A stretch of 64,000 nt of DNA from Utricularia gibba (GCA_002189035.1 NEEC01000014.1:2728001-2792000), one strand, 5' to 3'; numbered from the stretch's first letter, positions 1 through 64,000 are shown. Notes: generated by a model not told the origin, from the letters alone. A program made the numbers and translations.

Positions 1-441
1 TCTGCCAGTACAGAGTAAAGCACGCCTGATATGTTCCCACTGTCGTTCAACTTTCATGCAACTCCATTATGGCTACTTTGATTGATGCAATTTTGTGACG
101 GATTGCTTGTCGGTGTTGGGTCATTTAGGAGATAGTGGTTTGTTAACAACCCCGATATGTTGTTCAGTGGTTTAACTGTTTTGTTGTGGACTGTTCTTAG
201 TAAGTGGTCGTCTAAAGATTAAGAAGCTTCACTTTGCAGTCCAGATTTGCTACTCATATATTCAGGAAGGATGAGCATTTCAGTCTCAGTTTTTAAAAAC
301 ATTCGCCTCCATATATGATGAACTACAGCTTTCCATTAGTAAATTGTTGATAAAGCAAGTCACTAGGACTAGGAATTCATCCTGTTCCTGAAATGTGCAG
401 GTTGTTTTATGATCTAACCCATGATGGTGTTATTTGTACAG

Positions 442-699
442 GCGTCTGCAGCCATGCCTTCCACTTCCATTGCGTCAGCAGGTGGCTCAAAACCCGCCAA
501 GTTTGCCCTCTTGGTAAGCATTGGAGTGCATGTGGACAGCCTTTGTGGTTTGAGAAGCACACCAAATGCGTCCCTATCATGAGTTTGCTTATTAGATGAA
601 ATGCTCCCCTCCCCACTCGGTTCTTTTGCCTGGTGACTTGTAACCTCTGCACTTTGTACAGATAACAGCGAGTGGGAATTTAACAAGTATGGCCACTGA
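442..699 (+). CDS. RBX1: RING-box protein 1 (SCF/CRL E3 subunit), last two exons only (442-513, 662-699); 5' part lies upstream of the window
   Basis: The spliced exons read [24 protein letters not shown]|[12 protein letters not shown], the RBX1 RING-H2 C-terminus. The intron 514-661 is GT-AG. Confidence 0.95.
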
Positions 700-1460
700 A
701 GTCTTTGCCATAGCATCCTCCCGGATTCTTAGAATGCTATCTGTCCTATCTACTCCAACCCGGTTTAAAGTATGGTCCAAGTTCAAAAAGCTTTCTTCAA
801 CACATTTTCCCTGATTCATAAAAGTAGTAACCCAAAGTTGTGAGTGTCGACATATTATTAAAATTATAAATTAATATAATTAATTTAGTGGTCCCACACG
901 TGTGTGTTTGATGTCCTCCTGAAACCCTCATGTAGAGCATTACATTGTAATAAATAATTCTGATTCCGAATTTCCCTAATAAAATTCGGGGGTGTATATA
1001 AATATTGTCATCTTTCGGGCGAAAATATTGACCCCCTTCACTTCAAAATTTTTTGATGGAGTGTGTGAGATAAAAGGAGAGAATCACCCAATAAAATGTG
1101 GGTGTGGTGAGAGGCTGCTGATCCCATCATTTTCTGTGCTGTAAATAGCACTTCTTTTGTCTTTTTCTTTTCCTTGGGTTAGAAAATTGAGTCGGGGTAC
1201 TTTTGGAATTACATTCGAAAGGCACCAGCCATCCTCCCCTTGTGATGGGTGAAAAATGAAAAGGCGTGAAATGGGGGGATGATGAGTTGTCAGTGGCATT
1301 TCGGTTATTATCTTCACTTTCATGCCGCTTTTGTAACTCCCCCTCTCAGTAATCACTGACTCACGAGTGGGCCGCACTAACTCACTCTTCCTTCTTTTAT
1401 ATCCTCCTCCATCTCCTCCCCCCAATTCCTCCTTTGAGATCCCATCCACTCAGCCTCGGA

Positions 1461-3854
1461 ATGGGTTTGGGTTTCCATAGCATCGCTTCTTTTGCTTTCC
1501 TTTTCTTTTTCGCCGCGGCCGCCGATGAGGCGGCGGCGGTCGCTTCTTCAAAGAAACCGTATATTGTTCACATGAAGCGCCATTTGAAGCCGTCGGAGTA
1601 CTCCACTTACGCCGAATGGTACTCCGACCATTTGCTGTCTATCTCTTCCGCTTCCCAGGATTCACTCCTCTACACTTACGACGCTGCCTACAGTGGCTTC
1701 GCTGCCGCGATGTCGCCGGAGGAGGCGGAATCGCTCCGCAGCTCAGATTTAGTGGTTGGGGTGTACGAGGACAGGGTTTATTCTCTCCATACTACCAGGA
1801 CTCCGCAGTTTCTGGGTCTTGATCTGGAGATCGGTGCTTTGGCTGGAATCAACGTTCAGGGTCTGAATCAAGCTTCTGCGGATGTTATCGTCGGTGTTCT
1901 GGACACTGGGGTTTGGCCTGAGTCTAAGTCGTTTAATGATGCCAACATGCCGGATGTGCCTGCGAGGTGGCGGGGCGGTTGTCAGGCGACTGCAGATTTC
2001 AATCCTAAGATCCACTGTAACAAGAAGCTAATCGGCGCTCGTTTCTTCTCCAAGGGGTACCAAGTGTTTTCTAGTTCTGGATCCACCGAATCTCCTTCCC
2101 CACGGGATACCGACGGCCATGGAACTCACACATCCAGCACCGCCGCCGGTTCTCCGGTCTCAAACGCCAGTTTGTTAGGTTACGCCAGTGGGAATGCGAG
2201 AGGAATGGCGCCCCACGCGCGAGTGGCGACTTACAGAGTTTGCTGGAAGTCTGGTTGTCTTGGATCCGATATACTTGCTGCTATGGACCGTGCGATACTC
2301 GACGGTGTCGATGTGTTGTCTTTGTCACTAGGCGGCGGTTCTGCGCCGTACGCGCACGACACAATTGCTATTGGAGCTTTCGCGGCGATGGAGAGAGGGA
2401 TATTCGTTTCCTGTTCCGCCGGAAATAGTGGCCCGGGAAAATCGTCGATTGCGAACGTGGCCCCGTGGATAGCGACGGTGGGTGCGGGTACACTCGACAG
2501 GGATTTCCCCGCTTTCGCTACCCTTGGGAACGGTCAAAAATTCACCGGAGTTTCGTTATACTCCGGAAAACCATTGGCGCCGAACAAATTGGTTGAATTA
2601 GTCTATGAACCAGGGAAAAATAGTTCTAGCAATTTGTGTTTAGCAGGTTCTCTGGATCCCGCAATTGCCCGGGGAAAGTGGTGCTCTGCGACAGAGGAAT
2701 TAACCCCAGAGTGGAGAAGGGAGCAGTAGTGAGAGATGCCGGTGGCGTGGGGATGATTCTGGTTAACACAGCTGCTAACGGAGAAGAGCTAGTTGCAGAT
2801 AGTCACTTGATTCCGGCGGTGGCCTTCGGGAGGAAAACCGGCGACATTATACGGAAATACGTTACAAGTACGAAGAACCCATCAGCGACATTGACCTTCG
2901 GCGGCACGGTGGTGAATGTGAAGCCGTCACCGGTTGTGGCGGCATTCAGTTCACGGGGTCCGAATACAGTGACTCCACAAATATTGAAGCCCGATCTGAT
3001 TGGCCCAGGAGTCAACATCCTCGCCGCATGGTCCCTCGCCGTTGGACCCACCGGTCTTGAGAAAGACAACCGCAGATCTCCGTTTAACATCATCTCCGGT
3101 AAGAGATATCGAATCTGTCCCCACATAGCAACGGCTATAAATTCTGTGACTCTGAAGCTTCGTCAATGGGGGATTCTGTTACAGGGACATCAATGTCATG
3201 CCCGCACATAAGTGGATTAGCTGCGTTGCTGAAAGCAGCGCACCCAAAATGGAGCCCGAGCGCGATCAAGTCGGCGTTGATGACCACCGCCTACACCGTC
3301 GACAATTCCAAATCACCGCTCCGGGACGCCTCCGATTTCTCGATCTCAACTCCGTACGCCCACGGTGCCGGCTACGTAGACCCCCACCGTGCAATTTCCC
3401 CAGGGCTGGTCTACGACGCCTCCCCGGGGATTACATTGCATTCCTCTGCTCGCTCGGGTACACGGACGAAATGCTGCACGTAATCGTGAAGAGGCCTAAT
3501 GTAACATGTGAACGAAGTCGGAAATTCCGCGATCCCGGCCAACTAAACTACCCTTCCTTCTCTGTGGTATTTGGGAAGAGTAGGGTGGTGAGGTATACCC
3601 GTGAGTTGACGAGCGTGGAGCCGGCAGGATCGGTTTATCGGGTTCTGGTGAAGACACCAGAGGGGGTGGTGGCGACGGTGAAACCGGAGCTGCTCGAGTT
3701 CAAGAAGGTCGGCGATAAGAGGACGTTTACGGTGACCTTCATTTCAGGAAGGGGGGCGAAGCCGGCAGCAGGCGGTGCCTTCGGATCCATCGTTTGGAAG
3801 AATGCAGATCATGAAGTGAAAAGCCCGGTGGCCTTCTCTTGGGCGGCTGCCTGA
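1461..3854 (+). CDS. SBT1.8: Subtilisin-like serine protease, SBT1.8-like (about 769 aa after repairing two -1 frameshifts); exons 1461-3098 and 3185-3854
   Basis: Signal peptide, I9 prodomain ([12 protein letters not shown]), catalytic DTG, HGTHT and G|TSMSCPH motifs, PA domain, and C-terminal [10 protein letters not shown]. Single-base losses in homopolymers at about 2671-2677 and 3426-3429. An 86-bp GT-AG intron lies at 3099-3184. Confidence 0.9.
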
Positions 3855-4080
3855 GATTTGTGTTGCCTCTCTGCAGTTAATTAAGGTCATGGGGATGTAC
3901 TCCTCAAGACCCAACTGCTTTCAAATTTTAAGATATAAGAAAAAATTTAACCCCGGTGAGTTCTTTGCGATGCAGGCTCATTCATCCAGAAAATAATGAA
4001 TTAATACACACGACACTTTCCTTTGGGGGCCGGTGGGCCGTGGAGCGGCAAAGTGACTAGGACCGGCGGTGCACTCCGGC

Positions 4081-4714
4081 TCAATGATACACGTAATCAA
4101 GGACTGCGAACACTCCAACGACAAAGGCATGATCAACCCCATTTCTTATTTCTACATGGTACACATCCCTCATAGCCGGAGACTCATCCTCCACCATCAG
4201 AGCAAGGGTTTCCCCCTCCGCATCCATGATCCGGCATGATCTCTCCCAGAAGTCCCCCGTGATCGCCAATTCCTTTTTCGATTCCACCAGAATTGTTGAT
4301 ACGGATCCTGGCGTGAGACAAGAGTTAAGCTCTTTGAGGGTGAAAACAAGCCCTTTGAGACTTCCGTTCAGGTCAACAGCTGTGGCTCTCCATTTCTTGG
4401 GGAAAATTCCTCCTCCCTGTATGACGGACACGTAAGCAAGATGGTGAACACACATCAAAGAGAGACAGACATACCTCTCGTCGAATCAGAAGCAATCGAT
4501 TTGCTTCCCCGTCCCTAAGAATCATCTCGTTTCTGCGTCCGATGGCGTCATAGCCATCCACCCAGAAAACGATCCGCTTATCGGAATCAGTCACCACGAG
4601 GCCGCCACCATTGATGACACTCGGACGGCGTCGAACCTGAAGAACCTCAGCGAGGGGACGGCAATACACACTGTTCACAATGGGGATCATCTTTACCATT
4701 TTGGTGGCTTCCAT
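4081..4714 (-). CDS. LURP-one-related (Tubby C 2) protein, LOR6-like, 191 aa; exons 4714-4475 and 4416-4081
   Basis: IPIVNSVYC...RRRPSVINGGGLVVTD...FWVDGY joins in frame to GGIFPKKW...GDFWERSCRI...GVDHAFVVGVFAVLDY through a 58-bp GT-AG intron. Confidence 0.85.
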
Positions 4715-5050
4715 TCCTCTGCGAAAATTTGCAGGTTGAATATATTAATAGCACAAGATTCTCTTTTGCAAAATGCCATCCACTCTTCACATTGGATTGA
4801 ACACGCCACCGAACCACCTCTAAGACACGGGAATTATGGAGAAAAAAGATTCGGGAATCATGAAACTTAATCACAATTCGCTGTTTGGGAAACTCCCAAA
4901 CTACAAAAATTTGACTTTGTTTGTTTGTCCCTATCTATCAGAAGAGGAGAGATAGAGACAAAGATGGCGACGGAAAACAAAACAAGATATTTTCCGTGTT
5001 TTATTGTCTATGATACAAAGCCCCATATCACAGCAAACAGGGTGGGAAGG

Positions 5051-6275
5051 CTAGTGAGAATTTCTGGCACCAAGGTTTCTGGAGAGTTCCTTGATCAGAG
5101 GTTTCTCCTTCACAGCATCCACCCTCTGAAGGCGGGATTTTTTGTTGAAATCTTCAGCCTGTGAATAAAGAAAGGCTCATAGGAGTTTTATTCACTATAC
5201 AAGAGGTTTTACCACAGGTCGAAGAAACGGCCATGATACCCAGGTTCTCATCGGCTTCACTTGCTCCCTAAATTTTTCCAGTCCTGGCTGAACAAGGTCC
5301 TTTCCTCTGAAGCGTATATCGTCCGTCTTATCAATGAGGATCAAAAAGCATGTTAATGTCAATGGACCATCAATGTAGAATACAGAGCTTTTGTAGATTA
5401 TAGTATCATTTTATAGCCAACAATGAAAACAATTGTCGGAACTGATCCCAGAGAGATTTCATTGGGAAAATCTTACGCTATGTAGCTCAAATCTGGATGC
5501 AAGGAAGCTGAAAACCACTGCGGAGCCACCAAATACAAGAGTAGTAGCGATAGCGAATGCTGATCCAACTGCTCAGTGGTAGAAAGAATAATGAATCACA
5601 AATTCTGAGATAGCTTGTGTGCCGACACGTCAAAGCAGTAACAAATGGGATCTTTTCAGAATTGAACAACAACGTACTATTTGCAAGCCCTGCAGCAGCA
5701 GCCTTCAGCTTGGCTGGATTTATCCGGGTGTGTTGGTCCTTCCGTAGATCGTTCGCCGTTGATGCGAAAACAGTGTTCTGTGAGCTTGGTAACTCCCACC
5801 TAAATCAACATAACACAGCCACATGAACAGCGCATCACGACAACCATAAACAGATTAAAAAAATAAAACCAAATACAAACCCTTTGTCTAAACAAAGAAT
5901 CGAGAAAAATCACAGACCTCTTAGGGCCAAAAGTAACTGTCGGCAGAGAAACATAAGCTCTCAGAGGATTCAGAGCATCGATTGAAACTCCCCGAGCCCC
6001 ATCCATTTTCTGATCCGGCTTCAGAGACCATTTGGATGGACAAGAGAGGGTCGATACGGAAGTCTCCGACGACGAGGTGAAAATATTGGGGGCAATCTGT
6101 GCCTCAAAACCTCTGGAAGAACATCGGCGGATGCGGCGTCGTTGAATTTGGGGACTTTTTCAGTTACGTGCGCCGAATTCTTTTGGCTCTCGATGATACG
6201 GGTAACCGCTTGTTTGGATTCCTTCAAGAAGTAGGAGCCCTCGGTGCTCGCCAATCTTCCTGCCAGAAAGCTCAT
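5051..6275 (-). CDS. Conserved plant protein of unknown function with one hydrophobic segment; exons 6275-5918, 5799-5678, 5568-5477, 5326-5240, 5158-5051
   Basis: MSFLAGRLASTEGSYFLKESKQAV...ADVLPEVLRH...LNPLRAYVSLPTVTFG|RWELP...ASTANDLR...IGSAFAIATTLVFGG...DDIRFRGKDLVQP...KEKPLIKELSR. All four introns are GT-AG and phase-compatible. One -1 frameshift lies in the G5 run at 6088-6092. Confidence 0.8.
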
Positions 6276-6515
6276 CCCCGCTGGCTCCTCCTCTGTCGTT
6301 GCCCTTGACTTGCGCGAGGGATTTTTCTTTTCTTCCCTCCCCAAGAAAACTAACTTATGAAAACTGGTGCTCACTGCTGCGCCAGTCACTCGCTCACCCA
6401 TTTCCAATTTTCATTTTTATTTCAATAATTAAAAAATATTTTTTAAAAAAATTTAAAAATAATTTCTAGAAATATTCGTTATTTTTAAGAAATGAATTCT
6501 CCGAACGTCTCGTAC

Positions 6516-6610
6516 CACGTGAATGTATTAAACTGTTACTTTAAAGTGCAACACGTGAATGTGATGAGTCCGCCAACTTCCTCTGTAACATAAAACACGT
6601 GCCTATAAAA
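6516..6610 (+). promoter_or_regulatory. Three G-boxes (CACGTG at 6516, 6552, 6596) and a TATA box (TATAAAA, 6604) upstream of the JAZ gene
   Basis: The motifs are read directly from the sequence, about 100-200 bp upstream of the JAZ ATG. G-boxes are established MYC2-class bHLH sites in JAZ promoters. Confidence 0.65.
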
Positions 6611-6712
6611 ACTAGACTCAACACGCCCTTGTGGTGCTTCCTTCAAACGATTCCCCTTCCGCTTTTGCTTATAAAGCGCAACCAATTCTCCTCTAATTTT
6701 CGCCCCTTCATC

Positions 6713-7785
6713 ATGCGCTCCGCCGTTGCTCCGGTTTCTGATAAGTTTTCCACTGCCTCCTCCCAGGCCTCTCCCTCACTGAGCAAGCGTGTGAAGGAGA
6801 AAACAACCATCGAAGAAGAATTCACACTCGCATTGCATCGGATCTCTGATCCAGAAGGTTTTTTGCTGCCATTTTAACTTGCTGTCTTCGGCAGATCAGA
6901 AATTGAATTGATTTGATTGCGATGTCGTTGATTCAGATCCTTGACTGAAGCTTAATAGTCCGTCCGGATCCGATGAACTGACATGTGCGTTTATTGAACT
7001 TGAATAGTTGTGGATCCGATGCAATGGTCTGAGGATTTTGTTAACGATTGTGGTCAGCAAGAGGCGATGCTCCTTCACCAGCCGATCGCCGGCGTCGGTG
7101 ACGTGACCGAGGAGCCAGATCTGAAGTAAATGCCCTTCTCTTCCAACAGCATTTTCGATTTCCATTCATTCTCGCCATTTTGTTTATTAGACTGGGTTCT
7201 GTGCGCTTCGGTTCCAGATGTGAGACATCCCGTGCAGAAACGGCGTATAATAGTACCATGACCATTTTCTACGCCGGCCAGATCGTCGTCATTAAAGACC
7301 TTCCGGCGAGTAAAGCTCATGAGATTTTCCAACTTGCCGCTGGGGCGCCTGACTCTGCCCCCTGCACCCGTAACAACACTTCCACAGCCAATGACTTGTT
7401 CCACACGCCAGGCAAGTACTCATTCAACCAAAATTTGAACAATCGACGTAGCACGTTAAGAAATTTTGGTACGTTCCCTGATAACATAGTTAAAAATGTA
7501 GCCTAGTTAACCAATTTGAGAGAGTTTGGGCATCTGCCAACAGCGTGATAATTATTATTTGTTTGCCTCTTCCAATTAGGTCTCCCGACAGCCAGAAAAA
7601 AATCAATAGCACGGTTTCTGGAGGAGAGGAAAGACAGGTGAGCTCGAAACTGAATGGATTTCTTCTTAAATAGAAGCTCTGAAAATTATTGAAATTGCAG
7701 AATGATTAGAAATGCGCCCAAGCGCCCCGCCTACGACCAACAATGGTTGAGCTTGTCTCCTCCTCGAGTGACCGGCCAAAACTAG
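6713..7785 (+). CDS. TIFY/JAZ jasmonate-ZIM-domain repressor (TIFY10-like), 199 or 218 aa; exons 6713-6857, 7008-7125, 7218-7411 (or 7468), 7580-7637, 7701-7785
   Basis: ZIM motif MTIFYAGQIVV...PASKAHEIFQLA, Jas-like GLPTARKKSIARFLEERKDR and C-terminal QWLSL. The intron after KDR is at the conserved Jas position, and all exon phases are consistent. Confidence 0.88.
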
Positions 7786-8082
7786 GAGGCTGCTACTTAT
7801 GGCAATAATGATGACCTGCATAACCCAAGCGGCTATTCATAATCGACCTAGCGACATAGGAGTTGTTCTTGATTTAGGGCAAAGTGTCGGAAGTTGGATC
7901 CAATGAAGCTTTAGAGAAATGCCTTCACGTATCCCCTATACCCTATCCCGCGGGAGCTAATTGTGTGTGTGGAATTTTAAGCCACGGGGAATGATGCAGT
8001 TTTACATAATTATTTAACGTAATAGCGACTCTTCAAAAAAGAGAGAAATATAGAGAGAGGAAGTCATTGAATCGGAATTTAA

Positions 8083-8390
8083 GGGGTTTATTTGAAAAAT
8101 ACTTATATCTCTTCTATCTAATTTGAAAAATACTCATTATCTTAAAATCTTTTGATAAATCACCATCATTAATATTTCTTTTAAAATTAAATACACAAAA
8201 AATAGTGTATTTCATATTTTTATCAGTGTATTTACTAAAATTTTCAGAAATAATGATAAATGTCATATTATTTGTATTTAAAATATATAATATTAAAAAA
8301 CATTGTAATAAAATTTGATATATTATATTATGTAATTTAAAATATACAAAATAAATATCAATTATTTGGTAATTATTCTCAATACATCCC
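8083..8390. mobile_element. Possible AT-rich MITE-like element (Tourist-like)
   Basis: Imperfect terminal inverted repeats (GGGGTTTATTTGAAAAAT ... ATTCTCAATACATCCC) flank about 300 bp of extremely AT-rich DNA. The TSD is not clean. Confidence 0.25.
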
Positions 8391-8654
8391 AATAGTAAAT
8401 TAATTCTAAAAAAACATGAAAATATTTATTCAAATTATTACACTAAATGATTTCAACTCCTTTTTTTAATCCAAAAATATTTTATCATGTATCATTTAAT
8501 GATATAATTGCTATATACAAGTTTTTTAAAATATTTATTTTTTTAAAAAGTTAAATATAAATATATTGTGTTCTGCGTTTAATAACAGATAATGTCCAAT
8601 ATATTGTGCCCACCATTTCAAAATAACAATCAACATATACCATATTCTGGGTGC

Positions 8655-9987
8655 TGATGCAAATAAGAATCAATGCCCATGAAAGGTGTTGTTGCGTGTC
8701 GTTTCTTCAACAAATTTTAAATATTTAAAACATAAAACACAAATGAGCGTAGTACGAATATTGATTTCAGGGAGTTGTTTTTCGTGAAAAGTGTTTTGTA
8801 AGAAACTTCTACAAAATGTCACAGTTTTGTAAAAGGACGTTTGTGAAATGCAGAAATGAAAGATACAACCTAAGTGATGGGCCTTGACTACGGGACGCAG
8901 TTCTTGGGAATAAGATTTTATCTCCTTCCTTTGTCCATTCTTGTTTCGGTTTTCACTGATTTCTTTCGAATAACTGGTTATAGAAGCAAGGAATAACCTA
9001 CTCTCCCATACACTCTGATTGACAAGGAGGCATGGGAATAGCCTCATGTGATTCCCCCTTGGACGATTGAGAAGACAACAGGATTGCCTTCAATTGTCTT
9101 CAAAATTGAATTGTGCGCGTGTGCCCAGTTATTGCCAATGGCTAGTGGCAGGTCTGAGGTCACAACCTGTCCATTGTCGCGGTACCTAGGTCACAAATAA
9201 TCCGCTACTTCCCTCAAACTGGCAGGGTTGGAGTTGTTGCTTTTCACCAAAATCCGTGAGGAGTAGCCTGCTACTCATGGATCTTGACTAAGAGTTGTTA
9301 CAGAAAAACTGCAACAAGATGCGTGAAAGTATGCAGAATCCGAAATGAATTCAGAAAAGAACCGAGTGTCTTGCTTAAGACTTGGAAGGAAACTTCATCT
9401 TCTCCAAGACACTAAAGAAGTTTAGCCCAAAAGGGCCATGAAAATAGAAACGAAATTGGAAACTAAGTGTTTTTCCTCTTTAGAGGAGAGGGAGAACTCA
9501 TAAGTTCTAAATCTAGAAAGAAAATGACAAAAGTCTGAAAATAAGTATTCCAAGTTGCTTTTATATCACTCCCCACGTGCATTAACTCCTTTTGGTCTTC
9601 CTCCCATCATTCCTTCTGTCTTGTGTGCGCGAACAGCTTTTCTTTACATGCAAGTTAGCGCCCAATCATTTCTGTAAACGCTGACATGTCGTAAGTCAGG
9701 GGCCTTGACCAGTGTCAGTCTTCTGCCTACAATTTTTCCAAGTCGTGTACAAGGCATGAAAAGTCAGAGTCTGACCTCCTGCAATACTTCTGCAACACTC
9801 CACGACAATTTCCTGACATGTCTTGGTTAAAGTGCACATAAAAAGGCAGAAAATATATACAAAATAGGAAAATAGAATTTTTCTAAAGAAATACAATATT
9901 TATCAATATAAATCCTAAATTGGGCAACTTAACATTAGATTAATACATAATAATATTTAATAATAAACTAGAAAATGACACTTAACA
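8655..9987 (-). mobile_element. Solo LTR, Ty3/gypsy (Athila-like family B), 1333 bp
   Basis: TG...CA termini with TSD GGTGC/GGTGT (4 of 5). Homologous to 34028-35387, sharing the end GAAAATGACACTTAACA and internal blocks. Confidence 0.7.
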
Positions 9988-12243
9988 GGTGTTCTGATTA
10001 CTTACATATTACATTACTCTTTTGAAACATGAGCATTCCGATAGAGAGATAAATTAAATATTAGTTGGGCTATATTCATCACAAAATGGATTATTGTTAA
10101 TATGTATTATGCTGATATGATGCATTTCATATCAAAATGGTGGACATATTTTGTGCTAAATATGGTATTCCACATGATTATTTTCTTATAATATCAAGTA
10201 GTTAGTCTACTCTAGGAATGAGACCTTCCATTGATCATTTGGGAGGGATGCTAATCCTAGTTAAAGTATTTGAAATTAGCATAAAATTTCCTTTGAATCT
10301 ATTTTTGATTAACATACTGACTCATCTAAATCTTTCACTAGGTGTACTTACACCATCTGCCTTACTTATACCATTTACTTTCTTATAATTTTGTACTAAC
10401 AAAGGAATTAAACTTATTGTAGTTCATTTCCTTGACATTGTATACTTGAAGAAAGAACCCCGAATCGGTGATTGATATTTTCAATCTTACAACCATCAAT
10501 CTTTACTCCCTATGGCATTGAGAACATTTTTTTTTAATTGGAATAAGTATAACATCATTGTTATACCACCCTAATATGCCAATTGGACATTTCCATTGTT
10601 ATATCCAAAAGCTAGGGAGATTTACACGGATCATGTGTTTGACTTGCTACCTGATGATGAGTATGATGATATGTTTTCAAGGAAAAAACCATCATTGGAA
10701 ATAAATCAAAGAACTCTCTACCACTCACGTACTTAGGAATGTTTGAGGTAAAATTTATTTTTTCATTCATGCTCCTTACCTATTTTTACATATAAATGAC
10801 ATGCAGATTTATGTCATATTTATGGGGTTCTAAAGTGGAGTAGAGCAGAGGAGCAAGCAAGACATAAATATCCAAGACTAAAAGCACAACAAAGACAAAT
10901 AGATGAAAATGGTGAAATGATGAGATGAAGGAAGAGCTGGTGGCTTGTGAGCAGCACAAGATAGAAAGACTACAAAAAAAGATAAATGAAAATGAAAGTG
11001 GTGTTGAGAAAACAAGTGCAAGAGTTGAATGTGGAGATCATGGTCCAAAGATTATACATAAGGACTAGTAATACAAGAAACAAAAAATTGCAAAAGCATC
11101 TAGATAATGAGGATGTTTTACATTATTTATAAACAACTTAATGAAATTATTAGTAGTAAACTTATTAAATAAGTGTTTTTTAATTTATAAGTCATGATTT
11201 ATAACTTACATATAAGTAGTTTTTTAAAAATAAGTAAATAGTTACTTAATTGTAACTTAAATGAATAAAATCTTGTGAATATATTTAAATGTTTTTATGT
11301 TAAAATATAAAATGGCAGACTTTGTGCTTCTTTGGGATACTTCTCCAACAACAATTCTGTGAAAGTTTGCAGTACGTTTCCGATTTAGACTTTCTTGAGA
11401 CGTTATGCAGTTAATATTTGAATACAAGAAATCAGTGTTTAATCAAATATGAAACTTACTTGAAATACATATTTATTTAAATACGTATTTAGAATCATTG
11501 GTGATTTAAAGATGATTTTAGGGTTTCAGTTTTGTATTAGAACATAATATCTATTTCATTTATTTTCATTGCTAAATGTTTGTGGGAAATGTTAAATTAA
11601 AACAAACATAATTAATGATTTGCAAAAACTTGATAAATAGAATAGTCAGAAGTTTGCTATAAGTTTCGCTATAACTTTATTTTCATTTATTTTTATATAT
11701 GCAATTTCGTTACGTTTTTTTTTTTTTTGAAAGTGCATTTGAAAAAGTATTAGATACTTATAATTGAATGATATAATAATCATTTTTTAAAACATAAAAC
11801 AAAGGGATAAACAAGTACCATCTTCACTTACCTCTAGTATTGATTGGGATGAAAATACAACTCATATTTTTGGAAGCTTGTGCACATCAAGTTTTTGAAA
11901 AACGCAACATGCTTGGAACATGATGTTGGATCATCGTTATGTGGTGAAATGGTTGAAGAATAAATTCAATATAATAAAAAAAGATTGGTCTATATGAATT
12001 AGGCTTCAAAAGACAATTGATAGTGGTTGAGATGACGACTTATAAATCATTATTGGGGCAGATGAATGATGATCAAGAATAATTAAAGTGATTGTGTTTT
12101 GTTTGCACTTACGCATAAATGATAAATATATTATAACTAATTTATTTTTTTATTTACTATGAAATGCTAGGATGCAAAAAATTCAAGACGAATCCACCTA
12201 TTCATTATAACTTGCAAAGTGTTTTCTTCATACTAGTGACTGT

Positions 12244-15200
12244 TGTTGATGCAAGAAAGATAGAGTTTTGAAAAGGAACAAAGAAATAATGCTTATGAGC
12301 TTACATTGGATGAAATACGATTCTTCAACAATAGGAATGAACGAAAACCTAACCCTCACGAGTTCCTGATAGGGTATATATATATTCAATATCTAGGTTA
12401 CCCAACAATGGGCCACAATCAATAAAAACACACATAAAAGCCCAATAACTGAACCCAACATTTTTAACTGAAACATGACTTCATGATACAAGATTAATGC
12501 TTCCAATCACCTTCAACTTTGGATTGAGGCTGATCTCCAACACTTCCCCCAAACCGAGATCTCCCAACTTGAGAAATTCTTCTATAGTCAATAGACTCAT
12601 GTTCTTCGTTGCTAGCTGATAAACGGAAAATTCCTATTATCGTTGCAATAAAAATAGAATTCCGTATCAAATAAATTTGTAATCCCTAATCCTTACAAAA
12701 TACAAATTAAGCACAAAATGTAAAATGGAATTTGAGGTCGATGACAATGAACTTGTACTTATTAAGTGTCTTAGTAGATGCAGAATTCAGGATAACAATA
12801 GTTCTTAGTCTAAGCTCAAGTTAACAGTAGTAAGCAAGTTCAAGTCTCAACGCTGAAGGTAACAAATACTGGTTCTAACTCAGAGTAATACTATGATACT
12901 TTAAGAGTCTGTCATTGATGTGGTGGTAAGGTGCTTAATTTAATTTACCATATTTCTATACTCACAACCATAAACTACCTAAGGCTACCCAGGTCATTTA
13001 TCATATTTTCGGCTAACCTACTCCTCAATATCATCACCAACATTGCAATTAAATCTATCCACATGCAAAGTGCATAGAACTAGGTCCACCTGGTTCTACC
13101 CTGTACTAATACCCACTGCTCCTGCCTTAATTTGTTGGTGTACCTCTAAATCAATCATCTGAGTTACAAAACTATTTGTTTCCTTCCATAGGTCTACCCA
13201 TGGAATGATAGAAACAAGAACTAAGAAACAAATATATATTACATCATTAACCCTAGACCCACATCACCATACTTCACCTTAAGGCATCCCTAAGGTTCTA
13301 GCTACTCATGTATTGATAACATTAAGATAAAGTAGTGAAAATGTCAAAGACATTGTGAGAGATTTGGTTGCAGAAACTAAAAACGTCAACAAACGAAAGT
13401 AAGGCAGTAATAGTTTTGATTTTCGTCTGCTACTATTCACCGGCCGGAACAGTATCGCTGAGACGAGTCTTGATCTTCGTTCTTCACATTGGAGCTTCTT
13501 CTCTAGAAAATCGCCCTTCTTCTCCCCTCTTGTTCAGTCTTTGTGTTAGAGGAGAAGCCCCCTCGTGTGTTGCTCTGCTCGAGCCCTCTCCTCATGATTC
13601 TCTCTCCTCTCGATTTTCTCTCCTCTCTCAATTCCCAAAGCAAGTACAATCTCTGACATTTTGCTGCTCATATCCCTGAATTGCAGACTATCGCCACGAT
13701 AGTGTACTCATTGCTCCTTTTGCTCCCTCTACCGCATGATGACTTGCACGAAATCGTTGTGTCTTTCTATGATTTTGGGACTTGTTGCTGGACTCACAAT
13801 TTGGGTTAGAACATGGGGTGGGCTAAATCAAAGGATTTAGCCCACTAACATACAAAAATCATATATTTCCTAAGTTATGTAAAAAATACTTAAAACTATA
13901 AAATAGCAACGAAAGCATAATCAAAAAGCTATGATTATCATATCCTAAAAGACACTAGACTTGTCCCCAAATCCTACCTAAGACTAACAGAAAGCTACTC
14001 TGAAATAATAGAAGGTTTGAGTGAATGATTGAGCAATGATTTTCGTATGCATGAACTAAAGAAGTGCTTGTGTGCATGTCATGTGATCACTCACACACAC
14101 ATGAAGAGATTTCTCTTGAGGAGTGTTTTTGAAGATTACTCCGTGAGTGAGTTCTTTCAAAACCATTTGGGGGTGGGGTGATTGCCAACCGGTTTCAACA
14201 TCCTCTTTTTCGCTATCTCTCTTCTTGCAACCTTTTCCTTGAATGAGTATTGACCAAGAACTATCATCTTATTTCTCCAAGCCTTTTCCTACTCCTCTAG
14301 ATTGATCCATCCTTGTTAGCCTTTTCACCTATCTTCAAGTCTGCACATACTATTTAGTTATGTGCTGCCTTTTACACAAAAATACAAGTTAGGTCTTGTA
14401 TGTTGGAGATAGATGAGGCTTCTAATCATACTTCTATAAGTAGTAGTATCCACATTCCTTCCCTGTTTGTTTTCTTCAATCACCTATTTGTAATCCAGGG
14501 GAGTTTTTGAAGGATTTATATCTTTGAACCCAAACTTTTCAAGAAGTACTTCTTATGAGACATGAATGTTCAAACATCTGCTAGTTGATGAATTTCCATG
14601 CCTAGATAGTAGGACATCACTCCAAGATTAATCATCTTGAATTCATTTTTTAGTAGAGCTTTGAATTCTCCAATTTTCTTTTGATCCATGAGGTTATCAT
14701 AAGATCATCGACATATAGGCTAACGAATAAACGATCATCTCCCTTTCCTTGAATATATAGTGAGTAATCACTATATGTTTTCATGAAACTAATATCCTTA
14801 AGAAAGTTATCCATTCGTTCATTCCATGCTCTAGGGGTTTGCTTTAACCCATAGAGAGATTTTCTTAGCTTTAATATTTTGTCTTCATGACCTGACACTT
14901 CAAAGCCCTTTGGTTCAATAAAAACAACCCCTCCAACACACCATTCAAAAACGCAGTCTTCATATCTATATGATGCATTTTCCATCCATGAGCAGCTGAA
15001 ATGGCAAGAAGTACTTTAATTGTGACAAATTTTGCTATTAGTGCAAAAATCTCATAGAAATTTATTTCTTGGATCTGACTATATCCCTTGGTACTAATCT
15101 AGCCTTATATTTATTCACAAAGCCATCTGCATTCATCTTGGTTTTGAATAACCACTTGAGTCCAATAGGTTTGAAACCCCTATCTTTAGGTTTGTCAACT

Positions 15201-17952
15201 AACTCCCAAGTTTCATTTGTAAGTATAGAATTCATTTCTTCCTCTATGACAGCTCTCCATTTCAGATTTTGTACAGTTACTTCAAATGATGTTGGATTTC
15301 CTGTCAATAGCCCAGCTAAAATATCAGCTACACAGTCTTGAACATCATCATTCAACTTGGGGAAACTTGTTGTAGGATTCTTGTTTCTTTTGGTTCGTCT
15401 TATTTCAATAACATGATTGTCTTCATTATCTATTGACTGTCTGATGTTTTTGCATTTCCTTCCTTGCCCATCACGATCTGATGGGTAATAATCCTCATCA
15501 TCAATATTAGGTTCCTCTCCATTAGATTCATCTATTGATAAGTCATCTGCATTTATACCTTACTTCTCTTTTGGGAGTGCGAGATTCCCATCTAAATATT
15601 GATCATTGGCCTGATATGATTGTTCATATAAGGGTTTTGAGATTGATTCTAAATTCTCATTTGATGAGTCGTCTTCATTTGTGACCTTCTTCTCTTTTGG
15701 AGGTGGGAGACTCTCGTTTGAATACTGATCACTTGATTTGAATCTTCATATGAGAGATCTGAGGTTGATTTTGAGTTCTCATTCACTTGTATGTGTTTAA
15801 TTCCATCTTCAGTTTCTTGGTTTGTGGAATTACTGGAAGAGCTTTTTACATGCATATGTGTCCAAAGGTCACCTTTCACATGAGTGTCATGCCCTCCATG
15901 ATTTTTATAAGGTTCTGGATCATTCAAAGAAAAACAATCTGAATTAAAGTATATTTTGCACCTTCATCAAAAGAAACATCATGACTAAAGATAAATTTCT
16001 TCTGGTCAGGTATATAAACTTTCTATCCCTTGGTAGTATTGCTATAACCAAAAAATACACTAGATACAGATTTCTTGTTAAGTTTTCCTTGTTTTTGGTC
16101 TGGTACATGAATAAAACACAAACAAACTACCAAAGATTCTAAGATGATCAATTTTTCTAAAATAACCATGAGTAAAATTCCTTCTTTTGAGTGAATAATA
16201 AACATCATCAACTTGAACAATTCCTTCTTTTAGCATGAGTAAAATGCTTCCTTTGCCCACAATACCAATATTTTCACTAATACACGTGCTTACTTCCTTC
16301 CCAATCTTCTCAAGTTGGAGAAATAACTTTGTATCACAACATACATGATAGGAGGCGCCAGAATCCAAGTATCAACCTTTAGGGTCTGAGAATACTGTCG
16401 TTAGAGCACACTCATAATCACATGGATCTTCAAAAGATATTTCTAGCTCGTCTTGAAAGTAGGTAAAAGATGCATGTGATTTTTCATCCTTGGAAGTAGT
16501 CTTCTTTGTTATGATCAGCCTTGATTGGATTAGACATTCCACATACCTTGTCAAGATGGTCTCTTTGACTGCATTTCGTGCAAAAAGCATCAAGCTTCCA
16601 CTAGCTTAACTCACTCATGTGAATCTGTTTGGTGCAATGCTTGCAAGCATTTATGGTTAAAGTCCAACAATCTTCACTCTTGTGGTTGGATTTATCACAA
16701 TGCCTGCACTTATGATTACCCATGGTTGAAGTTGGGATTGATGTTGGTGATTGTTTGATGACTGTTGCCTTGACATCCTCGATATTGTTAGGTGCACCTA
16801 ATTTTATATTCATATTTTGTATTTTGGTGAGGAGAACAGCTTAACCATAAGCTTTGTCAATCTCATAACCATCTCTTAGTTCCAATCCCTTTTTTGTAGA
16901 CTGCAACTCAATCATGAGCTCTCTAAATGTTGGCTTTGGTGTAATTGGATACTCAGAATACAACTTCTGGAGCTTTCCTTCAATAATGTTAAGGATTTTT
17001 CTTTCTGTCTCAAGTGCACATAAACTTTGGCTTGAATCTTGCAGGTAGGCTCATGATTGCCTTGCTAATCACCTTTTTATCCTCAAGTTTTTTCCCCAAT
17101 CCTCGAATCTACTTCACAAGCTTCGTAATACATTAATAATAGACTTATATGATTTGATTATCCAATATTTTGTTCCTCTCAAAGTCCTCCAGCTTGTTTT
17201 TGCATATTATTTCTATGAGTTTGACATCACCATCATAATAGGATTTGAGAGTATCTCATATTTCTTTCGCTAATTGAAACTTTGCAATATCATCAAACAG
17301 ATGTTCAGTTATATAAGACATCCATTGCTTCATCTTTTCTCTGTTGGAGATACTCAACTTCCTCTTAATGTTCTAATGTAGATTTACCTATCACTACAAT
17401 AGCTGATATCTCCCTTTCAACAATGTCCCAGACCTTTCTAACTCAAAGGTAGCTACGCATCTTTTTGACCAAACTTCCATACTCAGAACCATCAAATATT
17501 AGAGGTTCCCCTACCAGATGCCATCATAATTAAGCTACTGCTTGACAAGCTTCAGGTTGACACTTGGTAAACCACGAAGTGAAAAAGATTGAACGGTAAA
17601 TGAAATACTTAAATGAACACAAGTTTGAGAACTTTACTACTTTGATACCATGTTGATGCAAGAAAGATAGAGTTTTGGAAAGTAATAAATGGATAATGGT
17701 TATGAGCTCACATTGGATGAAATACGACTCTTCAACAATAGGAATTACAAGAAACCTAACCCTCACGAGTTCTCGGTAGGGTATATATATACACAATGTC
17801 TAGTTTACCCAACAGTGGTCCACAATCAATAAAAACACACATAAAAATCCCAATAATCAAACCCAACACTTTTTAACTGAAACATGACTTCATGACACAA
17901 GATTAATGCTTCCAATCATTTTCAAGCTTTGGATTGAGGCAGATCTCCAACA
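12244..17952 (-). mobile_element. Decayed Ty1/copia element with both LTRs (5' LTR 17651-17952, 3' LTR 12244-12542)
   Basis: LTR pair about 10% diverged by hand count; TSD ACTGT/ACTGC. iMet PBS (TGGTATCAAAG on the minus strand, ending at 17650) and PPT (CTTCCCCC at 12543). Remnants of gag, zinc knuckles (about 16650), protease DSGASYH (16368) and RT (14520-15355). Confidence 0.92.
12617..14500 (-). mobile_element. Athila-like fragment nested in the Copia: LTR 12617-13940 plus adjoining 3' internal sequence (right end approximate)
   Basis: The LTR end TGATAAACGGAAAATTCC is shared with copies at 25047, 33182 and 60591. The other end is TTATCA at 13940. No TSD was found. Confidence 0.65.
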
Positions 17953-18264
17953 ACTGCAACATCTGACTCGACATGAAATACTGCAGATGGCAAGGTCCCT
18001 TCACGAGCATCTTATCGTACGTCGATCTCAGTTGATAGCTCTACTCATGATGGTAATGCATCAGTTGACCTAGACATCACAAATATTGAAAATGATGACT
18101 TTTTCAACAATATTGTTATTGGAAGAAATGAAAACTATCATTTTATAATAGTCCATAACAGGTATATTACTATCTAAATTATTGATGTATAATATAAATT
18201 TACTTCTAATCTGTTAAGGTTCAGGAAAGTGTGGAAGTTGATGCAAGCAATGCTAATGTGGGAT

Positions 18265-19140
18265 TGATAACACATATTTTTAAATGTTTAAAAATAGGAA
18301 AATAATTAATATTTTGCTATAAAACTTGGATTTTATTGTGTAATTTTGCGTTTATGATTAGTAGCATTGTTTCCATCTTTTATTTCTAATTGAGACTAAA
18401 TCTAGATTTAGTCACAATCTTAGTTCTAATCATTCTCTTAAGCAATGCATCATGTTTTAGTAGCCCAAATCCTAAGGAGCTGAAAGTGTACATTGGAGAT
18501 GACAGATAAATGGGGACAAGCTGAAAATTGAAGATACCAAATCCCAAGGTGGCAGAAAAAAAAGATTTTGGGAATAATGAGAAAGAGGAAATATCCCAAC
18601 CACCTTGAACGACATGAACAGAATTCTAGGGAGGGGGAGAAGTAGAAAGTTGCAACAAAACCATAGAGGATGAAGAAGATGAAATCATGATCCAAGCCAT
18701 CTTTTGAAGCTTTCTTCTGCTTATGAAGGATACTATTCTCAGTTAGGAGTAGTTTAACTTTTCCACGAGAACTATTTACGGTTTTTTGTTTCTGTTATGT
18801 GTTTTATGATGTTATTGAACTTTAGAACCAAGATGATTTTTGTCATGAAAGTGTTTTCGTTTCTGTTGTTATGAGTGGTTACGCACTTGGGGGTGCCTTG
18901 GGACAAAGGGGGATAAGCAAGCATATTGTTGACTAAATCACACTATCACTTAATCACTTTATTTCCTTAACAAAATAGAATAGATCCAGCATGGAGAGAT
19001 AGTGGTTTCCAAAGGTACGAGAGTATCCTAGTGTCTTTGGAGGTGCTACATTGACTTTTGGCAAGATTATTTATCATGAAACTTTTATGAATATGAGGAG
19101 TAATGAAGAGAGGTTGTCATTTATCAAAGCATATAAGAGT
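18265..19140 (+). mobile_element. Truncated Athila-like LTR fragment (right end approximate)
   Basis: It starts TGATAACACATATTTT, matching the reverse complement of the family-A LTR end at 26209, followed by LTR-like sequence. Confidence 0.5.
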
Positions 19141-19479
19141 GTTAATCTAAAGTAATTTTCCTTTAATATTAGTATGTGAATTTTAAAGGTAGTAAAAACA
19201 CTACTTTATTTAAAGTTACACTATTTCATGTGTATGAATGACAGAATTTGTTTTTTGTAACAACTGTATGTGTTTTTCTATATCCATTCCATGTGTTTTA
19301 ATAGTTATATTTGATTTTTTACGACAATTGCATGTGCTTTTCTACAACTATTCCTTGTGATTTCTTACAAAAATTCCATATTTTTCATCTATAAAATTAG
19401 CTACATGCATCATTCTCAAGCACTATGCATCTGTGTCTTCATCTATAAAATTAGAAAGGAAGATAAATAATCCTTTTTT

Positions 19480-20630
19480 GGTTGATACCGTGAAGGTGCA
19501 CATAATATTTTGACAATATGCAACTTCAATATACTTTTGATCTTTGCAGCTTTAGGATATGAAAGATATATGCATGATAGTTCAAAATTATCGCAGGTTA
19601 AGTATTCACTCGATAATAATTTTCTATTGTCACCACTGAGTAAGTATTACCTTAATGATTTTGGCTATATGAATACTATTTTTTTTAATACCATATAGAG
19701 GTCAAATGTGTCGTTTGAAAGTGTTTCATGCTAATCCACATATTACAAATCCTACAGAGATGTATAACTATTGACACTCTTCACTACTATTGAGGGTGAA
19801 AATCGGTATCCGAGGGAGGGGGTGGGCAATTTTTGGGTTGTGGGTATGGCTGGATGCGGCGCACCCAGTTGCAGTTTTGGTATTTTGCTTGGTTCGGTTA
19901 GTAGAAATGGAGATAGACGGAGGTTTTTTACGTGGAAACTGTTGGAGAACGAAAAAACCATGAAGCTGTCGGAGCTCGCTAGAAAATATCTTTTTATTAG
20001 ATGGAGCTGGGGAGAAAATACAAGTTGGAGGGCTTGGAGTCGAACCCCTTCTTCTTCTTCTTCAGAATTTCTTATATTTATGGGAGAGACTGATCCGACC
20101 GAATCCTGAATTCTAGATATGTCGGCTACTTTCTGTGCATGCAATATGTACTGTGGTTCCGCTTTTCAGATAACCGCCGCCTGCTCAGTCGTGATTCAGC
20201 CACTTTTCAGTCTATGTAAAACGGCCGCTGCTGTCAAATATGTGGTGGATATCGGTCTGTCAGCCGACGCCAGGCTGTCAGAGCATCTTTTGGCTTCTTT
20301 TCAGTAACTGATTAGCCACATCCTATTTGTATCCCATCAACTACGTTTTGTAAAGAGCAATGTTTTGGTTATGGAAGACAAAATTTGACATGGTTAACAC
20401 ACTTCATTAGAGGATTTTCATGATGAGATCAATTTTATCAAGAGAGTTGATACAAATGATCCAAATTTCTTACGTTTTGAAGCTGATAATTGAACTTTAC
20501 CATATAATCCTCAAACAGCTTCACCAACGGCAGAAGCTTTTGCATCCTCAACTCAAGATGAATATAAGAATGCCATACATGATACAATATGTGTACCAAT
20601 TAGTAGCATAATTAAAGATGTCTTCTAGTA
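19480..20630 (+). mobile_element. PIF/Harbinger transposase remnant (pseudogene) interrupted by a solo LTR
   Basis: NILTICNFN...GYERYMHDSS...PLSKYYLNDFGY, then YNY*HSSL|RFV..EQCFG across the LTR insertion. These resemble the DDE_Tnp_4 motifs NVLAxCDF, GWEGSAHD, GKYYLVDxGY and RHSSLRxxIERxFG. Confidence 0.75.
19788..20339 (-). mobile_element. Solo LTR, Tat-like family, 552 bp
   Basis: Perfect TSD ACTAC. Similar to the reverse complement of the LTR at 22843-23390. Confidence 0.85.
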
Positions 20631-22842
20631 TCAAGTTTAGTTTATATTTTATTTTTTTTAGAGTTTATGTAAGTCATTCAATCATTTGTTATATATGTTA
20701 TTACGATTGAATAAAATCGTGTTGATATGAATTTCTTATATATGCAATTCATATAACTATACAAATATTAATAAATACATTAAAATATGTAAAAAAATAT
20801 TTAGTAATTTGTTATGTATATACATAACTTTAAAACATTGAATTTTAATTATATAAGAATAATAAATACAAGTTATACAATTAAGAGTATTTATATGAAT
20901 ATAAGAGTGTTTTGGACTTTTACATTAAAATTTTTAAAATTGTATCAAACACTCCTACTTATTTGTTTACTTAGATAACCTTTAGTTGATACTACTTATA
21001 AGTTAATTTATTATAATTAATGCAAAACACTTCTAATATTAAACACCGTTTGAAAGAAAAGAAAAGACAAATCTTCATGTACAATAGTAAACTTCAAATA
21101 TTGAATATGGCTCCTGAACATATTCCGAACTCAATGTAGTTATTTTATAATGAGGAAAAGTTATCTATTTCAAGAAATCAAGGAAGAAGATCAATAACCC
21201 AAGAGTTCATCTTAAAATATTTCCATCCACTAAAATAATAACTGTATCATTAGAAGCTTTATTCGAAAGATAAAATGTTCGAAACAACTATTCGAAAAAG
21301 AAAATCAAATACAGATTATAAGAACATATCAAGAAGCACTAAATTAACAACTCTTTCATACGCCTATGTAGAAATGGGGGATAACCCAGTAAGGTAGGGC
21401 TCTGATTTTTCATCAGAATGTCTTTCTTTTCAAGATAGAAATTGTATCACTCTTTCAAATTACAAACTTTTAACAAGAATGTTCGTTGTGTCATTTAGTG
21501 CTAATAAACAACGCCATACTTTTATGAACACCACTTAATGATAATAAACAGCTCCCAGACATTCTTTGGGTGTTGCTTATTAATAACAAAACGTTCAACA
21601 TGATTTTTTAGTAATGTTTTAAAAAAATTCATTTGATTTATTTTTTAAAATTACAAATTTTCCTCATTTTAGAATAATAACCAATGTTTAGATAATTAGC
21701 AGCATGCAAATTATATTTTTTTTAATATTGTCATCAAGCATTTCACCAGTAATATGCAAAAGAACTTATTTTGAATAAGTATTGTATCTTTCGAACAAAG
21801 CATATTATATATAATTTGATTGCACAATTATTTACAATATATGAATTACAACACTTATCTTTTAAAAATGCGATCTAATGTAAAAATAAAATTCAATGAA
21901 TATGCAATATATAATCTAATCAAATCCATAATCTTAGTTTAAAGATAACGGTTTGAATTGCATGATTTGACACTGCTATCATATAACTAAGGTGTAGGAT
22001 TTGTCACATTAAAAATATTTTGAGTGTCTTCACGTTAATTATTTCTTTTTCCATCTCCTTTCATCTTATTCAAAAATGGGTTGCAATCCTTGCAAGCGAG
22101 CAAATAGATTCAAGTATGAACAATGCTGAAATTTTTTATGAAAGTAATATTATTGAATATCCTAATAGTTACAAAATTTATAATATATGACCGCATCCAA
22201 AGTTTTCAGGGTATCATGACATTGAATTCCTTATAAGAAAAATTATGTTCAATGTGTTATGTTAAATTAATATAATCTAAAATTCGAAAAAAAAATTAAT
22301 TTTATAGCTTTTCTTCTGGTTTTACACAAATTTTAGATATTATTTGACATTGAAACTTGTTATATACCTTTATTCCAAATGCACATATGCAATTTGATAT
22401 AAGGGTATTTTTATTACACATAATCAAGATTCTAGTTGAATTTGATGATATTTGTTATATTGATTTATTTGTATTTTTTGATGGAAAATCACTTCATTGT
22501 TAATAGTTGTTTTAGGCAAAGAAAACTCATGACTTTTCAGAGTATATTATTCATGATTAATTAAATACCAATGAGATATTTATATGATTCATCTAGAACC
22601 ATGTACATTATCATATGAAGAAGAAGTGAGATGCATATTTACATATAAATTACGTAAATTTGAGCTATATCTATCAGTATCATATAAGTATAAAATATTA
22701 ACAACGAATTAAGTTAAAGTAATGATTTGAACATTTAATCGCAGCAACACGTCTACATTTGTGCTCATTGGTATGAGATTGAGACTACAAAAATAAAAGG
22801 AAATAAATGTTATCTGATTATTTACGGAAATAAGATATGTTT

Positions 22843-25800
22843 TGATGGGGTATAAATCGGATTTTATTAATCGGTTACTGAAAAGGATGGCAAAAGGTGT
22901 CCTAACAGCTTGATGCAGGCCAACAGATCAATAATTGTCAGAGTTTGTTAGCGACGGTCATTTTGGACAGTCTAAAAATTGGTCGAATTACGACAATGAC
23001 AGAGCAAGCGGCAGTTATCTGAAAAGCAGGACCACAATACGTGCAATAGGTGTAGAAAGTAGCCGACATCTACAGAATTTAGAATTCGGTCAAACCTGCC
23101 TCATCTATAAATACAAGAAATCCTGTAGAAGAAAGGGTTTGACTCTAAGTCCTCCAACTTGTATTTTCTCGCCACCTCCATCTAGTGAAGATATTTTTCG
23201 GCGAGCTCCGACAGCTCCGTGGTTTTTCCATTCTCCAATGGTTTCCACGTAAAAATTATGTCTTCTCTAGTTTCTTTTAATTGCATCGCACCCCACACTA
23301 CATGTGAATCTAAATTGGGTACGACGCATCCGGCCGTACCCATAACCCAAAAATCGACTCCTGCCCTAATACCGATTTTCGACCACAACATTTTGGCACC
23401 CACCGTGAGGCAAGATCTATTGTTCCAGTTGAGAAACCCACATAAGCTACTCACTAAACGTTTATTATGGCGGAAAACAACACAGCCACCAACTCCGGCA
23501 ATAAAGGTAGCGTCGGCGTACAAGACCCTGGCCTCATGGTTATCAATAGGGAACAACTTAAAGCCCTCATGATGGAGATAGTTTCTGACATCAAGTCATC
23601 CTTGAGACTTAACTCCAACACGCGAGAGGGACACCCGAAACAGAACGACGAGCAGATACGCAACCCCTACTGTCGGAATATCTCCAGGACATGGAGATCG
23701 AATCCGAAATTGTGGAAGAAATATTGCAAAGGAAGAGGCACAACTAGGTCATCTATGAGCCGGGTATAGGGAGAGGAAGTACAGCAAGCGAAATTCTAGA
23801 AAAAATGGAAGAAGAGTTGAGGAGGGAACTAGATGAAATTCATGAGAAGAAAAGGTTGATTGGCAGATAGACACCACCCAGGGCAAGAGAGAGTAGAGGG
23901 TTCAAAGATGCCTTCGACTAGAATGTGTGCACCGAGAGAGGGGACGTCTTGCCCGATATCAATTTGACCCTGAAAAGCAATGTTGAAGGATTGGCTGGTA
24001 CCCCAACACGGCGCTTTGACCCCTTCTCATACGAGCTAATCGGGGAAGACCCCTTCAACATCGAGGCTCCGCCATCCATGGTGGCACTGTATTCCATTTG
24101 GTACGACCATCGAAAAGAGAGTCTTAGAAGGTTCATCGACCGATTCAACTGCTCAACGTAGGACGTTCAATTGGACTTGAAGGAGAGAGTAGAAATAATG
24201 AAGCGGGCTTTTAGAACATCAAAGCTAGGACAGAGTCTATCGAAGTCGCTGCCAAAGAAACTCGAGGAATTTCCGGGAAAGATCATGAAATATATTCTAG
24301 TCGACGACGATCTCAGAGCTAAGATGAAGAGCCACCTAAAAATCCAGCCGATCTCGTAGCAAGAAGAGAAGCCCAGTAGGGCTCCCCGGCCGAATAAGTG
24401 CCGCGAAGTGTATCAGGTGGAACGGACCAGAACGAATACCTACTGCGAGATACACAAAACCACAGGGCACGACATTGTCCACTGCCAAATAATGAAAAGA
24501 ATGATTGAGCAGTATCATGCTGGTGGCGGGATGAATGGTACGACACGAAACCCCGCAAGAGGGGTGGAACGCAAAAGAGGACGTGATGAACACCTGACGA
24601 ACGAAGGAAACTGGTATTGGAAATTCCCGCGGGCTGGCAGAAACATGAAACCTGAAAGAGGACAAGATAAATCGGAAGGTTCAAAGAATGCTAACCATGT
24701 GCAAGATAGTCCCCCTTACATTCGGGAAATCCATGTGGTATCTGGGGGGACCAAAATCGATGAATCTGGAAAAGCGGGGAAAAGTCTTCGTGATCGGAGA
24801 AAGAGCTGCTTGGGAAAAGGAAGAAGTCAACTTCTCTGAAAGAGACTTCCCCCTTGGCTCGAACGCACAGAACAAACCCTTGGTGGTGGTAGGAATATGC
24901 GGAAGCACTAAGGTAAGAAGGATCCTTATCGATCAGGGAACCTCTTGCAATATCATGAAGGAGGTGGCCGAATTACTTGCATCGTTCAAGGAGGGAGAAA
25001 TCCGCCCAATCCGCATGGAGTTATATGCTTTCGATCAACGGGCTGTTGATAAACAAAAAATTATGCAATGTCGTTAAATGCAAATTTCTCCTATCAAATA
25101 AATTTATAACCTAATACACCTTCAAGCATAAAACAATTATGAGCATAGTGATTAGGGTCGAACACGAAGAGCAGGTGCTTGCTATGTGAGTGTTAATGCA
25201 TGTAATCAGTGTCACGTTGGTAAAATTGGTCTAAGCTAGGAATAAAACAAAACTACGATGGAATGCAGTAAGGAAAAGTAACAAGTTTTGGGCTTCGGTA
25301 GTTTCTGGGATGGAATGGGTTTTAGGACTCCTAGGGGATGTATGCCTATCACTAAACAAGTTCACATAAATACAAAATCATACAACTAACTCACAAGATC
25401 TAGGTCTACACGGATTCTTGTTTTTCCCCATAATCTTTGGTCTATCTCTAATTAGGGTTTTTAAATTGGGTTTCGCTACCTCCCCCTCCTGGATCTATTC
25501 TGGTTTGTTAAGGAAGTAGTGTGACTCGTGATTTATTAGGTCTAAGGATGGATTAGCATATTTCTCCCCTCTTCACCCTAAGGCACCCCCTTCTAAGTGC
25601 TTAGCTATTCATGGTAATGGAAAGTAAAACATCTTCATAGCAGATACTAAGCAACATACTGACTACAAATGCTAAACAACAACGAGCAATATAAAGCAGA
25701 AGTAGGAAAGACACTTTGTTCACACAAGAAATCCAAATCTAGTTTTAGCTAGGAACAGTAAGCATCAAGAACTAAATTGAATCTTCAAAGAGAAGCTGTG

Positions 25801-27041
25801 TTCTTCTGGTTCATCGCTTCCTTTCCTCTTCTATCCTAGAAAAAGTCTCCAGAAACTTGTTTGTGAGTCTCTAAGGGGATATCTGCCTTCTCTCTCCAAC
25901 TTTTCCTCCTTTTGTCCAAAATCTCTTTTTTTTCCTCCTTGGATTTTGTGTGTACCACTTTTCAAGCTTTTGGACTCATCTTCTGCCACTACACTGTGCA
26001 TATTCGGCTCCTTGGGATTTGTGTTGCGACCTACATTACATTACTTGAACAAAACTATTTGAAGGTTGGGACTAAATCGCACTAAGACTAAAATAACACA
26101 ATTACGGTACTTATGCGCAAAAATACGAAACTAGGCAATAAAGCTTAATTTTTGTAGCACAAAATGAGTAAATTCTATGCATTGAGCCACTCAAAAATAT
26201 GTGTTATCAGCTGTGTAGACAGTCAGGAAAATAGTCCTACCTATGACATTTGGTACATCAGGTCAAAATCGGAGTAAGAGGCTGGAATTTCTGATACTAG
26301 ATTCGGAAGTCTTGTATAACATCATTCTCGGCCGACCAGGGATCAACCAATTCGGTATGATACCCTCAACTGTGCATCTGAAAATTAAGTTTCCAACACC
26401 AAGGGGCATTTGAATGCAGCATATTGACCAACCAACTGCCCGGTCCTATTATGTGTCTTCTTGCTGAGACTCTTGCGCGAAGAAATCGAGAATAATGATG
26501 GTGGAAAGGGAACATAGGGAGCCTTCCTAGCATGCAATGGAATCGGTAGGATACAAATAATTGCATTTGATACTAGGGGATATGTCGAAGACAACTCGCA
26601 TTGGCACCAACTTAGATGCCGGGTTTGAGAAAAGATTAGTGGAACTTTTGAAGAAAAATACTGGTATTTTTGTGTGGATAGCTGCAGATTTTGTAGGCAT
26701 CAACCGATCTGTAGCCGACATCTACATAATTCAAAATTCGGTCAAACCCGCCTCATCTATAAATACAAGAAATCCTGTAGAAGAAAGGGTTCGACTCTAA
26801 GTTCTCCAACTTGTATTTTCTCCCCACCTCCATTTAGTGAAGATATTTTCCGGTAAACTTCAACAGGTTTGTTGTTTTTCCATTCTCCGACGGTTTCCAC
26901 GTAAAAATTATGTTTCTACAGTTTCTTTTAATCGCATCGCACCCCACACTACACGTGAATCTAAATTAGGTATGACGCATCCGGTCGTACCCATAACCCG
27001 AAAATCGGCTCTCGCCCTAATACCGATTTTCGACCACAACA
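22843..27041 (+). mobile_element. Internally deleted Ty3/gypsy Tat-clade element (5' LTR 22843-23390; truncated 3' LTR 26711-27041)
   Basis: TSD TGTTT/TGTTG. PBS TGGCACCCACCGTG resembles the tRNA-Lys type. Gag has YCEIHKTTGHDIVHC; the protease has ILIDQGTSCNIM and YNIILGRP...STVHLKIKFPT. RT, RNase H and integrase are absent. Confidence 0.88.
25047..26209 (-). mobile_element. Solo LTR, Athila-like family A, 1163 bp, nested in the Tat protease
   Basis: TGATAA...TTATCA with perfect TSD GCTGT. Removing it restores the host reading frame (FDQRAV*TVRKIVLPMTFG). Confidence 0.92.
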
Positions 27042-28492
27042 TGTTGGTATGATCAACATTACTTTTAATCAAAATAAACAAGAAACATCACATATTAATA
27101 CTACTTTGATATTTAATTATGATAAGTTCAATGCAGAATTTTTTTAATCAAAAAAATAAACCCAATCTATTTTTTAACTTAGGGAAGAACAATATTAAAA
27201 AAATTATTTATCCAAAAATAAACAATCAAATGTCCTTTGATAATATTCAAAAATATAAATAGTGTTTTGGAAAATTTTTTAAACTTATTTTTACTTTTAA
27301 AATTATTTTAGAAAAATATAAATAATAAATAAAATTAACCGACCCCTTACTTTTCCAAAAATAAATTTTATAGTATAATTTTAAAAGTATTTTTCATAGA
27401 ATTAATTTTACAATTAAAAATATTCTAGAACAAAAATATTTCTATTTTTGAAAAGTAGAAATAGATTTTAAAAATTTTTCAAAATACTTATGTAATTTCA
27501 CTACAATTAATTATCTAGACATTGTTAATATTCGAAAATGAGGAATTATTTAATTTTATAAAAAATAAACCATGATTTTTTCTTAAAATAATTGTAATAA
27601 AAAGCATGCTCAATGTTGCTTAATATCATTATATGGTGCCCAAAAAGTGTTTGAGTATTATATATTATCACTAAGCGACCTTGAAATAAGTTTAGGGGAT
27701 GTTTATTAGCATTAAGTGATGCTCATGAACATCTTTTGAAACATTTTCAATTCAGAAAGGTGATATAGTTTCAACATTCGTAGGAAGATACACATGATTA
27801 GAAATCAAAATCAATAATATTTGAACATTTATTTCCCATAAGGATTTTATATTAATGTATAATATATACTACTTAATTACACGATTCATTACATCACTCT
27901 TTTGGTTATTTGGTTGATCGGCAGACTTAATGATGGAGTATTAAATGGTATATGCCATATGGAGACGAAATGGTCTGGAAAGAGATCTCATATGTATTAT
28001 GATAGTTTATATTAGGCAGACAAATTGACAAGGGTTAGAACTGAACAACGTCGGATGTTTTGGTAAAATGTGAAAAGTAGCATAATTGTAGGAATCTTAG
28101 AATAGTCGATGATTATTCATCAGCAAGACCACCAGGCACATAAAGCGATTGACATTGACAATATGTGATCAGAACCACCTCCATTATAAATAGGGAAACG
28201 TTTGAAGTAAGACGGATTAGACTCTCAACATACCATTTATAACCTTTCTTTCTTCTTATTTTAATGAAATCATTTCTTTGATGAGTTCTGTAGCTTTCCG
28301 TTCTAATGGTTTCCATGTAAAAATTTTGATCTTCGTTACTTCTTTCATCCCAATAGTAACCCACAAACCCGAAAACTATAAATCGGATATGAACAAAACT
28401 GGTTTCACAACCCAAAAATTAGTCATCTTGTGCACTTCCACATTCCTTAAAGAGGTGCAAAGGATCCTCATCTTACTGATTCATGTACTTCA

Positions 28493-28962
28493 TGTTAGAA
28501 TACGCAATACCACATCGAAAAATGAAAGTGGAATAATCAAGTATATAAGAAATTGACCTATCGGATCCTGAATTTCAACATGGTATCAGAGTGTTTGCCT
28601 TGCAGCACGATTTGGGTGGCCAAGACGGGTTTCTTATTGATCTGAGGTCCGGTTAAAAAAAAAAGAGATGCATTGGGCTTAGGCGACAAAAAAAATAGAT
28701 CGACGTATGACCTGAGCATTATCTACAATCATAAAAAAAAGGAGCAAGTCATCATCGGATCACAGACCAGTTCGACTTGAGGGCGGGTGTTAGAATACAC
28801 AATCCCACATCGGAAAATGAAAGTGAAATAATCAAGTATATAAGAAATTATGGATTACTAATAATTGGTTGGGCCTAATATTTTCTATTGTGATCCACGT
28901 TTCTTGTATACTTGGGCTTCATGTGCGTGCTCGCTCGACCCATCAGATCCTAAATTTCAACA
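28493..28962 (+). mobile_element. TRIM (terminal-repeat retrotransposon in miniature), 470 bp
   Basis: Direct repeats at 28493-28580 and 28788-28962 (TGTTAG...TTTCAACA), PBS TGGTATCAGAG at 28581, PPT GAGGGCGGG, a 207-bp non-coding interior, and perfect TSD CTTCA. Confidence 0.92.
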
Positions 28963-29818
28963 CTTCATTGATCACACACAAATTTGATTTTTGATATTGC
29001 AAAAGCTAAACTTACTCTTCCAATCAAACATATTTTTTGGGAAAGCAAGCATGCATATTTTTGTGAGTTGTATGGGGGCCAATTTAAGAGATGGTTATCT
29101 ATTTTCACTTAAATTTGAAAGATATTCATTACTAAAAATCTTTTGTACACTGGATTTAATATATATATTTAAAAAATTAAAATTTTATAAAATACACTGA
29201 AATATCATTGTATTTATAGAAATATTGCATTTCCTTTAACTGAATATTTTCTAAATCAACAATAATATCATTATTTTGCATATTTAACTATACATTATAA
29301 TACAAAGTTTTACAAAATATGCAATTTGCATCATTAAATTCTCAAATATGTTATGATCCCAAAAGGTGAATACTTAGTTGTTACGGTCAGCACATCATTT
29401 TAATTTTCAGTAAATGGCACTTTGTTATTGAGGCATATGCCTTGCGGGGAAGGTATTCCGATGAAAAGGGACATATACTGTGGAATAACTGAGACTACTC
29501 CAACTCCGTTTTGTTGCACATTGGACCTCATTGTACAAACTAATGAAGGTTGAGTAAATGATACCTGCAAAAGTCATCTTCCATACTAACCGATGACTCC
29601 AAAAGTTGAATTGTGCCCCTCGAAGGACGGTGACGTTTCGTGTTGTTATAGGCGTGTGGTTCTGGTTAGGGAAGCGGGGGAAATGACGAATACAGCCCCG
29701 ACCCCGGTCCCATTCTTCGAATGCCCAAAATTCAAAGCGGATGGCATGTTAGGAATTATATTCTTCTTTTGTAATGCATAAATTACACCCAATCGTGACA
29801 TGTTATAGGAATGGAAAT

Positions 29819-29838
29819 GATTGATTGATTGATTGATT
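29819..29838. repeat. (GATT)5 microsatellite upstream of CPN20
   Basis: Read directly from the sequence. Confidence 0.8.
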
Positions 29839-30220
29839 CCCATGAATTTGTGTGGTCTTCGGCCCGGCCCTTTTCTCCAACAGAAGAAATCAGCGATCAT
29901 TTTATTATGGGCCAAAAATACCTTAATGAGCTAGAAGGGGGATATTGCGGCCCATTAAATAGCCCTTTCGTAGCGTGCAGCCCAGTTGTACTTTCTGGAA
30001 GCATCTACGCCACCCTTTGCCAGAACTTTCTAGGGTACTATTATTTATCCGTTCGCGCAGTTACCGGCGGAGCTCGACAACTAAATTTCTGTTATTTTGA
30101 TTCACTGGCGCTCTACACTGCTCAGGTATGGCTGGTTCATCGCTCGCCTTTCCATGGCCGCTCTTTTTCTTTTTTATTTTCATTTTGGTCTCATTTTGGT
30201 GTTGTTTTTCTGGCAAGACA

Positions 30221-31608
30221 ATGGCTGCCTCCCAATTGACTGGTGTTGCTTCCTCAATTCCTGCATTGGGGTTTGCTTCGTTTGAGGGTCTGCGGGTCTC
30301 TGATGCAGTGAAGGCTTCATCTTTCTCACCTTTGAAGCGGGACGGGGTCTCATTGAGGCAATTCCGGTGCCTTGTTATCAAGGCCGCGACGACGGTTGCG
30401 CCTAAAGTGAGCTTTCATTTTCCTACTTCTCACTGTTGGCTGCATTCCAACTTTTTCCTCCCATATGGTTGATGAAATTCTTGTCAGAATCCCTGAGTTT
30501 TGGGTATAAATTTCTTGTATAGGCAGTAAATTCTGGAGTATATTGGATTTAGAAAGTAACATTTGTTGACGTGACTCTCTAAAATTCTGCATGATATCGG
30601 CAGTATACCTCATTGAAACCACTGGGCGATAGAGTTTTGGTGAAAATCCGGTCAGCTGAGGAGAAGACCGCAGGTGGTATCTTACTTCCGACAACTGCCC
30701 AGTCAAAACCTCAAGGTGGTGAGGTGGTGGCCATTGGGGAAGGTCGCACAGTTGGCAAAACGAAAGTGGATATTAGTTTGCAGGTATCAAGCGAACTATC
30801 TTGTAATGATCTTTCGTTGCTGCTCATTATTCTAAATTTACGGATATATGTAGAATGGTGCCCAAGTGGTATACTCAAAATATGCTGGAACTGAGGTGGA
30901 GTTCAATGGCTTGAGCCATTTAATTCTGAAGGAAGATGACGTCATTGGTATTCTGGAAACGGAGGATATAAAGGATCTGAAACCCCTGAACGACAGAGTG
31001 TTAATTAAGGTGTGGTCTTGTTTAATGTATCTTTTTACAAGCCCCTTCTTGCTTCAGCAAAGGAAATCTTAATGATATTCTGAAAGTGTTTTGCTTTGAA
31101 AGGGAGATGATATATTTAAATCCAGGTGCTAGTTTTTGTTTTGTTTTGATGTCGTAAAGATCCAAATGTGGTCGGTCATTGGTGAACTGTTAGAATCCTC
31201 TTAGCGTATTCTGTTGTGGGATAGCACAAGTTACGGTATTGAACCATGGCAGGTTACTGAGGCCGAGGAGAGAACAGCTGGTGGTTTGTACCTTACTGAA
31301 GCAAGCAAGGAGAAGCCTTCTATTGGTGCGGTATGCCTTGCTTCTTGTTGCCTTTGGAGAGCCATCCTAAGACGATGCTTTGTCAATTGCCTCCATGGCT
31401 TTCTATCTCACTCATTGAGTTATCCTCCCTTCAGGTTGTTGCTGTCGGCCCAGGACCCTTGGATGAGGACGGCAAGAGGAAGGCATTATCTGTGGCTCCC
31501 GGAAACACAGTTCTGTATTCCAAGTATGCCGGCAACGAATTCAAGGGGGCCGATGGATCAGACTACATTGTGCTGCGAGCATCCGATGTCATGGCAATAC
31601 TTGCCTAG
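30221..31608 (+). CDS. CPN20: Chloroplast 20-kDa co-chaperonin, 257 aa; exons 30221-30406, 30604-30783, 30854-31009, 31253-31330, 31435-31608
   Basis: Transit peptide followed by two tandem GroES domains ([11 protein letters not shown]...YSKYAGTE; [11 protein letters not shown]...YSKYAGNE). The frame is intact and all introns are GT-AG. Confidence 0.97.
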
Positions 31609-33181
31609 TTGTCGGTTGGGAGGCTGGAATTAGAGAGCAATGTTGGGGTCCGGCCGGATTTGAACAACCTCTGCAATGCTGCGGCTGGATTGTGCTACAG
31701 AGATGTAATGAACAACAACACTTAGCGGCTGTTTAGAGTTTTTATTGCTAAAGCCATCAAATTGTTGTAATAATCCTCAAGGAACCGTGATATTCCTTCT
31801 ACTGAGGGATGTACGTGGTGATAGGCCCCGTTATCGCATCCGTTTTAAAAAGATGGCCACTGATCGCATGAACGACATTCTCAAAATGTAAGGTGATATT
31901 TGAATCGTTGGACTTCTGTTTTTCTCCCTTCAATATAGGTAGAAAAAAGAAGGTAGAAGTTCTTCAATCAATCTTGGATGATTTGGTTGAGTTTTCCCCT
32001 TTCAATTATTCCTAATAACTTGGTATTATAGTAATCCACAATCCCACATATGGAGGAGGTATTGAATGTTATGAAAAAAATGCAACTACAAATGGATTAG
32101 TGGTTGGGAGATATGGAGATGTTTTAACAACTTAGAACACAATGCTATTGAATCTGCAAATAATAGCAGCAAGTCAACAATCGATGCATAGTTCAAAGAC
32201 AACATTGGAATCCACAAGAATGACCGTTAAGACAATGAAATTGGAAATTTTCAATGACATGTTCGATCCACTCGGATGTCCAAGGGTCAGTATGAATTCT
32301 TAATTATGACGCTTAGTTTAACTAATGCCCGAACTACCTTTCAAAACATCATGAATTATGTGTTTAAATCTTATTGATGGAAATTTGTGTTTGTCTTTAT
32401 TTGTGATATCTTGGTGTATAGCTCTAGCCTGGAAGAACATTTGTAACATACCTATTTAGTCTTCCAAAACCAATGGGAAAATCAACTCTTCATCAATGAC
32501 TCTAATGTCGATTAATGAAAAAAAGTTAGAAGCTATCACTAATTGGAAAGAGCCGAGTAACCTGAGAAAAATGAGGAGATTTTGGGATTCACTGGCATTG
32601 TAGGTGATTTATAACTCCTTTTAGTAGCATCTCATCCCCTCTAACAGCCATGCTCTAATGAGATAATTTTTATTGGAACCCAATTGCAACCCAATTGCAG
32701 AGAAGGTGTTTGACAACCTCAAATCATTGTTGACACAAGCTCCAATACTTGCATCCCGTAACTTCAACAAAACACTTGTGATGAGTGTGATGCATCTAAG
32801 CATGGAATAGGGGTTTTGTTACATGCGGAACAACAATGTATGCCTACTTTAGTAGGTTACTTGCAAACCTGCATCAATCCTTAGTCACATATGAGAAGGA
32901 ACTCATCATTTTGGTTTATGCAATCAAACAATAGAGAGGTTATTTATGTGGAAGAATGTTTAGCACAAAAACAGATCGCCAAAGTCTTCAATATTCATTG
33001 CAATAAAAGATCTATAATCTCTTCCAATAGGAATGGTTTACTAAGCTCATATAATAAGGGTTGTGAGAATATCGATGATGATGCTTTGTCATGGAGGTAC
33101 AATTAGGAAATGTATCTGATGGCTATTACAACACCACAGCTACTCTTATTTGATCAATTGAGGGAAGAAACATTAGCAAAC

Positions 33182-35855
33182 TGATAAACGAAAATTCCTA
33201 ATGTCGTTGCAAAAATAGAAATTTCGTATCAAATAAATTTAAAAGCCCTAATCTATACAAAATACAAATTAAGAAAACTTATATAGTGGATTTTGGGATC
33301 GATCACGAGAAGCTTGTGTTTGCTAGGTGTTTCAGCATATGAAAAATTCGGAATAATAGTGGTTTTAGTCTAAGCTCAAACTAATATAGGTAACCAAGTT
33401 CAGTTAACAGAATCAAGTCTCAACGCTGAAAGTAACAATTACTAGTTTTAACAAAGAGTAATACTAAGATGCCTTAAGGGTCTACAGGTAATGTGGTGCA
33501 AAAATGTCTAATTTAATTTACCATGTTCCTATACTCACAACTCTAAACAGTCTAAGTCTACCCAGGTTATTCATTATATTTTCAGCTAAGTTAGTCCTTA
33601 ATATCATCACCAACATTGTAATTAGGTCTACCCGCATGCAAAGTGCATAGAACTCGGTCTACTTGGTTCTACTGGTTCTTTCCTGGACTAATACCTACTA
33701 CGCCCGCCTTGATTTGTTGGTCTACCTCTAAACCAAATATCTTAGTTGTGAAACTACTTGTTCCCCTTCTTAGATCTATCCATGAATTGATAGAAATAAG
33801 AGCTAAGTAACAAACATAAATTTCTTTATTAATCCTAAGTACACACCACCATACTTCACCTTAAAGCATCCCTAAAGTTTTAGCTACTCATATATGAAAG
33901 ATAAAATATGATATCATTAAGATAAACTGAAGAGAATAGCAAAGACATTGTAAAACAACAGTCAAAGTAATGAAAAATCTAGCAAAATAAAGCTAGAGTG
34001 TTTTTGTTCGCGATCTGCTCTGTTCACTGCCCAAAAAAGTAGCGTAAAAGTCTTTTGATGCGTGTCGTTTCCACAACAAATTTTAATACTTTTAAAACTC
34101 GTAAAACACAAAAGCGTAGTACGGGTGTCGAACACAAGGAGTTGTTTTTGAGTGAAAGGTGAGGCACCCCGAATACAACTGTCACGATTTGTAAACGGTT
34201 TTGAAGGTAAAGGTGCGAGAAACGTTGATGATGAAGCTTGAGTAAGGGAATGAGAGGGATTTTGAACATACAATTAAAATGAACGTAAACGATGAATCTT
34301 AAATAAAGTAAATGTTCCTGGGTTTGGAATCCTGTCCAGCTATGTTCGTTGCGTCTTCACTCATCTCTAGTCCTCTCGAGTACTCGATTATAGGAGTAAG
34401 GAATTGTCTACCCTCCCTTACACTCTCTTGCAAGAAGGCACGGGAATAGCCCGATATTGCTCCTCCTTGGACGAACGTGAGAATAATAGGTCCTCCCAGC
34501 GTACCCTAACGGCCGAATTGCGCGCGTGTGCCCAAGTGTTGTCAATGACCCAATGAGTCCAGATACGAGGTCACTACCTGTCCATTGATCTTGAGGTACG
34601 ACTACAGACAAAACGTTGTCTTCCTCCTGCCAAAAGGGTTCGAGTTGGTGCTTTCCACCTTGCTCCTCTCCAAAATCCGCGGGTAGTGATCAACTAACCA
34701 TGAACCTTGAACAAGGGGACTGTTACAGAAAGACTGCAACATAGAAGCGCGAAGACATACGAAACCCGTTCGGATTCAGAGAAAATGTGAAGATAAGCTA
34801 ATGATGCATAGATCTGAGGGTGTTCCAACCCAGAAACGGAAGTTTCTAGCTACGAACGGCCATACAAACTAAAGGAAATGCAAACAAGGTTCTAGAGAGA
34901 AGTTAGAGGAAAATTCCTCTAGAGAGAGAAACAAAAAGGAAAACTAAACTTGTCTGAACTGAACTGAACTTCATTGAGAGTCTGAGCTTTCATGTCCCTA
35001 TGATTCTGCTGAACTTGGGATGACTTGCAAGCAACGTCTGACACTGGTACGCTAATGATGCCCCCCTGTCAGAGACTCCCGTGTTCCGCACGTCAAGGCT
35101 CATGATTAGGCGTCTGCAGTCTTCCAGAAATCAAGGGAATGTCAGCTCGGGAAGATCCAATTTGTCGCCATTTGATGCCCTCTTTCTCGCACTTCCTGCC
35201 ACGTGTGCGCCTCTAGAAAAACTCAATTAAAACTAGTAAAATTAATAGATAAAATACAAGATTTAGGATAATTACCCTAAACTAGATAAAAACTCAAATC
35301 TCACATTATAGACTTCTAATTAGACACTTCTAATCACATTTAAACATAAAAACAACCTAAGAAATAATAAGAAAATGACACTTAACATCTTTCATCTTCC
35401 TTCTCGAGAAATCGCCTTCATCTTCCTTCTTTCGTGTTCCTCCTGCCCTCTCCTAGGGTCTGGTCGTGTTCTCTTCCTTCTCCCTTTTCCCCAAAAATAT
35501 CTTCACATCTTTTTTCCATTTTTCAAAATCAGTCCACTATTCTGTACCATTCCTAGCCTAAACCTACAGACTGTAGGTGGCTGAATATTAATCATGTCTC
35601 ATTCTTGTGTCTTGTGCCCCTTCGAGTTGTGCTCATAAACTAGCTAAATGTGATCCACAATGTTGCTGCTAACACTTGAAAAAATATTAGAAATCATAAT
35701 ATATACTAAATCATTAATTTAGTCAATATTATGCATAAAAATACAAATAACACTACAATTAACAAAATATCAAAAATCATAGTTAAAATACATAATTTTA
35801 TCATTAAACATCTAAATTTCATAACCTAAAAACACTAATAAAATGTGTGTTATCA
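33182..35855 (-). mobile_element. Solo LTR, Athila-like family A, carrying a nested family-B LTR
   Basis: TGATAA...TTATCA with perfect TSD CAAAC. Its length without the nested piece is about 1.31 kb, matching the 1.32-kb copy at 12617. Confidence 0.9.
34028..35387 (-). mobile_element. Family-B LTR nested in the family-A solo LTR
   Basis: Homologous to 8655-9987. The left end is about 18 bp shorter and no TSD was recognised. Confidence 0.7.
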
Positions 35856-37213
35856 CAAACCCTGAACTACAAAAAAAGAGCAAACAACTTAAACCTAGAG
35901 GATTACTACAACCTTTAAGCATTTTTGAGCGCATATAGTCAGATATTTCTATGGATTTTGTAGGACTTCCCATATCTAAGATATGGAAGGTGATCCCGAT
36001 AGTGTTTGACTGTCTCTCCAAGTACTTCCTAGCTTTGTCACATCCCTATACAACATCCTTGGTAGCAAGAATTTTTTTCGTAGTGGTGGTCTAGTTGCAT
36101 GAAATACTTGAAACAATTCTGAGTGATTGTGACCCAACATTGACTAGCATGTTCTGCAAGGAACTCTTCAAGTTATCAGGTATTACATTGCATTTCACTA
36201 CCTCTCATCACCCATAGGCAGACGGGTAAACTGTTGAGGAGAATGGTTAGCATGGATCAAATATATTTAAAACACAAATGACCACACTTCAATTTGTATG
36301 ACTTCATTTGAATTGGTTTATGAATAAGGCCCCCTTCTAAAATTCAATATGATTTATAGGCATAAGTCGGGGTAGTGGATATGGAGTTATGAAATCAAGA
36401 TGAGGTGCTGAAACTCACTAAGGAACGACTGCACTCTAGTAAAAAAATCATGTCCAAATATTATAACCAGAAACATCATCCGATCTCTTATGTTGTGAAT
36501 GATTAAATATTGCTTGAGATACATATAACACATAGCATAACACATAGCACTAACACACATGAAATACTCAAAACTACACCCAAACTTTCTGAGCCCCTTT
36601 CGCATTCAACACAAAATTGGTGAACTTGCATATGAGATTGCATTACCCTGAATCATCCAAACCAAGTCTTCATCGATGATCATTACCAAGGTTGGTAACT
36701 TGCCTCCTCATGCTATCTTGGAAAGCAGGGGAAGAATTATCAAAAGCATATTGGAGTGTAATGAAACCCAAGGGGTGTGGCAATAATGATAATATCTTGA
36801 TTCCCATTGGGGATAGTGTGGACACCATGCACGGATCCAAGGAGACAACAATATTGCCAAGTAGCCCAGCAGAGCTAACAATACCTAATAGAGTATAGTA
36901 GATAAGTAGATAGGGTCACCTACAAGACATAGTATAAATTAGGTAGAAGAAACAAACAACCTAAAACTATAACGTAATTCTAGTTCTCTTTTGAAAGGAT
37001 GCTTTATCAACAAAGGCATTATCAAGCTATAAGGTGAGATTTGAATCACTAGATTTTTGTTTCTCTTCTTTCAAAAGATCAACAAATAGAGAGAAATTAA
37101 GGAAAAAAAGATTAGCACTGATACCATTTGATATAACCCTTCAAAAAAAAGTGATTGATAAATCAAATCTTTGGATTTCTAATAAATCAATACTTCAAGA
37201 AAAGAAAGTTGAC

Positions 37214-38394
37214 TGATGGTAACTATGCAAGTATACCGAAACTGTTGAAGTAATAAAATAAGATCGTATCCACGGGAAATTGTTATTGAAATTTTCTTTT
37301 TAAATAAAGACTTAAAAAAACTGAAAACAAAAAAAGATTTGGTTTTAAAAAAAATAAGAAAAGTGGTTTTGGATTTAAGATCCACCTTGCTTGAAACTCG
37401 TCCTTGTGTGTGTGCAAATTTTGAAGATTTTCCTACTTGTGCAAACTTTGGGGGTGTTATTTTAAAATAGTGCTACTCGTTGACCCTTATAGCACTATCT
37501 ATTGTTTTGTGGGATTATAGAACAACCATGCCACTAGAGTCATTTAACCTATTATGATAATTCATGTTTTTCTTACACTCAAATCTAACCCCTATACTTC
37601 TCACCTCACAAAAAAATTAGATAGAATGTGTATTACCAACGATGTTCGATTGAGCCCTTTTCCTTATGTGCTTAAGGCCAAACTTTGATTCTCTCATACT
37701 TTCTTAGGGTTATATGGTACTAAAGATCACGTTAGTAAAAAAAACATTGCGAAAAATAAAATCAAACATCAAATTAAATGCTAAAAAACATAATAAGACA
37801 GTCACATGAGCAGGACTTGCGCAAGTAAGGATTCATCGCAGATCCTCAGCCATAAGCGCTCACACGCACATACTCGACTCTAAACAAAAAAAGTTGATAA
37901 AAAAATGAAAGGAGAGGAATCCAAAACATGATGGACTCGACTCTAAACCCTAAAATTGACTTTGACTGACTCTCTGGCACCGATCTTCGAGCTCTAGTCT
38001 TTATATAATGGTGAAGATTTGTCGGACTTTTTTTATGTGCTCATATCAAATCTTTTATCTGGATCTTCTAAGATTTGATACAGATCTTCTAGGATAAGAT
38101 CTAAATTTTCCAAGATAAAATATGAATCTTATCTTATCTGTGAATCTTTGACCGAGTCTTCATCCGGATAGATCAAATCTTTGCCTTCATTAAAATCAAC
38201 TCGAAAATCCTTCAAATTATACCAAAATTGTCTTGAAAAATTAGAAAACACACTTTTCCTCCAAAAAGATCAAAGTGGTATGAAAGATGTAAAATTGTTT
38301 TAAAAGCATGGGAAAATGGAAATAAAAAGGATGCAAAACCGTTCTAAAAGAAACATAAAAAATATAAATATAAGTGGCATAAAATCACTTATCA
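37214..38394 (-). mobile_element. Solo LTR, Athila-like (third family), 1181 bp
   Basis: TGATGG...TTATCA with perfect TSD TTGAC. Confidence 0.85.
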
Positions 38395-38729
38395 TTGACC
38401 TTCAAGAAATCAATATCCATGCAAATCAATTTATAAAAATGGTGTTGCACTCATAAAATAAGAAGAAGATGAGAGTGATAAACCATATTAAACACTACAA
38501 AACAGTTTGTTAAATATAAATTTTTCAAGAACTCAGTGTACTATAATTGCTCACAATATACATTATAAATAGAATTTTTCATCAACTACATTGAAACCAT
38601 TCTTATATAATTAGTCAAATAGGCCTATTGTAAAAAAGGTATTAATAGTCAAGTAGAAATACATTACCCAACTTTAATCTCTTTGTTCTATCTTAAGTAG
38701 ATTGAATTCCTTATCACATTTTTCATAGG

Positions 38730-39188
38730 TGTTATGGGTAAAATCGGTATCCGAGATGAGACCGATTTTAGGGTGATAAATGAGGTCAGGAATATCGCAC
38801 TTAGTTGTGTTTTTCGTGGTTTGTTCGCACGGAGCTATCGGAGCTCGCCGGAGAAGATTTTCACTAGAAGGAGGTGGCCAAGAAGATGATACAAGTTGAA
38901 GAGTTCTTAGGATCCAACTCTTTCTCCATAATGGTTTCTTCTATTTATAGAAGAGCTCAATCTGGCCGAATCATGACGTTTGCAACTATCGGTTGCTTTC
39001 TGCTCCTGCTATACAATCTCGCTTTTCAGATATCGGCCGTCTATTATGTCATAATTCGGCTGCTTTTCAGACTGTGCCGTACGGCCATATCTGTCAGATA
39101 TCGGTTTGCCGTCTGGTATTATCCCTTCAGAGTTTCTTTTGGCAGCATTTTAGGAACCGATTACGCTCGAATGATTTATCCCCCATTA
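38730..39188 (-). mobile_element. Solo LTR, Tat-like family, 459 bp, ending about 410 bp upstream of the GID4 ATG
   Basis: Perfect TSD ATAGG. Similar to the LTRs at 19788 and 22843. Confidence 0.85.
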
Positions 39189-39597
39189 ATAGGTTTGTGA
39201 TTTGATATATAATTCTTTCAAAAGCTTTTGATTCTTTCATATCTTTAATCTAGTGATTAATTAAAGTAAAATCATTGAAGTATTAGTGATTTCTTTTTTT
39301 CTTTCATCTTCATTATCTTTACTTTTAGTATCCATGATACCATCAAAGAGTTCGGTCAGGATTCCATCCCGAATTCATTGTTTATGTCTGTCTACCTGTG
39401 TAATCGGCTGGGCCGCACTATGGCATCTAATATCGTGCTCCTTACTAAAAATAGAAGAAGCAGGGCCCATGAACTCTATATATCGGGCTTAGAACCCCAA
39501 TGACTTTTATCTTAGAAAGGGGCCCACTTGTAATCACGCCCATTCATTATTGCTTTTCCGGAGTCACCGATGCCCGACGTTTTGTCGGAAATCAGAA

Positions 39598-41321
39598 ATG
39601 CCGGTTAGAGTGGTGGATGCTACTTCTCCTTCTCAAATATCAGGTTTGTATTCTGCTATGATGTTGATTCGTGGTTCTGTCTAGGTTTTGTGCTTTGGAA
39701 TTGTGTATTTTATGCTTAAGGTTGCCGGATGGACGATTATAACGCGTTTGAGTTTGGAGCTTCTTTGAATTCACTCATGCGGCTATCTTGAGCTGAAACT
39801 CTGTTTTCCATTGAAGGCACAACTACGGGATTCAGTTTACCGCCTCCGTGCTCTCTTTTGAGTGTTGGGCAGGTAATCTCATTGATTGAAATGCGGAATT
39901 CCTTGCGTATACAGAATTTCAGGTGTATATCACTAAGTTATGTTTCGGATTTCCAGCGTAAAGAACGTTATCAGGGATTTGATGTGAATCCTTTGTTGTT
40001 GGATATAATCGGGATTTTTCATTGGCTTTCTGTACTTTAGTGTCAGATGTTGCGAAATTGTAGTATATGTGGATGGAATCTGAATTTTAGATTGTGGATA
40101 AAGGAAAGATTAGAGAGCATTGTGTTTTATGCAGTGGCAAGCATTCTGCTCATATCTAGGAGAGTCTTGACTTGCTAACTGCATAGCAGGCTTTCTCAGG
40201 GACGCAAAATGTTTCTAGCCTCCAGAAAGATGAAGCGTGGCGTGTTAATGTACGCATTCAAGGTTGTGATCTTGAGCATGGGTACTTATGTGGTACTATG
40301 GAAGCACTGAATGTTCCGATGGCTGATACCCCTGTAAGAATTTTGAACATCCGCAACTCTAACTTGGAATTCTTGTAAGACATCCATATGTTGATATTTT
40401 TCTTTGCTTGTGCGTTTCCTGGACCATCTTGTTGGGTGTCGGTAGTAGAACTTTGATCTATCCTTATTTGAAAAATACTCATAGCATACATATGCGAGTA
40501 ACATTTAAGGAAGCAGTGAACAAAACTCTCATCATTATTTTTCTATGTGATCATCTTGTACAAAGCTTCAGTTCATTGCTTTTGTGTCTTTCAGGTTGTT
40601 ACCTTCTGGGAGGGTGAAATTGTCGACACAAAAAACTACACTTTCTTCACTGGAAAGTGGGGAGCAACGTATGCTGTTTTTATTCTCCACGTTTGCCACA
40701 TTCCGGCCCTTCACCACCATAGTTCTTTGATTGAACTTTATGTGTTAAGCAGGTCTGAAGATGACATCAAACACTGGACAAAGTTTACATCCTTCTCATC
40801 ACTTCCGGTTTCTTTTACTGTCGTTCCCACCATCTTTCATGTGTACTGCACAGCACAACTCACTTTATGTCATCTTTTCCAGAGCGAGGTGGAAGTTGAT
40901 GGTGGGAAATCTGTGGATTTGAGTAACTATCCGTACATCTTCATGGTAAGGCTCTTCCTCTAGTGTCCCATCTTCATGAAATGAGTAGAATCTGGTGATA
41001 CATTTAACCCCCTCCATGCCGTTTCCATCTCCCAGAGATGGAAGGAGCAGTACTTTGTAAATGCTGGAAATGACTGTGGCCTCACCATTGCCGGCTTCTA
41101 CTACGTTTGCTTTTCATGCAGCGATGGATCAATCAATGGGTTTTACTATGATCCCAACAGCAGGTGCGTGCTGCATCATATAAGTCGCGCCCCTGAACTA
41201 CTTACAGGGATCACACAATCCGCTTATTTTCTTGTTGTGTAGTCCCTTCCAGAAACTGGAACTGAAGGCCACCAATGATGGAAGATCAGGTTTCTCCTTC
41301 TCCACGTACGAGCTACAGTAA
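39598..41321 (+). CDS. GID4: Glucose-induced degradation protein 4 homolog (GID/CTLH substrate receptor); exons 39598-39643, 39817-39872, 40190-40333, 40595-40668, 40753-40807, 40883-40945, 41036-41163, 41243-41321
   Basis: MPVRVV...AFSGTQNVSSLQKDEAWRVNVRIQGCDLEHGYLCGTMEALNVP...FWEGEIVD...RWKEQYFV...GLTIAGFYYVCFS...PFQKLEL...YELQ*. The frame is intact. Confidence 0.96.
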
Positions 41322-44300
41322 GGAAATTTGTTGACTTGGTAGCTGGGTCAAAGTCTTCGTTTATTTACGGAGTCTGAGTTTTCTTATTTTGTGGGGTGTT
41401 CGTTGCATTAGTTCTCCTCGTGGCTTGTTTTTCGGTTGGTTGTGAGTAATTGCTTTTTAGTTAAACGCAATTTGTTAATAGGTTTATATATAAGCTTGAT
41501 TTTCAGTTGATAGGGCATTGAATTCGGATGTCTAATTTTGCTTTGGTTTAACAATTGGTATCGGAGCCATGACAACATGAAGCAACCAGAATTCATTCAT
41601 TCAACGCTTTGAAAGTTAACTGCAATTACTGGGTAATGATGATAGAGAATTTGCTTTGCTCAAAGAAATATTGGGACATAATTGAGATTTGAATCCATCG
41701 TACGTAGAGAGCCGCTACTCCCCATCACAATTGAAAGCTCAAGGATTCGAGTGTCAAGAATTACGAAATACAACCCATTCATTGTTGCTACACGAAGAGC
41801 ATCTTGGGCAAATCTAGTGCTTGATTTGGGAGGGGATGGCAAAAAAGCTTGTAGCTAACACCCTTCTCAGTGTTCAGTGATCACATCTTCAACTTACATT
41901 GGGAATTTGGAATGTTGGAGATGCAAGGAGGAAATTGGTTGTCATCACTATCAGAGAAGTAAAACTACGTTTTGTGCTGAATTGAAGAATCCGATGATGT
42001 GAAGAACATAACCATTGATGAGCCTTAAGGATCAATACTAGTGCATGAAAAAAAGGTCTAATACACTAGAGTGTGAAAAATGAGCCATTACTATTAAAGC
42101 AAAGCAAATGAGAACCACGATTGAGGAAATGAGGATTTTTCATGGAAGAGATGGAAGTCATAGAAGAAGAGAATGTGGAGAAAGGGGTCTCACAAAGAAA
42201 CAATCAGCGCTATAGGTACCACAAATTAGGACATTACGGAAGTGAATGTCCTAACTATAAGGACGACCATAACGAGAAGGAAAATGATGACAAGGTACTT
42301 CTAATGGTATATGATGATGAAACATAACAAGATATCCTTCATGGCATTTCCACTCATCAACAACAATGAATCTAGATCGGATTCATAAACAGATCAATCA
42401 CATAAACAGAAATGAGAGTTATTAAAAAATAATCATAGTATATGGGTAAGACTTTAACAAACAGAAGTAAAGAATATTTATTCAATGTTTTTCATAAATC
42501 ATAGAGGGAGGCTCCTTGCTACCCCTAGAACTACACTACAAAATGTAGTCACATAACGTAAAAACATAACTACTTGAAAATGATAAGAACAATGCTTGTG
42601 GGCAGAAGGTGCTAGATAAAACACTTTTTTTTCATAATAGATCATTAACTATTTGAGTATTTGGTTAACTAAAGTCATGTCTATATTCATGAGGTAAATC
42701 AAAAGGTTAAGTTGAGTAATAAGAGCTTTCATCATGAAGGCACCAATTGAGCTTGAGCAAGAAAATACACAACCATGTGTTGCAAGAGAAAAACTTAATG
42801 CACAAACTTAAAGAGAAATTATTCTCTTATTTCCTCATAGCAATAGTAGTACATAGAAGTGTTTATACAAGCATGCTAAACATTAAGTATTATCCAAACA
42901 AAAGTACTAAATAACTACCTAAAACTACACTCTCTTATCTTATTACAAGTTCTTCAAATGTAGCTATGTTGGATGGCCTTTGTTGTGGGTTCCAACACTC
43001 CCCCACAAACCTAAGCCATCCCTTAATCCAAGCATTCCTTGTAGCACAGTGAACATCCCTCGAGATAGAGGTTTTGTGAAGATGTCTACATGTTAATCTT
43101 GTATTTTCACATACTCCAATGTTACCACATTCCCAATAATAAAGTCTCTAATGTAGTTGTATTTTGCTGCTATGTGCTTGTTTTTTCCATGGAAGATTGG
43201 ATTTTTACTCAACTCTATGATAGAATTATTATCAATCATGATTCTTGTAGGAGCAGATTGTGCACATCCAAAATCACTCAAAAGATTTATGAGTCAAACA
43301 GCTTGGCATACGCAATGATTTGCAACAACAGATTCAGCCTCACACATGGATAAGGCAATCATCAGCTACTTCTTAGAACAAGCAGTATTTCCAATAAAAA
43401 ATGCAAACCCTGAGATGCTCTTAAAATCATCTAGATTGCCACCCCAATCACTATCACTATACTTGCATAACTCGAAAGTTTCTGATTTTTGAAACCAAAG
43501 TCCAAAGTTCAATTTTCCTTTAACATAACATAGAATTCTTTTAGCAATAGTAAGATGAAGCAAGGTTGGACTCTTCATGAGGTGATTGACCAAGCCTATT
43601 GCATAGAGAATGTCAGGTCTAGCACTTGTGAGATATCTTAAACTCGCAACCAAGCTTATAAAAAGTGTAAGATCTACACTTCCACTTGAATCATTCAAAT
43701 GTAGTTTTGAGCTAATAGCCACTGGTTGGTCTATTGGCTTATGTAAATATTAAGGAAGAATAGAGATGAAGAAAGGTTGAGGGCAATGAGAGTTGGAGAT
43801 CTCTGTAGATTCAATTTCCTTACTCATTCATGTACTTTTCTATTTTCTCTACTTATATAAGTTATTAGTTCTTTATACACTATACATGACCTACATGAGC
43901 CCAATCGATTATTGCGTTCTTCTTTAAGTAATGGTCTTGTGTGATTCTGTTGCTTCTTCACACCCTCCTCAAACGAGACATTTGCGAATATAGTAAGTCC
44001 AAGTTTGTCTCATAAGAAGAAAAATGCTTGTGTTTGCAATGACTATGTAAATATATTTACAACCTACGAACCTGTAGCTATATGCATTAGAGATATAAAA
44101 CCGAAAAAATAGTGATCTCTCACCACATGGCAGTCTATATCAAGATGTTTGGTACGTTCATGAAAGAGGCATTATGAGTAATGTGCAATGAGTACCTATT
44201 AGTCTAGAAGAGAATGGCTAGAGAAATGAGCACCTGCATGTCCTTCATAAGATATGTAATCCACAACAAATCTAGAGTGATTGTTCCCATGGCCTAGTAC

Positions 44301-44817
44301 TCTACCTCATCTGAAGAACGAGACACAATTGTCTATTTTTTCGCTCTTCAATTGATCAAATTATTTCTCAAAAATATGCAAAATTCTGTGACTGAACAAT
44401 GAGTTTCAAGATACATTCCCTAATCTGCATCACAGAATGCCTACAGTTGTGTAGTTCTTGAACACATATAATGCAATCCATGATCTTCAATGTGCTTCAA
44501 ATATCTCAATAGTCTGTTTACTACAGTCTAATGATTAATAGTTGGCTGTTTCATAAACTGACTCAATTGTTGCATATAGAAGGTGATATCTAGTCATGTA
44601 AACCCAAATATAGCAACCATCCAAACACTTTACGATACCCTTCCAAGTCGTGCAATGGATTCTCATTGTCCAATGGAAATCGTAAGCCCTTGAACATTGG
44701 TGTGGCTATCTCTCTAAACAGATTTCTTTCCAAGTTGGACAGCAAAGTTTTGATATACTTCAAATCAGATCCTTATGTTGTTTCTTTTTTGTTGGATCTA
44801 ATTTTTTATAGAAGAAG

Positions 44818-46930
44818 ATGATAATGGCTCCCTGCATCCCCTGTAGCGCACAAGGACGATGTTGTGCTCCCAATTGCGTGGCACGCCCCTTCTTTGAACC
44901 GGACACAGGGAAGACTTCCGCCTCACTGATGAAGTGTTTGGATACACTTATCTGGTGAAGTGCATCGAGGCAGCCCTTGATGACTATAAAGCAGCAGCTA
45001 TGGAGGATCTAGTTATCATGGCTTATGATCATGTCGCCATTGTATTACCTTATCGTTATGAGGGATCATTGAGGAGGGGAATGGATGGCTCGTCGCTGCA
45101 AAGCCGATGGTTCTCTCTTCAGACTTCCAATTCTTGCCCATTGAGTTGGTCGAGAAAGTTTTCACCTTATTGCCTGCAACCGAAGTTTTATGAGATTGGT
45201 AAAGGTTCAAGGACATTCTGGGATTCATGGCAGTTCTATGGTAATGTTTCATTGGATAGAGAGTTTGTCACAGGGATAGGTGATGATGCCTTGAGGACAA
45301 GGATTGTTGGGGACATTATCATGATGCATTCCAGTATTGGGGCTGTTAGTGTATGTGTTCTAGAGACAATCAACTCATTGGCAAATCTTATCTTATGATA
45401 TTTACTTTGAATTGTGATCAAATTTATATCATTGATAAAATCCTCTACTTGATCTATATGCTATAGAAATTATGATGAGATCATAATGTGAGATTCTTCA
45501 AGCACTCATGATCAAGTTAAAAACTCCCTAGCTAGAGTATTTGTGAAATGAGGATATCACAAATACGGATAAGCTGACACACATTGAGTTCCCTAAATTA
45601 TTTAGGCAATGGTTCTCATAATTGATGTAATGAGATTACTAGAACCTATGTGTGGGTGTCGATTAGAGAATTGATTCACTGGATGACTCATCTTCGAGAT
45701 ACTACTATGGGAAGCTAACCAAGTGTCAGTAGCAAGATCTCGAATATGATAGCCGTGGAAGTAAGCTTAGACTTGAGGTCAACAAAGTTATCTTGATCTT
45801 AAGCTCACATTTTCGCTCATTACTAATGGGAGCCTAACCATGGCTTGCCTAGTATGGATGAGTAGGGATGTGACTCCTTAAGGTTGGAGATAGTTGATTG
45901 ATCAATAAAGGATTCATCACTCATGTTAGCGATGAGATCATATCTCAAGTAATTGCATCAAAGCCTAAAAGTAAGTCCTGGGCTCAGGGTAATGACACTC
46001 GAATTGTTTGAGTAGGTCATTGAGTGTTAGTGCTTGAATGCAATTATAAGTTCGATACATCAGAAAGACACACACCCATGTTTTAGTATCGAATGAGATA
46101 TAAGTATGATGAAAGCTGTTCATTGCATGGTGGCTGGTCATGGAAAGGCTCAATCAGTTCACCTGATTATTCTTACATCTTGGGAATCATGATATGTTGC
46201 TAGACATCACTCATGATCGATAATGATGGATTTGATTAATTAAGAGTTAATTAATAAATCCATTATTATGGCCTTGATTGAAGAAGCCTATAGGGTCACA
46301 CACAATAGTGGAGTCACTCAACGATATAAAATAGAATGACACAATTACATGAGATGTAATTGGTAAAGTGGATAAATTAAATTGAGAGTTATTTTGAGAT
46401 TAATATTGATTAAACTCAAAATAAAAGATCATATATAGATAAGATTTGGAACATATATATATTTCCACAAGATAAGATCTTTACGGAGATATGATTTGAT
46501 ATGTTACCAAATATCTATCAAAAAGATTTAAATCTTGAGATCTGCTCCATGGGTCTTCGTGATCTCAGAGACTAATCCACAAGGAGGCGTTTTTCTCTAC
46601 TAGCACCTGAGGAATTCGACCAGCATTCAAGAGCCTTGAGAAGGTTATCGACGGAGTGCTCCACGTGTGGATACCATAGAGGCCGTCTCCTATTGACGGT
46701 TGGTGAACAACGGAGTCATTTGAAAGGTATTTTAGCATCCCTTAGTCTGATGTATACCGTATTCCAAGATCTGCGTTGGGGTTTCTCAAAATTTTTAAAA
46801 TTCCGCTGCTTTGGAGACATACGGTGTCTACGAGAAACCCAACAGGAGCTCGATGTTTTTTCTTTGTATTTCAATGCCATGACAGATTACCAAAAGTAGC
46901 TTGTGAATAAATGGGTGAGGAGAGTGGATA
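44818..46930 (+). pseudogene. Chimeric LOB-domain plus F-box (F-box/LRR/FBD-like) pseudogene inside element C, split by a solo LTR
   Basis: CIPCSAQGRCCAPNC (C-x2-C-x6-C-x3-C) is followed by VARPFFEPDTG[-1]EDFRLTDEVFG...K...A. LPIELVEKVFTLLP (45134-45175) lies in a shifted frame, then GSRTFWDSW...IVGDIIMMH, and after the LTR LDVFSLYF...LVNKWV. Several frameshifts and a stop are present. Confidence 0.75.
45344..46844 (+). mobile_element. Solo LTR, probably Copia Angela-type, 1501 bp
   Basis: TGTTAG...CCCAACA, with AAATTCCGCTGC near the 3' end as recalled for Angela LTRs. TSD GGGGC/GGAGC (4 of 5). Confidence 0.75.
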
Positions 46931-49900
46931 TAAAAACTCGAAATAAGGAAACAAGCTCTTGTTTATTTTCTAGAAGGAAAGTTCATATGGATCGTGAATA
47001 ATCATCCATGATGGTTAGAAAAAATGTAGTTCCAGTGATTTTTGGGGTTTTGTATATGCATCTGAAGGTTGCGTGTTCATTCCACTCTCACCCACCATAT
47101 AAAGATTAAGGAAGAATAGAGATAAAGAAAGGTTGAGGGCAATGAGAGTAGGGAATCTGTGTGGATCCAATTTTCTTCCTCATCTATTTACTTTTATGTT
47201 TTCTCTACTTATACAATTTTTCATTTCTTTGTACACTATACATGACCTACATAGGCCCAATCAATTATTGTGTTCTTCTTCAACTAATGATCTTGTGTTG
47301 TTCTGCTGCTTCTTCAGCTTACAGTGTTCTAAGCCAAACCACTTTAAAGTATCATCAGCGAACATGCTTTGGAAAATGGAGATACTTTCTTTATTCTTGC
47401 TGACATGAATTGCGAGGTAGTGACTCATCAAACTGAGATCACTCCTTTCAAACTCTTTATTCATAGCGTGCTTGAAAGTCTCAAAAGAGAAACACTTTCA
47501 GTGAATACTGGACCATCCACATACAAACATAGTAGTAGGATTCCGCTATACTCATTAATTCTAAATACAAGCTGTGCTCATAAGAACATCTCTTGAAATG
47601 ATTTTTAACAAGATAATGGTGAATTTGCATATGCCAAGCATGTGGTGTTCAAGAAACCCATTCAAAAATGCAGATTTTACATCTATTTGATGGATTTTCC
47701 ACTAATGTTGAGTTGGCACTGATATAATTAACCTAATAGTTTGCATTCAAGCAATTAGAGTGAACATTTCACCAAAATCTAGGCCTTCCTTCTACTTATA
47801 TCCTTTAACAACTAATCTAGCCTTGTATTTTTCTATTTTACCAATAACATATCTTTTGATTCTATATACTCATTTGACTCTAATAACATCTTTGTTTATT
47901 GATTTGTCGGCCAACTCCCAAGTTTCATTCCTCCTAATAGCATTCATCTCATCTTCCATTGCTTTTCTCCATTTTGAATTATGGACAGCTTCTTCAAAGC
48001 TCAGATTTTCAGATTCCACAAATAAGCAATAATGAGAGAAATGCACATGTTTTGTAGCCTTTGCATACGATAATCTGCTTGACTTTTCAGCAGCCTTAAT
48101 CATTAAGATCGCTTGGCTGTCTTCTAACATAACCAGTTTGCACCACATTAGATGCAATAGGTTGGTGTAGAGGCTCTAACTATTGTTGCTACTGCACGTC
48201 TGGTTCTGGTGGTTGCTGGAATTCAAGGGATTTAATGAATCTGCTATAATATCATCAAAAACATGTAAGCTTCATTATCATTTGGGGAGGTTTCCCAATT
48301 CTAACTTGCAAATTCATCAAACTCAACATTCCTGGTAATCACAACTTTATTATCCAAATGATTGAAAAGTGTGTAGCCCTTTGAATTGAGGTCATAATCA
48401 ATGAAGACAAATTTCCTACAATGATTATCCAGCTTTGATCTTGTTTGTTTAAGTATATGTGCATATGCTACACCCAAACACTTGTGAGTAACTTTTGGTA
48501 AAATTACTCTAAGCTTGTTAAGAAGTAGCTCAAGCAATATTTTTACTAAAGCTTCTATTTAGCAAATAAACCATATAGTGAGCTGCTTCTGCCCAAAATT
48601 GTTTAGGCATGTTCTTGGTGCTATGTATACAACAAATCAAATTTAGAATTACTCCATTTTTCTGAGGTGTGTGAACAACTTTTATAGGTCTTCATAATCC
48701 AATTTCATCACAGAAAGCCTAAAAGTCTTGGAAAGAAAATTCTCCACCTCTATCTGAATGAAAAGCTTTAATTAGAATACTACTTTATCACTCAACCAAG
48801 GTCTGAAATTTCTTGAATGCATCAAAAACTTCTGATTTCCTTGTTAGAAAATAAATCCAATATTTTCAAGAATAATTATCAACAAGTAGTAAAAATAATT
48901 GTGATTTCCTTTAGAAGTTGGAATAATTGGACCATAAACATCTTCATGAACTAGTTCAAAAAGATTCCATGCTATGAATGTGGACACTTTAGGAATAATT
49001 TCTTAGTTTGCTTTCTGAATACGCAGCCTTCCACAGCCATGTTGGTTGAGAAATTGTTGGCAATCCAATAACCAAATCATTCCTGCTCATGAAACTAAGG
49101 TTGTCAAAATTAATATGAGCATATCAGAAATGTCAAAGCCAAAATGGACTGGAATATACCATCTTCATGCATTTATAAGTATCAGAATCAAGAGTCAAGA
49201 CAAACATTCTATTGGAGTACATCGAAACATTAACAAGAGGTCTATGGTTGTCATCCTTGATGGTTAGATTTCCACCAACCAATTGAATATTACACCCCTA
49301 CTCCAAGAATTCTCCCAAACGTAGTATGTTTAATTGTAGGAATGCTACATATAAAATATTTTGAAGAAGCAAGATAGAATCAATTTGTAATGAAGTAAGA
49401 ACTGACCCTCGACCAGTAATTGTTACTTTGGATGAGTCACCAAAGGAGATGGCCCCACTATAAGGCTCATCCAACTCTTAAAATAAGGATTTATTTCAAG
49501 TCATATGATTACTTGCTCTTGAATTAATGTACTACCTATTTGCCTTCTCGTCTCTAAAGAAAATAGTAAGATTGGATTTTCCACTTCTATTTTTTCTTCA
49601 ACCATGAAGCTTTGGAAGTTCGAAGCTTTTGCACCAGACTCGCATTCTCAAGAGTAATGATCAAGCTTATGAATTGTGTAACACTCAACTTGAGATTTAT
49701 CCTTCTTGTGATCGCTTGACTTCCAATATGTCGATTTCCCTCTCCCTCTTCCATGGTGTGATGAAGTAGAGGGTTTATCATTTTCAGATGAGGATTTATC
49801 AATTTGATGTTCATAATATCTACCTCGACCATGACCTTGTAATCCTACTCTTCCTAGTCCTCTAGGGTATGATTACTTAAAATATTTCATCCCCTCAACC

Positions 49901-52900
49901 TTATGTGCAATGGCTTGTGCTTGAAACACAACATCTGATGGCTCTTCTCTCCATTTCAAGCGATCCCCATGTGCTTGCAATGAACTATACAACTCTTCAA
50001 TTGTTAGATCACTAACTTTATTAGCCTCTTTTATGACTACAACAATATGATCAAATTTTGGCTACAAGGATCTTAGAATCTTCTCAAATATTCTTTCATT
50101 ACTAAGTTTATCCCCAAGCCGATTCATTTGATTAGTGATAGCTTGTACTCGAACACAAAAGTCCGTGATTGATTTTCAGCGCTTCTATTTTATAGCTTCA
50201 GAATCCCCATGTAGTATCTGCAATCGCAGCTTTTTCACACAATCAACCCCTTGAAATGAATTTTTCAAGGCATCTTATGACTGTTTAGAAGTTGTCGCTG
50301 CTGCATTTCGAAAAAGATATCATCCAAGGTTTGATATAGAAGAGACAATGCCTTCTTGCTCCTCCATTGTACTGCCGCATTAGATCCTAAGGCTTCGATG
50401 GTGATAGCATCCAAACACTCATAGGCACCCAATAAAGCCCCTATGCGTACACCAATTTTCATAGTTGTCCTTTGTAAGGATAGGAACTGATAGATTGCCA
50501 TCATTAGACATCTTTGTAAACCAAGAATCGAGTAGCTTTGATACCACTTTGTTGCAAGAAAAAACTTTGATGCACAAATTAGAAGAAAATTTGTTCTCTT
50601 ATTTCCTCATAGCAATAGTAGTACATAGGAGTGTTTATATAGCTACGCTATACAATAAGTATTATCCAAATAAAACTGCTAAACAACTAACTAAAACTAC
50701 ACTCCCTTATCCTATTATAGGTTCTTCAGATGCAGCTACGTTGGATGGCACATCAAATGAAGGATCAATCTTGTGACACATATTTTTTATGGTGTTTTAA
50801 TTCACATAATTAGGATTATTTAATATAAAATTTGAAGTTCTTGAGTATAAATTCTAATATTTTACAATTCTAATAGTATTATTAATTTTGTCTATTAGAG
50901 TGGATTAAATCATTGATTTAATCTACTTTGCCCTTGCAATAATATTTGTATTCAAGTTTGGTAGCAATTTTTATTTAGATCAATTTTCACTAGCATTCAT
51001 TTGAATTCCAAACAGAGGGAGTGAGCTTTAAGAGAAAAATAGAAGAAAGGTAGAGGATTCTTGTATTGTTAATGGTATAAAGATTTCAGAGGATAAACTT
51101 CTAATAAAGGTAAGCTATTATTGTAATTTTGATTTTGCACAAAAAGAGGAAGTAGATAGAAGAAATAAAATCATCAATCCTAAAGAGAGGACAAAGCAAT
51201 GATGATCCCTCAAAGTACTATTTTGATATTCAATCATGAGTTGCGTGGAGTACAATTTGAAATTTAACATCATCTTATTCATGACCTAGTCAAAAACGAA
51301 ATCATTAAGTCAGAGCATTTTCTTTGTATCCTCAATTTCTACAAAAATTTTCAATTATATACATTTTTTCTATTTTAGAGACTGTTTGGATATGACGCTT
51401 TGTAAAATCTTGTTGATATATCAAACTTGATCTTAGCTTAAAGGTTTGTAAGTTGATGTAAGAGCCATAAAAAATTACGTTATGTTAAATGACACATGCT
51501 AATCACATGTTTGTTATTTAAAAATTAATTCATAGTAAAGAAACTTATCTATTAGGTGAATATACTGAATCCTATGATTGTAAAATGCAATATTATCCTT
51601 ATTTTTCAAAAAAAAATTATTCTAATCATCAATTTTGGATATTTTAATAATATTGTATATAAGTCTAATTTTTCTATCAAAAATATGATAATGAATTTTT
51701 ATTAAATAAAAATTTCAACAAAACATATTGATACTTTCAAATCATTTATTTTTATATAAATTAATTTAATTCATATTCAATATCAAATAAATTAAAACAT
51801 CCTACTAAATGAACTCTAAGTTGGTATGTAGTTTTTTTTTCTTATGAAGTTTCAGGCTTAAATTAAGGAGCTAGTCAATGTATGTTTTCAATTTTTTTTT
51901 TAAAGTCTTTACTCATGATGGCTAGAATTTTTTTGAAGATAGAGAATATATTCTTTAACTTGAGGCAAAATCTCAATATTTTTATTTATGTTTATTTATA
52001 GATATTGCTAGTTGGGGCTAGTTTTTTGGACAATATTTGATAACTACCAAGTTAAATGTGGTTGAATGCTACTGTCCTACATGGTTAGCACCTTGATTTA
52101 ATCATTGCTTCATGTTTATAATTTTCAAAATTATTTTATATATAATTAAGGAGAATTGTGAAGCAATTGGACCATGAGACAAATAATATATTTGTTGGGT
52201 TATGGAATTAATTTGTAAATGAATCTATTTGTTGTTTTCTTTTAATATATAAATAGAATATGCTAAAATAAAGAGGACTTGAGAGTGGATAAAAAAAAGA
52301 CAAGTAGTAGGAGCTTACACTACATACGTAGATTCTTTTGTGAGTTTGATTGTGTATTGTTAGTTATCGGTGATTCATGAAGTTTTCTCCTCTTTGATCA
52401 CATTTTTACTATCATGGTCTGGAGTTGATCACATTCATATTTAATATTGGCATTGGAATTTAGATTTCTCCTATTCTTGATACAAGATCACGGGGATTCA
52501 TCGATCTAGTAATGAATTAGAGTTTCACTTGATTTTTGTATTTTGGATGTCCATAAACTCAACTGATTTTTTTTTTTTACAAACTATGTAGATTGTTCCT
52601 GGATTGACTATTGACTTACAATTGTGTTCTTTTTTTCTAGTTTTTCAAATATGATTCAGGAATATACCACAATTTAGTTGTCTTAAAAAAACAATCAAAA
52701 TATAACAATTGTGAAAGAAAAACACCGGAAAAAGCCCATGATGTTACAAATGGAACAACACTTGGAAGCTCACAAAATTTTTAGAAAATGAAAAATAAAT
52801 AAAAGAAAATGGAGAGAACTTGAAAAGTATAAAACAATATTAGTTGTTAAAAATTTTACACAATAATAAGGCATCAACTCTACTAAGATATTTGCTCAGT

Positions 52901-54704
52901 TGCTCATTTAGATACCATTAGAATTACCATGGTTATTGCTATATCAAATGCGAATTATTTATCAGCTTAATGTTAAATCTACATTTTTACATAGAACGTT
53001 ATACAAGAATGTATTTGTTGAGCAGCTCAAGGGACTTAGGCCCCAAGAACATGGTTTAGTAAGCTTGAAACTCATTTTTTGAATGCTAGGTTTGAAAAGC
53101 TATTGTGGAATATACCCTATTCACAAAGAAAGCAATGAAAACAGATTGATAGCTTATATATACTTTGATGATTCATTGTATATAAAAAATAAATGAACAA
53201 CTGATGGAAAACGTCAAGGAGAATATGTAGCAAAGAGATATGACAAATCTTGTAAGAATGAGATATTATTGGGTATAGAAGTGATGTAAAGAGATGAAGA
53301 AATCTGCATATATCAAAGAAATTTGCTGAAGAAGTTCTTGAACGATTCAAAATGAATGAAAGTAGCATGGTAAGTACAACAATCATGGAGTATAAGCAAA
53401 AATGAGTGGGTCAGGTAGTAATGCAAGAACCTACCAACAAATAATTGAAAGCATGATGCATTTAACTAGAACTTGATCAAATTTTTGTCTAAGTTGTGGT
53501 TTTTCCAAGTATGTTTATGGAAAAGCCAAGAGATACTCATTTACATCGATTGAAAAGAACACTAAGATATCTACACAGAACTCTTAATATGATACTTTTT
53601 ACAAGAGTGAGGAAAGGGCTAAAACTCAAAGCTTATACAAATAGCAACTATGCAGGTAACCTAGATGACAAGAAAAGCACATCATGGTATGGTTTCAAGA
53701 TGAGCCGAGGAGTTGTACTTTATTTCTCCAAGAAACAACCAATGGTTACATTATTCACAAGTGAAGCAAAGTTCATACGTGTGGTTCAATGTGCATGTCA
53801 AGTTCTCTGGACTATTAGAATTATGAAAGCACTTAACTGCAGGCAAGCTGAATCATCGGTGATGATCCAACTTATAATAAAATACAAGTTGCATTCACTG
53901 TCACATAAGCAGCAAATATCACCTATCCATTGAAGATTGAGGAATTTGAAAAGTTAAGATCCAAGCTGAGAGTTAATATGGTGACCCTACGGTTCTAGAT
54001 TAAGCGAGGGATTGAAGGAAAAGTTGCCAAATGTTAGTTGATTTGATAGCTGAGTCACCGTCCTCCTCTTCACTTGTTTTAAGGTACTTGTTAGTTTGTT
54101 AATCGTGTCCATTGTGGGAGGCTTATTTAAAAGTCTGATTTTGAGTTGAGAGGGGGTTGAATTGAAGTGATGAGGCAGCAAGAAGCAGTTGAGAGGGTAG
54201 GATATTTTCGTCATTTACTGTGCTGTGCTGCTGGTCATATGGAAGGGCATGCCATCATAAATAGTGATGAGGCACCAAGAAGCAATTCCGCTTGTGCTAC
54301 TGCTGCCCACCCAATATGTATTGTACCCACTACACTACATTGGGGCGCACCGCACCGTACGCACTATTTTTGGTGGTGCGGCTGACTGTCAGCCGAGGCT
54401 CTGAGCAGATGTGGGGCCCCAGCGAATAAGATAAGAAACAAAAAGAAAAGGTAGGCCCGGTGGTTTGGGCCACCATAAAAACCCTAAACGCCTCCTCGTG
54501 CAAACGGCTCCAGAATCTCTCTTATCTGTCCGCATTTACCCTTTTTTCATGAACGTCGTGTCCCTCTCCTCACACCTCTTCCCGCTTTCCTCCAACTCCA
54601 ACTACCCATAACTCCCTCTACTCTATATATACGCACACGCACAGGGGCATGACTCTGCATGCGTGCTGCCCACCCGATCATTCTGCTGCCCGCGTATCAT
54701 AATA

Positions 54705-56091
54705 ATGGAGAAGAGCGTAAACTTGCTGTGCGCCGAGGACTTCTTGCGAGCGGGTACTCAGGACGATGACTGCATTTTCGATAGCATTGGAAACGATTTC
54801 TCGGGTTCGGACAACGACGATGACTTTCTTCTGCGGTGTCTTGTGGACAAAGAGGTCAACCATCTACCGGAGAAGGGCTACTCCCGTTTCGTTCAGGAGA
54901 ACGAGTCCGTCGCAATCTCCAGGTCTCGGGCTGTTTCTTGGATTCTCAGGGTAACGATTACTCGCACACAATGGCTTGTTGCTTTGACTGCTCTGCTCTG
55001 TTGATGCTAACTTGTGCAATTCTGTTGTAGTCACAAACGAGAATGAACCTCTCTGTCGGAACGGTTTTTACCGCAACCAATTACCTGGATCGGTTTATTT
55101 CTCTCACCCGGTGCCAAGTAGAGCCACAAAAACCTGTTTCTTCTTTACGGGTAAATATGGCAGCTTTACTGATGCATGAACGAATGTCAGGGTCGGCAGC
55201 GCTGGATGTTCGAACTGCTTGCCGTGGCCTGCTTGACTGTCGCTTCCAAGCTATCAGAGACGACTGCTCATCCGTTGCAGGATTTTCAGGTTTGTGTAGA
55301 CATTCCCGGAGCTTATTCCCGCGGAAATCCGATCTTGGACTGATGTGAGCGGTGCCGGTGAATGCAGATGGAGGGTCAGGAGAACGCGTTTGCTCCCAGT
55401 CTGATACAGAGGATGGAGCTGACTTTGTTGAAGACGCTGGGCTGGAGAATCGACTCCACCACCCCCTTTTCTTACATCCATTTGCTTGTCAAGTCCATCG
55501 ACGGAACCCTCGTCGGTGATTTCACGAAACACGTTACTCGCCGCCTTCTGGGTACTCTTTCAGGTGACCTGATTCTTAATCTTCATGCAGAGATAGATAC
55601 ACACTCGTTCCGGAACTCATCAGCTATAGCAACCCGTCACAGATCCGTCGTTTTTGGATTTCCGGCCATGCATTGTAACTGTATCAGCCATCAGATGCAC
55701 ATTCCAAGATATGTTCCCTTCGAAAAATGGTGCTTCACTGGAGCAGCTGGGTGCCATCATACCACAAAATCTCAAGGTAAATGAGCTTTCACAAGAACTC
55801 TTCCATTGACCTGCTGATGTGAAGTTCAATGACAGCGTGGGTTCGTTTTAGGGTGATCTGGTAAGGTGTCAAAGTATCATGCGGGAGAAGAAACTAATGG
55901 AGGTAGACAAGGATGCAAATGGTTCAGCCCTCATACGGTTCGCCCCTACGAGTCCGGTAACCGTGCTGAGGAAAGAAATGTTCGAGTCCGACGGCGACTG
56001 CAACGCCATGGGATTTCCTCCCATGAAGATGGAGAAAGATGGCAAGCCCTCAACAAGAACAAGCAGAAAAAGGAAGAGGGGAGAAGAATGA
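54705..56091 (+). CDS. CYCD7;1: D-type cyclin, CYCD7-like, 333 aa; exons 54705-54950, 55031-55117, 55191-55289, 55368-55563, 55643-55776, 55852-56091
   Basis: N-terminal LxCxE (LLCAE) and cyclin box RSRAVSWIL...NYLDRF...WMFELLAVAC...RMELTLLKTLGWR, with C-terminal PTSP. The subgroup call rests on recalled similarity. Confidence 0.88.
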
Positions 56092-56183
56092 CAAAACCCA
56101 ATCGTTATATAGACAGAAGTACTGTGACAAAATGTAGAAAGCAGTCAATATATATATAATATATGCTAAATGCCTGGTCTACT

Positions 56184-58286
56184 TTAGATGGCCCTGCATA
56201 TTCTGGTGTCAATAACGGGTACCTTGGGAGAAGTATTTGAAAATTCTAACGCCTCAGCCAGAGACATCCAACGGTTGCCCCATGCGCTTTCCGACCACTT
56301 CCTCAGTTTTTCACCTTCTTCTTTTCTCATCTGCTGCACTAGAAGTGCATCTGCGTACCCACCTTCAATAGCATAACTTAAAAGTTAGGATGAATCTGAA
56401 TGTACTAACAAGAAAAATGATACAGTATGGGCATTCTAGGTGAGACAAACCACGAGCAAGTGCAATTATGTCTCTTTTGGTAAAAACGGTACTCGAACCT
56501 GTAAAACGAATGAACGTTGATATTCTCAATGAAAGATGTCAGGGATAGGGTAATATTACATACCATCAGCATCCAACGGTGGAGCTTTAAGAAGCTCGAT
56601 TGCCCTTCGGAAAAGACCCTGTACAACATAGGTGAGAAATTATCAGTAAGTTTTAAGATTTCTTGGAGATCAACCAAGAATAAACAATTTGTCAGACCTC
56701 CTGAACTAAGAGCGAGCTTGAGTGCTCTGCCACTGCTTTCAATCTGTACATGAGAGCAATGCAGGTCAAAATTACACCAACCTTCGGGTGACGAGATCCT
56801 GTGCCAGGCAAAGTAAATTACATAATGCCTGGAGAATCACGATAAACAAGAAAATCTTACCAAAGTGCGCCTCTGCTTGCTTTAATGCTGCCGTCAATAG
56901 CTCCTCAGCTTCATTGAATTTCCTTAAGAAGTACAGGCATCAGAAATGGCAATCTGTGATTTATGATACTGGAGTGATGCAATAACATTCATCAAATTAC
57001 CCAGTATGGGCCTCAAGTTGTCCCAGTGCACAAGCAGCTGAGATGGCAATTTCCTCCTGCGTCATGTTACAAGCTCCAAGATTGTTTGGACTGCTGAAGT
57101 TTTTTATTCCAGGCATCTCATGAATCACCTTCTGATACAACTCCTTTGCAGCGTCGAAATCCCTCTTTCCATGAAGGAACACGCCATAAGATAAGGTAGC
57201 ATTCCCTGCATGTCACTTATTAACCAAGTGAGTAACGACACAAATGTATGAATAACCTTCTATGTAAGTGAATCCTCACCAGTGAAAGTTCTTTCATTGT
57301 TCATCCCTCAAAAAACTGTGCTGAAAGGACATAATATGAATCAATATATGATAAGAAACTGTCCAAAACCTATCCCTTTCCACATTCCTTGCCTGAGTTA
57401 AGATTTCCATATAGAAGCTCGATAAGACCCTTTAGAGCTTTAACACGAAGCTCCAGCACATCAAAGCCACCGATGCCTCGTATTTCTAAACGAACTGTGC
57501 CAAGTAGCCTTAGTGCAAGATCGGCAACAACCGATGCAGCATCCTCCTAATCAGAAAATACCCATATCAGGAAGCACCTATGCTACTACTACAAAAAAAC
57601 ATCCTTATTACCCAAAAACGCTTACCTGATGAAGCTCCAGGTAAACTCCCGCCATAGCTTCAGAAGCAGCAACTTACAGCAAACGCAGATATATATGTCA
57701 TTTGGTGTCAAAAGGGAAGAAAAAGAGCATACACTTAACCTTACTCTTAACAGCAATAGAGGACATGTTAAAGTCTTGAATTTTTCCAAGCCTCTCAATA
57801 GCTGCCTTATATGATCCTCTATTTCGTTAAACAAGAGAATAAGAACAAGTTCCTTTAGAAAAAAATTCGAGAAGCAAAGTCAAGGAAAATGCCTTTCAAA
57901 GAAGAGCGTAGAACGAGCAAGTTCGACCAGGCCTTTAGAATTATCATCCGTCTGAGTGGATTCACACTGTTCCAATATCAATAACCCGCGGGAAAGTGCT
58001 TCTTCTGCAATGACACATTCGTTTCCACGTAATCAAGTCCGAATCAAAAAGTTAGCGAAAGTTCACAATCATAAGCAGTATCATGATTTTCGCTACCCGT
58101 TTTGTCTGCACGGGCAATCCCCATGGCATATTTTATCATCTCAATAGCTACAGGATTGGATGGAAAACTCCCGTCCCTGTAAGATAAGTATCTGACGGCA
58201 GCACATGGCGTCGGCAGAGCCTCCGGAAGTCTCGAGCATATCCCATTTTTCAAAATTCTCGAAACTCTAGCTCCGAGCCTCATCAT
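56184..58286 (-). CDS. TPR-like helical-repeat protein (NDP1/At5g02130-like), 12 exons: 58286-58097, 58004-57893, 57818-57745, 57672-57626, 57546-57393, 57320-57280, 57205-57001, 56922-56861, 56798-56698, 56618-56564, 56498-56451, 56362-56184
   Basis: The spliced frame is continuous (GLLILEQC...ACALGQLEAHTGKFNEAEELLTAAL...HPKVGVILTCIALMY...GLFRRAIELLKAP...IIALARGGYA...VIDTRICR) once one C-run deletion at 57305-57307 is repaired. It needs two GC-AG introns. Confidence 0.85.
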
Positions 58287-58585
58287 TCTTCCGCTTAACC
58301 GTTTTCCTCCTGCCGCGGCGCAAAACCCAGATCCAAGAAATAAGATGGTTCCCAGTTGGGCTTCTCTTTTCCTATGGGCATTTTTAAGCAATTTAAGCAT
58401 GGAATGGTTCGGGTTCGGCCCAATGAATCCTGCGTGGACGAAAGTGGAGGAATACGTTTTAAGATAAGGATCCATCAAAGCTATTAACACGGGGCCCGCC
58501 TTATCTTCGTCGGGTCGCCCATAAAACGAGCCACGATCATCACAACTCACACTTGGATCAGCGCTATCCATCACGACGACTGCCA
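58287..58585. promoter_or_regulatory. Candidate bidirectional promoter (299 bp between ATGs) with site II motifs
   Basis: The ATGs at 58286 (-) and 58586 (+) are head to head. TGGGCT occurs at 58357 and GGCCCA at 58417. Confidence 0.55.
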
Positions 58586-59099
58586 ATGGCATCCCTAGTT
58601 CCCCATGTGCATCTCCTTTCCGCTGCGAATTCCTCCGATAAATTATCTCCATTCCTCCGCTGCGGCGCGAAAACGTCATGGAGCCCGAAGCGTTCTTCAA
58701 GAACCACCAAGAATCCGACTGTGGTGGCTGCAGTCGGTGATGTATCCTCTGAGGGAACAACCTACCTGATCGCCGGTGCTGCGGTGGTTGCATTGATCGG
58801 AACCGCTTTTCCAATCCTCTTCTCCCGCAAAGACCTGTGAGTGAGATAATCAAATCGGAAGCAGCTTAATCATATGCGTTTCTATTTGGTCGATTAGGAC
58901 TGATAATCGGATATAGAGAGGTAGAAATTGCCAACTCCCGTTCGCTTGGTTTGATTTCAGGTGTCCCGAGTGTGACGGCGCCGGTTTCGTGAGGAAAGCG
59001 GGGGCGACCCTGAGTGCGAACGCAGCAAGGAAGGATGTGGCTCAGATTGTGTGTCCACGGTGCAATGGTCTGGGGAAGCTCAACCAAATTGACAAATAG
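58586..59099 (+). CDS. FIP: Small chloroplast DnaJ-like zinc-finger membrane protein (FtsH5-interacting protein, At5g02160-like), 129 aa; exons 58586-58836 and 58961-59099
   Basis: Transit peptide, VVAAVGDVSSEGTTYLIAG...GTAFPILF transmembrane segment, and two CxxCxGxG motifs (CPECDGAG, CPRCNGLG). Confidence 0.88.
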
Positions 59100-59919
59100 G
59101 ATGGGCTCGTCTTTCGTAAATCTGGCGACAAGGAGGGATCCAGTTGAATGAATGTACCCAATCTTGTAATGGCTCCCATTTCTATTCATCCAGACATGAT
59201 GCAAATTTCTATGCTTTACACCCCACCACTCAGAGTGGGGATGGAGAACGGTTTAAAATTGGGGCATTTCGGTACACGTTACTCCCGAACGGATTCATAT
59301 TCAAAGCTTTCTAATATTTCGTAAGTTCAGAAACTCCAAATAGTTAATATTGTGCGACATCCCTCTCATATAATGGTTTTTTAACATTATGCTAATACTT
59401 TGAAACTGGAATCATGTACTTGTGCAAAATACTGGGGCATAAGAGTGACCAATTTGACTAAACATTTTATTTTTCACAAAATATTGTGAAAGGTATTATG
59501 TAGAAGTGAAATCAATCGGATAAATTGATCGAAAAAATAAAAAAATTACAATTTTGTATGTTTCAATTTAAAATAAGGATTAGGTGTATATTTAACTTTA
59601 AGAAAAAAATTACTATTTATCACAATAAATATAAAGAAATTTATTTTAGTAAATTATCAAATTTTTTATTCTTTTTCTGATAAGAAACATAAATAAAAAA
59701 AATAATATCATTCTTATTTTTCTATTTTACTTTCGAACTTGACTTGAGTTTTTATTAAATATTAGAACTCACTCAAATAGAATATGGAGTAGGGAGATTT
59801 TCTCTTTATTTAAAGAAGTAATGAGCATCTAAACTTAACAAATTATATACCTACAATCTATCATGCTTTTTTATAAAATTTGTGGGTCTCATATGAGGAG
59901 AAACTCATCAATTCTCCCC

Positions 59920-62900
59920 TTCCAACACATGGGCGAGCTTATTAACCCAACGACTATTATACAGAACTCAAACCTTTCTTTTATAACTATCTTTGACATC
60001 ATATCAGATTTAATTTTCTTTGTATGAATCTTTTTTAAGTGTACATGCTTTTCCTCTAGAACATTCATAATCTAATGATAACAATGATCAATATACGTTG
60101 ATCTTGAATAAAATGAAGCATGTCAGACAAGATAAATAGCATATAAACTATTAAACAATAGCTTATACTTCTCGTGCTTTACATAAATTTCTCTACAAAA
60201 CTTCTTCATTCATACTATTTTCTTAAAAGTTTTAATAACTATAATATATTCTACTTCTATTGAAAATAGAATAACAAACTTTTATAATCTTGTTTGTCAA
60301 GATACAAATCTCATTGTGAATGTAATCAAATATCTTGATGTTGATTTTTTACTATTAATATCACTAGCTAAGTCAACATCTATATATATCCTTTCAACAA
60401 GCTCCTCATTTTCAAAAGTATAAATACATGCTTAAAGATCCTTGTATATATCTGAAAATTTATTTTACTAAAAACTAATGGTACTTTATTGGACCAAACA
60501 AAAATCTACTCATAACTCTAACTACATAAGCGATACTTGATCTGATACATACCATGGCATACATCAAACTCCCAACAACTGATAAATATGTGATAAACGG
60601 AAATTTTACACATTGTTAAAAATGTAAATTCATGTATCAAATAAAATTTATAAACCTAATACACACTCAATCATAAAACAAATACAAGTATAGTAGATCA
60701 GGATCGAATATAAGGAGCTATATTTTTGCTATGTAAAAGCTAATGCATTATGTTTTTTTCACGTTTGAAGATTAAGTTTAAGATAATACTAATTTTGTTC
60801 TATGATCAAATACAATAAAACAAAGCAATAAACTAATGAACTCAGTTGTTTCCTAGAAAGAAATAAAGTGATGCCTTGAGATTGTTAGGGATAATATACT
60901 AATTACTACAACTATTTCACCCAAATCATAAATCATTCACCTATTATACATAGGTTCAAGTCTAACTAAAACCTTGTTTTTCCTTAATTTTTTATCTACC
61001 TTTAATTAGGATTGTTTATGATGAAAATCATACTTACCCCTCTTGAATCTATCATGGTTTGTTAAAGAAATAGTGTGATTATGCAGTAAGTGTGGTTTAG
61101 TAAACAATGACCTTGCTTATCCTTCTTTGTCATAAGACACCACTTTATACTTAGTTATTCATAAAAAAGAAAAATAAAACTAATGCATAGAACATCATCA
61201 TCCATATATTCATGTCACAACTCAACAAAAAGACAATAAACAATAGCACGAAAGCAAATTAGTTTTCAACAAAACACTAAAATCGTATTCCTAATCTACT
61301 CCACACTTTGAGTAATATTCTTTATAAACAGAGGAAATCTTCAAAATTAAGTTTTGTTCCTAGTTTTGTCTCCTTTGTTTTTTTGGATTCTTCTATAATT
61401 TTCTCTCAATCTCTCCCACCCCCCACTCCCCCCCCTCCCAAGAATTGTTGCATGTTGTTCAAAGTGGTCTCCCTATTCTCTTTCTTCATCATATTTAAAA
61501 TTCATTTTTTTTACCTCCTTAGGATTTGATGTCTTCTATTTTTCAACTTTTGTATCATCCTCCTTCCATCTTCAATGTACACTTTCGTTTCATAGGGATT
61601 TGCATTATAGATAACGTGGTGCATTGCTCAAAGAAGGTGATTAAAACAAAGATTGTAATTAAATCCAGGATTTAATCCCAATTTAGAATAAAAACACATA
61701 AATACGTTGCTAACTGCAAAATCACAAAAATGTTTAATAAAATTCAAGTCTCATAATATAATGTTACTCATTTATTAGTGCTAAAACACTGAAAACCATG
61801 TGTTATTACATTATTTTACAACAATATTAGATTTGTCTACACATTTTAATTGTGTGTTGGTTTTTAAGACATGGGGTATCATCGTTTTTATGTGATGCTT
61901 TTCTAACCCTCATTTCCATGCCCTGCTTTTTTTGAATTTTTCGACAACCAGCATCCATGAACTAACAACATATGTTAGTTCACATAAAAAAATCTCAAAT
62001 TCACAAATCAGACTCCATCGCACATGTTGCTATCTTACGAAAATAATCAGACTAAATCATGCTCACAGGTGTACAAACAGCTATAGCAAAATTCATGCAT
62101 CCTATACATTATGGAAAACATCACACATGTGTATGCAAATTCCTTAGTTTACAAAATTCTCTTAATCCTAATACCAAGATACAAAATTATTCTTAACTTA
62201 GACTAACAACAAGGAAATAAAAATAAAAATAAAAAAAGCAAATGCAGCAGTTGTTACTTGACCAATGAGGAGTCTTTCACTCTGTGTTTCAATTCCTTCA
62301 CTTTTCGTAACAAATCCCCAAGCCTATCATAAACCATGTCTATCCTTTCCTTACACTAGCATTTCTTCTCATTTTTCAATTTTTCTAGGCCTTGAGAGGT
62401 GCTTCCTTTTTTCCTTCTATTGAGGTGCATTCTCACAAAACCCTGCTAGAGGCCTAAAAACAAAACCTCCTCCTCTAATTTGAATTAGTCCAACAATTTT
62501 AAGAAAGTGTGCATTAAAAGGAGATAATTTCATTTTCACATGGAAGACTCTAACTCAAAAATTTATCAGAGCATAACTTTTGAGCAAGAAGAGTGATAAC
62601 ATTATTGAACCAAAGATGGTTTATAGTATTCTTCCGATAACCTTTATTCATCTGTTCCACTAAAATCGCTCTTAGATTCAAAGATTTCTTGTGCAGCAAG
62701 CTCCACATGACAAACAATTCATGTTTATACAAAGAATTAAATCCTAATGTTCTTTTGAAAAGCACAGCAGAAATAAGCAAGTGAACATATTGTATAGTAG
62801 GATTTGTGACTAGATCAGCTTTCATCCCCGTAGATTTAAATTGTATAACATGTTAATTTGTTAAAATTCCATATATATCCTCAGCATCGAAATCATCAGG

Positions 62901-64000
62901 ATAATCAAATAGGGAAGTAGCAAATTCATGCAATTCAACATGTTGTTTTGAACAAAATCCTAAAAGTACATTCTATTCAACAATTGAAAATAAAAAATCA
63001 TTTCTTAACATTCTAAAGGGAATTTCCTCTGGCGTAAGCACAGTTTTTGGCTTTCATAACAGAAAGTGGAAACAAATTCATACATCAATTTAGCGTAAGA
63101 AGGATGGTTCAAATCACACAAAGTAAACATCATAAAATTTTCTAGAATTGAATCAACATCGATGACTAAATTCCACCAATATTTTGAAATTTTTATGCTC
63201 CTGTTTCTTTAGCTTTTCTCATTTGGCTACTGTCATTGGCAACTTCTTTGCTAGATTTTGTAGTGGTGGTACCCTGATGTTGGCGTTTTGCAGACATGTT
63301 GCGTAAGATTCTTTTCTACAATTCTCAAGGAAAAGGTGAGAGATTTGAAAGAGGTGAATGTTATAAAATTCAAGTTTTATAACATAATGTTATTCATTTA
63401 CTAGTCCTAACACATTAAAAACATGTGTTATCAATATGGAATGTTCATCATAGCTTTTTGTTCTTCATTGATTGATAGACATTACTTATTGCTCAACTTA
63501 AAATGATGAACAAGAGGATAGCTAATTGTAGTGACTTTTATCACATTGAACTTTTCAAGCATCTTCTCAATGTACTATTCTTTAGACAGTCATATCTTCT
63601 TGATATTTCTATTACTGATGATTCTCATGCCAAGAATCTTGGTTTGTTGGTCCCAAGTCTTTCATCGAGAATTCCTTATTCATATCTTTCTTCAAGTATA
63701 ATGATTAATAATCAGCATCTCACCAGCATTGAGCAACAATATCTCAGTCATCATTCGTGAACTTTTTGAAGAACATACAACGGTGAGCACTTTATCTTTT
63801 GGAAGAAATGCTTCTCTATGACCAAGGCAATCTTCTTGTATCACTATTTCAAAGCTTGTTTCAATCTATACAAACTTTTATGCAATTTACAATTATATTT
63901 CTTTTTTTATTTTTCCACAAAGCCTTCAAATTGTTCTTTATAAATGTCTTCTTCTACATCTTCATTTAAGACCATCATCTTTGTATCCATTTGCTCAATC
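59920..64000 (-). mobile_element. Very decayed Ty1/copia remnant (RT/RNase H at about 59920-60590, continuing beyond 63434) interrupted by an Athila-like element; left end approximate
   Basis: A PPT-like TCTCCCC at about 59910 and degenerate Copia pol-like peptides (for example KSTSRY) on the minus strand. Confidence 0.5.
60591..63433 (-). mobile_element. Deleted Athila-like element: 3' LTR 60591-61808, env-like ORF remnant about 62550-63297, about 75 bp of 5' LTR at 63360-63433
   Basis: Perfect TSD ATATG encloses the whole unit. The two LTR starts align for about 75 bp. The ORF NPTIQYVHLLISAVLFKR...ELFVMW resembles the Athila env-like ORF. Confidence 0.82.

What the first reader, a model, noticed from the sequence alone, without database searches (positions are those of the whole stretch)
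44818..46930. LOB-domain plus F-box chimeric gene carried antisense inside a non-autonomous Copia element
Seen: ATG 44824 opens APCIPCSAQGRCCAPNCVARPFFEPDTG, which has exact C-x2-C-x6-C-x3-C spacing. After one missing G at 44908-44910 it continues EDFRLTDEVFGYTYLVKCIEAALDDYKAAAMEDLVIMA. This aligns without gaps to the class I LBD consensus (FAPYFPPD...F..VHKVFG.SN..K......R.DA..SL.YEA). About 100 nt past this LOB-like block comes an F-box (LPIELVEKVFTLLP...GSRTFWDSW), then IVGDIIMMH. Beyond the solo LTR it reads LDVFSLYF...LVNKWV, the pattern that follows the F-box in F-box/LRR/FBD proteins. The segment shows no introns and replaces the gag-to-RT portion of element C in antisense. Established: LBDs are transcription factors and F-box proteins are SCF substrate adaptors; I know of no described fusion of the two. 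Inference: either a lineage-specific LOB-F-box family (a DNA-binding or LBD-dimerising ubiquitin-ligase adaptor) was captured as a retrocopy, or the retroelement created the fusion by template switching. This copy is decayed.
Basis: partly seen in the sequence, partly recalled or inferred. Interest (0 to 1): 0.85.

Follow-up and report, generated by a model that had tools for sequence, protein, structure and literature searches.

The report
Dead LOB gene fragment inside retrotransposon
A broken, old Copia-type jumping element in this plant carries, back to front, the front end of a very unusual LOB-type transcription-factor gene and probably the front end of an F-box gene. It looks like ordinary dead cargo of a known kind, and nothing shows that a LOB-F-box gene family exists.

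Summary
Element C has 219-nt LTRs (43742-43960 and 47098-47316) and a perfect GCTTA target duplication. It keeps only the RNase H side of its Copia pol, on the minus strand. A 1501-nt solo LTR (45344-46844) splits the plus-strand coding remnant.

The LOB call holds. Read with X at the one frame break, 44824-45030 scores 39.1 bits (E 1.2e-9) on Pfam LOB, profile positions 1-65 of 99. It also matches the Ramosa2 LOB structure (E 1.4e-4).

The F-box call is only probable. The N-half signature is rare by simulation, but Pfam gives 12 bits (E 0.2), which is noise level. No joined reading, and none of the PDB, Atlas or large protein searches, found an F-box or any relative.

The LOB part and the F-box-like part lie in different frames, and the F-box-like part has its own ATG. 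Two stitched gene front ends therefore fit better than one fused gene. No RNA contig was found, and another accession holds only 1-3 diverged copies.

Verdict: an ordinary captured gene fragment in an LTR retroelement. The fusion-family idea is unsupported.

The parts
43737..43741 (.). Target-site duplication GCTTA of element C (left copy). The right copy is at 47317-47321.
   Evidence: identical 5 nt directly outside both LTRs
43742..43960 (-). 3' LTR of element C (219 nt, TG...CA)
   Evidence: 85.4% identical to 47098-47316, K2P 0.165
43961..44772 (-). Purine-rich tract next to the LTR, then the decayed Copia pol remnant (end of RT and RNase H side)
   Evidence: tblastx of 44590-44363 and 44168-43995 matches the outer Copia pol at 43614-43387 and 43197-43024 (31-33% aa); reading of the minus strand.
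44773..44817 (+). AT-rich 45 nt between the end of pol homology and the ATG. Possibly the 5' UTR of the captured LBD-like transcript.
   Evidence: G+C 0.22. The origin is inferred.
44818..45030 (+). LOB-domain remnant: start codons, CX2CX6CX3C zinc finger and the following block, covering Pfam LOB positions 1-65 of 99. One frame break in the G run 44908-44910.
   Evidence: G+C 0.50
45031..45106 (+). Unassigned G+C-rich linker, open in frame 3, with no family match
45107..45343 (+). F-box-like stretch. ATG at 45107, with LP at residues 10-11 of that reading. N-half in frame 2, remainder in frame 3, with the break in the T run 45186-45189.
   Evidence: Pfam F-box E 0.2, N-half only; signature 0 in 100 simulations; no further support; in X5 this T run is one shorter
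45344..46844 (.). Solo LTR of a highly repeated family (TG...CA), flanked by GGGGC (45339-45343) and GGAGC (46845-46849)
   Evidence: depth hundreds of times that of the flanks; loose ends at 45343/45344 and 46844 in three runs; one X5 contig skips it.
46850..46930 (+). Its origin is uncertain.
   Evidence: no family; G+C 0.36, like the element
46931..47097 (-). Leader and primer-binding-site side of element C
   Evidence: position next to the 5' LTR. The primer-binding site was not matched to a tRNA.
47098..47316 (-). 5' LTR of element C
42772..50749 (-). Outer Copia element into whose pol element C inserted. LTR parts at 42772-42977 and 50543-50749.
   Evidence: RVT_2 and the retroviral SH3-like domain on the minus strand; K2P 0.172

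Best explanation
This is a dead passenger sequence in a dead retroelement.

A Ty1/copia-type LTR element (element C) lies on the minus strand. It has lost gag through most of RT. In their place it carries about 0.57-0.8 kb of G+C-richer, intron-free, host-derived coding DNA in the opposite orientation.

The first 210 nt of the insert are the 5' end of a very divergent class-I-like LBD gene: about 45 nt of leader, the start codon, the zinc finger and the first two thirds of the LOB domain.

After a 76-nt unassigned linker comes what is probably the 5' end of an F-box gene. It has its own ATG, with LP at residues 10-11 of that reading, and it lies in a different frame.

I read the insert as two gene front ends placed side by side when the chimeric element was made, not as one LOB-F-box gene.

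Inferred mechanism: reverse transcriptase copied co-packaged cellular mRNAs and jumped at each mRNA's 5' end. This would explain why both pieces run up to a start codon, why both face the same way, and why they lie antisense to the element. Repair or recombination at the DNA level is the alternative.

Shown by nesting: the chimeric element inserted into the pol of an older Copia (target duplication GCTTA), and a third element later inserted into the passenger and collapsed to a solo LTR. Inferred: the element has since decayed neutrally (LTR K about 0.17).

The fragment encodes nothing functional now.
For: - LOB identity: with 6 and 19 for the N-terminal piece alone.
- Element anatomy: LTRs, perfect 5-bp target duplication; minus-strand pol remnant homologous to the outer Copia pol; outer Copia domains.
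- Foreign origin: G+C is 0.50/0.50/0.43 across 44818-45343, against 0.33-0.36 in the LTRs, the pol remnant and the solo LTR.
- F-box-like part: Pfam F-box is the only hit of that piece. The strict LPxE..L[PSDN] signature is found once in the window, at 45134, and 0 times in 100 simulated 64-kb windows. The ATG at 45107 lies in the same frame.
- Different frames for the two parts.
- Few lesions: one frame break in each part and no stop in the relevant frames. The LOB part is nonetheless only about a third identical to Ramosa2. This implies that the source was an open, already divergent gene when it was captured.
- A second, diverged copy exists without the solo LTR.
- Literature: gene fragments inside LTR retrotransposons are well documented. 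Maize has 425 such elements from at least 189 captures (PMC2774510). Bs1 carries pieces of three genes, and template switching is described (PMC13317346).
Against: - The F-box rests on 18 residues. Pfam gives 12.1 bits, below the gathering score and no better than the chance hits to Peptidase_M1, Glyco_transf_92, ApoA-II and CycT2-like seen.
- Joined readings lose even that hit.
- Nothing downstream matches LRR or FBD models.
- No parent or relative was found for either part, so 'two parents' is inferred and not shown.
- Frame 3 is open for 166 codons across both parts. A single LBD-like ORF would explain this more simply.
- Both frame-joining differences in X5 lie in homopolymer runs, where indels are common. 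X5 also has a stop (C to T at 46851) at the second junction.
- The jump-at-5'-end mechanism is conjecture.
- It is unknown whether the insert was present when the element transposed.
Confidence: 0.5

Rival explanations
1. LBD-only fragment. The whole of 44818-45343 is the 5' part of one very divergent LBD-like gene, read in frame 3 after the single break at 44908-44910: the LOB domain followed by that gene's own variable C-terminal region. On this reading the F-box look in frame 2 is a coincidence.
For: - Frame 3 is open from 44898 to 45395, 166 codons in DNA of about 45% G+C. Only one lesion is then needed.
- No F-box, LRR or FBD support from the joined readings, the PDB, the Atlas or the protein searches.
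- The F-box hit at E 0.2 is at noise level.
Against: - The canonical F-box N-half signature is rare: 0 in 100 simulated windows. The Pfam P value for that one model is about 1e-5 per piece.
- It has an in-frame ATG at the usual distance upstream.
- It is followed in register by S-R-x-F-W...W.
- In X5 the T run at the frame 2 to frame 3 junction is one shorter.
- Frame 3 of this stretch matches nothing either.
Confidence: 0.25
2. A lineage-specific gene family encodes a LOB-type zinc finger N-terminal to an F-box, that is, an SCF adaptor that binds DNA or LBD partners. One of its mRNAs was retrocopied into the element.
For: - Both parts are on one strand, about 100 nt apart, intron-free, in one G+C-rich block.
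- The LOB part is too divergent yet too open to be a decayed canonical LBD, so an unusual source gene did exist.
Against: - No protein in 1.84 billion representatives matches at E 0.001 or better. The word-index searches found none either.
- The two parts are in different frames and need an extra, unseen frameshift.
- The LOB domain stops at profile position 65 of 99, without the dimerising coiled coil.
- The F-box-like part carries its own ATG, with LP at residues 10-11, like a native N-terminus.
- No RNA contig was found.
- Of the ten listed papers from a search for 'LBD gene family', 'F-box domain' and PF03195, none held 'F-box domain'.
Confidence: 0.1
3. DNA-level origin. The genic block entered an already integrated, internally deleted element as filler DNA during break repair, or as a nested fragment of a Pack-MULE or Helitron-type carrier that had already assembled pieces of two genes. 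Reverse transcription played no part.
For: - The antisense orientation is not what a switch to an mRNA during minus-strand synthesis gives (established retroviral replication scheme).
- DNA transposons carrying gene fragments were noted elsewhere in this genome. In maize they capture far more often than LTR elements do (PMC2774510).
Against: - No terminal inverted repeats of note flank the block.
- Both pieces start at or near start codons and lack obvious introns, which fits RNA templates better.
- The X5 contigs cover both the element's own parts and the block. This is compatible with the chimera having been copied as a unit.
Confidence: 0.15

Closest known systems
Bs1 of maize and other LTR retrotransposons with transduced host gene fragments (maize, rice, sorghum surveys)
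   Same: It is an internally deleted LTR element whose own genes are replaced by intron-free pieces of cellular genes, possibly from more than one gene (PMC13317346, PMC2774510).
   Different: - Here the cargo is antisense to the element.
- It is decayed, and no transcript is seen.
- At most a few copies exist.
- Parents are unknown.
- Capture of two genes is only inferred.
Class I LBD proteins (Pfam LOB PF03195; Ramosa2 structure 5ly0)
   Same: - CX2CX6CX3C finger.
- P-x-F-x-P after the finger, and the spacing up to the conserved FG.
- Pfam score above the gathering score.
   Different: - The basic residues between the second and third cysteines of the Ramosa2 finger (K-F-L-R-R-K) are mostly absent here (S-A-Q-G-R-C; alignment).
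- About a third identity only.
- The domain ends at profile position 65 of 99, with no coiled coil.
- Frame-broken and not expressed as far as seen.
Plant F-box proteins with the F-box at the extreme N-terminus (F-box/LRR/FBD type; Pfam F-box PF00646)
   Same: - Met, with LP at residues 10-11.
- The LPxELxxx(V/I)xxxLP signature.
- An S-(K/R)-x-aromatic-W stretch in register. The consensus is recalled from memory and the motif was tested.
   Different: - Below the Pfam gathering score.
- The second half and the downstream region match no model.
- No homologue was found.
Pack-MULE and other Pack-type DNA transposons
   Same: They carry non-functional pieces of one or several host genes. Such elements were noted elsewhere in this genome.
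   Different: - The carrier here has LTRs, a 5-bp target duplication and a Copia pol remnant.
- There are no terminal inverted repeats.
- The cargo appears intron-free.

Membership tests
LOB domain (PF03195, LBD proteins) | CX2CX6CX3C zinc-finger motif at the start of the domain | tested here: met
   C-IP-C-SAQGRC-C-APN-C. Aligned to Ramosa2 residues 10-35.
LOB domain (PF03195, LBD proteins) | Pfam profile score at or above the gathering score | tested here: met
   39.1 bits against 24.2, E 1.2e-9, with X at the frame break. The N-terminal piece alone gives 17.4 bits.
LOB domain (PF03195, LBD proteins) | Complete domain, including the DPVYG part of the GAS block and the leucine-zipper-like coiled coil of class I | tested here: not met
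   the alignment stops at profile position 65 of 99. No frame gives a match to the rest.
LOB domain (PF03195, LBD proteins) | Intact, expressed gene | tested here: not met
   Frame break at 44908-44910. No RNA contig holds it, which is weak evidence.
F-box (PF00646) | Pfam profile score at or above the gathering score (20.5) | tested here: not met
   12.1 bits, E 0.2, profile positions 4-21 only; no hit for the joined readings.
F-box (PF00646) | N-terminal LPxE(L/I)...(I/V/L)...L(P/S/D) signature | tested here: met
   one match in the window (45134) and 0 in 100 simulated windows. The pattern was chosen after seeing the sequence.
F-box (PF00646) | Third helix with the conserved V-S-(K/R)-x-W core, and Skp1 binding | tested here: inconclusive
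   G-S-R-T-F-W is present after the frame break but adds nothing to the profile score. Skp1 binding is not testable here.
F-box/LRR/FBD proteins | LRR or FBD domain after the F-box | tested here: not met
   no LRR or FBD family at E up to 10. The fragment may simply end before these domains.
Ty1/copia LTR retrotransposon, non-autonomous, with captured host sequence | Two LTRs with TG...CA ends and a 5-bp target-site duplication | tested here: met
   219-nt LTRs, 85.4% identical, with GCTTA on both sides. The first dinucleotide of the right copy is TA.
Ty1/copia LTR retrotransposon, non-autonomous, with captured host sequence | Copia-type pol sequence in the internal region | tested here: met
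   tblastx to the outer Copia pol, which itself carries RVT_2 and the retroviral SH3-like domain.
Ty1/copia LTR retrotransposon, non-autonomous, with captured host sequence | Primer-binding site and polypurine tract | tested here: inconclusive
   A purine-rich GAGGAGGG tract abuts the 3' LTR on the minus strand. The site next to the 5' LTR was not matched to any tRNA.
Ty1/copia LTR retrotransposon, non-autonomous, with captured host sequence | The same insert in other copies at other sites (transposed after capture) | tested here: inconclusive
   X5 has 1-3 diverged contigs over both the element and the insert, but their flanks are not seen. There is no second copy in the window.

The most novel reading that the evidence does not exclude
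A lineage-specific plant gene encoded a divergent LOB-type zinc finger fused N-terminally to an F-box. Such a protein would be an SCF adaptor aimed at DNA or at LBD partners. This element preserves a retrocopy of it, and intact members may survive unannotated in this genome.
Probability: 0.08. Interest if true: 0.65.

Novelty: new member of a known kind. Interest (0 to 1): 0.2.

Why it matters
As it stands, this is one more example of host gene fragments riding in an LTR retrotransposon, a phenomenon documented by the hundred in grasses. Two points are of modest interest:
- The source of the LOB part was an open but highly atypical LBD-like gene with no detectable relative in public protein sets.
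- The cargo is antisense, and both pieces end at start codons. This hints at reverse-transcriptase jumps at mRNA 5' ends.

Only if an intact LOB-F-box gene were found would it matter for plant ubiquitin or transcription biology.

Tried and rejected
Searches that found no relatives:
- phmmer of the 166-aa frame-3 piece against 1.84 billion representatives: no hit at E 0.001 or better.
- Word-index search of the same piece: 48 candidates, none at E 10 or better.
- Word-index search of the X-joined F-box-like reading: no candidate.
- ESM Atlas on three pieces: nothing related. The hits for the LOB C-part were unrelated peptidase clusters with low recognition.
- PDB search with the F-box-like reading: only chance matches at E about 0.5.

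Pfam scans that gave nothing useful:
- Frame-3 readings, the tail and minus-strand ORFs of the block: nothing, or noise.

Searches within the window:
- No second copy of the block.
- No terminal inverted repeats of a DNA transposon around it.
- No Rfam family or tRNA anywhere in the window.

Ideas considered and dropped:
- An 81-nt or 68-nt intron between the two parts (GT at 45042 or 45055, AG at 45121-45122). The first keeps frame 3. The second would join the frames but is short and 50% G+C, so I did not adopt it.
- The 18-nt inverted match between 46911-46928 and the primer-binding-site region. It is no better than eight other chance pairs.

Correction: I first misread the X5 joint as a single C deletion. 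It is a C-to-T change plus a T run one shorter.

Full report
**What is in the sequence.** From ATG 44818/44824, frame 1 reads a C-x2-C-x6-C-x3-C motif followed by P-F-F-E-P-D. At the G run 44908-44910 the sensible reading passes to frame 3. About 100 nt further, frame 2 reads M-V-L-S-S-D-F-Q-F-L-P-I-E-L-V-E-K-V-F-T-L-L-P. At the T run 45186-45189 the reading passes to frame 3 again (G-S-R-T-F-W-D-S-W ... I-V-G-D-I-I-M-M-H).

**Anatomy of the surroundings.**
- An outer Copia lies on the minus strand. Its LTR parts are at 42772-42977 and 50543-50749, with K2P 0.172. RVT_2 and the retroviral SH3-like domain lie on its minus strand.
- Element C is inserted in its pol, exactly where RT homology breaks. 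Its LTRs are 43742-43960 and 47098-47316: 219 nt each, 85.4% identical, K2P 0.165, with a perfect 5-bp duplication GCTTA on both sides.
- Element C is also minus-stranded. A purine-rich tract abuts 43961. Regions 44590-44363 and 44168-43995 match the outer Copia's RNase H side by tblastx.
- Pol homology ends near 44772, only about 45 nt from the ATG of the plus-strand block.
- The 1501-nt insert 45344-46844 has TG...CA ends and GGGGC/GGAGC flanks. It belongs to a family hundreds of times deeper than the flanks in three DNA runs, and other copies' flanks diverge exactly at 45343/45344 and 46844. It is a solo LTR.

**The LOB part is real.**
- The 29-aa N-terminal piece alone gives Pfam LOB E 0.0065 (17.4 bits) and the Ramosa2 LOB structure as the best PDB hit. 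Across a whole 64-kb window that would not be significant.
- Read through with X at the break, the score rises to 39.1 bits, E 1.2e-9, above the gathering score of 24.2. It covers profile positions 1-65 of 99.
- Ramosa2 aligns over residues 10-69 with E 1.4e-4, with its only gap at the X.
- The domain is atypical. Most of the basic residues that Ramosa2 has between the second and third cysteines are absent, identity to Ramosa2 is about a third, and nothing matches profile positions 66-99 in any frame.
- There is only one frame break and no stop. The source was therefore an open, already divergent LBD-like gene, not a canonical LBD that decayed here.

**The F-box part is probable, not shown.**

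Evidence for:
- Pfam F-box is the only hit of the frame-2 piece (E 0.2, 12.1 bits, profile positions 4-21).
- The canonical N-half signature occurs once in the window and never in 100 simulated windows.
- An in-frame ATG lies upstream, with LP at residues 10-11 of that reading, as in plant F-box proteins whose F-box is N-terminal (recalled knowledge).
- The block 44818-45343 is compositionally foreign: G+C is 0.43-0.50, against 0.33-0.36 in the element's own parts.

Evidence against:
- 12 bits is the level of the plainly spurious hits seen in the same scans (Peptidase_M1, Glyco_transf_92, ApoA-II, CycT2-like).
- Joined readings give no hit.
- Nothing downstream matches LRR or FBD models.
- The PDB, the Atlas and three large protein searches find nothing.
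- Frame 3 is open for 166 codons across the whole block. A single LBD-like ORF with an unknown C-terminal region is therefore a serious rival.

I put the F-box derivation at roughly 60-65%.

**One gene or two?**
- The LOB part ends in frame 3. The F-box-like part starts in frame 2 with its own ATG.
- The LOB domain is cut at two thirds of its length.
- A fused gene would need a further, unseen frameshift. It would also lack the LOB dimerisation region.
- No LOB-F-box protein turned up in 1.84 billion representatives or in the listed papers.
- Two juxtaposed 5' fragments are the more economical reading, as in Bs1, which carries pieces of three genes (PMC13317346).
- In the maize survey, no other LTR element held pieces of more than one gene (PMC2774510). 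Double capture is therefore rare, which keeps the rivals alive.

**Other copies and expression.**
- Four small DNA runs of one study hold the exact sequence. Other runs of the same species label hold none of its 31-mers.
- Laid at 80% likeness, run X5 covers both element C's own parts and the block with only 1-3 diverged contigs per place.
- One X5 contig skips the solo LTR.
- In X5 the T runs at 45186-45189 and 46856-46861 are each one shorter. That copy also has C to T at 46851, which makes a stop, and one X5 contig lacks 11 nt at 45281.
- Run X6, which looks bisulfite-converted, holds both solo-LTR junctions.
- No contig of the one presumed RNA run that was laid on the stretch (X9) matched it, and the index found none of its sampled words in any of the seven presumed RNA runs. 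This is weak evidence of silence.

**Mechanism.**
- Shown: the order of insertion, by nesting. The outer Copia came first, then element C inserted into its pol, then a third element inserted into the block. The similar ages of the outer Copia and element C (K about 0.17) are measured.
- Inferred: recombination reduced the third element to a solo LTR.
- Shown: loss of gag through RT.
- Inferred: both pieces run up to start codons, share one orientation, appear intron-free and are antisense to the element. This fits reverse transcriptase copying cellular mRNAs toward their 5' ends and jumping at each end while making the element's sense strand. A switch during ordinary minus-strand synthesis would give sense cargo. 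Repair-mediated insertion at the DNA level is not excluded.

**Verdict.** This is a well-preserved but ordinary case of a host gene fragment inside an LTR retrotransposon. The LOB identification is correct. The F-box identification is plausible. The LOB-F-box gene family is unsupported.

The parents could not be sought, because no tool here searches this plant's genome. I made no repaired or consensus sequence, and I used X at each break in every read-through.

Noticed in passing
window 45110-45122: A polypyrimidine tract ending in CAG (gttctctcttcag) lies directly before the F-box-like motif and looks like a 3' splice site. With GT at 45055 it would define a 68-nt intron joining the LOB frame to the F-box-like frame. 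However, the stretch is 50% G+C and short, so I did not adopt this reading.
   Followed up: partly
window 46911-46928 and 47081-47098: An 18-nt inverted match (78%) joins the plus-strand 'KWVRRVD' codons to the primer-binding-site side of element C. It is of the same quality as eight other chance pairs in the region.
   Followed up: partly
window 45344-46849, run X5: One contig of another accession of the same species label joins 45344 to 46857 without the solo LTR. The solo LTR is therefore either polymorphic or specific to one of several copies of this locus.
   Followed up: partly
window 43700-47350, run X6: This run shows a large excess of C>T (328) and G>A (222) differences, as bisulfite-converted DNA would. 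It could give the methylation state of the element and its cargo.
   Followed up: no
window 1434-3854: A subtilisin-like protease reading is split over three overlapping plus-strand ORFs (431, 191 and 218 aa). This suggests frameshifts, that is, a pseudogene or assembly errors.
   Followed up: no
window 44898-45395: The 166-codon open frame 3 runs 17 codons into the solo LTR, so its present end is an accident of that insertion.
   Followed up: yes
window 42772-42977 / 50543-50749 and 43742-43960 / 47098-47316: The outer Copia and the nested element C have almost the same LTR divergence (K2P 0.172 and 0.165). The nesting therefore happened soon after the outer insertion.
   Followed up: yes
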